64,000 nt of DNA, from assembly GCA_964252035.1 (NCBI GenBank), contig OZ176201.1, one strand, 5' to 3'. Under the pieces are notes generated by a model that was not told the origin of the DNA, ran no database searches, and saw nothing but the letters and a program-made list of their open reading frames with translations. Both the position numbers and the translations under genes were made by a program. This DNA is from Podarcis erhardii (Eukaryota). This document shows positions 1 to 64,000 of the stretch, piece by piece (position 1 is the first letter of the stretch; each line of letters starts with the position of its first letter).

Positions 1-948
1 TTTCTCTGTCAAAGAGGGAAAAAATGACATTTTCAAAGGGGGCTTTTTAGTAGCTTATAATTTAATAAACACTGGTGCCTGAGATGAAGATGAGTAAAGT
101 TCTGCAGTGCATCCATTCATTGTTTCTTTCAAAGGTAATTGTTTCCCTTACTTGCTCCCCCCCTCCCAATCTTGCTTACTCTTAGAAATATACTCTAATT
201 TTGCCAGGTGGCTGGGATTGCTTCCTCTCATCTGTTTCCCGCCTCCCTTGCCTTTCATGCTTAGCTTTGTCCATAATTTGCAAGCTTCTGCAGAGGGCAT
301 TGGCCTGTCTGGTGTTCTCTGCATAGAAGAGGACGACTCACTGGGGTTGCTTATAGAAATAATGGATCTAGTTTGGGTTCACAGAATAGTGGAGAACAAC
401 ACACACCCCAGGCCCTGTCCCTCTCTACCTCCTCCATCTGATGGAAACGAGAAAGGTGAGTCTTATGTACTCGTGAAGTGCTTCTCAGGAGCCTTAACAA
501 AGGAAATCAACGTGGAGCCTTCTCCCTAGCTTTGGCTCTTTGCTCTATATATTAATATGAAAGATGCTTTGCAGCTGCATTGTGCCTGCTCACACCATTT
601 GTCTTTTCTGCTGTGTGTGAAACCTTAATCTGCTACGCTGCAGAACTTTTCTTACTGTTGATTTTTATCCTTGAAATAGCACCCATTTTTTTGCAGTTCA
701 GAAACATTATTGCATTTTTTAAGGTTATGTTTGCACCTCCTTATCTATTCCACGGTTTGAAATTTTGCCTCGCTGCAGTTAGCCGGCCTTCATATTTCGA
801 AAGTGTATAACTTGCATTACCTACCTAAATATTGCTGGATATTCAACATCCCCTTCAGCCTGAAGATTTGATAAAGGAGAGCTGGTGGAAATTACCAAGG
901 CTTCAAATTACTCACTAGAATGCCCAAGCCATAAGTTATCAGCCAGGT

Positions 949-999
<51 letters not shown>

Positions 1000-1002
1000 A
1001 AA
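949..1002. repeat. (GAAA)n microsatellite
   Basis: About 13 perfect GAAA units. Confidence 0.97.
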
Positions 1003-1655
1003 TGCTTGATAATCGCACAAAGAGTGCTGGGATCCTAGGACTGGGTTTTTACTGGTTTGAACAAGCGTCCTGTCGTGGAAGAGGACAGCAGTGAGAAATT
1101 AGTGAACATCTTGAGAACGTGCAGGAATTTTCCCATCTGGGTGTGGGCAAGAATGAAGTCTGGAAGCATCAGGGAACCTTTGCAGGAATAATTGAAAAAA
1201 GAGAGAGAGTAGGAACTGGTGTTCTGGGCTGGCAGCATCCAAGCTGGTCACAGAGAAATGAAAGATTTCTTGAAGCAGTCCTGCAGGTTTTGAGCTTGTT
1301 GACCTTAAAAAGACACATACCTTTCTGCCATTGTTTTCCTCAGTAGAACAAGTCATCAGGGAAAGACAAAGAAGGTCCAGGGGAAGCCAAAGGCAGAGGG
1401 TAGGCCTTACTCAGGTAGACATGACTCTTCAGCAATGTATGGTTGAAGTGTGTCAACAATGAACTGTTGACCAAAGTGTTACCAGTTTCTTCCTGCTGCC
1501 TTTGATAGGGTTTGGAAAGGGAAAATTACTTGGACAAGTTCCTTGCTTTCTGGATTTCATCAGTGTTAGTTTGGTCATATGTGGTATTTCTTGTTGGTTG
1601 GTCCAAAGTGATGTAAGCTTACTATCTGGCTCATAAGGAAACCTATTGAGACAGA

Positions 1656-1758
1656 GGGTTGTATCCAAGGGTAGTTAGAGGTGACCCCCTGAAATTTATG
1701 GACATGACTCAACTTAGGCCTGTTAATTTTAGTGAGTCTACTCTAATTGGATACAGTC
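1656..1758. mobile_element. Small palindromic squamate MITE remnant
   Basis: Ends GGTTGTATCCAA...TTGGATACAGTC are imperfect inverted repeats. The internal CCCCTGAAATTTATGG / TTAATTTTAGTGAGTCTACTC symmetry resembles the elements near 25320-25440 and 39086-39210. Confidence 0.55.
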
Positions 1759-2115
1759 AACAAGTAGCTGGTTTCTGGGCAACTTTACCCACACAAAACT
1801 ATAGTGCAGTCTTCTGCTGTCCTGTTCTGTTTGGGAACTTCTTCTCTGAAACCCATCCAACTCCTAACACTTAAGATGTCTCGACCTCATGGGGTTTTTT
1901 GTGTGGTTGTGTGGCTTCCTATTTGGATTGGGGCCATACAGCTGGAGAAGGGAAGCTACCCTACCCTCCCGCAGCTACTGTTTGCCCCATGAGGCAAAAC
2001 ATACAAGTACCATGTTTATTATTTTATTTATTCGAGAATATCTGTTCCACCCTTCTAATGCATTCACAAGCATTAAATTTCCCAAAATTTTTAAACGTAA
2101 GTTTTAAAACTGGTT

Positions 2116-2117
2116 TG

Positions 2118-2148
<31 letters not shown>

Positions 2149-2149
2149 T
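2116..2149. repeat. (TTG)n(CTG)n microsatellite
   Basis: TTGTTGTTGTTG followed by a CTG run; source of the poly-Leu in the ORF track. Confidence 0.95.
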
Positions 2150-2551
2150 GTCTTTTAGATGGTTGTAACTAGTCCTGTGGGATTGCCCTTGAAGATTACT
2201 CACAGATTACTAACTCTCATAACCCTTGTTCTGAAACAGCTGCCAGTTGGTTTCTGGGAGTAATTTAAGGTACTCACACTAGTGTTTAAAGCCCCAAATA
2301 TCTGAAAGACTGCCTTCTGCCCTACAATATCTCCCAGCTGTTAGTTCCACTGTCCTCAGAATCTTGGGGGTAGGTGGCCCAGGAGAGGGCATGCTGTGGG
2401 ACAAAGCCTAAATTGTGTAATTCCCTCCCTGCAGAAGTGTGTCTGACTTCTTCACTATACAACTTTCGGTGAATGCTGAAGATAAACAAACCATTTACCC
2501 TGGCATTTGAAACCTGAGATGTGTGTTTTAGGACCCACCCTATTCCTGATA

Positions 2552-2806
2552 CAGTCATACCTCATGTTACATTTGCTTCTTCAGGTTGCACGTTTTCAGG
2601 TTGTGTCCTGCGGCGACCTGGAAGTACCGGAAAGGGTTACTTCTGGGTTTCGCCACTCGCGCAGGCTCAGATGCTCAAAATGACATCATGCACATGCGCA
2701 GAATCGGCGAATCGCGATCCGTGCATGCACAGACGTGGGTTGTGTTCTGCTCAGGTTGCCAACGGACCTCCAGAACGGATCCCATTCGCAATCAGAGGTA
2801 CCACTG
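2552..2806 (+). mobile_element. Tc1/mariner (Tigger/pogo-like) MITE, family A
   Basis: TA-CAGTCATACCTC...GAGGTACCACTG-TA, i.e. TIRs plus TA duplication. Near-collinear second copy at 22851-23097. Confidence 0.85.
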
Positions 2807-2845
2807 TACTGTGATCTGTTTTGAATCTGCCTTGAGATTTGCTGA

Positions 2846-2875
2846 CATCATCATCATCATCATCATCATCATCAT
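2846..2875. repeat. (CAT)10 microsatellite
   Basis: Perfect CAT run. Confidence 0.95.
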
Positions 2876-2914
2876 GCAAAGAATGTGATCCTAAGGACCT
2901 CCATCTATTATAGC

Positions 2915-3017
2915 ATCATAACTCCCATCATTCCTGATAATGGACAGTGCTGGCTGAGGACTAAGGGGAACTGGAGTCCAACAACATCTGGAACACCACA
3001 GCTTCCCCATCGCCTGC
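2915..3017. mobile_element. Decayed hAT MITE (same family as 32366-32503)
   Basis: ACTCCCATCATTCC...GGAGTCCAACAACATCTGG matches the internal palindrome of the intact copy. Further remnants near 21717-21810, 26290-26385, 30570-30650, 31890-31975 and 51455-51505. Confidence 0.55.
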
Positions 3018-4100
3018 TATAAGATCTTCAAGGTTGGGCTTTTATCAGTATGAGCAATGGAGTGTTCTGTTGTTGGTCTCTGAAGACTCACGCTACCATT
3101 GATTTGCATGGGAAGAGAGTCTGACATATTCTGGATTTCTTGTATAATTCTTTACAGTGGGAAAAATAAACCGAGGGGTAGCTCCGACGATACTTTAAGA
3201 CCTCCAGGCAGCATTTTTGAATTATTTCTGTCTGTTATTATAGATGAAAGCAGTAGGGGTTATTGAGAAATATTCATTGCATATTTTTTAATAGGAAAAA
3301 GTGGGGAAGTCAGCACTAAGAAGCACCGGTAAGCCACAGCTTACCGATTTCAGCCTTTTGGAGGAAAACTCAATGAGTACAGCACTGCTGTAATAAACAA
3401 GTGTTTGACACATTCAGGGACGCCAACATAATAGGAGCCAATTTCCTGCAGAGCTGAGTAAAATTTACAAGTTGCATGCTAGCAGTGCCTCTCTGTGACT
3501 TTTTTTTTAAAAAGAAGCTTTCTAAGGGAGGTGGAATTTACAGGCTTTAGCTTAAGAATACTTGCAAGTTTCCTCATAATGAATAGAAGGGGGAAAATAG
3601 ATTCACTTACCTTTTCGTAGTGGCTTACAGAGTTCTCTCTCTCTCTCTCACACACACCCACATGCACACACATGCAGAGTAAAGTTTGTTAGCGTAAACC
3701 TTTTTGTTGTGAATATATAGTCCTGCCAACGGTAAGCCAGATAATATATTTTTATGTGCCTGATGACAGAATATAATTTTTGTGTGTGCATAAATGTGCT
3801 GACACTCAACTGAGGTTAGGACTCTTCCCCCTCATCCCCATCACTGATTTCCTGATGCTGTCAAGTGTCAGGGCAGCTGAGAGCCCACCCTGCAATGCTC
3901 ACTGCAGACTTTGTGTCTGAATTCCTCCTTTCTAACAGCTGCCCAGATATATCCCATTTATAAAGCAGTGGCTTTTTGCCCCTCTCTCGGTCAGTGTGGT
4001 CTGTGTAGCTGCAGAAGAATGGAGAACATGAGAGATGCAGTCTGAAATCCTAAGCATGTTGACCTGCCTTTTACTGGCCACCCCAATCTCTGCTGAGCGG

Positions 4101-4489
4101 TGTGAGATTCCAGAAGTCTTGGCACTTAACCAGGGTTTTTGTTCCTTTGGAATGAGGCACGACAGAGCCTTTAAGAAATATGATTTATTCACGCATGTTG
4201 GCACCAGAGTTTTATGGAGAGAGTTTGCAGTGTTCACATTTCAAGAGGGGCTTGTCCTTCCCAGCAGCACAGCATTGGATTCCGAGACATCCTAAGCACC
4301 ATCTCGTCTCTCCTTAACAGCCTGCTCCAGCCAGGCTTCTTCTCTTCAATCCCTACATGGTGTTCTGCCCATTTCCTCATTCTCATTCCTAGCAGAACTT
4401 GCAGGAAGCAACTCCTTCCTTTATGCATCCAACACTCCCTCCCCGGCAACCTCTGTTTCTCAAGCTCATTGCAAAATACATTGCCCTCC
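4101..4489 (-). mobile_element. Possible old solo LTR interrupted by a hAT element
   Basis: TGTGAG at 4101 and CTTACA ending at 5482, just beyond the hAT insertion, form near-inverted TG..CA ends. Purine-rich body with AATAAA on the minus strand. No TSD found. Confidence 0.3.
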
Positions 4490-5460
4490 CAGTGGCGTAG
4501 CAAGGACAGGTGGTACCTGGTGCAGAAAATTTATTGTCATGTGCACCCCCCCCCATTGAAATCTTGTTGGACTCCCAAGAGATCTACTCACAGTATAAAA
4601 AGACTGGCTGTGATCTACCCATTGTCATTGCCAGGAGTTGTTGACTTTTTTTTTTAGGGAAGGATTGACCAAAGTTGTTGAGAGCTTTTTTTTAGGGTTG
4701 CAGGATTTGGGTCCTGAGTTGAGAGCGCTTTTGCTTCTCTCCTTCCCTCCACCCTCTGCTTGTTTGCTCGCCTGCCTACTTCCTGTCATCTCCTTGCCTG
4801 CCTGCCTCTCCAACAGCCTGGGAATGCGGGGCTGTCAAAATGACGTACCAAAAAGTGGCGCAACTGCCCCCTTTCCCCTGACGGCTTGGGGTAGGCGGGA
4901 GTTGCAGGCAGTGTGCATAGCTGTCAACTTACAGATTTGAAAATAAGGGACCAGCAGCCTCGAAAATAAGGGATCAGCAGCCAAAATAAGGGATTTTCTG
5001 GGCACAGGTATGTTCAACTTCTGAGCCCCTCCGAGCCAAAGGCAGAAAGCCCAGCCAGCAGCCAAACGAAGCCTCAAGGAAGACCACCGTCACCTCTCCG
5101 CTGGGAAGCTGAGCAAAGGCGAGTCCCCAGGCAACGCGGCCAATTTGATCGGCACAAGGCATGCAAGCTCCACCCCCCAGTCGTTCTTCGACTCTTTATT
5201 GGGTGAGCAACGCAGCCAAGCAACACAGTTGGAGCCTCCCTCCTCCCTGGCCGGCAGGGAGGGAGGGAGAGGAGCTGCTTCCTTTGAAACCCGGGAAATT
5301 TAAGGGACATCATCAATAAGGGACAGCAGCGAGACACGGCGCTGGGATAAGGGAGTTTCCCACCAAATAAGGGACGGTTGACAGCTATGGCAGTGTGCCA
5401 AATGTCACCCCCCTTGGTGATGACACCCGGGGGGTCCGCCCCCACCTTGCTCCGCCCCTG
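4490..5460. mobile_element. Non-autonomous hAT-like DNA transposon
   Basis: Imperfect TIRs CAGTGGCGTAGC...GCTCCGCCCCTG; degenerate 8-bp TSD TGCCCTCC/CCCCCTCC. Confidence 0.7.
4916..5389. mobile_element. Nested hAT MITE
   Basis: Perfect 13-bp TIR CATAGCTGTCAAC/GTTGACAGCTATG; perfect 8-bp TSD GCAGTGTG (4908-4915, 5390-5397); repeated AAATAAGGGA subterminal motifs. Confidence 0.93.
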
Positions 5461-6747
5461 CCCCCTCCCCCGGTTGCTTACATCAAACCACTGCTACCCT
5501 ACCCCAAAGGCTACTGAGTAGAGGGTCTTTGTTTTGCCAATGGTTTGCCATTATCAAACAAGCCAGGCCATTCTCATCCTTTTATTTCTTCAATGACCCG
5601 CTCCCATGCGAGCCGTTGCCAGGCTGACCTCATGAGGAAGCTAGCCAGTATTATTTCCAGCCCTTGCTTCATTCATGAATTTATAAGTTTGCTCAAATTC
5701 TAACCCTTCACTGAATGTAGAGAAAAAATGGGGGTGGGGTCCTGCTTCCCCAGACCCATAACACTGCCCACTAACCTCACTGAAATGAGCATGACTTGTG
5801 AGTTATTACAGTTAAGATCTAAAAGCTACAAAACTGGAGGCCTCTTTCTGTCGACTGTGAACAAGACTGCAAAAGTGGGGGGGAGGAATCTGTTTCGGCT
5901 CAGTCCTAGAAATCATTTGCAAAAGTTGCTAGCATTGGTGGTACAAGTCACCTCTAATTATTCACTTTCTCAGCATTTGTCTCATGTTAAGTGCAGACAG
6001 CCCTAAAGACTTTTCCTGGCCAGGTAAACCAGGAAAGACAGGCTGATACCTTAAGCAATTTATTTTAATTTGATTATATTTTGCTCATTACATTCCTGGT
6101 CCTAAAATCTCTCCATAAGACACTGTCCCAGGATTTAGTTCCTTTATATGCTCCCCACCGATGTATTACAGGTATTTTTTGTTTTGCAAATATTTCTGAA
6201 GATCAGTTCCTTATCTAGTTCTTATCGCAGTGATTGTATGACCCAGTAACATATTATTTTCCTCATTTGAAGGTTCTGTTGCCAAGTCTTCGCCACCATG
6301 AAAACACAAAACAAATTAGGCCCATTTAGTGTGACTTCTTGTTCTCCCATCCCTCACCTCCACATTAACATAATGACTATCAGCATTTTGTTGTGATATT
6401 TAAAATGCTGACACCAAGACTTCTCAACTAGATCAAACACAGATTATGCTTTCCTTAAAAAGGTCTCCGTTTTCTTGTTTCTGCTGTACATTGACCAGTG
6501 AAATGAAATAATTGCAAGCACACACTTTTCTTTATTGATTTAACTCATTTGTTCTCCAACTCCCTTGACAGTTTAGGCAAGTTTATTATCACAAAAGAGA
6601 ATAGGAGCAACAAAATTCTCATAATCCTTTCCTCTGATACAGGTAGCTAGGCCCACATCTTATTCATGGGATGCTGAACTGAGATACAATGCTAAGGTTC
6701 GAAATACTGATCTTGTGTTGACTACCTACTATTACTACCACTACTAC

Positions 6748-6922
6748 TAATTTATTTGTACCCTGCCCATCTGGCTGGGTTTCCCCAGCCACTCTGGGCG
6801 GCTTCCAACAAAGATTAAAAATACATTAAAATGTCACACACTAAAAACTTCCCTGAACAGGGCTGCCTTCAGATGTCTTCTAAATGTCAGGTAGTTGTTT
6901 ATCTTTTTGACATCTGATGGGA
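6748..6922 (-). mobile_element. L2 LINE 3' end
   Basis: CCCATCTGGCTGGGTTTCCCCAGCCACTCTGGGCGGC...GCTGCCTTCAGATGTCTTC matches the L2 copy at 20968-21712. Adjacent (CTA)n-like tail. Confidence 0.8.
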
Positions 6923-7627
6923 CACCCCCTCCTTTGAAAATCTAGTCAGGATGGAAGACTTCCTTCACTGCTAGGGCCCATCTACATCTCTGTTCGCCCC
7001 ATTACTCTCCCCAGGGAAAATCTGCAGTTTAGTGCTGAATTTCAACAATATATTTATTAGGAGTGATTGGGTTTTCCATGGATTGGCATTTGTTCTGATT
7101 TATCACTAAAGAGTGGGTTTTCCGGGAGAAAGCAGCAGGGCAAAGACAAGACCTCTTGGACCTGTGCCTTCTAGGAAGAACTCCTAGTTTCAGGGGTTGT
7201 TTAGACACCCATATCTGTATGTACTTAGTGTCAGGGAAAGCACTGTGGATTGGAGTCACAGTTTTCAAGACACCCAAATAAGATTTACTTTGGGGTTTCC
7301 AGGTCCTTCGTTGTTTTGGTTGACTAACTTCAAGTAGGAAACCACTTTGGCAAAGCTTTCCATCTAAGTAAAATGGTAATATTGCTTTTTTATTAGTGTG
7401 CTTGACTTGGTAAGCAAAAGTCTGCTTGGGCGACAACTGTTACAAGCCATTTCTCCCCAGATTGCATATACCAGAGGTTCCTTGTCAGGCATGGCAGATC
7501 CAGGGGGGACTGTCTAGAAGGAAATTGCAGTGGTGCCCTAGAAGTTTGCAACAACATCTTCAACCTAGGTATGTAGTGATTCTAAGAAACCCACAGTTCC
7601 CATCGATAGAGGAGGAAAATGTTTCAT

Positions 7628-7753
7628 GTAGAGCATGAGGCTCTTCATCCCAGGTTTGTGGGTTCGAGCCCCACATTGGGTGAAAGATTCCTGCATTGCA
7701 GGGGGTTGGGGGTAGATGACCTTTGCGGCCCTTTCCAACTCAATGAGTCTATG
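7628..7753 (+). mobile_element. tRNA-derived SINE with CR1-type 3' tail
   Basis: B-box GGTTCGAGCCC, then CCTGCATTGCAGGGGGTTGG...CCCTTTCCAACTCAATGAGTCTATG, a CR1-like tail. Minus-strand tails of the same type at 44041-44115 and 50413-50480. Confidence 0.7.
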
Positions 7754-8241
7754 GAGAAAGGGCGCCTTATCAAACCAATTCAACATCCAAGGTGCATGCC
7801 ACCCAGGGAAAAAGTGCATTTCCCCTTCAGCAGAACCACCAAACATACATTTACCAAGGAAGTCCAGAGCACAGTCTTGCACAGATTCCAAAAGAGCTGC
7901 TCAGACCTTTAGAAGAGATCAGAGAAGACTGGAGATCAAAACAGGTTCTTCCCGATTCACTGTTATTTAGGAAACCAGTTGGTGCTTCTGGTGCAGTGTT
8001 TAGCTTTTTGCCTCTTGTGACCTGCCTTCTTTGTCCAAGCTCCCGACTACCTCAGCCTTAAACCTCCCTTGTCTGTAGCCTGCTCAGTTGCTTGAACTTG
8101 TAGTTTATAATCCATGGTGCTTCTGCTCTATTTATTTCAGCTAGATAGCAGGGGGTAGTTCCTAGGCTAAATCTCATTGCCTTATGTGGGGAGGATATTT
8201 GAATTTGATTTGCCACGTCAACGTAAGATGCGACCATATTA

Positions 8242-8483
8242 CAGTGGTACCTCGGGTTACATACGCTTCAGGTTACATAAGCTTCAGGTTACAGACTCCG
8301 CTAACCCAGAAATAGTACTTCGGGTTAAGAACTTTGCTTCAGGATGAGAACAGAAATCGTGCTCCGGCGGCGCAGTGGCAGCAGGAGGCCCCATTAGCTA
8401 AAGTGGTGCTTCAGGTTAAGAACAGTTTCAGGTTAAGAACAGACCTCCGGAACGAATTAAGTACTTAACCCGAGGTACCACTG
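8242..8483 (+). mobile_element. Tc1/mariner MITE, family B
   Basis: TIR CAGTGGTACCTCGGGTTA/TAACCCGAGGTACCACTG with TA on both sides. Confidence 0.93.
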
Positions 8484-9080
8484 TAGTTTCATGTGGAGGT
8501 ATGCGTTGTGCCTGGGCTCCCATATGATGGCAGCTGATATTTACCACATACATGAAAACTCACAGGACTATATAATTTTTGTGTATGTGTGAAATTGATG
8601 AGGAACAATTGCCTTGGAACGATATGTACAGGCAACTCCCCATTTACACAGGGGTTACATTTAGAGGCATCAGATGTTTAAATGAGATCGCCTATATTGG
8701 GAACACAATTGAAGAAGCCTGCAGACACCACCATTGCTCCTTCCAAACATCCTTTCTCAAACACCAACTCTCCACAGGCCTCAAAGGTCGATGCAAGGGC
8801 TCTTAGGATTGCACTTGCAAAGGCTCACGTGACTGATAGACACTGCTTTTGTGCCATTTTTTGCCATTTTCACATGGTTTTAAGGGCCATTTTTGCCCCT
8901 TTTGTGCCACTTCTGGATTTGTGGTGATACACATGTGCGTGGTCTCACATGCCTTGAACAAGCATAAATGGGGAGTTGCCTGTAAAAAGCAACCGGTGGT
9001 CTGTAAGAAAAATTAATAATTATTATTAGGAGAAATGTAACGAAAGGTTCAGTCTGTGGTGTCTCTGGATAGGACTAGGA

Positions 9081-9215
9081 TAAGGTTACCAGATTTTTTT
9101 TTCAATAAATCCGAGAACACTTTTCAATTTCCTACTAAATAGATGGATTTTGTCAGGGGACTGATTTGTAAATCCAGGGACTGTCCCCAGGAAACGGGGA
9201 CGTCTGGTAACCTTA
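9081..9215. mobile_element. hAT MITE
   Basis: TIR TAAGGTTACCAGA/TCTGGTAACCTTA; degenerate 8-bp TSD GACTAGGA/GACTGTGA; GGGAC subterminal motifs. Confidence 0.8.
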
Positions 9216-10751
9216 GACTGTGAGTATTCTTTGTCTGAAACCCTGGAGGTCCACTGCCACTCAGTGTGAGTAATATAAAGCTAGAAGATGTGGGAAATAT
9301 TGCCAGGTTTACCACACCTTCACTTGAATACGAACACCACCCAGATGAAATGTGTGTTACATGCCTTTGAATGTTTCTTGAGTAAGGATGAATTTCCTGC
9401 CTAAGGATAAAATCTCAGAGTTTTCTGCCAAGTCTTAATCTGAGAAAACTCTCTTTTGCATGCATGAAGTGAGCCTCGCTATGAAATGTGGGTTGTTGGC
9501 TCCCATCCTTTACGGCCAAAACCAGAGAGCAGAAGGCATCAGGTCTTTGAACGCTGAGGCTCGTTTCAGATATTCAGGTTTTTGGCTTGCGTTCAAGGTT
9601 GCATCTTGCCGAGCAGGAGGCCCCAGTGAAGCGCCACAAAGGGCATTGTGGTGGAGGTGAAAGGACACATGACTTGGGTCTCTGATGATGGAGAAAGCTG
9701 GTCTTTGCCAGTCCTTGCTTCCTGTATGGGAACATCACAGTGCTGGGCTTTTGTTGTTGGAAAAAGCCCATTTTAACTTCTCGCAATACAAGCTATATGT
9801 TTCCTTCCCCTGCTTCCTGATGTCATTTTAAAATAGATCTGACCATTGCTTTATCTGGAGATGATAAGAAGAAGTAAAAAAAGAAAGGAAAAAAAGTGTA
9901 GGCCAGCCATTGTCAAAATATACAATGAATTCCAATCTTTATTCCTGTCCTCTGTTGGAAATCTCTGCCTAGTTTAGCCATTAGGCCACTGTTGTAATGT
10001 TTAGCAGTCCTGCAACGCTTTGGTTTTTAGCTTTATATTTTAAGTGCTCCCTATTATGGTTAACATAGTGCAGCATAAAAAAGTGGTTAAACAAGGATAG
10101 ATGTAATGTGAAGTGGAGAATTTCTTTTACTCTGCTTTAAAAAATCTTAAGGGTTTGGGTCTAATTCCAAAGGGAGCATGTCTTTTGCTTCTGCTATTTT
10201 TCCTATTTTATATCCGGAAGGTTGCTCGGTAGGAGCTGTACAGAAGGGTGCTTTTCGATGACATCCGCAATACCAAGTCATATTATTTCCTTTCCCACTT
10301 ATTTGAATCCTCCTTTTTGCTACATTAATTCAAAATGCTGCTCCACACAGAAGGCTGGAATCTCATGCTTTGCCAGTGGAAGTGACAGAAGCAGCTGGAG
10401 GAGCTTGGCTTTGTCATAGTTGCTCACATCTGGAAGCCATTTAAGAATATAACACCAGAAGAAGATAAGACGAGCCTTCAGGATCAGGCCCATGGCTCAT
10501 CTGGTTACATTCAGCAGAGGGAGGAAGCCCCCTCAGGTGTCAGAGGCTGTTCTCCTTCACTGGGGAGCAGAAGTGGGTATGCTGGGGGACCTGCACGACA
10601 CCCCCTAAACTAACCAGCAGCCCTCAGGTGTGCTGGCGGGTGTGGCGAACCTGTTGCTAGCGTCGACGTCAGCTCTCAGTGCAGTCACCTTCTGAACCAT
10701 AGGAGGATGGCAGCAAAATATCTTGGGCTAGTTCTGTATCTATTCCATCAT

Positions 10752-10910
10752 CAGGAGTGCCAACTTGGCCCCGCGACCATGGGTGCCCAGGGCTGTGGGT
10801 GCCATGCGGCGTGCATGGCCTTGGCACCGAAATTTGTGGGTGCCTGGTCCCTTCATGGGGAATTTTGTGTGCTCTTGGGCACCCAGGGCCCCAGGGAGTT
10901 GGCATCTATG
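10752..10910. mobile_element. hAT-like MITE
   Basis: Imperfect TIR CAGGAGTGCCAACT/AGTTGGCATCTATG; internal GGGTGCCC/GGGCACCC symmetry. Confidence 0.6.
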
Positions 10911-10914
10911 TCCA

Positions 10915-11240
10915 GCACCCTGTTCACATAGTTGCCCAGCCACATGCCTATGGAAACTTGCAAGCAGGGTTCAAGCACACTCCCCTTCTGTGGCTTCCAG
11001 GAACTTGCATCTAGAAGCCTCTGATCATGCAGGCAGAACATAGCTGGAACATAGCTGATCGCCTTGTCCTCCACGCCTTTGTCCAGCCCTCTTTTGAAGC
11101 CATCCAAACTGCTGGCCATCACTGCCCCCCGTGGGAGGGAGTTGGGTATTTTAGTCCATGAAGAAGTACTTTCCTTTTTCCTGGATTCTCCAACATTCAG
11201 CTGCATTAGATGTCCAGAAGTTCTAGAGAGGGCTTGAACC
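10915..11240 (-). mobile_element. CR1 LINE 3' fragment
   Basis: Minus-strand peptide NSLPRGAVMASSLDGFKRGLDKGVEDKAISY matches the CR1 ORF2 C-terminus (LP..VV.A.SLDGFKRGLD.FMED), followed by 3' UTR. Confidence 0.85.
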
Positions 11241-11582
11241 ACCACAGCCAGACACACTGAGCCATTGCGCCACTGGGGGTTACACCTTGCATTATGAAGG
11301 TAAATGCATCTGCATAGAGAAGGTATTGAGAGGAGAACTTTTTAAAATTAAAGCATTGAATCAGTGGTGGGAATACATAATATATAATAGGAAACGGAGC
11401 TTGCATTCAGCAGCAAGCTTGGATAGATGTTTCTACCACTAGAAGTGTGTGCTCCCGGAAATTCAAATAGGAGGAGTTGAGGGAAGCCCTGCAGGATAAT
11501 TATAGCTTAGCTAGATCTACGCTTGACCCATGCTGCCTCTTTTATGAATGAAATTTCATACACTAATGCTGACAGTTAGGTG

Positions 11583-12687
11583 CTAAAGTATTCAGAGCAA
11601 AACCAATCCCTGTACAGTGGTACCTCGGGTTACATACGCTTCAGGTTACAGACTCCGCTAACCCAGAAATATTACCTCGAGTTAAGAAATTTGCTTCAGG
11701 ATGAGAACAGAAATCGTGCTCCGGCGGTGCAGCAGCAGTGGGAGGCCCCATTAGCTAAAGTGGTGCTTCAGGTTAAGAACAGTTTCAGGTTAAGAACGGA
11801 CCTCCAGAACGAATTAAGTTCTTAACCTAAGGTACCACTGTATATGGCGTTTATTGACCTACTAAGGCCTTCGACACTGTAAATCATAATTCCCTATGGA
11901 ATGCCCTTCTGAAAATTGGCTGCCCAGATAAATTTGTGAACATCCTTCGGCTCCTCCATGATAATATGACAGCAACAATCGCAGATAACAATGGCTCTCA
12001 AAATGAATCATTCACAGTGGGATCAGGTGTTAAACAGGGCTGTGTTACTGCCCCAACTCTATTTATTATTTTCATTGCCATGATCCTACACTTTGTCGAA
12101 GGGAAACTCACCACTGGAGTAGAAATCCTATATCAAAGAGATGGAAAGCTCTTTAATCTGAGTAGGCTGAAAGCATAGAGTAAGGTTACCATAACTTCCA
12201 TCACTAGTGTTGAAGCAACGATTCTTCAACATCAACTTTGTTGGACAGGTCATGTTGTTCAGATGCCTGATTACCGTCTTCCAAAGCAACTACTCTATTC
12301 CAACCTTAAAAATAGAAAGCGTCATACTGGTGGTCAGCAAAAGAGGTTTAAAGACTCTCTCAAGGCAAATCTAAAAAAATGTGGTATACACCCACAAACT
12401 GGGAAACACTGGCCTGCGAGCGCTCCAATTGGAGAACAGCCTTTACCAAAGGTGTCATGGACTTTGAAGACGAACTCAGGATGAAAGGAAGAAACATGTT
12501 AAGAGGATGCATGCTTGGCAAACCCTCACTGTGATCAACTCCCACCGGGAAACCTATGTCCCCACTGAAGGACGTGTGGATCCAGAATTGGCCTCCACAG
12601 TCACTTACGGACTTATTGTTAAGACCGTGTCATGGGAGACAATCTTACTCGGCTACGAGTGATTGCCAAAGAAAAAGAAGAAGAAGA
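11583..12687 (+). mobile_element. RTE-clade LINE, 5'-truncated and internally deleted
   Basis: Removing the MITE restores EQNQSLYMAFIDL. RT motifs follow (AFDTVNH..LW..L.KIGCPDKFVNILRLLHDNM...GVKQGCV.APTLF), then the C-terminal WTGHVVQMPDYRLPKQLLY...GGQQKRFKDSLKANLKKC and a (GAA)n tail. Confidence 0.92.
11615..11840 (+). mobile_element. Tc1/mariner MITE family B inserted in the RTE LINE
   Basis: CAGTGGTACCTC...AGGTACCACTG with TA duplication that splits the RTE Tyr codon region. Confidence 0.93.
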
Positions 12688-13339
12688 CCAAAAGTATTCA
12701 GAACATTCTAGTAATCATGGTATGTGGGAGTTCATATGTGCCATATGTGTTCATATGTGTGCACTTTTTCCAGCCACAGTGCAAAAGACAGGCCTAACCC
12801 CACCCCCGTACATGGTTTCAGAAACATGTTGCCCTACTGAGTCTTCTTTCAAGCATGTAGCCACTTCATACTTTTCCCTTGAAAATCTAACAGGGTGGGT
12901 GGGTGGAAATCAGAATTCTAAAGCATGCCTGCATTATATTAAAAGAGCGTCCTCATTTTCATTGTTATTGTTAATTAGAATAATTTAAACAATAGCAAAA
13001 AACCCAGATTAACTTAATAAACATAATTATTCAGCGGTGCATTCAGAAAACCCATTTGTTTGTAAGCTGCCTGCTATCATCCTACGTTGACTTCTCCCTT
13101 TCAAATTTTAATGGCTTTCACAGCCATAAAACTGATGCAAGCAAACATTCCCTTATTGTTATATATTCATATTTACAGTGCTTCTTTTCCATGCTGGCAT
13201 CTCTTGTACCTAAAGATAATCCTAAAATGACTTACGCTTTGATATGAGAGGAGCTCACCTAAAAGGCCTTAGCAACCATCCAAGATGGGTGGAGGCTGCA
13301 TGTCGTTTCTAAAAAGACATTTTGAACAGGCTTGCGGTG

Positions 13340-13525
13340 GGCAGGGGGAGATATAACCCAGGTTCAAATTCCCACTTATGCCCTGAAGCTTACCGGGTGA
13401 TTTTGTACCAGACACCTGCTCTCAGCCTAGCCTACCTTTCAAACCTGTTGTTAAGATAAAATAGCTGGTGGAGACAGTGATGTGCGCTCTTCTGAGCTGC
13501 TAAAAAAGGAGAGGTATAAATGTAA
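13340..13525 (+). mobile_element. Old Squam3/MIR-like CORE SINE
   Basis: B-box GGTTCAAATTCC, CORE-like CTCTCAGCCTAGCCTACC...GTTGTTAAGATAAAAT, and an AT-rich tail. Confidence 0.55.
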
Positions 13526-13527
13526 TA

Positions 13528-13543
13528 CATCATCATCATCATC

Positions 13544-13577
<34 letters not shown>
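13528..13577. repeat. (CAT)n(AAT)n compound microsatellite
   Basis: Direct reading; probably grown from the tail of the preceding SINE. Confidence 0.93.
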
Positions 13578-13580
<3 letters not shown>

Positions 13581-13747
13581 GATCATCCATGGACACACCA
13601 AGTTTGTGTATTTCAACCTCAGCTGCCCCCTTTGCAAATGTAATGGCGATTAATGGTCTTGCGAAATATTGTGGGGAATTGGATGGTAGGTTCTAGGGAT
13701 AGGTGTTGATATCAAAAGAGACATATATAAACAAATGTATCCTCCAG

Positions 13748-13999
13748 CAGTGGTGTAGTGGTTAAGAGGGGTGGACTCGTAATCGGGTGAACCAGGTTCG
13801 TGTCCCCACTCCTCCACATGCAGCTGCTGGGTGACCTTGGGCTAGTCACACTTCTCTGAAGTCTCTCAGCCCCACTCACCTCACAGAGTGTTTGTTGTGG
13901 GGGAGGAAGGGAAAGGAGATTGTTTGCCTCTTTGAGACTCCTTAAGGGGAGTGAAAGGCACGATATCAAGTCCTCCTCCTCCTCCTCCTCCTCTTCTTC
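13748..13999 (+). mobile_element. Squam3-type tRNA-derived CORE SINE (young)
   Basis: A-box TGGTGTAGTGG, B-box GGTTCGTGTCC, CORE CTGGGTGACCTTGGGC, and a (CCT)/(TCT) tail. Near-identical inverted copies at 18205 and 59819. Confidence 0.88.
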
Positions 14000-14069
14000 T
14001 TCTTTGAATGCCTTCTCTCCCCAAAGGAACCCATTTCTGTGGACTGGGGCCTTTCCCCGTTAGGCAGAA

Positions 14070-14219
14070 CAGGGATGGGGATCTTTTGGTACTCCAGTTG
14101 TTGGTGGACCCCAACGGACCCCATCCCTCACCATTGGCTATACTGCTTGGGACGGATGGATGTTGACATCTGGTAACATCTGGTAACATCTGGAGGATCG
14201 CAGGTTCCCCATCCCCATG
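14070..14219. mobile_element. hAT MITE
   Basis: TIR CAGGGATGGGGA/TCCCCATCCCCATG; internal 10-bp duplication ACATCTGGTA. Confidence 0.7.
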
Positions 14220-15124
14220 CACAGGACTCCACCTGGTAGCAGAGGGCTTGAATGGAGCATTAGAATGGAGCCGTGAGCCAAGGGGAGAGCTGAACGGTTC
14301 ATAAGGCATTCTATTCTATACTCTCCAGTCGTTCTGAATTTAAAGAGTCCCTGGATGGTGCAAAACCTTTGGAAGTCCTCCATGTTGCATATTGTGTTAA
14401 AATGACTTGTGCTGGCACTATAATAAAGAGCTGGGGCGGAAGATCTATTTTCCAGCCATCATTCTTAAAAGATTCTTAAAACTTTCCTTCTTAAATGTGA
14501 TGTGCTCCAAGGCATTGTTTGATTTGAAATGCACTCAGTCCATTTTGTGTGTGTGCGCACACGCGGGGGGTTTTGTTGCACAAGCCAGGTCGTTTGATGG
14601 GATGCGAGCCCCATCAGCGTGACGTCTGTCATTTGCAGTACTGATGATGGTGCCCGGAAAGGTCTTATTAATCTTTATTTAATGCGTCTATGTGTATGAG
14701 AGAGGGGGTGGGTGGGAAACAAACACAGAAATAATAAATCATATGTATGCATTATGGGAAGCCTCTGGGCATTCAGACCGCATTACTCATATCTTAGGAA
14801 GGTAAAAATGGCAAGCTGTATTAGCTGAGTTCAAGGCACAAAAGGCTGTATTCATTTCGCGGCATGCATAAGTTATGCAAATGGGAACAACTTCAGGGAA
14901 AACAGCAACACAATATTCTATCCATTGGAATAATACAATTTAATAAGCACTTGTCATGAAAAGCAGCACATGCATTTTGCTAAGTTTCTTACTCGTTTTT
15001 TGGTCAAGGCTGTTAACTACTTCTAACATCTTGCGTGAAGAGTGTTTAGATGTCCAGGCACTGGGTTTGCCCAAGAAAGGGGAGGGCGCTGCTGACAGAA
15101 CATAACCTTCCCTCCCCGCGATGC

Positions 15125-15339
15125 TCCAGCACACCCATGAGGCAAGGTGAGGTGACTGCCTCAGGCGGCAGGATCCACAGGGGCAGCAGATCTCGATGTC
15201 AACCTTTCTTCCCCCATTGTTCCTGATGTAGAGCTTCTCATTCCTTCTGCCCTCATCTCTCATCCCTTCTTCCCTGGCGGGGAGGAAGGTGCTATTTTGG
15301 AGTCCCTGTCAGGTGCCAAAATATCCTGGGTTGGCCCTG
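15125..15339 (+). mobile_element. hAT-like MITE (CATGAGGCAAGGTGA family)
   Basis: Shares CATGAGGCAAGGTGA...GCCTCAGG with 23227-23423; ends GGTTGGCCCTG. Confidence 0.55.
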
Positions 15340-15732
15340 CTTCTGGATATGGTTAGATGAGGTGGAGACGATCATGGTTGTGTAGTCCTCTTGCATAAAC
15401 AGTAACACCTAACAACAACAACACACACCTTGAAATAGAACAGAAATGAATTGGAGTGTATATGTCCAAAATTATCAATAATTAACACAATGGGTGTTAG
15501 GGAACCAGTGCCTGATAGTGGTTAAAATGGTGGATTGCTCCTGGAGAGATACTGGCTCACAGCTTCACTGAGACATGTTGCTCAATACCTCTCAGCATAA
15601 TCTGCCGTACCTCATAGGGACGTTATGAGGATAAAATGATGGGACCATGTATGTTACCCTGAGATGTTAGGTGGAAGCGTAGGACGGAAATGTAATTTAT
15701 AATATTAAATAGTTTGGTATTTGAAAGTATTG

Positions 15733-15736
<4 letters not shown>

Positions 15737-15770
<34 letters not shown>
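15737..15770. repeat. (TG)n microsatellite
   Basis: 17 TG units. Confidence 0.97.
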
Positions 15771-15773
<3 letters not shown>

Positions 15774-17340
15774 AACTATATTTATTGCTTATTACTATAG
15801 TTATACTCCATGTTTGAGCTCAGATTGGATCCCATAATAGTTTACAGCAATTAAATAAATCACCAAGGTACAATGTAAACGAAATAATTTTTATGGCTGT
15901 TGTTGCCCTTAAAAGCTCCCAGGAATAGCAGCAGCAACAACAAAAGCATTGCAGATTTCTTTAAGGCTGATACTATACTATTGAAGAGTATAACCAATTG
16001 ATGATAAGAGCCACAAGATTTGATCCAAATTAGGTTTATGGGTGAATCAAATTTTCCCTCCGTCCTTACTCACTAGGTAATCCTTGTAGGCGGGTTTAGT
16101 GATGGCTGCTAGAGAGGATTTTAATGGATAATTAGGTTTGGGCTGCAACACTGAATATGCTGTTTGCTTCTGTGTGCTTGCTCTTGCAATTTTAGCAGTC
16201 ATGAAAAAGGAAGCAGGCACTTTCTCTTGGAAGCAAACTGATAAGACTGCAAACATATATATAGATCTGGGATCTTGAGCAAGAGGTTAGGTTTCTTCCA
16301 ATCCAGCCGTTCATAGTAGAGTGGCCCTTGAAATATCAAGGTTAATAGTATCTTCTGTACCGATAAGCGAGAAGATTTAATTCCAGACATCTAAATTGTA
16401 GTTGCTAGTGTTTAGTTTGGAATTAATAGAGTGACTACAGTGATCAATAACAGATATATTCAAAACATGTGCCTTTAATTCCCTATCTGTTCTGCTGCTT
16501 GCTGGAATGATCTAATGACCTTTCTGGGGGTGTTAATGAACAAGTTATTAATTAAAATGTGATCTTTATCCTTCACTTCTCTCAAATCATCCTTTCTGTT
16601 TGTATGAGGCTTCCACACTCTCTGCATGAGAGAAGCAATACCTGTCCCCTGCAGTACCCTGGAAGGTTTTGGCCTTTTTGTCCCTTTTGACTTTAATCTA
16701 TTGTTCTGTTCAAGGTTACTTTGAAAACACCAGGTTGTCTTACTCGGTGTCACAGTTTTCACCTTTGTTTCTAATGCTGGACTGTTTATGCTTGCCCATA
16801 TAATCATATTCCAATCCCCCCTTGGCTTCTGGGAACTTTGCTCTCATCCTGTAACTGCAGGTTTCCTCCTCTTGCTAGAGTGAGCCTAGAAGAGGGAGCT
16901 GTGACCTTGCACAGCAGTTATTTGTAAGCAACAATATTAATTCACGAGTTTTCCCCTGTCTCATCACATCACACATTGCAGCAAGCTGACCTCTTTCTCT
17001 CCAGGTGGGTTTACTGTGGAACCAAGATATGCAACCGTCTGTGACTTTTTGCAATGCAAAAGGACTCTTAGTACGTCTTCTCAAACTGAGCTGTATATTA
17101 ATGTTTAGCTTTCAATGTTAAGGGCGACAACAACAATGGTTCCTCACTTACAGGAATTACTGAGAATTACAATTGCTGGATTTTATTGCCTTTGCCAGTT
17201 CTCTGATATAAATAGAAGAGGTTATCCCAGTAATCAGTATGGAAGTAGCCTACCCTCCTCACAACCTTCAATTTATGTGATAGGTGGTAAAGGAGTTGAA
17301 GGTTCTATCTGTGTAACACAACTACCATATATAAAAATAT

Positions 17341-17388
17341 AAAAAAAATGTCCAGTAGCACCTTAGAGATCAACTAAGTTTGTTGGTA
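17341..17388 (-). mobile_element. Penelope pseudo-LTR remnant
   Basis: AAAAAAATGTCCAGTAGCACCTTAGAGATCAACTAAGTTTGTT matches the arms of the hairpins at 21113 and 36004. Confidence 0.7.
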
Positions 17389-18204
17389 CCATAGTACTAC
17401 CATAACATATTTTAGAATTAGTATTCATTTGCTGAGACCAAGTAACAGCCATGCTGTGATTTTCTGCATGCACTTCCAAACATGGTCTAAATATAATCTG
17501 ACGCCATCACATGACATATTGGGGTCAGGTGCTGGGGCTCAGTAAGCGTCACTATGGTTAGGTCCGCCACCATTCCTGCCGCAACTGCCGCGGCTGCTGC
17601 TACAACAGCCAGCCAGCCACATGGGCACATCAAGGCTGGAATGACTATTAAGACAGAGTTGCTGATGAGTTTTGTGTGTGCCTGGAGTGTGCAGTGTTGC
17701 TGCCAGGCCCTTGGCCACACAGGGACTGGTGGGGTGGCCTAGTAGTGGCACTGAGAAGAGCTTCAGGTCATATCCTCAAATTTACCAGCACTGCCATGTT
17801 AAAGATGCAACCCCCACCCCCGGCATCTGTTTTGGAGCTCTGCTGAGAGCTGCCACCATCAACAACATGGGCTGGCAGGAACGAACCTTGGTCAAGAAGA
17901 GGGGCATGTTCACTGAACTTTGGGCAGAGTGGACCTTTCTGGAGGCAAGCCTGATTACCCTATTCTTTACCATGTATCCTTCAAGGGAATACAAATATCT
18001 AAGTCAGATGCAGGCAAACCTCTATGTTGCACTTGGCCAACATTGGGGGCTATTTTGAAAGGCCATGGGGTGACCACTTCAGTTTATTGATGGATATATG
18101 ATGGAGATGGCTGGGTGGGCCTAATTAGATCCATGGGCTTGAGATTCCCCCACTGCTCCTATAGGCAGTTTCCTACTCTTCCTAATTCACAGTACAATAT
18201 CTAG

Positions 18205-18446
18205 ATGAGTTTGGATTTGATATCCCGCCTTTCGCTCCCTTTAAGGAGTCTCAAAGCGGCTAACATTCTCCTTTCCCTTCCTCCCCCACAACAAACACTC
18301 TGTGAGGTGAGTGGGGCTGAGAGACTTCAGAGAAGTGCGACTAGCCCAAAGTCACCCAGCAGCTGCATGTGGAGGAGCGGGGAATCAAACCCGGTTCACC
18401 AGATTACGAGTCTACCGCTCTTAACCACTACACCACACTGGCTCCC
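18205..18446 (-). mobile_element. Squam3-type SINE (young)
   Basis: Reverse complement is about 90% identical by eye to 13748-13999, with intact A and B boxes. Confidence 0.9.
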
Positions 18447-19489
18447 TATCACTCTCTGTCAATCTTTCCCCTGTACTTTTCAGTATGGTTTCTTGGAGAG
18501 CGTCTGTGCTATGACATCCTCAGCTGGCCATCACAAATCACCATCAAAATGTGGAATCTGTGGATTTTCAGAGCTAAAACCAGTAACAATCTCAGGAAAG
18601 AACTGCGGGTGATATAGCACGTTGGTGAAAAACAAACCGATGATTATTCTGATAATTTTTTTTAATAAAAAAAATGGAAAATACCCTCACTATTGCTTTG
18701 CCTAACTCATGCTACATTTTAAAATGCATGAAGTACCATTTCTCTAGGGACCGACACCTGTCATTTGCTTTTAACAATTAACGCAGTCTTAAAACAAGTC
18801 ACACATTTCAATGTCAAAGAAGTCGTCGTGATATCAAGTCATATTTTGAGTGGTTCTGGATTTGAAAATCTTTTTTAAAAAGCATTTCCTACCTAAATTC
18901 AGATAATGGGTGACTGAAAGGCAGTTTTTTCTTCTTCATCGTGCACAGTGCTTTTTTGGGGGGAGGGCTGTCTTGCTCAGCTTGGATTTCACTCTTCCAC
19001 CCAAGAGCTCAAGGTAGTCTACATCTTCGTCCTCACTTTATTCTCACATCAATGCTGTGAGGTAGGCTAGGCTGAGTTGGGATTTGAACCTAGAACTGAG
19101 TCCCAACCCTTCACTACCTGTTTGTTCCTCAGTTTAGGCAGAAAGGCAGAGGGGTATGGTTTTTAGATGAAATACACACCTGCTTTCATAATGAATAAAA
19201 TCTCCGGCTGCAATCCTATACCCACTTAATTGAATTCAGTGGAACATAGGCTTGAGCAGATTTCTTGCTTTTGCCCTAGGTGTTCTAGAAAGCAAAGTTT
19301 TATAGACAGGTGGGATTAAACCAGTGGGGGAAAATACACAAGAGCACAGATATATGTAAATATCCACGTTCCTGAATCTTATTACTACCTTGTTCTCATC
19401 ATGTTTGATGTGAATCTCAATGTGCATGGCAGATGGGGGTGAGGGCAGATGGGGTGCTAGCCTTGGCATTTTAGAGGAAGGGGCTTTGG

Positions 19490-19600
19490 GGTCAGTGGCA
19501 GAGAACATTCTTTGCATGCAGTCCTTTGAATCCTAGATTCTCTCCCTGGAATCTCCAGGCAGGGCTGGGGAAGAACTCCTGACTGAAAACTTAGGGCTTA
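19490..19600 (+). mobile_element. Decayed tRNA-derived SINE head
   Basis: TCAGTGGCAGAGAACATTCTTTGCATGCAG...TCCCTGGAATCTCCAGGCAGGGCTGGG resembles tRNA-derived squamate SINE 5' ends. Confidence 0.5.
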
Positions 19601-20921
19601 TCCATTCCACACCTTGGTTTGGCCCACTGCTTCCCCCTTGGGAATAGTGCTGAATCAGAACAAAAGGCAGTCGGGTTTTCTGTGAATTGCTGTTTGTTTT
19701 GATTAGCACTAAGGAGCAGATTTTCCTGGGGGAAACAGCAGGGCAAAGGTAAAACTGCTCAGACCCATGTGGAGACAGCCCAGGACAAGGGGGAAACCAT
19801 TTGGACCTGGACACGGAACAAGCAGAAGTATGGGTGAGTCCTTAGAGAGCTTCTGCCGTTGTCAACAACGCTAAGCCAGATGGACCAATGGCCAGATTCA
19901 GCTTCCTGCACTCCTATCAAAATCCATTGATGTAGCACATACATGAATGGGAATGGCCTCCCCGCTCCTTGCATTCGGTCTACACCTATATTGTGTGAAT
20001 AGGACTGTTGTCTTTACTTCAAGTAGAAACATCTTAAGGACCAATGGACACGTCATAGGGCGAATAGGTTGGGAGTGGGGGATAGCTCTCTACTTTTCCT
20101 GCATGAAATGAATTTCCAACTTTTGATTTAATGGTGAGGCATGCTGGCACCGTGTCTTCAAAATATAGTTAAGGACCCTGGTTGATTAATATTGGTGCCG
20201 GTGCTTCTCTTAGCCACAGCCAAGGAAGGAGAAGGTAATTTACTTTTGGGAGGGACTGCACACTTGGGAAACTTACGCAGTGGCACTTAAATCTTTAAAC
20301 TCAAGGTCTCCTGTAAGAGAAACCAATAATGTTTCTGGCTAGTATATAAATAGAGGACTACATAAAGGCATTTATAAGCAAGGTTATTGGTTTCATGGAA
20401 ATCAAAAATCCAAATTCTGCAACATTGTCACAGGACCAAAAGAAATCATGGGAATTACGCTGATTTAGGCAAATAGCAATTGACTGCTGGATCTAGTAAC
20501 TCAATCAAAGTTGATTTATGAGGTACAGTCTCCACTGGGCATTGTCAGAGGTGGTTGTGATTTTGGCCACTTGTGGTAGTTTTGGGTACATTGCTTCTGT
20601 TGTGATGTGTAGCAATGGTTGGGAAGAGAAGGAAGCAGGGATTAGGGGATCTTCGTAGACTGTGGATGGGAAAGTGTGGAATAGACTTGCAAAGTAGCAT
20701 TGGGGGTAGGGATGTCAGAGAATCCCAACGAAAACAGAAGCAGGTGAGGAAATTGCTGATGTTTGCTTATTCATCCCATTTCTGGAACAGAATTTACTAC
20801 TGCTGCTGCTGCTGCTTTCAGTGTGCAAGCAATAAGTAATTGATTATGTTCCTCCACAACCATTTGCATTGTGTTTTCTTTGCACTGAGCTGACTGTTGT
20901 GAAATAATGTAATGACAATGC

Positions 20922-20966
<45 letters not shown>
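20922..20966. repeat. (AAT)n microsatellite
   Basis: Perfect run at the tail of the minus-strand L2. Confidence 0.96.
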
Positions 20967-21112
20967 TATTTTTATTATTTACAACCCACCCATCTGGCTG
21001 GGTTTCCCCAGCCACTCTGGGCAGCTTACAGCACATATAGAAACATAATAAAACATTAAACATTATAAACTTCCCAATGCAGGGTTGCCTTCAGATGTCT
21101 TCTAAAAGTATA

Positions 21113-21340
21113 AAACAAAATAAAAAAAATCCTTCCAGTAGCACCTTAAAGACCAACTGAGTTAGTTCTAGGTATGAGCTTTCGTGTGCATGCACACTTC
21201 TTCAGATACACATCTGAAGAAGTGTGCATGCACACGAAAGCTCATACCTAGAACTAACTCAGTTGGTCTTTAAGGTGCTACTGGAAGGATTTTTTTTATT
21301 TTGTTTTGACCATGGCAGACCAACACGGCTACCTATCTGT
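21113..21340. mobile_element. Penelope-like element: inverted pair of pseudo-LTRs
   Basis: Perfect inverted repeat (arms 21112-21207 and 21212-21307, loop ACAC) plus a right-hand extension ending ACCTATCTGT. Flanked by 13-bp TSD TTCTAAAAGTATA (21100-21112, 21341-21353). Confidence 0.85.
21172..21209 (-). ncRNA. Minimal type I hammerhead ribozyme (Penelope-associated)
   Basis: Minus strand reads GUAU-CUGAAGA-A-GUGUGC(AU)GCACAC-GAA-AGCU-C/AUAC: stem I GUAU:AUAC, core CUGANGA and GAAA, stem II 6 bp, palindromic stem III AGCU, and a UC cleavage site. The plus-strand copy at 21212-21247 keeps only 2 bp of stem I. Confidence 0.75.
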
Positions 21341-22850
21341 TTCTAAAAGTATAGTTCTTTATCTCCTTGACATCTGAAGGGAGGGTTGTTCCACAGGGAG
21401 GGTGCCACTGCCAAGAAAGCCCTGTTCCTGGTTCCCTGTAGCTTCACTTCTCACAGTGAGGGGACCAGCAGAAGACCCTTGGAGGACAACCTGAGTGTCC
21501 GGGCTGAACAATGGGGGTAGAAACACTCCTTCAGGTATACTGGGCCCAGGCCATTTAGGGCTTTAAAGGTCAGCACCAACACTTTGACTTTTGCTTGGAA
21601 ACACACTGGGAGCCAATTAAGATCCTTTAGGACCAGTGTTATATGCTCCCAGCAGCTACCCCCAGTCACCAGTCTAGCTGCCACATTCTGGATCAGTTGT
21701 AGTTTCTAAGTCACCTGAGACTCCAGCTCCCAACATCCCTTACCACTCACCATGCTGATGAGAATTGGGACTGATGAGAGTTGGAGTCCAAGAATATCTG
21801 GTTCTGTCCGCTGGTGTTAAGAAGTAAAAACTCCCCTGTTTTGCTTATTGAAATCACTCCCCACAATTTCCCCACAAGCTTAAAGCTTGTTAGAGTGGGG
21901 TATAAATGGGATCAAGTTAGCACTGGGCAGACTAAGGGCAAATGTGCAGTTAACAGTCAATGGAAGAGCAAAGCAAAGGGATGAAGCATAGCCAAGGTGT
22001 CTAAATAAAAAAGGACTGTTGATAAGTCTACTGGTGACCTTCTTCTGGTGCTTCTTACAGAGACTATTGGGAAACTGAAGCCCAAGGGAGCCATGAAGTC
22101 CAAGTAATCTCAGGTGGGCTTGTATTCCCTAGTAGGTAGGAAGTGAGAATCGATTCCTAGCAGTTATTTTGCAAAATTGCTTAGGTTGTGTTTTTTAAAG
22201 TTTACCTCACAACACTAGAAACTTCCTGGTATGTCCGTCCCCCCGCTTTAATTCACAATATGACACTGATACACCAGATACCACACTGGAAGGCAAGCAG
22301 TGCTTTGTGTTGTGTGATTGTGGCCATGTGATTTGATTCAAACCCTAAGGAAGGCATTAAAATCAAGTTACAGATTTGCACTGGAACTGAAGGACGCTTA
22401 AGTTTTAAGATTCTTTAATAATATTCAGAATGACTTTGCACACCATATATGGGGAGCTTGTTGTGTGGCTCATTCTGACTTGTACCTTTAGTCACATTGT
22501 GTTGCTCCAAATTCCAGTAAAATTCTCTAAGGGGACGCTTATCACACCAAACAAGAGAGGGAAAAGAACTCAGAGAGAGCACCACATTTAGCTTTAATCG
22601 TGGAAGCTGATAATCTGTGAGATTCATTCTGTGGGGTGGCCCCGCTAAGCTTCTTGATAGAATAATTAAACTTTCTTTACAAACAGAAATAATCCTCCAT
22701 GTACATTCCGCGCTATACAGTAAAGGTCTTGAAAGGGATAAAATTGTGTGTTAAGGAAACCTTGATGAAAGCTCCAAGGAAAATAAGGGCTGAATTAAAA
22801 ATCAAAGGCTCCATGAGGCAGTGTAACAAAAAGATTTCAGATGTTTAGGA

Positions 22851-23097
22851 ATACCTCATGTTACGTTTGCTTCCGGTTGCGCGTTTCCAGGTTGCATCCC
22901 ACGGTGACCCGGAAGTACCGGAAAGGGTTACTTCTGGGTTTCGCCACTTGCGCATGCGCAGACGCTCAAAATGACACCACGCACATGCGCAGAATAGGCG
23001 AATCGCAACCCGCGCATGCGCAGACGCAGGTTGTGTTCTGCTCAGGTTGCGAACGGGCCTCCGGAACGGATCCTGTTCGCAACCAGAGGTACCACTG
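22851..23097 (+). mobile_element. Tc1/mariner MITE family A
   Basis: Collinear with 2552-2806; right TIR GAGGTACCACTG-TA intact, left TIR clipped. Confidence 0.85.
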
Positions 23098-23226
23098 TAT
23101 AGGCAAGCATTGAGCTGTCTGAAGTCAGTGGAAAAACTGATGGTTTAATTCCTTCATCATTGAGTAGTGAGAAGGTAGGTCCCTAGGCACTGGTGGCTGT
23201 TGCCCATGGGACTCGTAGGAAAGACG

Positions 23227-23423
23227 CAGGACCGGCCTGCTCATGAGGCAAGGTGAAGCAACCACCTTGGAGAAGCAGCACTGTCAGTTTCTGGTGAGAT
23301 CTTGCCGGAAACTGCTGCCACTTCTGCACATAATGGAGGTAAAGAAGACGTCAGTGGTGTGGGGTGGCACGGCGGCATGTTCCTGTTTTGCCTCAGGTGG
23401 CAAAACGGGATGCGCTGTCTCTG
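23227..23423 (+). mobile_element. hAT-like MITE (CATGAGGCAAGGTGA family)
   Basis: Imperfect ends CAGGACCGGC...GCTGTCTCTG; shared motifs with 15125-15339 and, inverted, 61290-61330. Confidence 0.55.
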
Positions 23424-24096
23424 GACAGAAGGAAGGGAGACCAACAGTAGGTGGAGTCAGAGCCACCGCATGATTGGTTGTAAGAAGGTTGGAAGTAAGA
23501 AGGCAGCCCAAATGGACCCTCCGCTGGTCAGAGAGTGGGTCTACACAGAACGAGGCGGTAGAATGCTGAGGTTGGTGGAGTGGGTTGTACCACTTCAAAT
23601 TACAAGTAGGGGAATGTCGCCTTTGAATGCTCCTTCATGTTGACCAAGTAGTGCTGTGCTGAAATTTGTCCTTCAAGTTTCTCAAAGCTTTTCATCCCCT
23701 ATGAAAGAGGCTAGTTGTCTGGAGCTCCGGGGTACCGTGGGGATTTTAAAAAATGGTGGCTCCCCACACTCAGCTACCTTTCATGGAGGGGTAGGCTGGG
23801 CACATGCTAGTGTTTGTGGTCTGCAGCTGCCCACGGGTCCCTGTGGTGACAGACTCCAGGCCATATTGCTAGGTCTGTGGTTTGGGGTGGAGGCTGTTGG
23901 GACTGTTGCTATCTTGAGAGATGAAGCAGCGCTGAGACAACAAGCACTCTTTATCTGGGCCAGGGAAGCTGAGGGCATCTCAGCCACTAGTCTTTGCTGG
24001 TTTTTTGGTTAACAGCACCTTTTGTTTTTAAGCTTTATTATTAAGATTTCCCCATAATACAGTAAAATTGCAACTATAGAAGATACAAATCGAATA

Positions 24097-24338
24097 CAGT
24101 GGTATCTCGGGTTAAGAACTTAATTCATTCTGGAGGTCTGTTCTTAACCTGAAACTGTTCTTAACCTGAAGCACCACTTTAGCTAATGGGGACTCCTGCT
24201 GCCACCGCGCTGCCGCTGCATGATTTCTGTTCTTATGCTGAAGCAAAGTTCTTAACCTGAGGTAATATTTCTGGGTTAGCGGAGTCTGTAACCTGAAGCG
24301 TATGTAACCTGAAGCGTATGTAACCCGAGGTACCACTG
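24097..24338 (-). mobile_element. Tc1/mariner MITE family B
   Basis: Reverse complement of 8242-8483; TIRs and TA on both sides. Confidence 0.93.
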
Positions 24339-27300
24339 TACTTAAAATACGGAGTCCTCTCCTAAAAGTAATTCTTGGACCTTGCCACTCACAGCCTCTC
24401 ACTCTGGGAGACCAATATTTCTCTGTCTTCTACCCAGGGTCCTCCATCAACCCTATATCCCCTCCCCCACAAATATGTAATTTCTGGACCCTAATAAAGG
24501 CCCCGGACATAGGACCCCAAAGAAAGTCTTTATTTCAGTTAACAGCATTTTTTAAACAGTGGAACTTCCCTCAGCACAGAGCCCAATTTCTGCTACTGAA
24601 TCTTGCCATAGCCGTTGCCTGGCTTTCATTCTGCTTTCCCCTCTGATTCTCTCCCTACATAGTCCTCAAAATATTGTTTGTTTCATGTAAACAAATCAGA
24701 GGTTATCCCCAGATGGGCTTCCAAGGAAGTCAAGAGGGGAGCTTTCGATTTCGCTAGCCGTTATCTGAGCCCACTTTGTGTAGACTACCACTTGGAAAAC
24801 CATAGTTGGATCTAGTGTAGCTTCCCTAAAATAACAATTGCTGCTGTTTCTAATATTTGTCCAGATAATATATTTGGTGATTAACTGAAGTGTTTCCATC
24901 AGACTTCTGTTTATTTTGCAGCTTCCAGTGTAATTATTATGCTGATTTTATGATATTCGTTGTTGAACATGAAAATGATTTCAAACACACAGTGGTTGTT
25001 TTGCTTCAGCCTCAGTAGGAATAAAGAGACTTGAAGTTTTATGAACTGGAATGGTGCATTTTGGAGATTGGCATTTTCTAGAATAGTTCTAAGTTGTCTT
25101 TGGGTGCAAGTATGGGTAATGATTTTGAAATAAAAATGTATGCTATGACATATATTTTTGAGCTGACCCAGCCTTGATTTGAACAGAGCTCTGATGACAG
25201 CCCTAGCAGAATTGTGGAATTATATATGCTGGTTTTCTTACCAAATGTAGTCTTCATCCATAGCATTTTAAGATTAAAAAAACAGTGTAAGGAAAATAAA
25301 ATGCTTATTCTGCTGTGGGTGGCATTCAACTCAGTTTTACTCAAAGGAGACCCATGGAAATTCATGAACATGACAAAGTTATGTCCATTAATTACAGTGG
25401 GCCTACTCTTTAAGTAAAAGTTTGGTTGACTGTCAACCTATGAAAGTTGCATAACCACTGAACTTTACTGCCACTAACACTGCAGGCAAATACGGATGCC
25501 GTGTTGTGTGGCTTAGAGGATTTTCACCCTTATTTGTTTGGATCTAGGTTATGAGTTTTCTCCTCGGTTAGAGCCAGAAGGTATATTGCTGAGAACTGGC
25601 ATTGGGTTGGGGCGGGGGGGTTGCGTACAAAATTGGCTGCGCCCAAGGTCTTTGCGTTAATGCTAATTAGGCAGGTAAAAAGCAGAATATTTCATTTGAT
25701 CCAGTGTGTGAACATTAACATCCCACCACCCTGAAATTGCTAGCAGCTAAGTTGGAGTTCATGGAGTTATTAAATATAATGAGGGCTCTCGCGCTTTGTG
25801 ATGGTGCTCACTGGATGTTTACAAAGAAAAAGCTTATGTCTTGCATTCTGCATTGGGGATATTTTTTTTTATTTTCATTTTTATTACATTTCCTGACTTC
25901 AGTATCTAGGTCAGTCTATGAGAGAGGGGAATTTTATGACAGGCTCCCCAAGATGACTAAGAAGGATACAGGAAGACTGAATGTAGTTTTGTCCTTCTCT
26001 CTTTCTAACCTTTGCCATTCTTACCACCCCCTCCCTGGTCAATTTAATAGGAAGGAACAGTAGGAAGAAACACGAGCTTTGTTGTAGGTTAAAGGTAGTC
26101 TGCATCTGGGTCCCTTCAGACTTCATGAATTGCTCATGTTGTTAATGTAGTGCCATAGATGTATGTGGACCTTTACAGAGTAACTGTCTGAGGTGCAAAA
26201 TATGGGAGACGACAGAGGAGCGCAGAGGAAAATGGAGATAAGAGCAACAGGGGAAGAATATGCATTCATTTATTTTGGGTAGCGGGGAGGCTGCAGATCT
26301 CCAGTTGTTGCTGTACTCCAGATCCCAGGCAGCATGATCAGTGGTCATGGATGATGGGAGTTGTAGTTCAGCAACATATGCTGGACTGCCATCTCATTCA
26401 AAAAATTAATAGTGCTTTTGCTGGTGATGTTGGCAGGTGGAACAGTCAAGGAAGGGTTTGGTAGCAGCAGAGATAATTGACAGCTCCCCTTCTCAAGTTA
26501 CTTAATGTGTGAAGGGGAATCAAAAGGTGGCATTTTTTTTGAGCAGGGGGTGGGGGGATGTCATTTTGAGCCACTTGTGTCCCATGGCAATACCAGGTCA
26601 GCTAGAACTGGATGGAACTCAGTTCCGGCACCTCTCAGGCGGGTGCCATTGCCATTCTAAGGGTAATATTCTTGTTGAGTTCCAGAACCTCTTTTTCTAG
26701 AAAAATAGCAGAAGGCAACACCATTCACAAATTAAAAAGTTATCTCTCGCTCACACTGTATTATCATATGAAAGTCTTCCAGTTTCCCCCCTTTAAAACT
26801 ACAAACTCTCTTCTGCAGAAAATGATGTTCCAATCCCCTCCCCGCCAAATTTCACTGGCTTTTCTCTTCTGCTTTTCCTCCTCCCCCAACTCTCTTTTAA
26901 AGTTTTCTTTGTAAAACTACAAGCTGAGGGTCAACACTACCTCTCTTTTTTCTCTCTCAACAGGAGCAGAAAATTTTCTCTCTCAAGACTTTCTAGTGCT
27001 AGAAGAGGCCCTGAGGCAGGACAAGCAAAAAACGGTAGGAAATACAGACCTTTGCGTAAAAAATGTGTGATACCTCATGGGAGACACAAATAGTTCACAA
27101 CAGATATTTACCAGGCCAAAGTGAAGCTTCAGAAGATCTTTGGCTTTGCCAACAAAGGCAAAAAGTAAAATGCAAATAACTTGGAATCACATATTTTCTT
27201 CTAATTCATGTGTCATCTCTTGGGCACCATTCACACATTTATTGGGTCACTATTACAATTTAAATGGTGGAGGAATGTGTTTGCTTCCCTCGCCTCAAAT

Positions 27301-27507
27301 ACACAGTGCAGTGGATTGTCAATGTAAAAGTTCATGCATGCAGCAGCTGGCCAAGACATTGCATTCTCTGACCCTCTCTTTCAAGGAAATGAGGCAAATG
27401 GCTAGAGGACTCATGCCCTATTTTATATTAGAAGTCTGTATATGTATGTTGGGTGAACTTGCATTCCTATTCCTCATGAAAGATTTGTCCAGCCAGATAA
27501 TCTAGCC

Positions 27508-27758
27508 CAGGGGTAGGCAACCTAAAGCCAGTGGGCCGGATGCGGCCCAATCGCCTTCTCAATCTGGCCCACAGACGATCCGGGAATCAGTGTGTTTTTA
27601 CATGAGTAGAATGTGTCCTTTTATTTAAAATGCATCTCTGGGTTATTTGTGGGGCATAGGAATTTGTTCATTCCCCCCCCCCCAAAAAATAGTCCAGCCT
27701 ACCACATGGCCTGAGGGGCAGTGGACCGGCCCACGACTGAAAAGGTTGCTGACCCCTG
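27508..27758. mobile_element. hAT-Charlie-type MITE
   Basis: CAGGGGTAGGCAACC...GGTTGCTGACCCCTG; 8-bp TSD ATCTAGCC/ATCTTGCC; GGGCCGGAT-GCGGCCC subterminal motifs. Confidence 0.88.
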
Positions 27759-30700
27759 ATCTTGCCTATGTCTGTCCATGTACCATGATGTGCCAGATGA
27801 AGTCTTTGACTGCATCGAATCCATGTTGCCTTAGTATGTGAGAGGTGCTAAGGTGAAAAGAGAGCTGGTTGCATTCTGAGATCCTTCTACGTCAGGGCTT
27901 CTGTGTTTGATACTTGATTCTGTAAACTTGAACTGTACTCACATAGTAAAAAACCATGTGAAGTGAATGTGTAAAAGCAGGATCGTGGTGGCTTGTCCCC
28001 AGCCGTATGTGCATCCAACTGAATGGATGCACAGAGTTTCTGACTTTTTTTTTCGCTTGGGCATTGATTAATTTATAGATTGTGTTTGTGTGTATTTAGT
28101 TTTTGTAAATCATCCTGAAAATAGTTTTTTTTAAAATGAATATAGGTTAAATAACTATCTCATTTTGTTCCCCACTGATTAGACTTTTTTGTGTTTTGTT
28201 TGGGTGGGCGATTTGCTCCAGATTAGTAAACGGAAGAGGAATCTGCCAGTGCGCGTGTAAACATTGCTTCTGCTCCCAAAATAAGTCTGCTCTTCCTTCT
28301 CCTCCACATTTCACATTCTTTTCAAGGAAATGGCTGCTTCTCCTTGCCATATTTCCAGCAGAGAAAATCAGAGTCATGGGCTGCAGTGACAGCCCTATTG
28401 TGTTTTAAAGATGATTAAGAAGGCAGCACTTCTGAGACTAGATTTATTTATATTACCTAACGAAAGATTCACAGTCCCATATATATTTCAGAATTGGACT
28501 TTCCTCGAAGCCCCATCAGTAACTGGCTGATGAATTGCATCATTTGAGGCCTGACGGAAGAACGGCTGGGTGATACTTCAAGAGGACTGAAGACATTATA
28601 AAAACCCTTGTAATAGACTTAATGCTTTGTACCAACAAACTGCACCAAGGCTGCACATTCCTAAGCAGGCAAATGCTTTGTGGCACAGTTTTCACATGCA
28701 CCTGAAGGACAAAGGCAAGGACACATTTTAGGACTCAAATGGACTGTGCCCTCTTCATTTAACCCTTGCAAACACATGATTTAATAGGCTTTCTAATGGG
28801 CACATTTAGGTACTTGACCTAACCGGTGACTGAGCAGTCGTAATTTGATTTGATTTATTATATTTCTGTGCCACTTTTCATTCAGAAGAATCGCAAAGCG
28901 TCTTATAAACAGTAAATAACAATGACATAACAGAACATCAGAAATACAGCACAAATCAAACAGAACAATTATATAATAATTATATAATAATACTGAGGGC
29001 AACTTGGTGCCAGGAAGCCATGTTGCTGTACTCCTTACAAGAGGATTGGCTTCTGAGTGTGTGATGCTGTGTTTTGAACACAGCCTGAATACAGATTTGT
29101 CTCTGTGTTGGGTCTGTACTATGAGCCAGCTTGGACGAATAATGTAGTCAGGAATGAAAGCAAGAGCACACCTTACGCTTCCTCACAAGCCAGCACAGCT
29201 GCCCCATTTCTGATCCCACCATGCAGGAATGTAACATTTTAATGGTGCCCACACACAGGCAGTCCAATGCACCCATTTAACATGGTTAATCTCTCCAATA
29301 ATACATTTTATACTAAGCCTACTAATGTTGGGTCATCTTAAGTTCCTCTTATGCCTGAACTGCCAATGGCATTGGAAGTTGGGGGGGGGCTGGTGGTGAG
29401 AGAGAGTAAGACATATGTTTGCTCCTCAACAGGGAGCAGTAACAGAAAGCATTGTCTAATTTGACTCTATAGTGTTAGCTATTGCATCTGACAGCTCAGT
29501 TGTCTCATGTCATGCTGGGCACTCCAGCAGCTGGCAGAGGAATGTGACAACCTCTAAGAGCAGAGCAGAATGATTCTGGATCTGTCAAATACTGGGCAAC
29601 AGTATTTTGCTGTACATAGCTCTTGGCCTGCCAGGCTCAGATTCGAAAAGGACTCAAGTTTTTATGCAGGCAGAGTCCAGTTGGACAGTTGGTTGTGAGT
29701 CACCTGACTGTGACTCAGCAGATCTTTGGACAGAACCATTCTTAGGTCTGGATTTGAGGGTTTGTGCAGTAGATTTCTGCTCTGGTGATTGGCTTTGCTT
29801 GTTACTACACTGAACAAACTGCCTGATAAAGCTCCATACTAAGATTTAACCTTGCATCCCCGCCCCACCCCCATTAAGTTTCTCATCCTCGTAGCTGCAA
29901 AGATGTATTTTAAAACATCATAGAGGAACTGTTGCAGGGAAATAGGGTAATAAGAAAAAAAACCCCCAATCCTAACTCATTATAACTTTTCACTCTCACG
30001 ATGTTTAGGTTTGTACATCAATATTTCCGCCCCAAAGCTGAGTGATCTTAGGTTTTTATTGATTTTGCTTAACAATCTTACGTAAAATGGAAACTAAATG
30101 AAAGTTAGTAATAAAGGAGAATGACATATACATGACTCTTATATATATGCACCCTAATCAGTATGCTATAGAATACCAATCATCCTACAAGAAGAAATTA
30201 GCTGGCACAAAAATATCTTAGGAGGAGGATGACACATTCCTACTCAACATGTCATAAATGAGATAAAACTAGGAGGAGAAAGCAGAAGTTTTTGTTGAAA
30301 CATTCCAGTCACCCTTAAGCTTAGTATTTTGCAACTAAGGGAGCAATTTCAGGCAATATGTCCAGTAACCTGAGTTGAGGAGACGCCATGTTGATATATA
30401 TGAAACATGAAGCTGATTTATGATGGAATTCCTTTTTTGGGGGGGGGGCAGTTTTGGCACGGCACTAAAGAAATTGGGCTGGATCGAGACCAACCTGGTC
30501 ACTCTTAATTCTCCCTGAAATTAATAGGGCTTGGTTAGTCATAACAAACTTCTTGTCAGGCTGAAGTTCCATTCATCCTTGACCACTGAGCATATTGGCT
30601 AGGGATGATGGGAACTGACTTTGGGAGGACCACATGCTCCCCATTCTTGCTATAAAATTTCCAGTACTTATTAATGGAAGGTTTGACCAATGTAAAGAGA

Positions 30701-31182
30701 AAAAATGTGCACTGCATGTATTAAGTTTCACTGATCTCAGCAGAGCTTTGAAATAAGTGTGCGTGGGATTGAAGTCTCAGGGTGCTAATCACTGACCTTA
30801 CCTGAAAGGTGAAACTAAGGTAAGGGGCTTCAACAAATATGGTGGGGGCAGCACTGAAGTTTCAGAATTAGGATAATGTATTGGAAGTAGCTGTCGTTAT
30901 TTATATACCACCTGTATGTGATAGTCTATATTGAAATTGTTTGAAGTACACAGTGGCACAATATTCCTAAGCCAAGAAAGCAGAAATATTGAAAGGGTTT
31001 TTTTCTGATAGAAAGGAGCACTTTTGATGCAATGGGTTTATGCATATCATGAAATTATTGCCTGGGAGCTTTCCTTTCCTTTATAAGAGGCAGAAATAAC
31101 TTTTTTGATTGTGCCTTTGGGCACAGATGCTTTAGAATCCTATTTGCCAAATTGATTCCTGAGCAATTTGCTCTGGGTGAAG

Positions 31183-31184
<2 letters not shown>

Positions 31185-31224
<40 letters not shown>
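31185..31224. repeat. (GT)n microsatellite
   Basis: 20 units. Confidence 0.97.
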
Positions 31225-31226
<2 letters not shown>

Positions 31227-32074
31227 GATTTCATATGAAGGATCTGGCTGAAGTACACTGCTAGACAGGATTGGGGGGAAAAACTATTATTCTTTTCTGA
31301 ACCTACTGCCTTCTCTTATGAAAACAACTAAATATTAAATCGCACATATCTATGATTTATTCCCAAACTTCTTCATTTGTCTTCTGCAAAGTAAACATTA
31401 ATTGCTGTGTGATGCTGTTCACCTTGTGAATGTTTAAGGGAAACACTCCCACTTGCAAACAAGCCACAAAGCCTGTTGCCTATAAGAATGAAAGATTAAG
31501 AGCCAGTTCTGTTCTGCAATAAAATACTCTGTTGTCAAGACTGAGATTTCCCTGTGGGGGGAAATAATCAGTGTTGCAAGGAAGCTCCTCTGAAGTGTTC
31601 AGTAAAAAAAAAAAAAAAAGGTGCTATTTTGTGATGGTGTAAAAAGCTTTTCACCTGAGGACAAAATTATCTTGAATCTCTATTGTGTTAGCCAATAAAG
31701 CCATACAGCTGAGAATATCAAAACTGAGGTTTGATTCAACTGCTTTTCTTGCCAGCTAGTGTAATCACAGCTAACTGGGTTTACAGCAGAACGTGTGATT
31801 GGGTCCAATACTTTTAATTTGTTCCAGGGCTGCCATATTTTTCATCAAGCCAGGAGTGTGGTGATGCTGGAGCCAACTGCATGATTGACCACCTTCATCC
31901 AGGGGTGCCCTCCAGATGTTGCTGGACTACTCTTGCTTGACCATTAGCCATTCTGGCTGGGGCTAATGAACACCCTGATACATCCATTCTGCAAGGATGC
32001 CACCAGATATGAAGCCAAACGTCACCATATTAAATGTATGGGTAGTAATAGTTCAGGGTGTGTAGGGTGTTAGG

Positions 32075-32640
32075 GGAGGGGGAGTACCTCTAGCGGGCGA
32101 CACATTGTTCTTCTTCTGCAGTAGTTTGTCCACTTTGGGCCTCCACCTTTCACTTAGCCCTCACCTCTTGGCTCCTAGAAGCTGTCAGCATGCAACAGCG
32201 GCCACACTCCAGGAACAGCTTCAACTGACGGGCTAAACCAGGTGAGGGTAGCCACTGGGTCTCAAACCTTCGGTGAGTTAGGGATTTCCCCTGCAGGCTC
32301 CGGCAGATGGAGCGGACGAGACCAACAGTGGGTCCAGTGGTCAGGATCGTTGTTTTTCTGTAGAGCAGTGGTTCTCAACCTGTGGGTCCCCAGATTTTGT
32401 TGGACTACAGTTCCCATCATTCCTAGCCAGCATGACCAGTGGTCAGAGATGATGAGAGTTGTAGTCCAACAACATCTGGGGACCCACAGGTTGAGAACCA
32501 CTGCTGTAGAGGGAAGTGAGGGGTAGATGGGACTCCTAAACCTGGAAAGGTAGCCCACCTAGGAGAAGGAAAAACTGATCCTAGACCTCCATTGCCTTGT
32601 GGGTTACCTTCGGGAGAAGAAAGGGCTAAGGAGTAAACCC
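32075..32640 (+). mobile_element. RTE-type LINE 5'-UTR-like fragment
   Basis: GGAGAAGGAAAACTGATCCTAGACCTCCATTGCCTTGTGG and GGGCTAAGGAGTAAACCCC resemble sauropsid RTE 5' UTRs (recognition only). No ORF; interrupted by the hAT MITE. Confidence 0.45.
32366..32503. mobile_element. Intact hAT MITE
   Basis: TIR CAGTGGTTCTCAACCTGTGGGTCCCCAGAT and its complement; perfect 8-bp TSD CTGTAGAG. Confidence 0.95.
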
Positions 32641-32835
32641 CACATTTTAGTCCCTAAAATGGTTGGATGGCGCCTTGTATGCCTCCTTCCAGAAACTCCT
32701 ACAGACACCAAACATGTTGCTCTGCTTTCCTTTGGACCACATCAGTGAGGCTGAACGGGGGGGGGGGGGGAGGTTCTTGTCATCTGGGCAGCCCAGGACC
32801 TCCATACACACTGCCCAGGCTTGCATCCTGGAGAG

Positions 32836-32939
32836 TTATCCCTCCCAGTTTGATGTCATCTGCAAATTTGGTGAGCATCCCCTCGATTCCTTCATCCAAG
32901 TCATTTATAAAGACTTTGAACCACAATGGGCCCAGGACA
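32836..32939 (-). mobile_element. CR1 reverse-transcriptase fragment
   Basis: Minus peptide VLGPLWFKVFINDLDEGIEGMLTKFADDIKLGG is the CR1 RT catalytic FADD motif. Confidence 0.88.
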
Positions 32940-33644
32940 AACTTACACACATGACAACTTTATTCAAGGTCCTTAAGAATTTAAATAAATAAATAAATAA
33001 ATAAAAATGTCAGGGAGCATATACTTTGCTTGAACTTGGTATTATTTGAATTACAGGAATTACTACTGAAACTGGCCCTCAAGTTTATTAGTTTTCTACC
33101 ATTTCCTAATTATTGTTTGGTCTAAAAACCAAACATTGAGCATTCATTTTCCGACACCCCCCCCCCAAAAAAGCCTATGGACATTGGAAAGACCTGTGGC
33201 TACTGTCCCTGAGTTAGATAATCGGTGCATAAATCTGGTATTTGTATTTTGTTCATGTGCACAGGTATCCAATGACGGAATAGATATGAAAAGGGCATTA
33301 CGTGAATTTTGCATTCTAACAATCAGCTACATATTCACATTTCAAGCCACATGGCACCGTGTTAAAATCTACTTTATATCCCTTTTGCAGTATGACATTG
33401 GTCGTTTGTGAGGATTACAGACATTTGAAAATGAATCACAAGGTACTAATGTTTACAAAACACGATTTTATACTGGTGTCAGTACAAAATGCCGTTTCTC
33501 AGAGTATGGTTTTGATACAGCTGAATTTCTCCATCTATCTGACTATTTCTCAATCAGTGGTATCAGACATAGTATAAATATAGAATAACTTCACTGGATT
33601 TGTACAGTATAGTGACACAACTAGCCATCCTAAATTATGTTATA

Positions 33645-33861
33645 CAGTGGTACCTCAGCTTACAAACACCTCGGGGTACAGACACTTTGGGTTACAGACT
33701 CTGCTAACCCAGAAGTAGTACCTCGGGTTAAGCACTTTGCCGCAGGATGAGAACGGAAATTGTATGCTGGGATGCCCCATTAGCTAAAGTGGTACCTCAG
33801 GTTAAGAATAGTTTCAGGTTCAGAATGGACCTCTGGAAGTTCATAACCAGAGGTACCACTG
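33645..33861 (+). mobile_element. Tc1/mariner MITE, family B-related (older)
   Basis: TA-CAGTGGTACCTC...GAGGTACCACTG-TA; shares CCCATTAGCTAAAGTGG and GCTAACCCAGAA with family B. Confidence 0.88.
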
Positions 33862-35127
33862 TACATATTAAACTTCTGTGTGCAGCCTTCTCTATGGCAC
33901 TAAAAGTACTGCAGAGATGTATTGAACTCCCCCCCCCCCACCGCCGCCAAGCCAATATGTCTTATTTAGCTGATCAATGTAGGTGTTAAATGTAAATTAC
34001 TCTAACGTTAGACTTTCAGCAGTTCTAAGCAATAAGGTGAGAAGATATTTTGTTTTGGTAGTCTCAAGTTTACAGCAAGACACAACTATGAAAACAAATT
34101 AAGGAAGGTAATATGTAGAATTGAGTGTCTGGTGTTAATAATTCTAATAATGCAATCTCAAGATGCCACATATGTTTGATATTCTGGGCAGGTGTTCTAA
34201 AGAATACGTTGAGAATGGGTGTTTTCAGAATTTTAAAATATTTTGTTAATTCAGAATGCTAACTTCTATGCTGACTTTTTTTTGCATAATTGTGCAAATT
34301 AAAATTAATAACAGTGTTTAGAGCTCTGGCAGTGCATACTGAGGCCTTCCAGACTAAATGCTGATGAAATGTACCTCAGGGTACTCCGAACAGAAGGGAC
34401 TGGGGAAATAAGAAATGTGCCTTATGTCAGAGAGGGTACACAGTTATAACCTTTGTAGGTACTGGAACTTTCCCAGAGGGAAAAGTAATTGACCCAGATG
34501 ACTTCCTGGGAAGCACTTCTGTTGTCAGAAGATTGCTGTTGGACAGCCTTTTAACAGCTACAGGCAGGTGTTGGAAAAACTGTGATGCTTGCCAAATGTC
34601 CACCTGTAATGTATTGCTATGGAAATGGCATGTGCACTACAACTGCAGGTACCTTTTGGACAGTGCCTGTGACATCACTGTGAATCGCATTGCAGACTGA
34701 ATGTCCCATCTACATCCATCATTTTCAATGCCCTCCTTTTAAAGGTATGATTCCCATTTCCCCCAATACTAAAACATGGATTATTATTTTTTAACCCAAT
34801 GTCTCTCAAATATGCTTTTCTAGTAGCGAACAATATTATCCTGACCCTTTCTATTATGTGACAATACAGCTTTTGATAACAGATTCACCATAAAAGTTAA
34901 GCACTGAGAATCATTATCCCCATAGGAAAATGAGTTTGCATGGAAATGCATTGAATAATCCTTATTTTATTGGATTTGAGAATAAAACCAATTGCTTTCT
35001 AACTTTTGGAGCCAAAATGAAAACTAAGTGGTAGATGTTTATTTTTGATTCAGATTTGTTGTGGCCAATGGCTAGTGCAATAAAGTTATTTGGACTGGAA
35101 GAGGTAAATGCAGTGGACATATATAAT

Positions 35128-35560
35128 TTTTATTAAATTTTCTAAATTACATTTCATTTAAACAACCTTAAATCAATGACTTCCCTTCTTCTCTTTCGGT
35201 GGTTGATTTTGCACACCATACATCCATGCATATTTTACATGAACTAAACCATTCAATAATCCATTGTTACATCCATCAAAACCTAATTTATCTTAATTCT
35301 ACCACCGTTTTTAAAGGAACATAATTTTTACCCATATATTCAGCAAACATTTCTCAGTCTTCTTTAAACGTGCATTCTTCTTGTTCACTTATTCTGTATG
35401 TTAAGCATTTTCCATCAGTTTAAGTAGCCATTCTTCTTTGGTTGGGACCTCGCTTGTTTTCCATTTTTGGGCTAACAAGACATGGGCCGCTTTAGTGGCG
35501 TACATAAATACTCTTTTTTGACACCTGGGAATTTCCCTCTGAATTAGCAAGAGCCATTTT
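35128..35560 (-). mobile_element. L1/Tx1-clade LINE 3' fragment
   Basis: Minus peptide RVFMYATKAAHVLLAQKWKTSEVPTKEEWLLKLME resembles squamate L1 ORF2 C-termini; T-rich (poly-A) end near 35128. Confidence 0.75.
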
Positions 35561-36003
35561 CAAATCTTAGCAGATGCCAGAATATATTTTCGTTTTCAGT
35601 TCTTGATTACTTTGCTGTTTGTTTCCACTTACCCCACTTCAGACTTTCTCGACAGGTGAGCTTGCCATGTTGAACAATGGCCATAGGTTGATCATACGTA
35701 GTATTCTACAGAAAACACGCCACCACCATACCGTATCATATGTACTATCCCTTCTCTTCTGTTTGGGTACCCTAACCGAATCACAAGAATCCTTGCACGG
35801 CTCACCTGTGGCAGGGGCATGCATTATAAGCCGATATTTATGGGTGAGGACAGGGGCTGATCTACTATGAAACTAATGAGTTTTAAGCTTCAGGGTCCCT
35901 AATCCTGGAGGGGCCCCAGAGGCAAATATATTTCACATTGCTTAAAATGTTTGTGTCTAGTAGGCCCAGTTTGAGTGGCAAGACTCAAACTGTTCAATTT
36001 TTC

Positions 36004-36150
36004 AGTTACAGATAGGTAGCCGTGTTGGTCTGCCATAGTCAAAACAAAACAAATTCCTTCCAGTAGCACCTTAAAGACCAACTAAGTCAGTTCTCAGAAC
36101 TGACTTAGTTGGTCTTTAAGGTGCTACTGGAAGGAATTTGTTTTGTTTTG
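36004..36150. mobile_element. Penelope-like inverted pseudo-LTR pair lacking the ribozyme
   Basis: Perfect 55-bp arms 36040-36094 and 36096-36150 with a 1-nt loop; same terminal ACAGATAGGTAGCCGTGTTGGTCTGCC as the 21113 element; TSD TTCAATTTTTC (35993-36003, 36151-36161). Confidence 0.85.
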
Positions 36151-36177
36151 TTCAATTTTTCGTATAGATTTCAACTA

Positions 36178-36436
36178 CCGTATTTTTCGCTCTATAAGAC
36201 GCACCAGACCACAAGACGCACCTAGTTTTTGGAGGAGGAAAACAAGAAAAAAAATATTCTGAATCTCAGAAGCCGGAACAGCAAGAGGGATCGCTGCGCA
36301 GTGAAAGCAGCAATCCCTCTTGCTGTTCTGGCTTCTGTGATAGCTGCGCAGCCTGCATTCGCTCCATAAGACGCACACACATTACCTCTTACTTTTTAGG
36401 AGGGAAAAAGTGAGTCTTATAGAGCAAAAAATACGG
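36178..36436. mobile_element. Tigger/pogo-like MITE
   Basis: TA-CCGTATTTTTCGCTCTATAAGAC...GTCTTATAGAGCAAAAAATACGG-TA; internal palindrome CAGCAAGAGGGAT/ATCCCTCTTGCTG. Confidence 0.9.
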
Positions 36437-37023
36437 TATTCCAAAGTTTGACAGGCAGTAGTACAGACATTGTAAAGGTGTGGTGATCTGCTGTGGAGCA
36501 ATCTCATTGAAGAAGATAACAGTGGTTACCTAGACGTCATTGTTGGTTGCAATGGGGTTCCCTTGACCGTTCAAGCTTCACCCCCCCCCCAAATGTAGGT
36601 CCGCTGCTGGGTGATGGGGATGGAGACTGCATCCAGTAGTGGGGGGACACAGGTGAAACAAGATGGCCCTTATCCCTAAGCCTTGTTCTTTGTAGTTTCA
36701 AGCATGGTGTCAAGGTGATTGTGTATCTTCTGAGGGATGTGGCGGAACTCAGAGTTGCATCTCTACAAGTAGAGATGGATTGGCTGTTTTTAACGATGCC
36801 ACCACTGACTCCTGTGGCGTAAACAGGAGGACAGACAGTGGAGACCAACACTTACTGTTGTTGTGATTACTCTTTCAGGGAAATGTAAGACCATTTGAAT
36901 GGGGCTATTAATATATAAAAGCAACCTCTGTGTGTCATGCTTTCTGGGTGGCAGAACATTCTTAAATCATCCTTCTGGTTTCTGCTTATGGGGTCTTACC
37001 ACAAATACCCCTCACACACTTGA

Positions 37024-37524
37024 TGTCAGCAACTGGGCAGAGGAGGAGTGGTGGAGACCGCCTGTGCAGCCTGACCCTTCCAGAGAAGAAGAAGACAGTT
37101 CAGAATTACAACAGGGGTTTGAGGGAGATCACAGCTCAGAGGCAGATGAGGAAGAAAGCTGGGAAATAATGGGAGAGGAGGAGGAAGAAGAAGAAGCACC
37201 AGGGGGTGACAGTTGACGGACACAGTGTCTTTAGAAAGCATTTCAGACCCACCCCTCTCCCAGAACCCGGCAAGCATTGAAAATAGGAGAGCAAAGAGCT
37301 CAAAGGCAGAGGGCATTTTTCAGCACACATAGCGATGACGCATGAGGAAGTGGGAGAGACGGAGGGGGTGGAGTCTCACTCAGGACAACGCCATTATTCC
37401 AAGAGGCTGCATTCCCAAGCCTCTCTCTGTAAATACTGAAGAAAAAGCAGTTGGTAAGGACTTTTCCTTGTCTTATCCGTCCCTGGCAACCTGCCGTAGG
37501 GGTTGGTTTCTCTGCCGCCTAACA
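37024..37524 (+). mobile_element. Solo LTR (501 bp) with a relic reading frame
   Basis: TGTCAG...CTAACA near-inverted ends; 5-bp TSD CTTGA/CTTCA; peptide-level homology to 61784-62297. Confidence 0.8.
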
Positions 37525-37631
37525 CTTCAGAGGGGTAAAGGGGAATTCACTTTTGTGCCGTAGTATCATATTGGTGACTCTTGTCAAGCAATACAAACTT
37601 TGTTACCACACATTTCTTTTCCTTATACACT

Positions 37632-37961
37632 GTAAAGGTAAAGGTAAAGGGACCCCTGGCCATTAGGTCCAGTCGTGGCCGACTCTGGGGTTGCAGCGCT
37701 CATCTCGCTTTATTGGCCAAGGGAGCCGGCATACAGTTTCCGGGTCATGTGGCCAGCATGACTAAGCCACTTCTAGTGAACCAGAGCAGCACACGGAAAC
37801 ACCGTTTACCTTCCCGCCAGAGCGGTACCTATTTATCTACTTGCACTTTGACATGCTTTCAAACTGGTAGGTGGGCAGGAGCAGGGACCGAGCAATGGGA
37901 ACTCACCCCGTCACAGGGATTCGAACCACTGACCTTCTGATTGGCAAGTCCTAGGCTCTGT
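37632..37961 (-). mobile_element. Sauria SINE (5'-clipped)
   Basis: (GTAAAG)n tail, GGGTCATGTGGCCAGCATGACTAA, AGCGGTACCTATTTATCTACTTGCAC and a GGATTCGAACC B-box; homologous to 50807-51196. Confidence 0.92.
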
Positions 37962-39085
37962 AGAATAATAGTCCCCCCCCCAAATCCTGTCTAGCAGTGT
38001 ACTTCAGCCACCCATGTCCCACCTTATACTTAGTTACCACTTAGTTATTTTAAGTTTTATACCAGTTATTTTTGTATCGGTTTTATACCAGTGAAAAGCT
38101 TTACGTTTTCTCGATGAATTTCATTTTGCTGCTGTCCACGCTGCTATCCATGTTAGTACCTGAACAACGAAACAAAAAGCCTCATCCCTTAAATAGTCTG
38201 CAGTCCCTTTTGGTTTTATAACATCATCAGCATTGAAAAGTGTATCGTCTGCTCCTTCACCCGCGCCATTAATGGAAGACGTGGAACATTCTAGATGTTG
38301 CACTGACCCCTGTACAGTGTAGCTGGTTAAGTCTTTCCGGTCCGGCAAATGCATGGATTGTTTATATCTATTACTCGTGGGCCTGCAATACCCGTCTTTA
38401 AACTTAAATAGCATTCCAATTATGAAGTGGAATCCGCGGGAAGGAAAATTGGAGCAACAAGAACAGCTGCAACAAACTAAGTCGTGGCATGTAATGAGAA
38501 ACAGATGATTTATTTCTGTTCAGTAAGAAACTACTTTCATTATAAGAAAACAGCAACAGACACCCTTCATTTGGATACCTTAGTAAATTTTCTCCCGTGA
38601 ATACTTCAGGCTTTATTAACCTTAAGGGCTTGTAATTGGAATGAATGGCATCAATTGTATGCAGTCATTTATATCTTCGGTGTGAGGGATATGGCAGCAT
38701 TGCACACAGTTGCACCAGGGATTCGATGTGTTACTGAAAACCAGGTAAACGGCAGAACAACAATAAAAGAAAATCAATAGCATATGGGGCAAGGGAACAT
38801 AATGTTTAATGCACAAAATGTGTAATGTCCCAGGAAGATCACCACTGAGATTGGGCTACCAAGTCAGTTACAGCTTCCAGAAATGCATTTGTACAACAGA
38901 CACAAACAGGTTGATTTTGGTATGCCATATGTGGGTCTAGTATTCAAAGAGGAAGAGAGCAAAATAAACAGAATAATAGATAATAATATTGCTTGGGCAA
39001 CAGGAACGATTGGTTGCCTAAATGGGAAGAACTGTACGAGTGTTCCAAGCTTGTTGCATGTCATTCTGTGCTCAAGAACATAATA

Positions 39086-39210
39086 GCAGCAATCCAGTCA
39101 TGGCTTAGCACTTTGAAGTCCCATTGATTGAAACAGGAGAATTTAATTGTGTGCTTAACTCTCCTGCAGAAATCAATGGGACTTGAAGATGCTTTGGCTG
39201 GATTGTACCC
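39086..39210. mobile_element. Palindromic squamate MITE
   Basis: GCAATCCAG...CTGGATTGT ends; internal AAGTCCCATTGATT/AATCAATGGGACTT inverted repeat. Confidence 0.7.
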
Positions 39211-40676
39211 AAAGTCTTTCAAGATGATCAGTTTCACTTCCTGATCAATCAGACTTTTAAAAGTCTATCACAAGGACAACAGTCTTGAGATGGCTTGTTC
39301 TTCTAACTAGATCAGGTTCTGCAGCCCTTTAAAAATTGAGCTAAAGCATGTCTATGACAGCAAACTGAACAAGAAGCCTGTCTCTTTTTTTCCCCCACGC
39401 AAAAATTCTGCTACCCATCCGTAGTCCTTTGAGATAGCATGGACTGTAAATCTAAATAAATGTTAAAGCAGTGAAGGAAAACATCTGTAAAAAAGATTGA
39501 AAGGCTTTTGTAGAAGCCCCTGAGGTCTGACTGCATCTCACAGTTGATATATAAAAGTTTTCACTGGGTGCATTTGCTAAAAAGGCTTTGAGAAAAATGT
39601 TTTCAAGGATGGAAAAGGCCTGGTGTCGGATGCTCGAAAGAGTTGGGCTTCTATTTATTTTGTGATGCAGAAGCCACTGTAGGCAGGGTGCATTAAAAAA
39701 TAAAATAAAATCGTGTTTGCGTCATGAGGACTGAAGCAGTTTCGTTACCAGCACGAAACAATCATACCCCAGTCATGGTTACTTGGAACTTAATGTGTTT
39801 CAGAAGGATGAGGCCTGATTCTGTGGGTCTGCTTCAGTTGCCGTGACTGGAAGCAGTATTTTGATGGCTTCCCCTTCCTAGCTATAGGCATGGATGGAAG
39901 GGAAATGAGAGCTGCTTAGTCCATTCCTTGAAGACAAGAAGCAACCAGACCTGAATTGTTGACCTTATATCACAGGAGAATGTATTTCGATGTGTTTTTG
40001 TTGAGGTGAATGAAACAGTGTTGTTGCATGTTCTCATAGTGCCCATTACGCCTTGTTCTGTGTACTTGGAAAAAAAATTATGAAAACCATGAAGAAATAG
40101 AATGGGAATTTGGATTGTTACATTTAGATAAGATCATGTATCATGTATTGTTAGCCATTATTTTCCCCAAAGATGAATGAGCAGAAAAAACTTCGCCGTA
40201 CATACAAACACTTAAATAATTTAGCAGCCATAAAGGAGGCAATTGATACATTAAAATACATAAGAGCTAACCCATTTTTAATGCTTCAGTGAAGTAATCT
40301 GAAATAAAGATGTACAGAAGAAGAGAGCGCATAAGCCTGCTGTTTACATTATGTGGATTATACATAAGGTCATAAAGAAACTGACAGGCGTTTTATGGCT
40401 TTATTGCTTTGTTGTGTAGATCATCGGGAATGTATAAGTGTAATTTCAATGGAGACAGAGGCTTTTGCTTGCACTTTTAAGATGGTTATTATTGAGAATC
40501 AATATGCCACAGTTCCAATGAGGGGTGTTTTGTTTTTTTAATACTTGAAAAAGAAAAGAGCAAAGCAAGGAATAAAGAAGAAAGTAGGGGCAAAGCAAGC
40601 AACTCTGCCTCTTTGGCCTGGTGTGGACATACTCCTCAGCAAGGTGGGTTGCAGGATGAAGAGAAACTTCTCCAGT

Positions 40677-40977
40677 TTTGTTGTTGTTGTTGTTTAGTCG
40701 TTTAGTCGTGTCCGACTCTTCGTGACCCCATGGACCACAGCACACCAGGCACTCCTGTCTTCCATTGCCTACTGCAGTTTGGTCAAACTCATGCTGGTAG
40801 CTTCGAGAACACTGTCCAACCATCTTGTCCTCTGTCATCCCCTTCTCCTTGTGCCCTCCATCTTTCCCAACATCAGGGTCTTTTCCAGGGAGTCTTCTCT
40901 TCTCATGAGGTGGCCAAAGTATTGGAGCCTCAGCTTCATGATCTGTCCTTCCAGTGAGCACTCAGGGCTGATTTCCA
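40677..40977 (-). mobile_element. Bov-B (RTE) LINE 3' end
   Basis: Minus peptide EISPECSLEGQIMKLRLQYFGHLMRREDSLEKTLMLGKMEGTRRRG*QRTRWLDSV...VHGVTKSRTRLND* with a (CAA)n tail. Confidence 0.95.
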
Positions 40978-43900
40978 GTTTTAACAACCATCAAATGTTA
41001 GGTGAGTACAGGTGTTTTTTTTGCCCCAGTGGGAACTTGCCAGAACTCAACCCCTCTCAGGTGGGCGCCATTGCCATTCTAAGAAAACGAGGGAAGTGTT
41101 CATGATGAGTTCTTTCACCTCTTTTTCTCCCCCCCCCCAAAAAAGAGGTACTGGGTGAGTACCATGTTTAAAGCTAACTAGGGTTCCTGATGGGAGCCAG
41201 GATCCACCAGTTCTGCCTCCCATCCACATCTTCTATTGATCTTGAGGATCCCTAGACTCTCATGAGTTGTCTTTTTTTTGGGGGGGGGAGTGATGCAGAC
41301 TGAAGCACAGATTGTGGAAATTGGGGGGGGGGGCTTCTACATGAGTGGAACTCCACTAGCATTTTTCTGGATCCAGCCCATTGACTTTAGCACAATGCTT
41401 AATTGCGGTTCACAGTGAAGCCTAGAATTTGCTCCCAAGAAGAAAAGGACAAGAGGAAGAGGAAATGTCCCAGTGTCACAAACCTAGTCCGTGTGACAAC
41501 ACCTAGCTGTTAGGGGGTTTCATTTTATTTTTGTTGGGCATTACCAAAAATAAACACATGAAATGAAATGAAACTTCTCTGCTCTCAGGTGTACTGCACC
41601 AACAAACCATAAGGATTGCCTTTAAATTTTCAGAATTGCTCATTCTACTTAGCGAGAGTAGCTGTTGAACGCAGGTCCTGTTTGTGGGCTGCTTGTGGGT
41701 TAGCCACTGTAAGAACAGGATGTTGGACCAGGTGAGTCATTGGTCTGATCCAGCAGGGCTCTTATGTTCTAATGCTGCCACATCCTATTTTTACATCCTG
41801 GTGTCTTGTCAGACTCTTCCAGTGTACAGTTTTACAAGAATAGCAATTCATCATTGTTGTCTTATACGTCTGTGACTTAAAATGTTGCCTTCCGTGTTCC
41901 ATTTCCTATGCTCTCAAGCCGCATTCATCGAGCACAGTGGGACATAAAACTCGCTGATTCTATATTGGTCTACCGCTGCAAAGCAATACAGTAGCACCTA
42001 GTGCACCTAGTGCAACTTTAGCATCTAATAATTGTCAGTCACTAGTAAGGTCACAATGCCAATTGCTCAATATACCATAATTGCTAACTTGTTCAAGACT
42101 ATACACAACAGGTTACAATGCAAGTTGTCCTTTGCTTAGGCAACTGATGCCTCATAGTGTCAGTCCATTTTTGCTAAGCTCCAAATCAAGCCTTGAAGTG
42201 AGATTGAATCTCTGCCCTGCAGCCTGCCTCTGGCATTATCACTCCTCTGTCCTCTGCATTTCCTACAATATGAATTCACTCGCTCATGGACCATAATGCT
42301 TCTGATTTCACCAGCCGATCTATTTTTATGCTACGTACACTATTTCTCGCTGCAAAGCTTGAACAGCAGACCTTAAAGAGCAGAGAAAAGACATAGGAAT
42401 TTATTATTAATCTCTGTGCAATTAGTACGATTTATGTGGGTGTTTGTTTTACAGGTCTACGGGCATATCACACCGATGTACAATACGCCATGGCTTCTAC
42501 AACCTCATTTAATTAATAAATAAATTGACACCGTTATTCTCTGCACCTTCTTTGGCTAAATGATTGCCTCTGACTCTGCACTGCCTGTGACATGTTCTAT
42601 TTGCTTATCGCAGAAGACTTTAGATTTTGCATTAGCCTCGTGGGAAATTCACGAATGCCTTTCTTTTCGCTCCATTGAAAACAAATGTAGAATTTTACTA
42701 AGCTTTCAAAGAACTGTATGCAGCCCATCTGGGGAAATGGGTTGCGCTATCAATAGCTCAGGCAGGTTTTCACTCTTCCCCTCACTCTTAGGTGTCCTTG
42801 ATTTTAATCCTTGGGGGCTGCGAGCATCCCTTTTCAACTTGAATTAAACAGCTGCCATAGTTGCAGAACGAAGACTTGCAATGTGCTTCTTAATGGTACT
42901 GCCATTCAGGTTTTTTTTTTTTTTTTAAAGTAATTTTAGGGTTGTGTTGATTTGGAGGACAAAACCGTGGTGTGATGTTAGATTTCAGGTCTTGAATACT
43001 GTTGAGCAGCCCATAGACCAGTTTAGTTGAGCAACAGCTTGGCTTTATTCTCCCCTCTCTCCAATATTTGCCCTGATATGCTAAAGTTCCAACAGAGGAG
43101 CTAAACAGCATGGCCCTACATTCCATGGAGTCCTCTGCCGCACCAAAAGATGCCATTTGCATTCAAAGCATTGTGTGTGTGTGTATCTTCAAGAGTTTTC
43201 TAACAAGAATGATCGTTCTAACAAAAGAACCAGAACAGACAGTAGTTCGAGATGCTTGAGGCATCTGTTCGCGATGTTTCCTCTGCACTAAAAGAATCGG
43301 TGGGTCTTTTACATTTCAGATCTAAGGAGACTAAATGCCTAGGTGAAGTTTTGGCATTTATGAACACTCACATCCTACAGCATCAAGGTGTGGGTATAGT
43401 GCAGTTCAATGGAGAGACTTGAAAGCCATTTGCTTGCATTTCCCAGCACATCAATTGCAAATCAGGACTGAAAGATTTGAAGTCGGAGGAAAAATTCTTC
43501 CAGAATAAGAGTTCATCCTCCTGGCAATAAATTATAAAAACCACGATGTGAGAGAGTGTTTTCTTTTTGTTTCAACTGGCAATGTCAGAGACCATTTCAG
43601 GATTTCCTCCCCTAATATATCTATCCTAGTATTCTTTCTGAACTCCCCCACTCCCCCTGCTTACAACCCTCTATACTTCTGCAAACCATGTCCCTTTGGG
43701 TATGGCAGAAAGACTTCAATTGATTTTATTAGAAAGGATTAAAATTTCCACCCTTTTCATTCAACCTTGTATGCAAAACAAAACACAAATTGGGTGTCAT
43801 GTTTTATCCTGTAGAGTCAAACGTTCATACGTTTAAAAATTGAATAGATGCAGAGATTAGACTGTTGTAGAGGCATTCCTTTTAGACTGGCATTTGATGT

Positions 43901-44294
43901 AATTTTTTAAAAAAGGAATCTTAGAATCTGCTGAGTCCCCCATCCCCTTGACTGAGCATCTTTGATCTTGTGAGCATTCTAGTTGCACAGGGGGAAGCTT
44001 TCAGTAGTGCAATGTTGCCAAAAAGCACACTGAAGAAAAGGATAATAGAATAATGGAATTGTAAAGTTGGAAGGGACCCCAAGAGTCATCTAGTCCAACT
44101 CTCTGCAATGTAGGAGTCTCTGCAATGCAGTGCTAAGCGAAGAACAAATCTTGGTTGCAGCTCATTGTTTGGAATGAGACAAACCAAGAGCTCAAGATTT
44201 GTCATAAACGCTAATCCAAACCATGGGTTAGTTCTGGGTAGCACTGAGGCAGCAGGAGTGGAGAGCAGCAAAGTGGCTGTGATTTTTCCTCCAA

Positions 44295-44329
44295 GCGCGC
44301 GCGCGCGCGCACACACACACACACACACA
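44295..44329. repeat. (GC)8(AC)n alternating purine-pyrimidine tract
   Basis: Direct reading. Confidence 0.95.
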
Positions 44330-46150
44330 GCCATGTTTTGGCTTAGCATCACGGGCTGACCAGGCCAGTGAAGGCTGGGAAGCTGAGTGGGAGGAGAAGC
44401 AAGGACAAAATGGAGATACGTGTGATGCACCCAGCTGTAACACTCCCTTGGAGAGGAAAACTTTAGAGCAAAAAGGCCAGTTACATAAAGAACGCCAGCC
44501 CAACCTAGATAAGTCAAAGACAGGACACTCCAGTAGCCCCTTGGTTGATCTTGAAATTCACCATCCATTACCCTGGCTGGAACCTGATCAGCCATCGCCA
44601 AGTGACGCTCCTCCCAAGGGAAATGCGAAAGACAGACAAACAGAGACAGATTTAATTGTCTTCGACGAAGACCCCCCAATTGCTTTAGCAAATGTCAGCG
44701 GGGTCCATGGATTAATCGAGCCCCCCGGAGTAGCGAAGGAAATACATCAGGGGCTTCAAGTGATAATCAACCTTCTGATATGCACTTAGCTTGACTTTAT
44801 GCCACAGCTGGGAACCTGGTGCAGAATTCCTCTCTGCAGTTGTTATCATGGAATGTGGCAGGGTGGTTTTCTAAGCTATGTCTCCCTGATTTCACAAAGT
44901 TAATATAGTCTGTTTACATGAAACCTGGTCATCACGTCACATTGAATTTCCAGGTTTTAATGCCTTTTCTGTTCCAGCAACCAAAAGCCACAAGAAAGGT
45001 AGGCCCTCGGGTTGATTGTTAACCCTAGTGGCTCCCCGTATAAAAAGTGAACATATCCTGTCAACAAAAGGGAGCTATAGATCAGAGGCAGAGTTAAGGG
45101 GACTGAAGGTGCAGAGACCAAGAACGAGGTAGTGAACCATTGAGCTCTTAGGCAATGGGCGAGAAGAGAACATTGGAGGATGTGGGAATGTTGTCTGGCA
45201 GAATGCCAAGGGGTAGAGTGAGGCCACCAAGAAAAATAAAATAAAATAAAATGCAGTTGGGAGGATCAGTTTCACATACTGATTTGAATTCACTAGCCTC
45301 ATCTTTGGCTGTGTGCACCTAGCACTCATTCATTTCAGAGGCATTAATATTAGTGTACATTCATTTGTGCCCTGATCATTCAACGGGGCATGGTAATAAT
45401 TGCAAAATGAAAGAGAATTAATTGCTCAACTCATTGGACAAGGATTTGGAAAACCTGGGTTAAAAACTTGGCTTTTAGATATCTGTACTGGGTGGCTTAA
45501 TGCTGCTTTGCATGCTAACTGTTAATATTCAGTGTTGTATGACGTGCGCAGGATTATCAGAATGCTAAGTGATTGAATCAGCACCAAGTATGACTCTCAC
45601 AAATCTGCGTGCCGCTGTAATAGATGAGGTCATAAATGTTTAAGAGAGCTCTTGGTGTATTCCTAATTCCCCTACATGTGCTCATCCCATTTTGTTCTGA
45701 TGAATCCATTATTTTCTAAATGGACGGGCTTGGCTGGTGATGATTCACTATAACATCCTTTGTTATTTTCCTACTATCTTAAATACTAACTTAAATGACA
45801 TAATGTCTCCACTGTAAGGATGCTACAGAAAACCAGCAGCTCCAATATCTGACATGGGCATTGTAGCTATTCTGGTTTGGACATCCTGAGTCCACTTTCC
45901 ATTTGATTCTCTCCAGCTGACTTTCCACTGTGGTCCACAAAAGCTTAGTGGATTGAGTAAAGTGCTGTAGAGGATTGTTCCGCATGTAGAGTTGGCCAAC
46001 ATTTCTTTGCCACTCAAGGTCTGCATTAAGATGATAATAGCTGCCTGACTGAAATTCAGAAGTCTCTTGTTAATCATAGTTTTGCATTCTTTCTGAACTG
46101 GAAAACTATGGTTATTGGCTTCAGAACAAACAGTGATCTTAAACTGGGTA

Positions 46151-46402
46151 AAGTGGTACCTTGGTTTACGAACTTAATCTGTTCTGGAAGTCCATTCTTA
46201 AACCAAAGCATTCTTAAACCAAGGCCTGCTTTTCCATAGCAGCGGGGGACTCAATTTACAAATGGAACACACTCAACAGGAAGCGAAACATGTTCTTATT
46301 CCAAGGCAAAGTTCACAAACCAAAACACTTTCTTCCAGGTTTGCAGCGTTCTTAATCCAAGTTGTTCATAAACCAAGCTGTTCTTAAACCAAGGTACCAC
46401 TG
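46151..46402. mobile_element. Tc1/mariner MITE, family C
   Basis: TA-AAGTGGTACCTTGGTTTA...TAAACCAAGGTACCACTG-TA; internal sequence differs from families A and B. Confidence 0.85.
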
Positions 46403-47317
46403 TAGTTTGAAGGGCAACTTCAAACTGGGGGTGAAGATCTTTGCTTGGTCCAGAGCTGCTAACTATAGTTTATCAAGCATAAGCCCCACTTCTGCAACAG
46501 ATACAGGAACTGTCTTAGGAATCTGTGTTTAGGGACCCCAGTCTTGTTTAGGCAGTGATAGCATGCAGGACTTTTAGTGGAATTACAGCTCTGCTGTTGA
46601 TTCTCAGTGGTGAAATAGACACAGACTGACCTCACTCTTTTCAGCTGAGCTCAAACAATAATACTAATGCAGTTAAGTTGAAACTGAGTGCAGATGTTGA
46701 CGTTCTTGATGTATGACAGTTGCTTCAGAGGTAATCCTCTGTGTTTGTGCATTTCTTACAGAGGATGAGACTTACATGGACTTAGAGAAACAATGGTGAT
46801 TATTTAGTGGATCCATCATGATAAAATATCTCTTTCTGGGAATGTGTGTTCCACTAGATTAGTGTTATTGATCATTTACTCCTCAAGTAGTCTACAGATG
46901 ATTTTGGAAATCTGAAACTATTCTTCTCTCTTGTCTAGTGTAATTACCACTACAAAGTATAATCTAATTAGAAGACAAGGATGCATTCTAATTGTTCTAA
47001 TAAATTATGCTAAAGCTTTATGCTGTTAGGTTTTAGTAAGAGATCAGTTAGCAGCGTGATATCTTGTCTCTCTATTGCTGGCAAAACACTGTCAATTCCT
47101 TCAGCCCAAGGAAACACACCAGAAATGTAAGTATCTTATGGAATAAATATAGTTGGAAGAATGCTCTGTGTTTATTTTGTCTTTGATTCTATGACTCTCT
47201 CAAAATTTTATTGTTGCTGTTGGGTGCCAGTTTGTGATGTTGCTGTGATTGCATTAATGCAGAAAGATTAATTTTTTTAAAGCAGCCTATGAGGCTCCCC
47301 CCACCCCTGTTGAATCT

Positions 47318-48124
47318 ACCTAATTTTTCTGTGTATCAGACAAGGTTAAAAATTATGTAAAAAATTGGGGGTCATCTTATACACGGAGGGTGCAGAGGGT
47401 GGACTGGCGATTGGTTGCTGATGAGCACAGGAGATTGTCAGTGATTGCTGGCTGCGTCAAGGGCTGCTGTTGGTAGGCTGGCGCTGCGGCAATTGGGCGG
47501 GCGATTGGTGGCTGCTGGCAGTGAGTGGGCAGTCGATTGGTGACTTTTGTCAGTATTTTCATCCCTCCCATTGCAAGGATCACCTGATCATGTTGTTTTA
47601 CTTTCAGTCTGTGAGAAAGGAGGGGGCGGAAGCTACACTTCGAGACTTCTGTCTCTAGTACTGCAGGACTTTTTCTTTGATCTGTCTAGAGACAGGATGG
47701 CTGTATGAGAGCTGTTTCTTTTGTACATGTTTGTTATGTTCTTTTATTTGTTTAATTAGGAGAAATAAATTAGGTATGCTACAAAACCTCCACTGCGTTT
47801 GGGTGCTCACGTGAGCAGATGTGAGTCCACAGCACCAGGACCTATTCCTCGGGAATGTTGTTTTGCTGTTCCTGCGTTCCTGTGTTTGGAAATTTGGTGA
47901 AGGTGCTCCCGTTGCCCAGCCCATGCAGGCACTGAAGACGTAAGCTGAACATGGGTGCACAAGCTATTGTTAGCATTGGTCTGGTGGGTGAGTGATTTTA
48001 GGCAACCCCCCCCAAAAAAGCTCAACAACTCTTGGCAATCTCCCCGCATTTTCTTAATTTGGAGTCCCCAAAAATAGGGTGCGTCTTATACATGGGGGGG
48101 TGTTATACACGAAAAAATGCAGTA
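47318..48124. mobile_element. Decayed Tigger/pogo-like non-autonomous element
   Basis: Ends TTTTTCTGTGTATCAGAC and TTATACACGAAAAAATGCAGTA resemble the TIRs of 36178-36436; TCTTATACA subterminal repeats. Confidence 0.6.
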
Positions 48125-48586
48125 TTTTTGCCCTGCGGAAATCAGTATATGGCAATTGGGACTGGTGTTGGATAGAGGGAAAGGTTGTGTCTTCTGCATT
48201 TGAAAATAACAGCAAAGCTAAAGTAATGCAGGGTTGTTTTTTCTTTTGTAGAAGATTTTGGGGCAATCATGTTCTCAAAATATAACAAAGGCAAAAGTTG
48301 GTCATTAACTTGATGCACCTTATTAAGGCTTTTGACATTTTTTGTGAATAGCTCATCTACCCCCAATGGTAAGCTGCTGCTTCAAATCTGATGTTCGGCA
48401 AGGAGTTTAAGAACAGGGAAGGGTTCTGCTCCATTGGGGCTCTTCATATGAGGCTCATGGAGGTTTAGTCTCATAATGGTAAACCATAGTCTGAATGCAG
48501 CCACTGAGCAATGGTGTGAGCACATGCTTCACTGTGGCACAGGACTTTTGGAGAAAAGCTAGATCATCTTGGATGAAAGAAAGGAC

Positions 48587-49030
48587 CAGTGCTCCCCCCC
48601 CCCAAAAAAATGTTTATGGGTACTCTCATTTTGACTCAAGGAAATCACCATTTTATAGTTCAAATCGGGGGAAATAAATACAGTAAATGGGCAAAAGTAC
48701 AAAGAACATGCTTCCATCTGAGATTCAGGAAACACCGGGAAAGGAAATGAAGCCACCATTGGAGGTGGTAACAACAAAACTGACCAACCACCATGCTAGA
48801 GTCCAACTCCTACTTCACATATTAATCACTCGCTTCTGTCTGAGACTCTGGGAACACCGTGACAGGAAATGAGGCCGCCATTGGGGGTAGCAATGGAACT
48901 GACGATTCACTGAGCTTGAGAAGAAACTATTTATTTATTTTTACATTTTTTTAGTTTCTTCTCCTGTTAGATTCACAAAATGTTTAGGGGTATGCATACC
49001 CCTGCGTCCCCCCAGGGAAAAAAAGCACTG
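48587..49030. mobile_element. Probable MITE (CAGTGC...GCACTG ends)
   Basis: Short inverted ends, GGGGTATGCATACCCC subterminal palindrome; TSD not evident. Confidence 0.5.
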
Positions 49031-50376
49031 CTTAAGGCCATGTCTCTTTCTGGCCTATATCTCTTTCAAAGAACAAAGCTGTAATGCTAATTGAGTAAAC
49101 GCCATCTGCCAGGGTATAAATACAATCAGTTTGGAGCAGTATTTTACATTTCCCTAATTACTGGGAATGCCAGTCTTCTAACGAAGCACTTGTGATTTTG
49201 GACCATGACCTTCCGCTTGCAGGCTCCCTCTTCATCCCTCTGTTTGTTGCCGTAAAGGTTGAACTTACCCAGCTGATATCAACGATTGTTTCTGTTACTG
49301 AAATCCTCTCCTCTGCATTTGAACATACTGGTAATAATCAAGACGGAACAAGTGAATGTCTCTCCATCTTTCTCTCCCCACCACTCACATCTTGTGAATT
49401 ATCAAAACTTCTTAAATGGTTAAGGCTGCAATACCCAAACACGCTTCAATTGGAGGCTACCCTAACGGAAATGGCTGGCTTCTGAATAAAAAAGGACGAG
49501 GAACAAGCTGTGGTTGAATTACTCATGGCCCTTCTGAACCATGTTTTTAGCCATTGTGTTCATGTTTCACCTCCCCTCCTAAAGAGCTGTAGAGGTTTTA
49601 TTATAGACAAGAAGTATATAATTTTGTTAAATAAATAAAAATGCCTTGGTTACTTTTTTTCACCTCTTTTTACAACTTTTCATGTTGAGAAAGGGGTGCC
49701 TAGAATTTCATGTAATTATTTTTGGTGTGACCACACCTTTAGAGCACTTCCTTGTAAATACGTTTTAACCTGGCCCTTTTGACACAGGGGAGGGGGACGT
49801 CCCGTTCCTGTCAAGAGTTTTAAAAACCCTAGTATGACAGGTAGAAAAAATTCCAGCCCAGCATGGTTTTCTACTTGCAGGGAGTAGGTTTTGTGTAGAG
49901 GAACACTCAAAATGCACATATTGCAAAGGGGAACACCGCTTGCAGACGGAAGTGGTTTGGTGTTTGTTCTGCTACCTCCTGCAGACTAAACCTAAGGCAA
50001 GTGGGAGACAAGTTCACACGGTAGCATGAAATTTTTATTCTTTCCCTTCCTATCTCCCTAATGGAAGAATCTAGTCACTTTGTACTGGCACACACTGTTT
50101 CTTCTGATAAAACTGGACTGCTTAGAAAACCCAGAGAAATAATGTGTTCCACATAGTCACTGGAAATGGATTCTAGTGCTTGAGGCAGCCCACTTTATGT
50201 ACATGCTTTCATTATTCCTCCCAGAGCGGGCAGGTTCAAGTATGGCAAAATTGGAAATGAAAAAGGCTTCTCTTTTTTTACTTTAAACTGTTGGCCAACC
50301 CCCCCCCCCAAAACTGATAACAATTTATATAATGTAGTATTATTCATTGTTCACTGCCCTTTTGATTTATCCTAAG

Positions 50377-50700
50377 TATGGATGGGGGGAGAGATTTGAT
50401 TCAGTTCACATTTCATAGGATCATAAAATCATAGAGTTGGAAGGGACCTGAGGGTCATCTCATCCACCCCCCTGCAATGCATTTTTAAAGCGAACTTACC
50501 TAATTCACACTTTCCGAAACAATGCATGAGCCGAAACACCCTTTGCAATTTGCACTTCTCTGAATTTTGCAATGCAGCTCTACAGAGAAGTAATGTGTGC
50601 AAAATTGCATATACTGGGGCAAAGTTTGCATATATTAGTGAAAATAACCTCCAAAAATGCATTATATTTGGGAAAAGACATCTTGAGCTCCTAGGAGGAA
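50377..50700. mobile_element. Squamate MITE fragment interrupted by a CR1-type SINE tail (50413-50480, minus)
   Basis: GGATGGGGGAGAGATTTGATTCAGTTCACATTT resumes at TTTTAAAGCGAACTTACC after the inserted ATCATAGAGTTGGAAGGGACC...CTGCAATGCA tail. Confidence 0.6.
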
Positions 50701-50806
50701 AACTGAACTCAGAGAAAAAGAAATATTGCAGCTGCTATCTCTCCTGAACATGTGAACGTGTTCACTTGCAATATATGTATAGCAGGTGTATATATAGTTG
50801 GTGTAA

Positions 50807-51196
50807 GGAGATGTGGGTGGCGCTGCGGTCTAAACCACTGAGCCTCCTGGGCTTGCCAATCGGAAAGTCAGCAGTTGGAATCCCCGCGACGGGGTGAGCT
50901 CCCGTTGCTCTGTCCCAGCTCCTGCCAACCTAGCAGTTCAAAAGCTCGTCAAAGTGCAAGTAGAGAAATAGGTACCGGAGTGGCGGGAAGGTAAACAGCA
51001 TTTCTGTGCGCTCTGGTTTCCATCACAGTGTCCCGTTGTGCCAGAAGAGGTTTAGTCATGCTGGCCACATGACCCGGAAAGCTGTCTGTGGACAAACGCT
51101 GGCTCCCTCGGCCTGAAAGCGAGATGAGCGCCGCAACCCCATAGTAGCCTTTGACTGGACTTAACCATCCAGGGGTCCTTTACCTTTTACCTTTAC
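50807..51196 (+). mobile_element. Full-length Sauria SINE
   Basis: 5' GGGTGGCGCTGCGGTCTAAACC, B-box-like GTTGGAATCCCC, (ACCTTT)n tail, TSD TTGGTGTA (50798-50805, 51199-51206). Confidence 0.93.
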
Positions 51197-53652
51197 ACTT
51201 GGTGTAGCATTTTATACCTAGATTCTGACATCATGCAGTTGGTCATGGCACCACAAAATGGTGATGTGAATCTGGAACGTCGAGGTTTCCATTTAGGAAA
51301 AGGTACTTAGGTGGGTTTTAATAAGAAAAAATGTGTGCAAGAACCCAGGAATCTTTATGTTTGTTCATGTGTGTGTGTGTCAGAGAGAGAGAGAGAGGCC
51401 AAACATACATACCTAGAGTGGGTTCAGCCTCCATGCAGCTGTTACGTTGGGGTAGCCAACATGATACTATCTAAATGTTGTTGGACTACAACCCCCATGA
51501 GCTGAGTATTGGATGTGTGTGGGTGTCTGTGTGTGAGTGTGGGTGTCTTCAACCATAGCAGCCAAGAGCATTAGGAAGAGGAAGTGTGGAAATGAATGCT
51601 ATGGTTATTCTTTCATCTTCATAGTTTGCCTTGCTTTGCTAGCACGCACACTTCCTATGGGATGCTTCCATCAAAGCTTTGCGGATAATGTGACACAAAT
51701 ACCAACTCTTGCAGGGGGTTAAAGATTCTGGGGCAGAATCTTTTTAAAAAATAAAAAATACAGCACCCCATTAATGATATCCAGAACCGTTACTGAATAT
51801 TTTTGCGTGTATGTTTTCAGAGAGAAACAGTAGGATCCATTTGCCCGATTAGCAGATAATGACATTGTTGTTAGAAGGAGGCACATATTATTCATATAGC
51901 GCTGCAAGCTTTCGTAAGTTTAAACTTAATGGTTCTCAAGAGGGGGGAAATCCCTCACAATCATTAGGATTTGATCATGTAAATGTAGGAATAGTATTAA
52001 GTGTCTTTGTAACGCACTTGATGGATGTAATGGGTTTCAACATCCCCACTGGGACATCTATCTTAATCCATTTTTCATGTCACCACCGGAATGGAATCTT
52101 GTCACAGGTCTCTTGCCACTAAGCAAATGCCAAGGCATTGCAGAAACATTTATTTTCAAAGTGGGAAACATTTTATTCTATGATCGTAAGTTTACGCTAA
52201 TCTCTTTCTTGGTGCCTAACACTGTCTCCGTGATACCAAGTGATTTAATACTGCGGTAATAAGTATATGTGATTTCAGGAATTGTGCTCGTTTTGAATTC
52301 TACCAGCCCAGGGTGGTTTTTTTGTGTTTTGTTTTATTTGTGTCTCCCTCTTTAATGATTTCCTTGGTGAGCTTCCCCCCATAGCACGCTTCATTTCTTA
52401 CCCATAGCATGTGAAGACATAAGGGGTGATACTGAGCATCTTTGAACAGAAGGAGAGTTCTGCTCACAGAAGGACTCCTTCCACTTATGCAAAGGCCCCT
52501 TCTGTGAGTGCAACTCTCCTTCCTCTTGCAAAGAGGTTGGATATAATCCATTGATTAGTTGCAGCTGGCATTAAAAAAGAAGAAGTCAGTTTTCAGGAAA
52601 CTATAGAGCTGTGCTAATACTTCTTTTTACAAAGGATGACCACTTTTGCTGAAATACCGATGAGGAAAACAATAAGTTACAAAACCACTGCTGGCAAAAG
52701 CAATTAAATTAGCATGGCAGCAGATTAACACCATTAAGCACATTATGGATTATGAGTTGAGAACAGTAGCATCTGCAGTTACATTAGGAAGGCATGCAAG
52801 GCTCACTTTGCATACCTGGTCTTTCACTTCCCTGTCTTTGAGTGAAGCCGAATAGGAACAGGGCTGATTATGACCTGTGGCCAAGACATTCTGGTAATAT
52901 GCCTAGTGCCTGAATATATATGTGTCTTCCATATAACAAAATTGTAGGAGTGTCATCACGCAGCCCCCATTGGAGGATTAGTAGTGCTGCATCACTATCC
53001 TTTGTTTGTGTGAAGTCAGGGTGGGGTGGGGGGAGGAAGAGAAGGCAGGTTGCACCGCAGCAATATCCATGGTGTGGGAGCAAGAATGGGAACAGAAGGC
53101 AGAGAGGGGGGACAGTGTTGATTTAACACAATGGCAAAAGTTTGAGTAAAGCAGGGGTGGAGGCACACTGAGAGGGGGGGAAAATTGTAGTCAGCAATCA
53201 TTAGACGAGCTAGGGAACATGTTCTCAAGCATATTATGCCCAGGCTGACCATCTCCCCATAAAGGGTATGGCAGCCCTCTTTCATCCATAGGCCCAGCGG
53301 ACCACTAAAAGCTTTCCATAACGTGATTAGTGGGCCAGCCCCTTCATGTGGCATCCAAAAGGTTTGCTTTGCAAAGTTATTTTTCCAGTAGCAAGTATGA
53401 CAAAGAGATGCCCTCCCACCTTATTCTGACCATAGTGTTCTTGGACATACCTTTGCTGTCTGCTCCACTCCCCCTGCTGCCTGAGAACAGAAATTTGGGC
53501 ATGCAATGAAGTGTTCCTCTGGTCACCAGGAAGTGGAGCAGACAGGCCTGCAAGTGCAATATTAGAACAACCAGATTATGTGGGGTGGTTTATGCATCTC
53601 TTTTGTATTATTTAGCAGCGTTTCTGATAGGGATACTGTTGGACTCCTACTT

Positions 53653-53656
<4 letters not shown>

Positions 53657-53700
<44 letters not shown>
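53657..53700. repeat. (CT)n microsatellite
   Basis: About 22 units. Confidence 0.97.
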
Positions 53701-53704
<4 letters not shown>

Positions 53705-56092
53705 TTACTACTGTTCTGTTGGTGATCAGTGTAATCTGCTAATGGCTTTTTGTTTATAAGCAATTTATTTGCTGAGGTCAAGTCCTGAAACTGAGGTCAA
53801 GTCCTGAAAATTCCTCCTCTTCAGGAAGGACATAAAGTTTTTCTCTGCCTTTTTCCTGAAAAGGAGTTAGCCTTTTGTTGTCAGCTCCATTCCTTGCTGG
53901 CCATAAGAACATTTATGGTATGTAAACCTTTCCGTTCTGACTCCAGAGTCTTGTTTGCTCTACCCTTCCTTCCATACATAGCTTGTGTATGAAAGTATAA
54001 AAGTGCCTCCAACATCGGCCAGTGTTAGCAATACTGAAGGAAGATCGGAGGCACTTATCTAGCTTTTATCTTAAGTTGAAGGTGGGGGGTGAGCCCCCTG
54101 CTGTAAACTAAAGATGGGAAATAACAATCTAAATTATAATGGCAATGATAATAGATATACTGCTGTCTCTTATAGATCAATTGAACTGCCCCAGAGCACT
54201 TTCCGCCTTTGTACAGTGAACAATTTTGCAGTGTGTGTGATCCTCCAATGGTATTTATGGGAAAATATCTCACACTTCATTTGTTCAGTCTAAATCAGAA
54301 ATGTTTATTGCAATGTGCAAGAGCATTAGAAGTAGTTACTTAGACAAATTAAATGATTCCATGCAGTAGCTTTGAAAAGTCTAATTCCTATGCATTGAAT
54401 AATTTTCATAATTATGCGCAGAGAGCCCCCAAAAAGTAAATTTACATTGTTATTCATAACATTTATCTTCCACCCTGTTGGTTTAAATGTCAGCAGCCTA
54501 TCCGGAGCCCATCTGTAAGCTAATAATGCCTCGCATACACAAATGTTTAAATAACATTAAGGTTTCAATACCACAGTATTAAACTACATTATCTGTCTTT
54601 AACTTCTTTTAATGTGGATTGCTGCAGAGTTCTTTGGAGCCGACACAATCTGAATTTTTAGATTTCAAGATATTTTAGTGCATTCCTCTTATAACAGCTC
54701 TGTTGGAATCATTATAGTCTTTTCATGCAAATATGCAATTAGGACATTCTAAAAAATACATATGATGGACCTAGTAATCTGGAAAGGCTCCTTTGGGTAT
54801 TCAGTGAATGTAATTGAGTTTTTCCTTTAGACCCTGCTATGTTTTTTGAGCCTTATAACTGTTTGGGGGTGGGGTGGGGGACAATTATTTTCCTTGGTAT
54901 TAAATAAAACATTAAGCTTCTTTAAAAAATGCATTATGAACATGATCATGGCCATGCTAAATTGCGAGCACAGCTATTTGGGATTGCTATGGAGTGTCGA
55001 ATTCTGCAAGCACATGATCTCGTGAATAACTAATTTTATATTAGCAATGCTGCTGACAGTGTTAAAGTTATCTATGTGTCTGTAGTGCAGCTGCATGAAA
55101 AAATGCCTGCAAGCAGTTGATGGAAAGATCTGGAGGCAAATTAATAGGCGCAGGAGACTGATGATGCGCCATCTATATGGCCCCCACACCCCTGAAACTT
55201 AGGGCATCAACAAAATGTTAAGTAACCTGGGACATCTCATATTCCCAAAAATATGCAGAATTCCCCATCTAGTACAATTTTCTCCATGTTCTGCCATTTG
55301 CGCTGTTTATTTTCCTGCTCAGCTAATGGAAGCCAGCAGTGTGCGGCAAGGGTTGGAAGACGCATGGTGGAAGATCTAGGGATGTCTGAATTGGGGCAAG
55401 GCTTTGTTCTCATTCCAAGTGAATATGAATAAAGACCTCAAAGGGGCTTCCATCACCGGCACATCCACAGTTGCCACTTTGCCTGCCTTTCTGTTTGCTT
55501 GCCTGGAGGTAAGTTTCCTTGCCTTCTGGCAGGAGAAAGAAGAGACAGAGATGGCCTTGGTACCGTAGCAGACAGCACAAAAGACTTGTGTTTGAGCATC
55601 CGATCGATTGAATGCTCAAGACGTGGCACTGGAGAACCACGGGGGGCTGCTATGCTCACAAACCTTCCTCCTCCTCACTCCCCTTCCTTCCTTTAATGCC
55701 TGGGGCTTAGTTCAAAACATTGTTTCATTTCGTTTCATTGTATCTTCGCTGATGTAGTTTATGCTATATGCAATGAGTACAATGCAATTACCTTTCTTAG
55801 GTTCTGAGTTTTGTTACTGTTTGTGTCCTGTTTGAATTAAGCCACGTTAGCTGCCATGTCTAAATCAGTAATCTTGTTTGAGCAATTTCTCCATGGTTTG
55901 GAGGAATTGCTCCAAAGCACAGTTTGCTGGTTTCAGGTATCATGGCAAACTGTGGTTTAATGCAAACATGAACTAAGGAACGAAAGCCTTACACACAAAA
56001 GAAGGAAAAGTCATAGGGAGAGGAAACATTTCAGTGCACAGCACTTGTTCCTGATTGTCCAAAATCATGGTTTGTTTAGGGGCTTGTTTGAA

Positions 56093-56793
56093 TAATAATA
56101 ATAATAATAATAAATTTTATTTATATCCCGCCCTCCCCAGCCGAAGCTGGGCTCAGGGCGGCTAACAACAATCAAAATAATCCAACGATTCTAAAAACAT
56201 TTCATTATAAAAATTAATTAAAATCAAATTGATGGCAACCAATAAGCAGAATTCTGTGCAGATTGCCAGAATTTTGGTCAGGCTGCGCCCTGGCCAAAGG
56301 CCTGGTGGAACAGCTCTGTCTTGCAGGCCCTGCGGAAAGATGTCAAGTCCCGCAGGGCCCTAGTCTCTTGTGACAGAGCGTTCCACCAGATTGGAGCCAC
56401 GGCCGAAAAGGCCCTGGCTCTAGTTGAGGCCAGCCTAACTTCTCTGTGGCCGGGGATCTTCAAGATGTTTTTATTTGCAGACCGTAAGTTCCTCTGTGGG
56501 AAATACCAGGAGAGGCGGTCCCGTAGGTACGAGGGTCCTAGGCCGTATAGGGCTTTAAAGGTTAAGACCAGCACCTTAAGACCAGCATCCTGTACTCCAC
56601 CGGGAGCCAGTGCAGCTGGTATAGTACCGGATGAATGTGATCTTGCAGCGAAGACCCCATAAGGAGTCTCGCCGTGGCATTCTGCACCCGCTGGAGTTTC
56701 TGGGTCAGTCTCAAGGGCAGCCCCACGTAGAGCGAGTTACAATAATCCAGTCTGGAGGTGACCGTTGCGTGGATCACAGTGGCTAGGTCATTC
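56093..56793 (-). mobile_element. L2 LINE 3' fragment (second subfamily) with (AAT)n tail
   Basis: Minus peptides DLATVIHATVTSRLDYCNSLYVGLPLRLTQKLQRVQNATARLL...HWLPV and VLTFKALYGLGPSYLRDRL...RAFSAVAPIWWNAL...FRRACKTELF. Confidence 0.95.
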
Positions 56794-57389
56794 ATATAAT
56801 TGGCAGATTGATTAAGACTGTATTAATTATATTCTGTTTTCTCCAAGTGAGAAGACCTACCATACTTTTGAAACCAGCAAGGACGTAAAGTCTTACAAAT
56901 GCATTTGGAGAGGAAATCTATGGCTATTTCAACCACCTTCTTTATTTACAAATCCCAGGCAGATGCTACATTACTCAGCTAGTTATTTGTGAATTACCAT
57001 GAGCCGTCCAAATCTTCAAATCAAGTTTTCCTTCTCCCATTTGCTTTGGGGGGGAAGAAGAAAATCACTACATTGGTGTTGGAGAAGCTTCACTGTGTAA
57101 AATTCATTTCGGCCAATTTCCACTAAGGTCAGCTTGCTATTATTCTCAGCTACTTTCTTGCTCGCCTCCATCTTTGGTTCAGAGCAAGCCTAAGGATATG
57201 GACTCAGTCTTTCAGTAAGCAAGGCATTACAATTTGTAAGAAAAGTGGGTGGCTTAGGGGCAAGAATTCCATATTGTTGCTAGCTATATATTGCTACCAC
57301 AGATGAAGACTCAGCAGTCATTTGAGGAAACAAATAAACCTCTCACCTTTCTGCCAATGGCAGTTCAAGGGTTTGTGTTTGTTAAAGTA

Positions 57390-57742
57390 CAGTGGTACCT
57401 CGCAAGACGAATGCCTCGTAAGACGAAAAACTCGCAAAACGAAAGAGTTTTTCATTTTTTGAGTTGCTTCGCAAAACGGATTTCCCTATGGGCTTGCTTC
57501 GCAAGACGAAAACGTCTTGCAAGTTTGTTTCCTTTGTCTTGCAAGTTTGTTTCCTTTTTCTTAAAACCGTGCATTCACTTCGAGGAGCAACTCATAGCAC
57601 GCGGTGTGGTAGCCTTTTTTAGGTTTTTGAAGACTTTGGTGATTTTTGAAGCTTTTCCAAAGTCCGTGCTTCGCAAGACGAAAAAATCGCAAGATGAAAA
57701 AACTCGCGAAACGAATTAATTTCGTCTTGCGAGGCACCACTG
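57390..57742. mobile_element. Tc1/mariner MITE, family D
   Basis: TA-CAGTGGTACCTCGCAAGACGAA...TTCGTCTTGCGAGGCACCACTG-TA; repeated CGCAAGACGAA motifs. Confidence 0.92.
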
Positions 57743-57859
57743 TACATCCTAGAGCAATGCTGAACACTTCATAAGTTCCATGTGTTTGCAACTTGCCTGG
57801 GACTGCAAAACAAGCAACTCTTGGTAAAGAGGTATGTATTTAGCATCTGACAAAAATGG

Positions 57860-58775
57860 TATAGTGAAGGTGCCAGATGAACCTCTGTTATCAGACAGTT
57901 CTACAACTTTGGGGCAGCCACAGAGAATGCCCTTCCCTGGATTGCCACCCACTGAATATCTGAGGGTGGTGGAACTACCAAGAGTACCCCTATGTTGAAC
58001 TTCTCACCAGAGAGAGTGTGTAGGGAAGGAGGCAGCCTTTCATATATTTCCTGCCCTCCAGTGTTTCTCCAATGAAAATAGGGACGTCCCATTCCATAAT
58101 GATATTTTTACTATTTATACCCCACACATCTTACTGGATTGCCCCAACCACTCTGGGCAGCTTCCAACATATAGAAAAGCATAAGAAAACATTAAAAAAA
58201 ACCTTCCCAATACAGGATTGCCTTCAGAAAGCTGGGGGGGGGGGTCAGATAACTCCATACCCTCCAAAATTTCTCCAGTGAAAATAGGGACGTCCTAAGG
58301 AAAAGCGGGACATTCTGGGATCAAATCAGAAACCAGGACAGCTTCTCTAAATCAGGGACATCCCTGGAAAATAGGGACACTTGGAAGGTCTGATAATAGG
58401 CCTAAGAAGTCATTTAGCAACACAACTAACATCAGTAACTTGAATGGGGCCAAGAAATGAACTGGCAACCAGTGCTGCTGTTTTAAAGCAGGAGTGGTAT
58501 GATTTCTGAAAGGAACCCCAGTCAGTAACCTGGCTGCTGCATTTTGGACCATTTGCAGTTTCCGATCAGCTTTCAAGGACAGCCCAGTGTAGAGTGGATT
58601 GCAATAACCCAATCTGGAAATTACTAGGGCATGGAGTGCCACCAGTAAGTCACTTCTGTCCAAAAGGGGTCTTACCTAGTGAACTAGCAGTAGCCGGAAA
58701 TGGGCACTTTCTAGCCTTTAGATTCCAGTGACCGTGTTGGATTCAGAAACACCACGAAGCTATGGACCAGCTCCT
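57860..58775 (-). mobile_element. Old L2 fragment split by a composite hAT MITE
   Basis: Minus peptides LVALHALVISRLGYCNPLYTGLSLKADRKLQMVQNAAARLLTG...HWLPV and IQGRAFSVAAPKL lie on either side of the MITE. Confidence 0.75.
58051..58392. mobile_element. hAT-like MITE containing an L2 3' tail
   Basis: Right end GGGACACTTGGAAGGTCTG, GGGAC subterminal motifs, 36-bp direct repeat (58054-58089, 58260-58295) bracketing an L2 tail (about 58104-58230). Confidence 0.7.
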
Positions 58776-59818
58776 TCCAAACAAAAACAGGATTATGGCA
58801 AGACTGATAATCATGACAAGATGATGGCTATGTCAACAGTACATTGACATGAGTTCATGGAGTGTCATATCTGTACTCCTTTTTTAGTCAGTGCTATACA
58901 CTTCCTGTCCCCCAGGCTGCATCTGAAGAACATACAATGGCCCTCTCAACACAGCTGAGCTGATTTCCCAACAGCCCTCAACTTCCAGATACCAAAGAAG
59001 AAGAGAAGTAAAAGGAGACCCATATGACAAACGTTGCTTAATGTGATACTGTCCTATCACAGGTGGATGAACTGCAAATATATTGACTGGTAGGTTTTGG
59101 TTGGCATTTTTTTTTTAAGTGATCTAAAAGACAAACCCAGTTTTGCTTTCATTTCTTGACATGAAAAAATGCAAAACAAAAGGGAGAGAGATTGAGGGGG
59201 GCTGCCTCAAAGGAACTAAAAATGATTTCTCTGCTGTTAAAACAGAACTTCAGTTTGGGGGAGAGGAACTAAGGAAGGTTACATTTTGCCTGGTGCATCT
59301 TAGCTAATTCCTTTCAACAAGCCCACATTATTTGATCTGTACACCTAACCCTGATCTTTAATATTCCAAAACTCACTAGGTTGACAATGCTTGGCAAAGA
59401 TAAGGATAAGCACTTTGAATCCTGCCGTTAACTGGATGGCTGTGGTACTTTTATGAAGTTAGTGCCTGTTCTTATAATGACATTTATGCTCAGGTATTAG
59501 TCATTAGCCTTTAATCTGCCATCAGTTAGTCCTTTTATCATACACCGGCTTCCCTTGACTTTCCTGTTTGTAATATTAAAACTGCAATTAAACTGAGCCC
59601 TGTGCAGCTGGGTGCCTTTACTTGCGCTGGTGCTTCAGCGCGGACTCCCAACCATTCCACTCCAGGAATATTTCAGTCTCCCGTGTATGAAAGTGCAGCT
59701 TGTGGTTTGAGGGAAGAGCGTGGTGAAGTGGCAGTGAAAATGAAAACATCTGTCTGCCTGCCATCTCTGGATTGCAGCCGTTAAATGGAGACGTGGTCCA
59801 GAAAGAAGTCGTGGCAGG

Positions 59819-60060
59819 TGAAGAAGAAGAAGAATTTGGAGTTGATATCACTACCCGAAGGAGTCTCCAAGTGGCTAACAATCTCCTTTCCCTTCCTCCC
59901 CCACAACAAACACTCTGTGAGGTGAGTGGGGCTGAGAGACTTCAGAGAAGTGTGACTGGCCCAAGGTCACCCAGCAGCTGCATGTGGAGGAGTGGAGACA
60001 CGAACCTGGTTCACCAGATTACGAGTCTATCGCTCTTAACCACTACACCACACTGGCTCT
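59819..60060 (-). mobile_element. Squam3-type SINE (young)
   Basis: Collinear with 18205-18446; (GAA)n on plus is the (TTC)n tail. Confidence 0.9.
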
Positions 60061-60971
60061 TTTAGATGAAGCATCCTAAAGCCAGGCATAAGCACTATTT
60101 GGCCATGGAAGCAACTTGAGACTCTGGTGGCAAGTTGGAATCCAGGAGTGCTCCCAGACTACACACCTGTTCCTTCAGGGAGGGTGCACTCGGATCTTTA
60201 CACCCCTCCCCTCAATGACTGCATATTCCTACATTAAAATTTAGTGTATGGAAGGCATTCAGCAATGTGCGTGCGAGAGAGGTGTGGGGTGGGCAGCGAT
60301 CCTTGGTGTGAGAACAGCAGTGTTGCAAGTCCTTGTTTTCATCTGTAAAATGGTGGAGGGTTAGAGTCCCATTCGATTTAAGCACTACTGTGTAAACGTG
60401 CTTGGGAGCCGTAGGGAAGGTTAAGTGGGCACTGTAATATATAATACAACATGTTAAGGCCAGGAGTTGGGAACCTCAGGCATGGGGGCCCCCTCTTTGT
60501 GTGGCCCTCAGGGCTCCCTGGGCCATGAGCCTCACCTCACTCCACACCTACCTCAAATGCTTTTGCCTCACTGGAATGTATCCTTGAATGGTGATAATGC
60601 CTTTTTCTTGCCTGTGTGGTTTGTGTCTGTGTGGAAACCTGACTGCTGCAAGGCTTAAATGCTGTCTGCTATGAAAAGGTAAGTCTCTCAGAATATGTTC
60701 CAATCAATCCGCTGGACTTTAATCTCTCAGAATATGTTCGGCTCATATTCTAAGTTGGTCTATGGAATTACATATTGTGATATGATATCGTGAATTGTTT
60801 TTTGAAATAGAAGTTATACTGTTACATACTACTTGTTACGTCGTGTGTGCCATTACCAGTATTGTATTTACATAACAAAAGGTTCAGCAGTGTTTTGTAT
60901 GCAAAGGTAAATGTCACATCTGTTGCCGCACCTGGTGTTGCATTTTGCCCCCCTCCCCCACTATTTGCCCC

Positions 60972-61043
60972 AACCCAGAGAGAACCTATGAGGGAAACCC
61001 AGAGGGAACCTATGAGGCAAACCCAGAGGGAACCTTTGGGCTG
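60972..61043. repeat. 24-bp minisatellite, 3 units
   Basis: AACCCAGAGAGAACCTATGAGGGA / AACCCAGAGGGAACCTATGAGGCA / AACCCAGAGGGAACCTTTGGGCTG, apparently inside a hAT-like element that ends near 61330. Confidence 0.9.
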
Positions 61044-61360
61044 AAAAAGTCCCCCCACCCTAGGTAGAACTGGACGTCTTGCTACTAGAGGAAACACAGA
61101 AAAGCCCCACCTCTGTGCATCCTCTATGATCCCTCCTCCTGCTCCGCTATGCCTCCCCTTGCTGTGTGGTGCATGTGTGGTGGTGGGCAGGCAGACGCAT
61201 GGAGGAGGAGGTGGTGGCAGCAGCCGACAAGCACAGGGCATGCTCCATGCAGGCTAGATCTGCCACTCTTCCCAGCTTTCCAGAGCCTGCCGGCCTGAGG
61301 CAACCGCCTTACCTCACCTCATGGGCCCTGGTGGAAAGCATTGCAGGAGCTCATTAAGAG

Positions 61361-61576
61361 CAGTGCCAGATTAAACCGTATGGAGGCCCATAAGCAGTTG
61401 ACATCTCAGGGAGGTGGGAAATAATCTCCTAAGAAGTTTTTGATTTTACCAATCAAATTTTAATAGACCAATTTTATCACATGGTACTATTTTGATACGT
61501 TGTTGCGGGGCCCCCTAAAAGATGTGTGCAGCCCATAGGCTGGTGCCTCTTCTGCTTGTTTGGTAATCCATCACTG
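61361..61576. mobile_element. hAT-like MITE
   Basis: Imperfect TIR CAGTGCCAGATTA/TAATCCATCACTG; degenerate 8-bp TSD ATTAAGAG/ATTAGGAA. Confidence 0.65.
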
Positions 61577-61783
61577 ATTAGGAAGACTGACTCACCTATT
61601 GTATCAACGTGTAAGAGAAGCCAGGCGGACTATTCCATCTCCTGGCACCCACGTGTACAGCATGAAGGTCTGCAGAGAGGGAGCTGCTTCTTCCCTGCGC
61701 AGAGGGCAGTAGGTGGAGCCAGTTGGACCATGTGATGTTGGGAGCAGGACTTGTCCATGCAGCCCTGCTCACTAGTCACATGT

Positions 61784-62297
61784 TGTTAGAGACCGTGCTG
61801 AGGAGGGCTGCACAGATGAGGAATAGTGGGAGCCTCCCCCTCCCCCTGCTCCTACTCTTGAATCTTCCCAGGAGCAGGAGGACAGTATAGATTTGGAACA
61901 GTGGTTTGCAGAGGGACATAGTTCAGAAGGCAGAAGCTGGGAAATACTGGATGGGGAACAGCTAGGAGAAGAAACACCGGAAGAGAGAGGGTTAACAGAT
62001 TCACAGTCTCTGGACAGCATCCCTCTGCTCAACCCAAGGTCAAGAAGAGCTCAGAAAGTGTCGAAACAGAAAGCACAGAGGGTACAAGCTCAGATTAACA
62101 AGGTGCAGGAGTGACATAGATTAATAGGGACAGAAGGGGGTGTGATCCTTAATTGGGAGCACTGCCATTTCTAGGAAATGTGTTCTTTGTTCTCTTGCTG
62201 TGATTATTAAAGTTTCTAACTGGTAAGACGTTCCTATCTTTGATCTGCTTATCTACTGCCATGGGGGGGGGGGGAGCCGATTTCCCAGAGTCTGACA
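61784..62297 (+). mobile_element. Solo LTR (514 bp) with a nearly intact reading frame
   Basis: TGTTAG...CTGACA ends; perfect 5-bp TSD CATGT (61779-61783, 62298-62302); ATTAAA near 62206; frame open from 61785 to the stop at 62114 except for one TAG. Confidence 0.85.
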
Positions 62298-63246
62298 CAT
62301 GTGGATAGATTGTGTGAGTCGTTCTTCTGAGCAAGGCTGGTCCTTCTGGCCATGTGCAGTGTCAGGTGTTGCCTTGCTATATGTATCTTATCCATGCGTA
62401 ACAGCTGGCATCCCTGACAGATGTCTGCAGATCTTTATGAGACCTTATTTCTTTCTCAGAGATTTACATGCAGCTTTTTGCAGCATTCTACAGTGGGTTT
62501 TCTAGTCCGCTAACAAAGTAATAATGATATTTATTGTTCTGTTTATCATTAAAATGCCAAGAGGCCCACCGTTAAAATGCCAGGACACCCAGAGTCCAAC
62601 AAAATAGTCCAGGGAACAAAATCACCATTGCGTTTCAGAATGATTTCCCATTAAATTTTATTTTTATTAATATTTAATGCAATAAAACAACATATTAGGC
62701 TGCTGTACTTAACGTTCCAGCTATGCTGCAATTATTGCCCATCCTCTTAGGCCCCTTCATCACAAAATAATCTGGCTACAGGCATGCATGAAGCTCACCC
62801 CTATTTCATCTTTCCAGTTCCATTGTTGCTGTTCTTTGTCCAAAGCCTAAAAGTCCTCTCAGGCAGACAAAGGTCTTTTTTCTCCCCCATTTTGGTTATG
62901 GATTTGAATGTGCTATTAACACAGTGGAGACCAAATATGTCATTGGCAGCTGCAGGCATTGGTTTACAATACAAATGTGCAATGATTAAGTCACTTAGTA
63001 AAAAAAAAAAAGGGGGGGGGGAGAAGGGAAGCAAGAGAGAACACACAGACCAACATTTTCTGATTTTGAGCCTTTGTGTTTGAATCTGGAGCAAAGCATA
63101 TTGTATTTGAAATAAGAGAAGAAGCTGCTTCCCACATAGACGGAATAATTATCAGTAATTTGTAGCCAAAATGAGCCTTAAACAAAATATAATTTGGAAT
63201 ATATCCATTCACCCATCTGAAATGAGTTGCAGTGTATATGTGTATA

Positions 63247-63252
<6 letters not shown>

Positions 63253-63287
<35 letters not shown>
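63253..63287. repeat. (TG)n microsatellite
   Basis: About 17 units. Confidence 0.97.
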
Positions 63288-63288
<1 letters not shown>

Positions 63289-64000
63289 ATTAATTTATGG
63301 TGGTGGGGTGGGTGTGGATGTCAGGCACTGGTAGGTTACTACTGTTCAAGTATCTCTTCTCAGATTATATGCCTTAAAGCTTTGAAATTTGTTGCAGTTC
63401 CCCTTTTCGTGTGTGGAGACAAATCTTTTCCCCAAGTCCTATATGTAGAAGAATGGCCGTTACCTGGACTGTATTTACCTTGAGTCACATGGCCATATAT
63501 ATCAAATGGCATTTAGGGATTGCCTTATTATTATGACACAATGGCCTGAAGGGTTGGGGCGAGAGGCATGGAGTTTGCTCTCTGGGGAAGAATCCTGCTA
63601 ACAGAAGTTTGGCTTATTCCCATGTCTCCACCATGCAAATGGATTGTTCAGCCAGATAAGTGTTCGCACTAGAGCTGGAGAGATGCTTTTGCAGCAGCAT
63701 TAGTGTCCGAGGCATTTAAAAATAAATAAATCACACAATATTCCTCTCGGAGGATGATGAGGATGCGCTGTCAGACTCCAAACCTTTTATATGAGGAGTA
63801 TTCATCAGCTTACCAACTATCCAGGCTGTTTGTATTGGAACAACCTGCTAGCAAAGTCAGATCATGTAGACCGAGTCCAGAGAGAAAAGAATTCCTTATA
63901 GCACTTAACTGAGGAAACTGAACAAGCCACAGTGTATAACCTGAGACAAAAGAAATGGAGAGAGTTTGTCTTTCTTTCTTCAGGCTTTGTACACAGCAGG

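Follow-up and report, generated by a model that had tools for sequence, protein, structure and literature searches.

The locus and its features

The window that was analysed, a stretch of 64,000 nucleotides from Podarcis erhardii (contig OZ176201.1 of assembly GCA_964252035.1), contains a solo LTR with the relic of a reading frame that begins at the second base of the repeat (Table 1). As an earlier note on this DNA had stated, the LTR starts with TG at 61784 and ends with CA at 62296-62297, with CATGT on both sides. Equally, the translation quoted there from 61785 is reproduced exactly, with a single internal stop at codon 14, and the codon pairs quoted for the HSSE, LTD and SL.SI motifs are found both in this LTR and in the related LTR at 37024. 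The alignment of the two LTRs motif by motif stands as far as the presence of the motifs is concerned, but the copy at 37024 is frameshifted, with the motifs spread over all three frames. Of the proposed peptide of about 110 aa the frame holds, but the last approximately six residues (NKVQE) are peculiar to the window copy, because 25 of the 29 other copies of its subfamily are one base longer or shorter than it near LTR position 313.

Table 1. Coordinates of the two solo LTRs and of the parts of the reading frame in the window
Feature	Position	Strand	Basis
Left target-site duplication, 5 bp, CATGT	61779..61783	.	identical to 62298-62302
Right target-site duplication, CATGT	62298..62302	.	identical to 61779-61783
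Solo LTR, Ty3/Gypsy chromovirus, subfamily A	61784..62297	+	TG...CA ends, 5-bp target-site duplication, family copies
Relic of LTR-encoded frame, likely post-chromodomain integrase tail, 109 codons + stop	61785..62114	+	selection; junctions
Acidic, Pro/Trp-containing part, predicted mostly coil	61785..62030	+	charge; AlphaFold model
Basic part, (S/N)P-R-x-R then Ala/Gln/Lys-rich, predicted helix	62031..62096	+	candidate NLS or nucleic-acid-binding stretch
Solo LTR, sister subfamily B, frame with frameshifts	37024..37524	+	target-site duplication 4/5; shared motifs

The window copy is a neutral relic with no sign of function, its frame being broken at codon 14 and shifted by one base near 62097. 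When stops in the frame of the subfamily were looked for, the codon-14 stop was encountered in only 3 of 30 copies. Elsewhere in the window, two perfect palindromes at 21112-21307 and 36040-36150, with arms of 96 and 55 nt (100% complementary), belong to one MITE-like repeat family, a related piece of which lies at 17334.

Copy number and subfamilies

LTRs of the window type are referred to as subfamily A and those of the 37024 type as subfamily B, while subfamilies C and D were sampled via LTRs that share 76% and 68% identity with the window LTR. A search of the genome DNA with the window LTR gave 1757 candidates, 40 of which were scored (85-100% identity), and a search with the 37024 LTR gave 2767. 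Solo LTRs are common, since exact 5-bp target-site duplications flank many copies of all four subfamilies (12/30 A, 11/30 B, 11/25 C and 4/25 D), with 19 of the 30 A copies showing a duplication if up to one mismatch is allowed. The frame is open throughout in 5/30 A and 1/30 B copies. Copies of A and B are spread over many contigs and positions. Partial reads from three RNA runs of another organism, mostly 90-95% alike, cover both strands over the LTR, with next to no reads on the flanks of the window LTR, and are uninformative for the locus. Other LTR families at L061 and L065 (~1514) start with TGTCAGGGAC and equally show a base-2 frame with an acidic or Trp-containing opening.

The frame was coding in the source elements

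Real copies were aligned as DNA, blind to the frame, and pairwise dN/dS was calculated net of the divergence within subfamilies, with a bootstrap over codons. Without weighting, dN/dS understates omega (the other frames come to about 0.8); within subfamilies these frames reach about 1 once transitions carry a weight of 3, and the weighted omegas are therefore relied on. Between subfamilies A and B, pS is 0.755-0.773, which is near saturation, and pN is 0.312-0.315, an asymmetry absent in the other forward frames; the conservation goes well beyond what chance would give. The proposal of the earlier note that purifying selection had acted on a coding segment is borne out by the A-B omega of 0.27 (CI 0.11-0.51), far from 1, as compared to 2.28 and 1.50 in the other forward frames, a signal which survives removal of CpG-prone codons. 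Comparison of D with B gives 0.31 (0-0.55) and of C with D 0.47 (0.25-0.91), while the values for A and C (0.83, 0.41-1.90) and for A and D (0.66, 0.37-1.23) are not significant after transition correction. Within each of the four subfamilies omega is 0.60-0.72, with upper confidence limits of 0.78-0.97 and values of 0.93-1.24 in the other frames.

Each of the other five frames carries 2-6 stop sites common to at least half of the 30 A copies. Together with omega below 1 in the frame under study, these shared stops establish that the frame coded for protein in the elements from which the copies stem; decay of the solo copies came afterwards, and purifying selection acted in the source elements and not on the window solo copy. 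The sequence of the tail is GAG-rich and of low complexity and finds no Pfam or Atlas match, as would be expected if the open frame simply resulted from the purine-rich make-up of the LTR or from signals conserved in its DNA. To this explanation we attach practically no weight, since dN lies far below dS only in this frame and, as a weaker shadow (0.38 unweighted), in the reverse frame that shares its third position, and since it is refuted by the codon periodicity of the A-B differences, which amount to 0.35, 0.36 and 0.52 at the three codon positions.

Junctions between Pol and the LTR

Scanning by pattern for LTR starts preceded by a purine tract gave 16 places, five of which have remnants of a Gypsy integrase and a chromodomain directly upstream, with SH3_Tf2-1 (Pfam) in one of the upstream stretches; L062, with the polypurine tract (PPT) present and the upstream chromodomain absent, was left out of this count. 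At the five B-type junctions the purine tract is of one length. In three of them the chromodomain Trp lies exactly 39 codons before base 2 of the LTR, in frame; indels upstream of the tract are present in the remaining two. Collinear chromodomain remnants precede B-, C- and D-type LTRs, and L223 preserves gag-PR-RT-RH-IN remnants, collinear with intact Pol, before a D-type LTR 68% identical to the window LTR. The copies with internal DNA thus identify the element as a Ty3/Gypsy chromovirus. Repeated genome searches retrieved neither a junction copy nor an internal region of subfamily A, and a search for the 5' LTR and PBS of the broken A-D elements found none.

An ORF crossing the PPT into the LTR, as the earlier note had envisaged, is accordingly seen in frame in three of the five B junctions. 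The three copies nearest to the window LTR that retain a chromodomain (L132, L133 and L134, 68-76% identical to it), on the other hand, are all off frame in the same phase. The changes of the purine tract in these three copies differ in length and all three carry other stops or shifts; the off-frame junctions may be assembly errors or true lesions. They raise the alternative that in the lineage of A, C and D the tail was uncoupled from Pol at the tract and was either produced by recoding through a +1 shift or persisted as a non-translated relic with the LTRs amplifying. The common phase of all three junctions, two of which have a stop right at the LTR border, and the A-C omega not below 1 favour this alternative. 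We nevertheless judge it improbable, as the three changes differ in position as well as in length, all three copies are broken elsewhere and slips near the tract occur in young elements too (L120 and L126). In addition, a pure relic is at odds with the omegas, which lie below 1 for the C-D comparison and inside each of A, C and D; the latter values argue that the tail was still translated in this lineage. To our knowledge, there is no shared shift motif at the three off-frame junctions.

Intact relatives in young chromovirus families

A search with a stretch of the integrase found young families, from which 16 regions, chosen for long open frames, were fetched. Nine of these regions, from three families, combine paired LTRs, 98-99.8% identical, with a Pol ORF that runs at least 100 codons into the 3' LTR, the extension amounting to 100-117 codons where the boundary is clean. 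Of the other regions, one likewise reads through but preserves its 5' LTR in part; in two the ORF is cut short by a slip ahead of the tract, and the last four are old or lack a paired LTR. In the best 57 equal-scoring matches listed, 39 ORFs are at least 1608 aa long and six, of 1496-1524 aa, are short by about the length of the tail; two short ORFs among the 16 regions fall outside these 57 matches. By Pfam, the three read-through ORFs that were scanned contain RH, IN, SH3_Tf2-1 and Chromo in all cases and RT in two, and no env was seen in these intact relatives. The public wall-lizard protein P0003, annotated as Gypsy integrase-like, includes a young-family tail (95% identity).

Between copies, the young-family tails differ at 13 synonymous versus 15 non-synonymous codons in one comparison and at 24 versus 23 in another. 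No similarity to the window tail is detectable (8-80 of 100 shuffles score as high), so that the young families support the architecture by analogy only, position and length being shared and sequence not. In six of seven intact elements the 5' LTR is followed by 10-11 bases that are the complement of an LTR site at position 280-392, as in a self-primer. On this basis transcription would begin at LTR position 280-392, close to the tail's end or beyond it, which would place the tail in or almost wholly in U3. The PBS of L123 and that of L127 differ at two positions; the complement of each is found in the LTR of the same element, at 280, a pattern that looks like self-primer covariation. For the intact relatives, the idea that the peptide is fused to gag at the 5' LTR was discarded, since a stop closes their frame within the LTR.

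Coding sequence that overlaps U3 is familiar from MMTV sag and lentiviral nef, which are separate accessory genes with their own start or a spliced RNA. The location of the lizard frame in the likely U3 part and the selection on it would suit an accessory ORF of this kind, expressed from a spliced or LTR-internal RNA. Such an origin is nonetheless very improbable, as the frame lacks a start codon and opens at base 2 of the LTR, runs on from Gypsy Pol in three intact families as well as in subfamily B, and is preceded by a purine tract and not by the pyrimidine tract of a splice acceptor, in a Gypsy element in whose scanned intact relatives env is not seen. The comparison with sag and nef drawn in the earlier note is consequently not supported, and for its option of a spliced exon no support was found. 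Its further suggestion, that the frame is the C-terminus of an ORF entering the 3' LTR, is the most likely one in view of the selection and of the junctions in subfamily B and the young families. The ORF concerned is Pol itself, just after the chromodomain of the integrase; the earlier note had not recognised the peptide as pol.

We therefore consider it probable that the frame represents the C-terminal tail of the Pol polyprotein, that is of the integrase, of a Ty3/Gypsy chromovirus, which passes via the PPT about 110 codons into the 3' LTR, and that the window holds a broken solo-LTR relic of it. Pol would be read past the chromodomain and through the polypurine tract, about 110 codons into the 3' LTR. 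The genomic RNA presumably ends in R of the 3' LTR and hence would include U3, so that translation of the tail would need no separate ATG. The copy of the tail in the 5' LTR, on the other hand, would remain silent, since it would lie upstream of the start of transcription and ends in a stop. Recombination between LTRs would then have left the solo copies, followed by neutral decay.

Several features of the related elements may be mentioned in addition. L116-L119, L124 and L125 (e.g. G000:C3:9586000-9594999) constitute a very young family with LTRs 98-99.8% identical and single gag-pol ORFs of about 1620-1630 aa. In several families (L121, L122, L123, L127, L090-L107) an acidic insert of 35-100 residues lies between the chromodomain and the PPT, so that the integrase tail is lengthened on both sides of the tract. 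Older chromovirus internal regions on contig C19 of G000 account for 19 of the first 30 integrase-stretch matches listed, a share of old copies as expected of a repeat-rich, low-recombination chromosome. Young LTR elements with repeats 98-100% identical are located at L081 4098-7733 and L082 3386-7368 (both in oriented coordinates, opposite strand) and at L083 3242-8140; the ones in L081 and L082 resemble copia and are nested in or adjacent to old Gypsy copies.

Comparison with known systems

With respect to classification, TG...CA ends, target-site duplications of 4-5 bp and the Pol order PR-RT-RH-IN upstream of the PPT (in L223, D-type) characterise the element as Ty3/Gypsy, and a chromodomain at the integrase C-terminus, in 3/3 intact relatives and as remnants before B, C and D LTRs, as a chromovirus. 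Features of an endogenous retrovirus are not seen, with Gypsy-type domains only and no separately initiated U3 ORF.

Overlap of Pol with the LTR is itself already known. In plant CRM group A, the gag-pol ORF runs through the PPT into the 3' LTR, whose sequence specifies the CR motif as the integrase's C-terminus (PMC3059260), with this LTR-encoded motif replacing the chromodomain (PMC6317226); the Pol ORF of beet Bingo1-4 and Bingo7 is described to extend likewise into the 3' LTR (PMC3605345). The likeness to CRM group A, with Pol entering the 3' LTR in subfamily B and in three young families, is one of architecture. In contrast to CRM group A, the lizard element keeps a canonical chromodomain upstream of the PPT and adds about 110 LTR-encoded residues, and it lives in a vertebrate. 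The chromodomain is not replaced by a CR motif, canonical Chromo being found in 3/3 intact relatives scanned. The combination of chromodomain and LTR-encoded tail in a lizard is thus a variant of a known arrangement. No description of a Pol-LTR overlap in reptiles was found in a literature search that had Repbase, Dfam, subscription journals and supplements outside its range.

The Tf1/sushi group is resembled in the order PR-RT-RH-IN-SH3-chromodomain, a likeness drawn from features and not from a tree with named members, and perhaps, as far as the intact relatives go, in the self-primer-like PBS of six out of seven, self-priming being described for Tf1/sushi (bioRxiv 2022.12.06.519325). Equally, the ends of the window LTR fit the Sushi att motifs TGTYANR...CNTNACA as given in one table of the source (PMC3601003 Table 3). 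In the partial texts at hand, on the other hand, the group is presented with no mention of an ORF that reaches 100 codons into the LTR. Ty1 integrase is described as having a disordered C-terminal module with an NLS and a targeting domain (PMC8487063; PMC7459421). The likeness of the lizard tail, a disordered integrase C-terminus with short motifs, is a functional analogy only, as Ty1 is a copia element whose tail is not LTR-encoded and which shows no sequence homology.

Composition and possible role of the tail

In open copies the first two thirds of the tail have a net charge of -20 and the last third has +8 in subfamily A and +2 in subfamily B. The AlphaFold model of copy L024 predicts a helix at 86-111 (pLDDT about 80-91) and coil for the acidic part save a helix of six residues, with a pTM of 0.26. 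Conserved islands are E-E-W-W-x-P-P, E-D-S-x-x-L-x-Q, H-S-S-E, S-W-E, L-T-D-S-x-S-L and S-P-R, with the SP-R motif present in subfamilies B, C and D. A Pfam search with a 95-aa open stretch gave no family at E up to 10, and ESM Atlas no usable match to the tail. None of 137 candidates was a longer protein sharing the peptide, which counts as weak evidence. Profile searches of 1.84 billion representatives gave four and then seven matches, all of them LTR-type pieces and none with recognisable Pol.

Short motifs in a disordered chain suggest, by analogy with Ty1 integrase, an import signal and partner-binding sites. Tentatively, the tail may be viewed as a disordered integrase tail in which a basic helix would act as NLS or bind nucleic acid and short acidic and Trp-containing motifs would mediate interactions, and it would be a candidate second targeting or import signal beside the chromodomain. 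The activation domain that the earlier note saw in the acidic W-containing motifs is likewise hypothetical. A more far-reaching suggestion, of rather low likelihood, is that lizard chromoviruses evolved an LTR-encoded integrase module beside the chromodomain, convergent with plant CRM, in which the fast-evolving acidic/Trp plus basic tail picks a chromatin partner of the host or controls nuclear import and, in the lineage of the window LTR, is perhaps joined to Pol by recoding at the PPT. Each LTR would then be both a promoter and a targeting gene, with thousands of ready-made exons for interaction motifs scattered through the genome.

With the frame read as the LTR-encoded end of Pol, an orphan conserved peptide in thousands of solo LTRs would find its explanation as a hidden piece of integrase, and overlap of Pol with the LTR would be the rule for no fewer than four of the genome's chromovirus families. 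The dating and alignment of these LTRs are affected, because part of them evolved as protein. The LTR peptide can also contaminate gene models, two public models containing pieces of it. The two named matches of the profile searches are such automated wall-lizard gene models, SPARC and endophilin-A2, and might be cited in favour of a co-opted host exon or gene. For the window copy this is scarcely credible, considering its codon-14 stop and its own one-base shift, differences among A copies that are spread almost evenly over the three codon positions (0.098, 0.105 and 0.105) and a fully open frame in so few of the A copies. The pieces in these models (P0008, P0009 and P0011, wall-lizard SPARC and endophilin-A2) comprise 40 residues of the LTR peptide and are either prediction errors or exonised LTRs.
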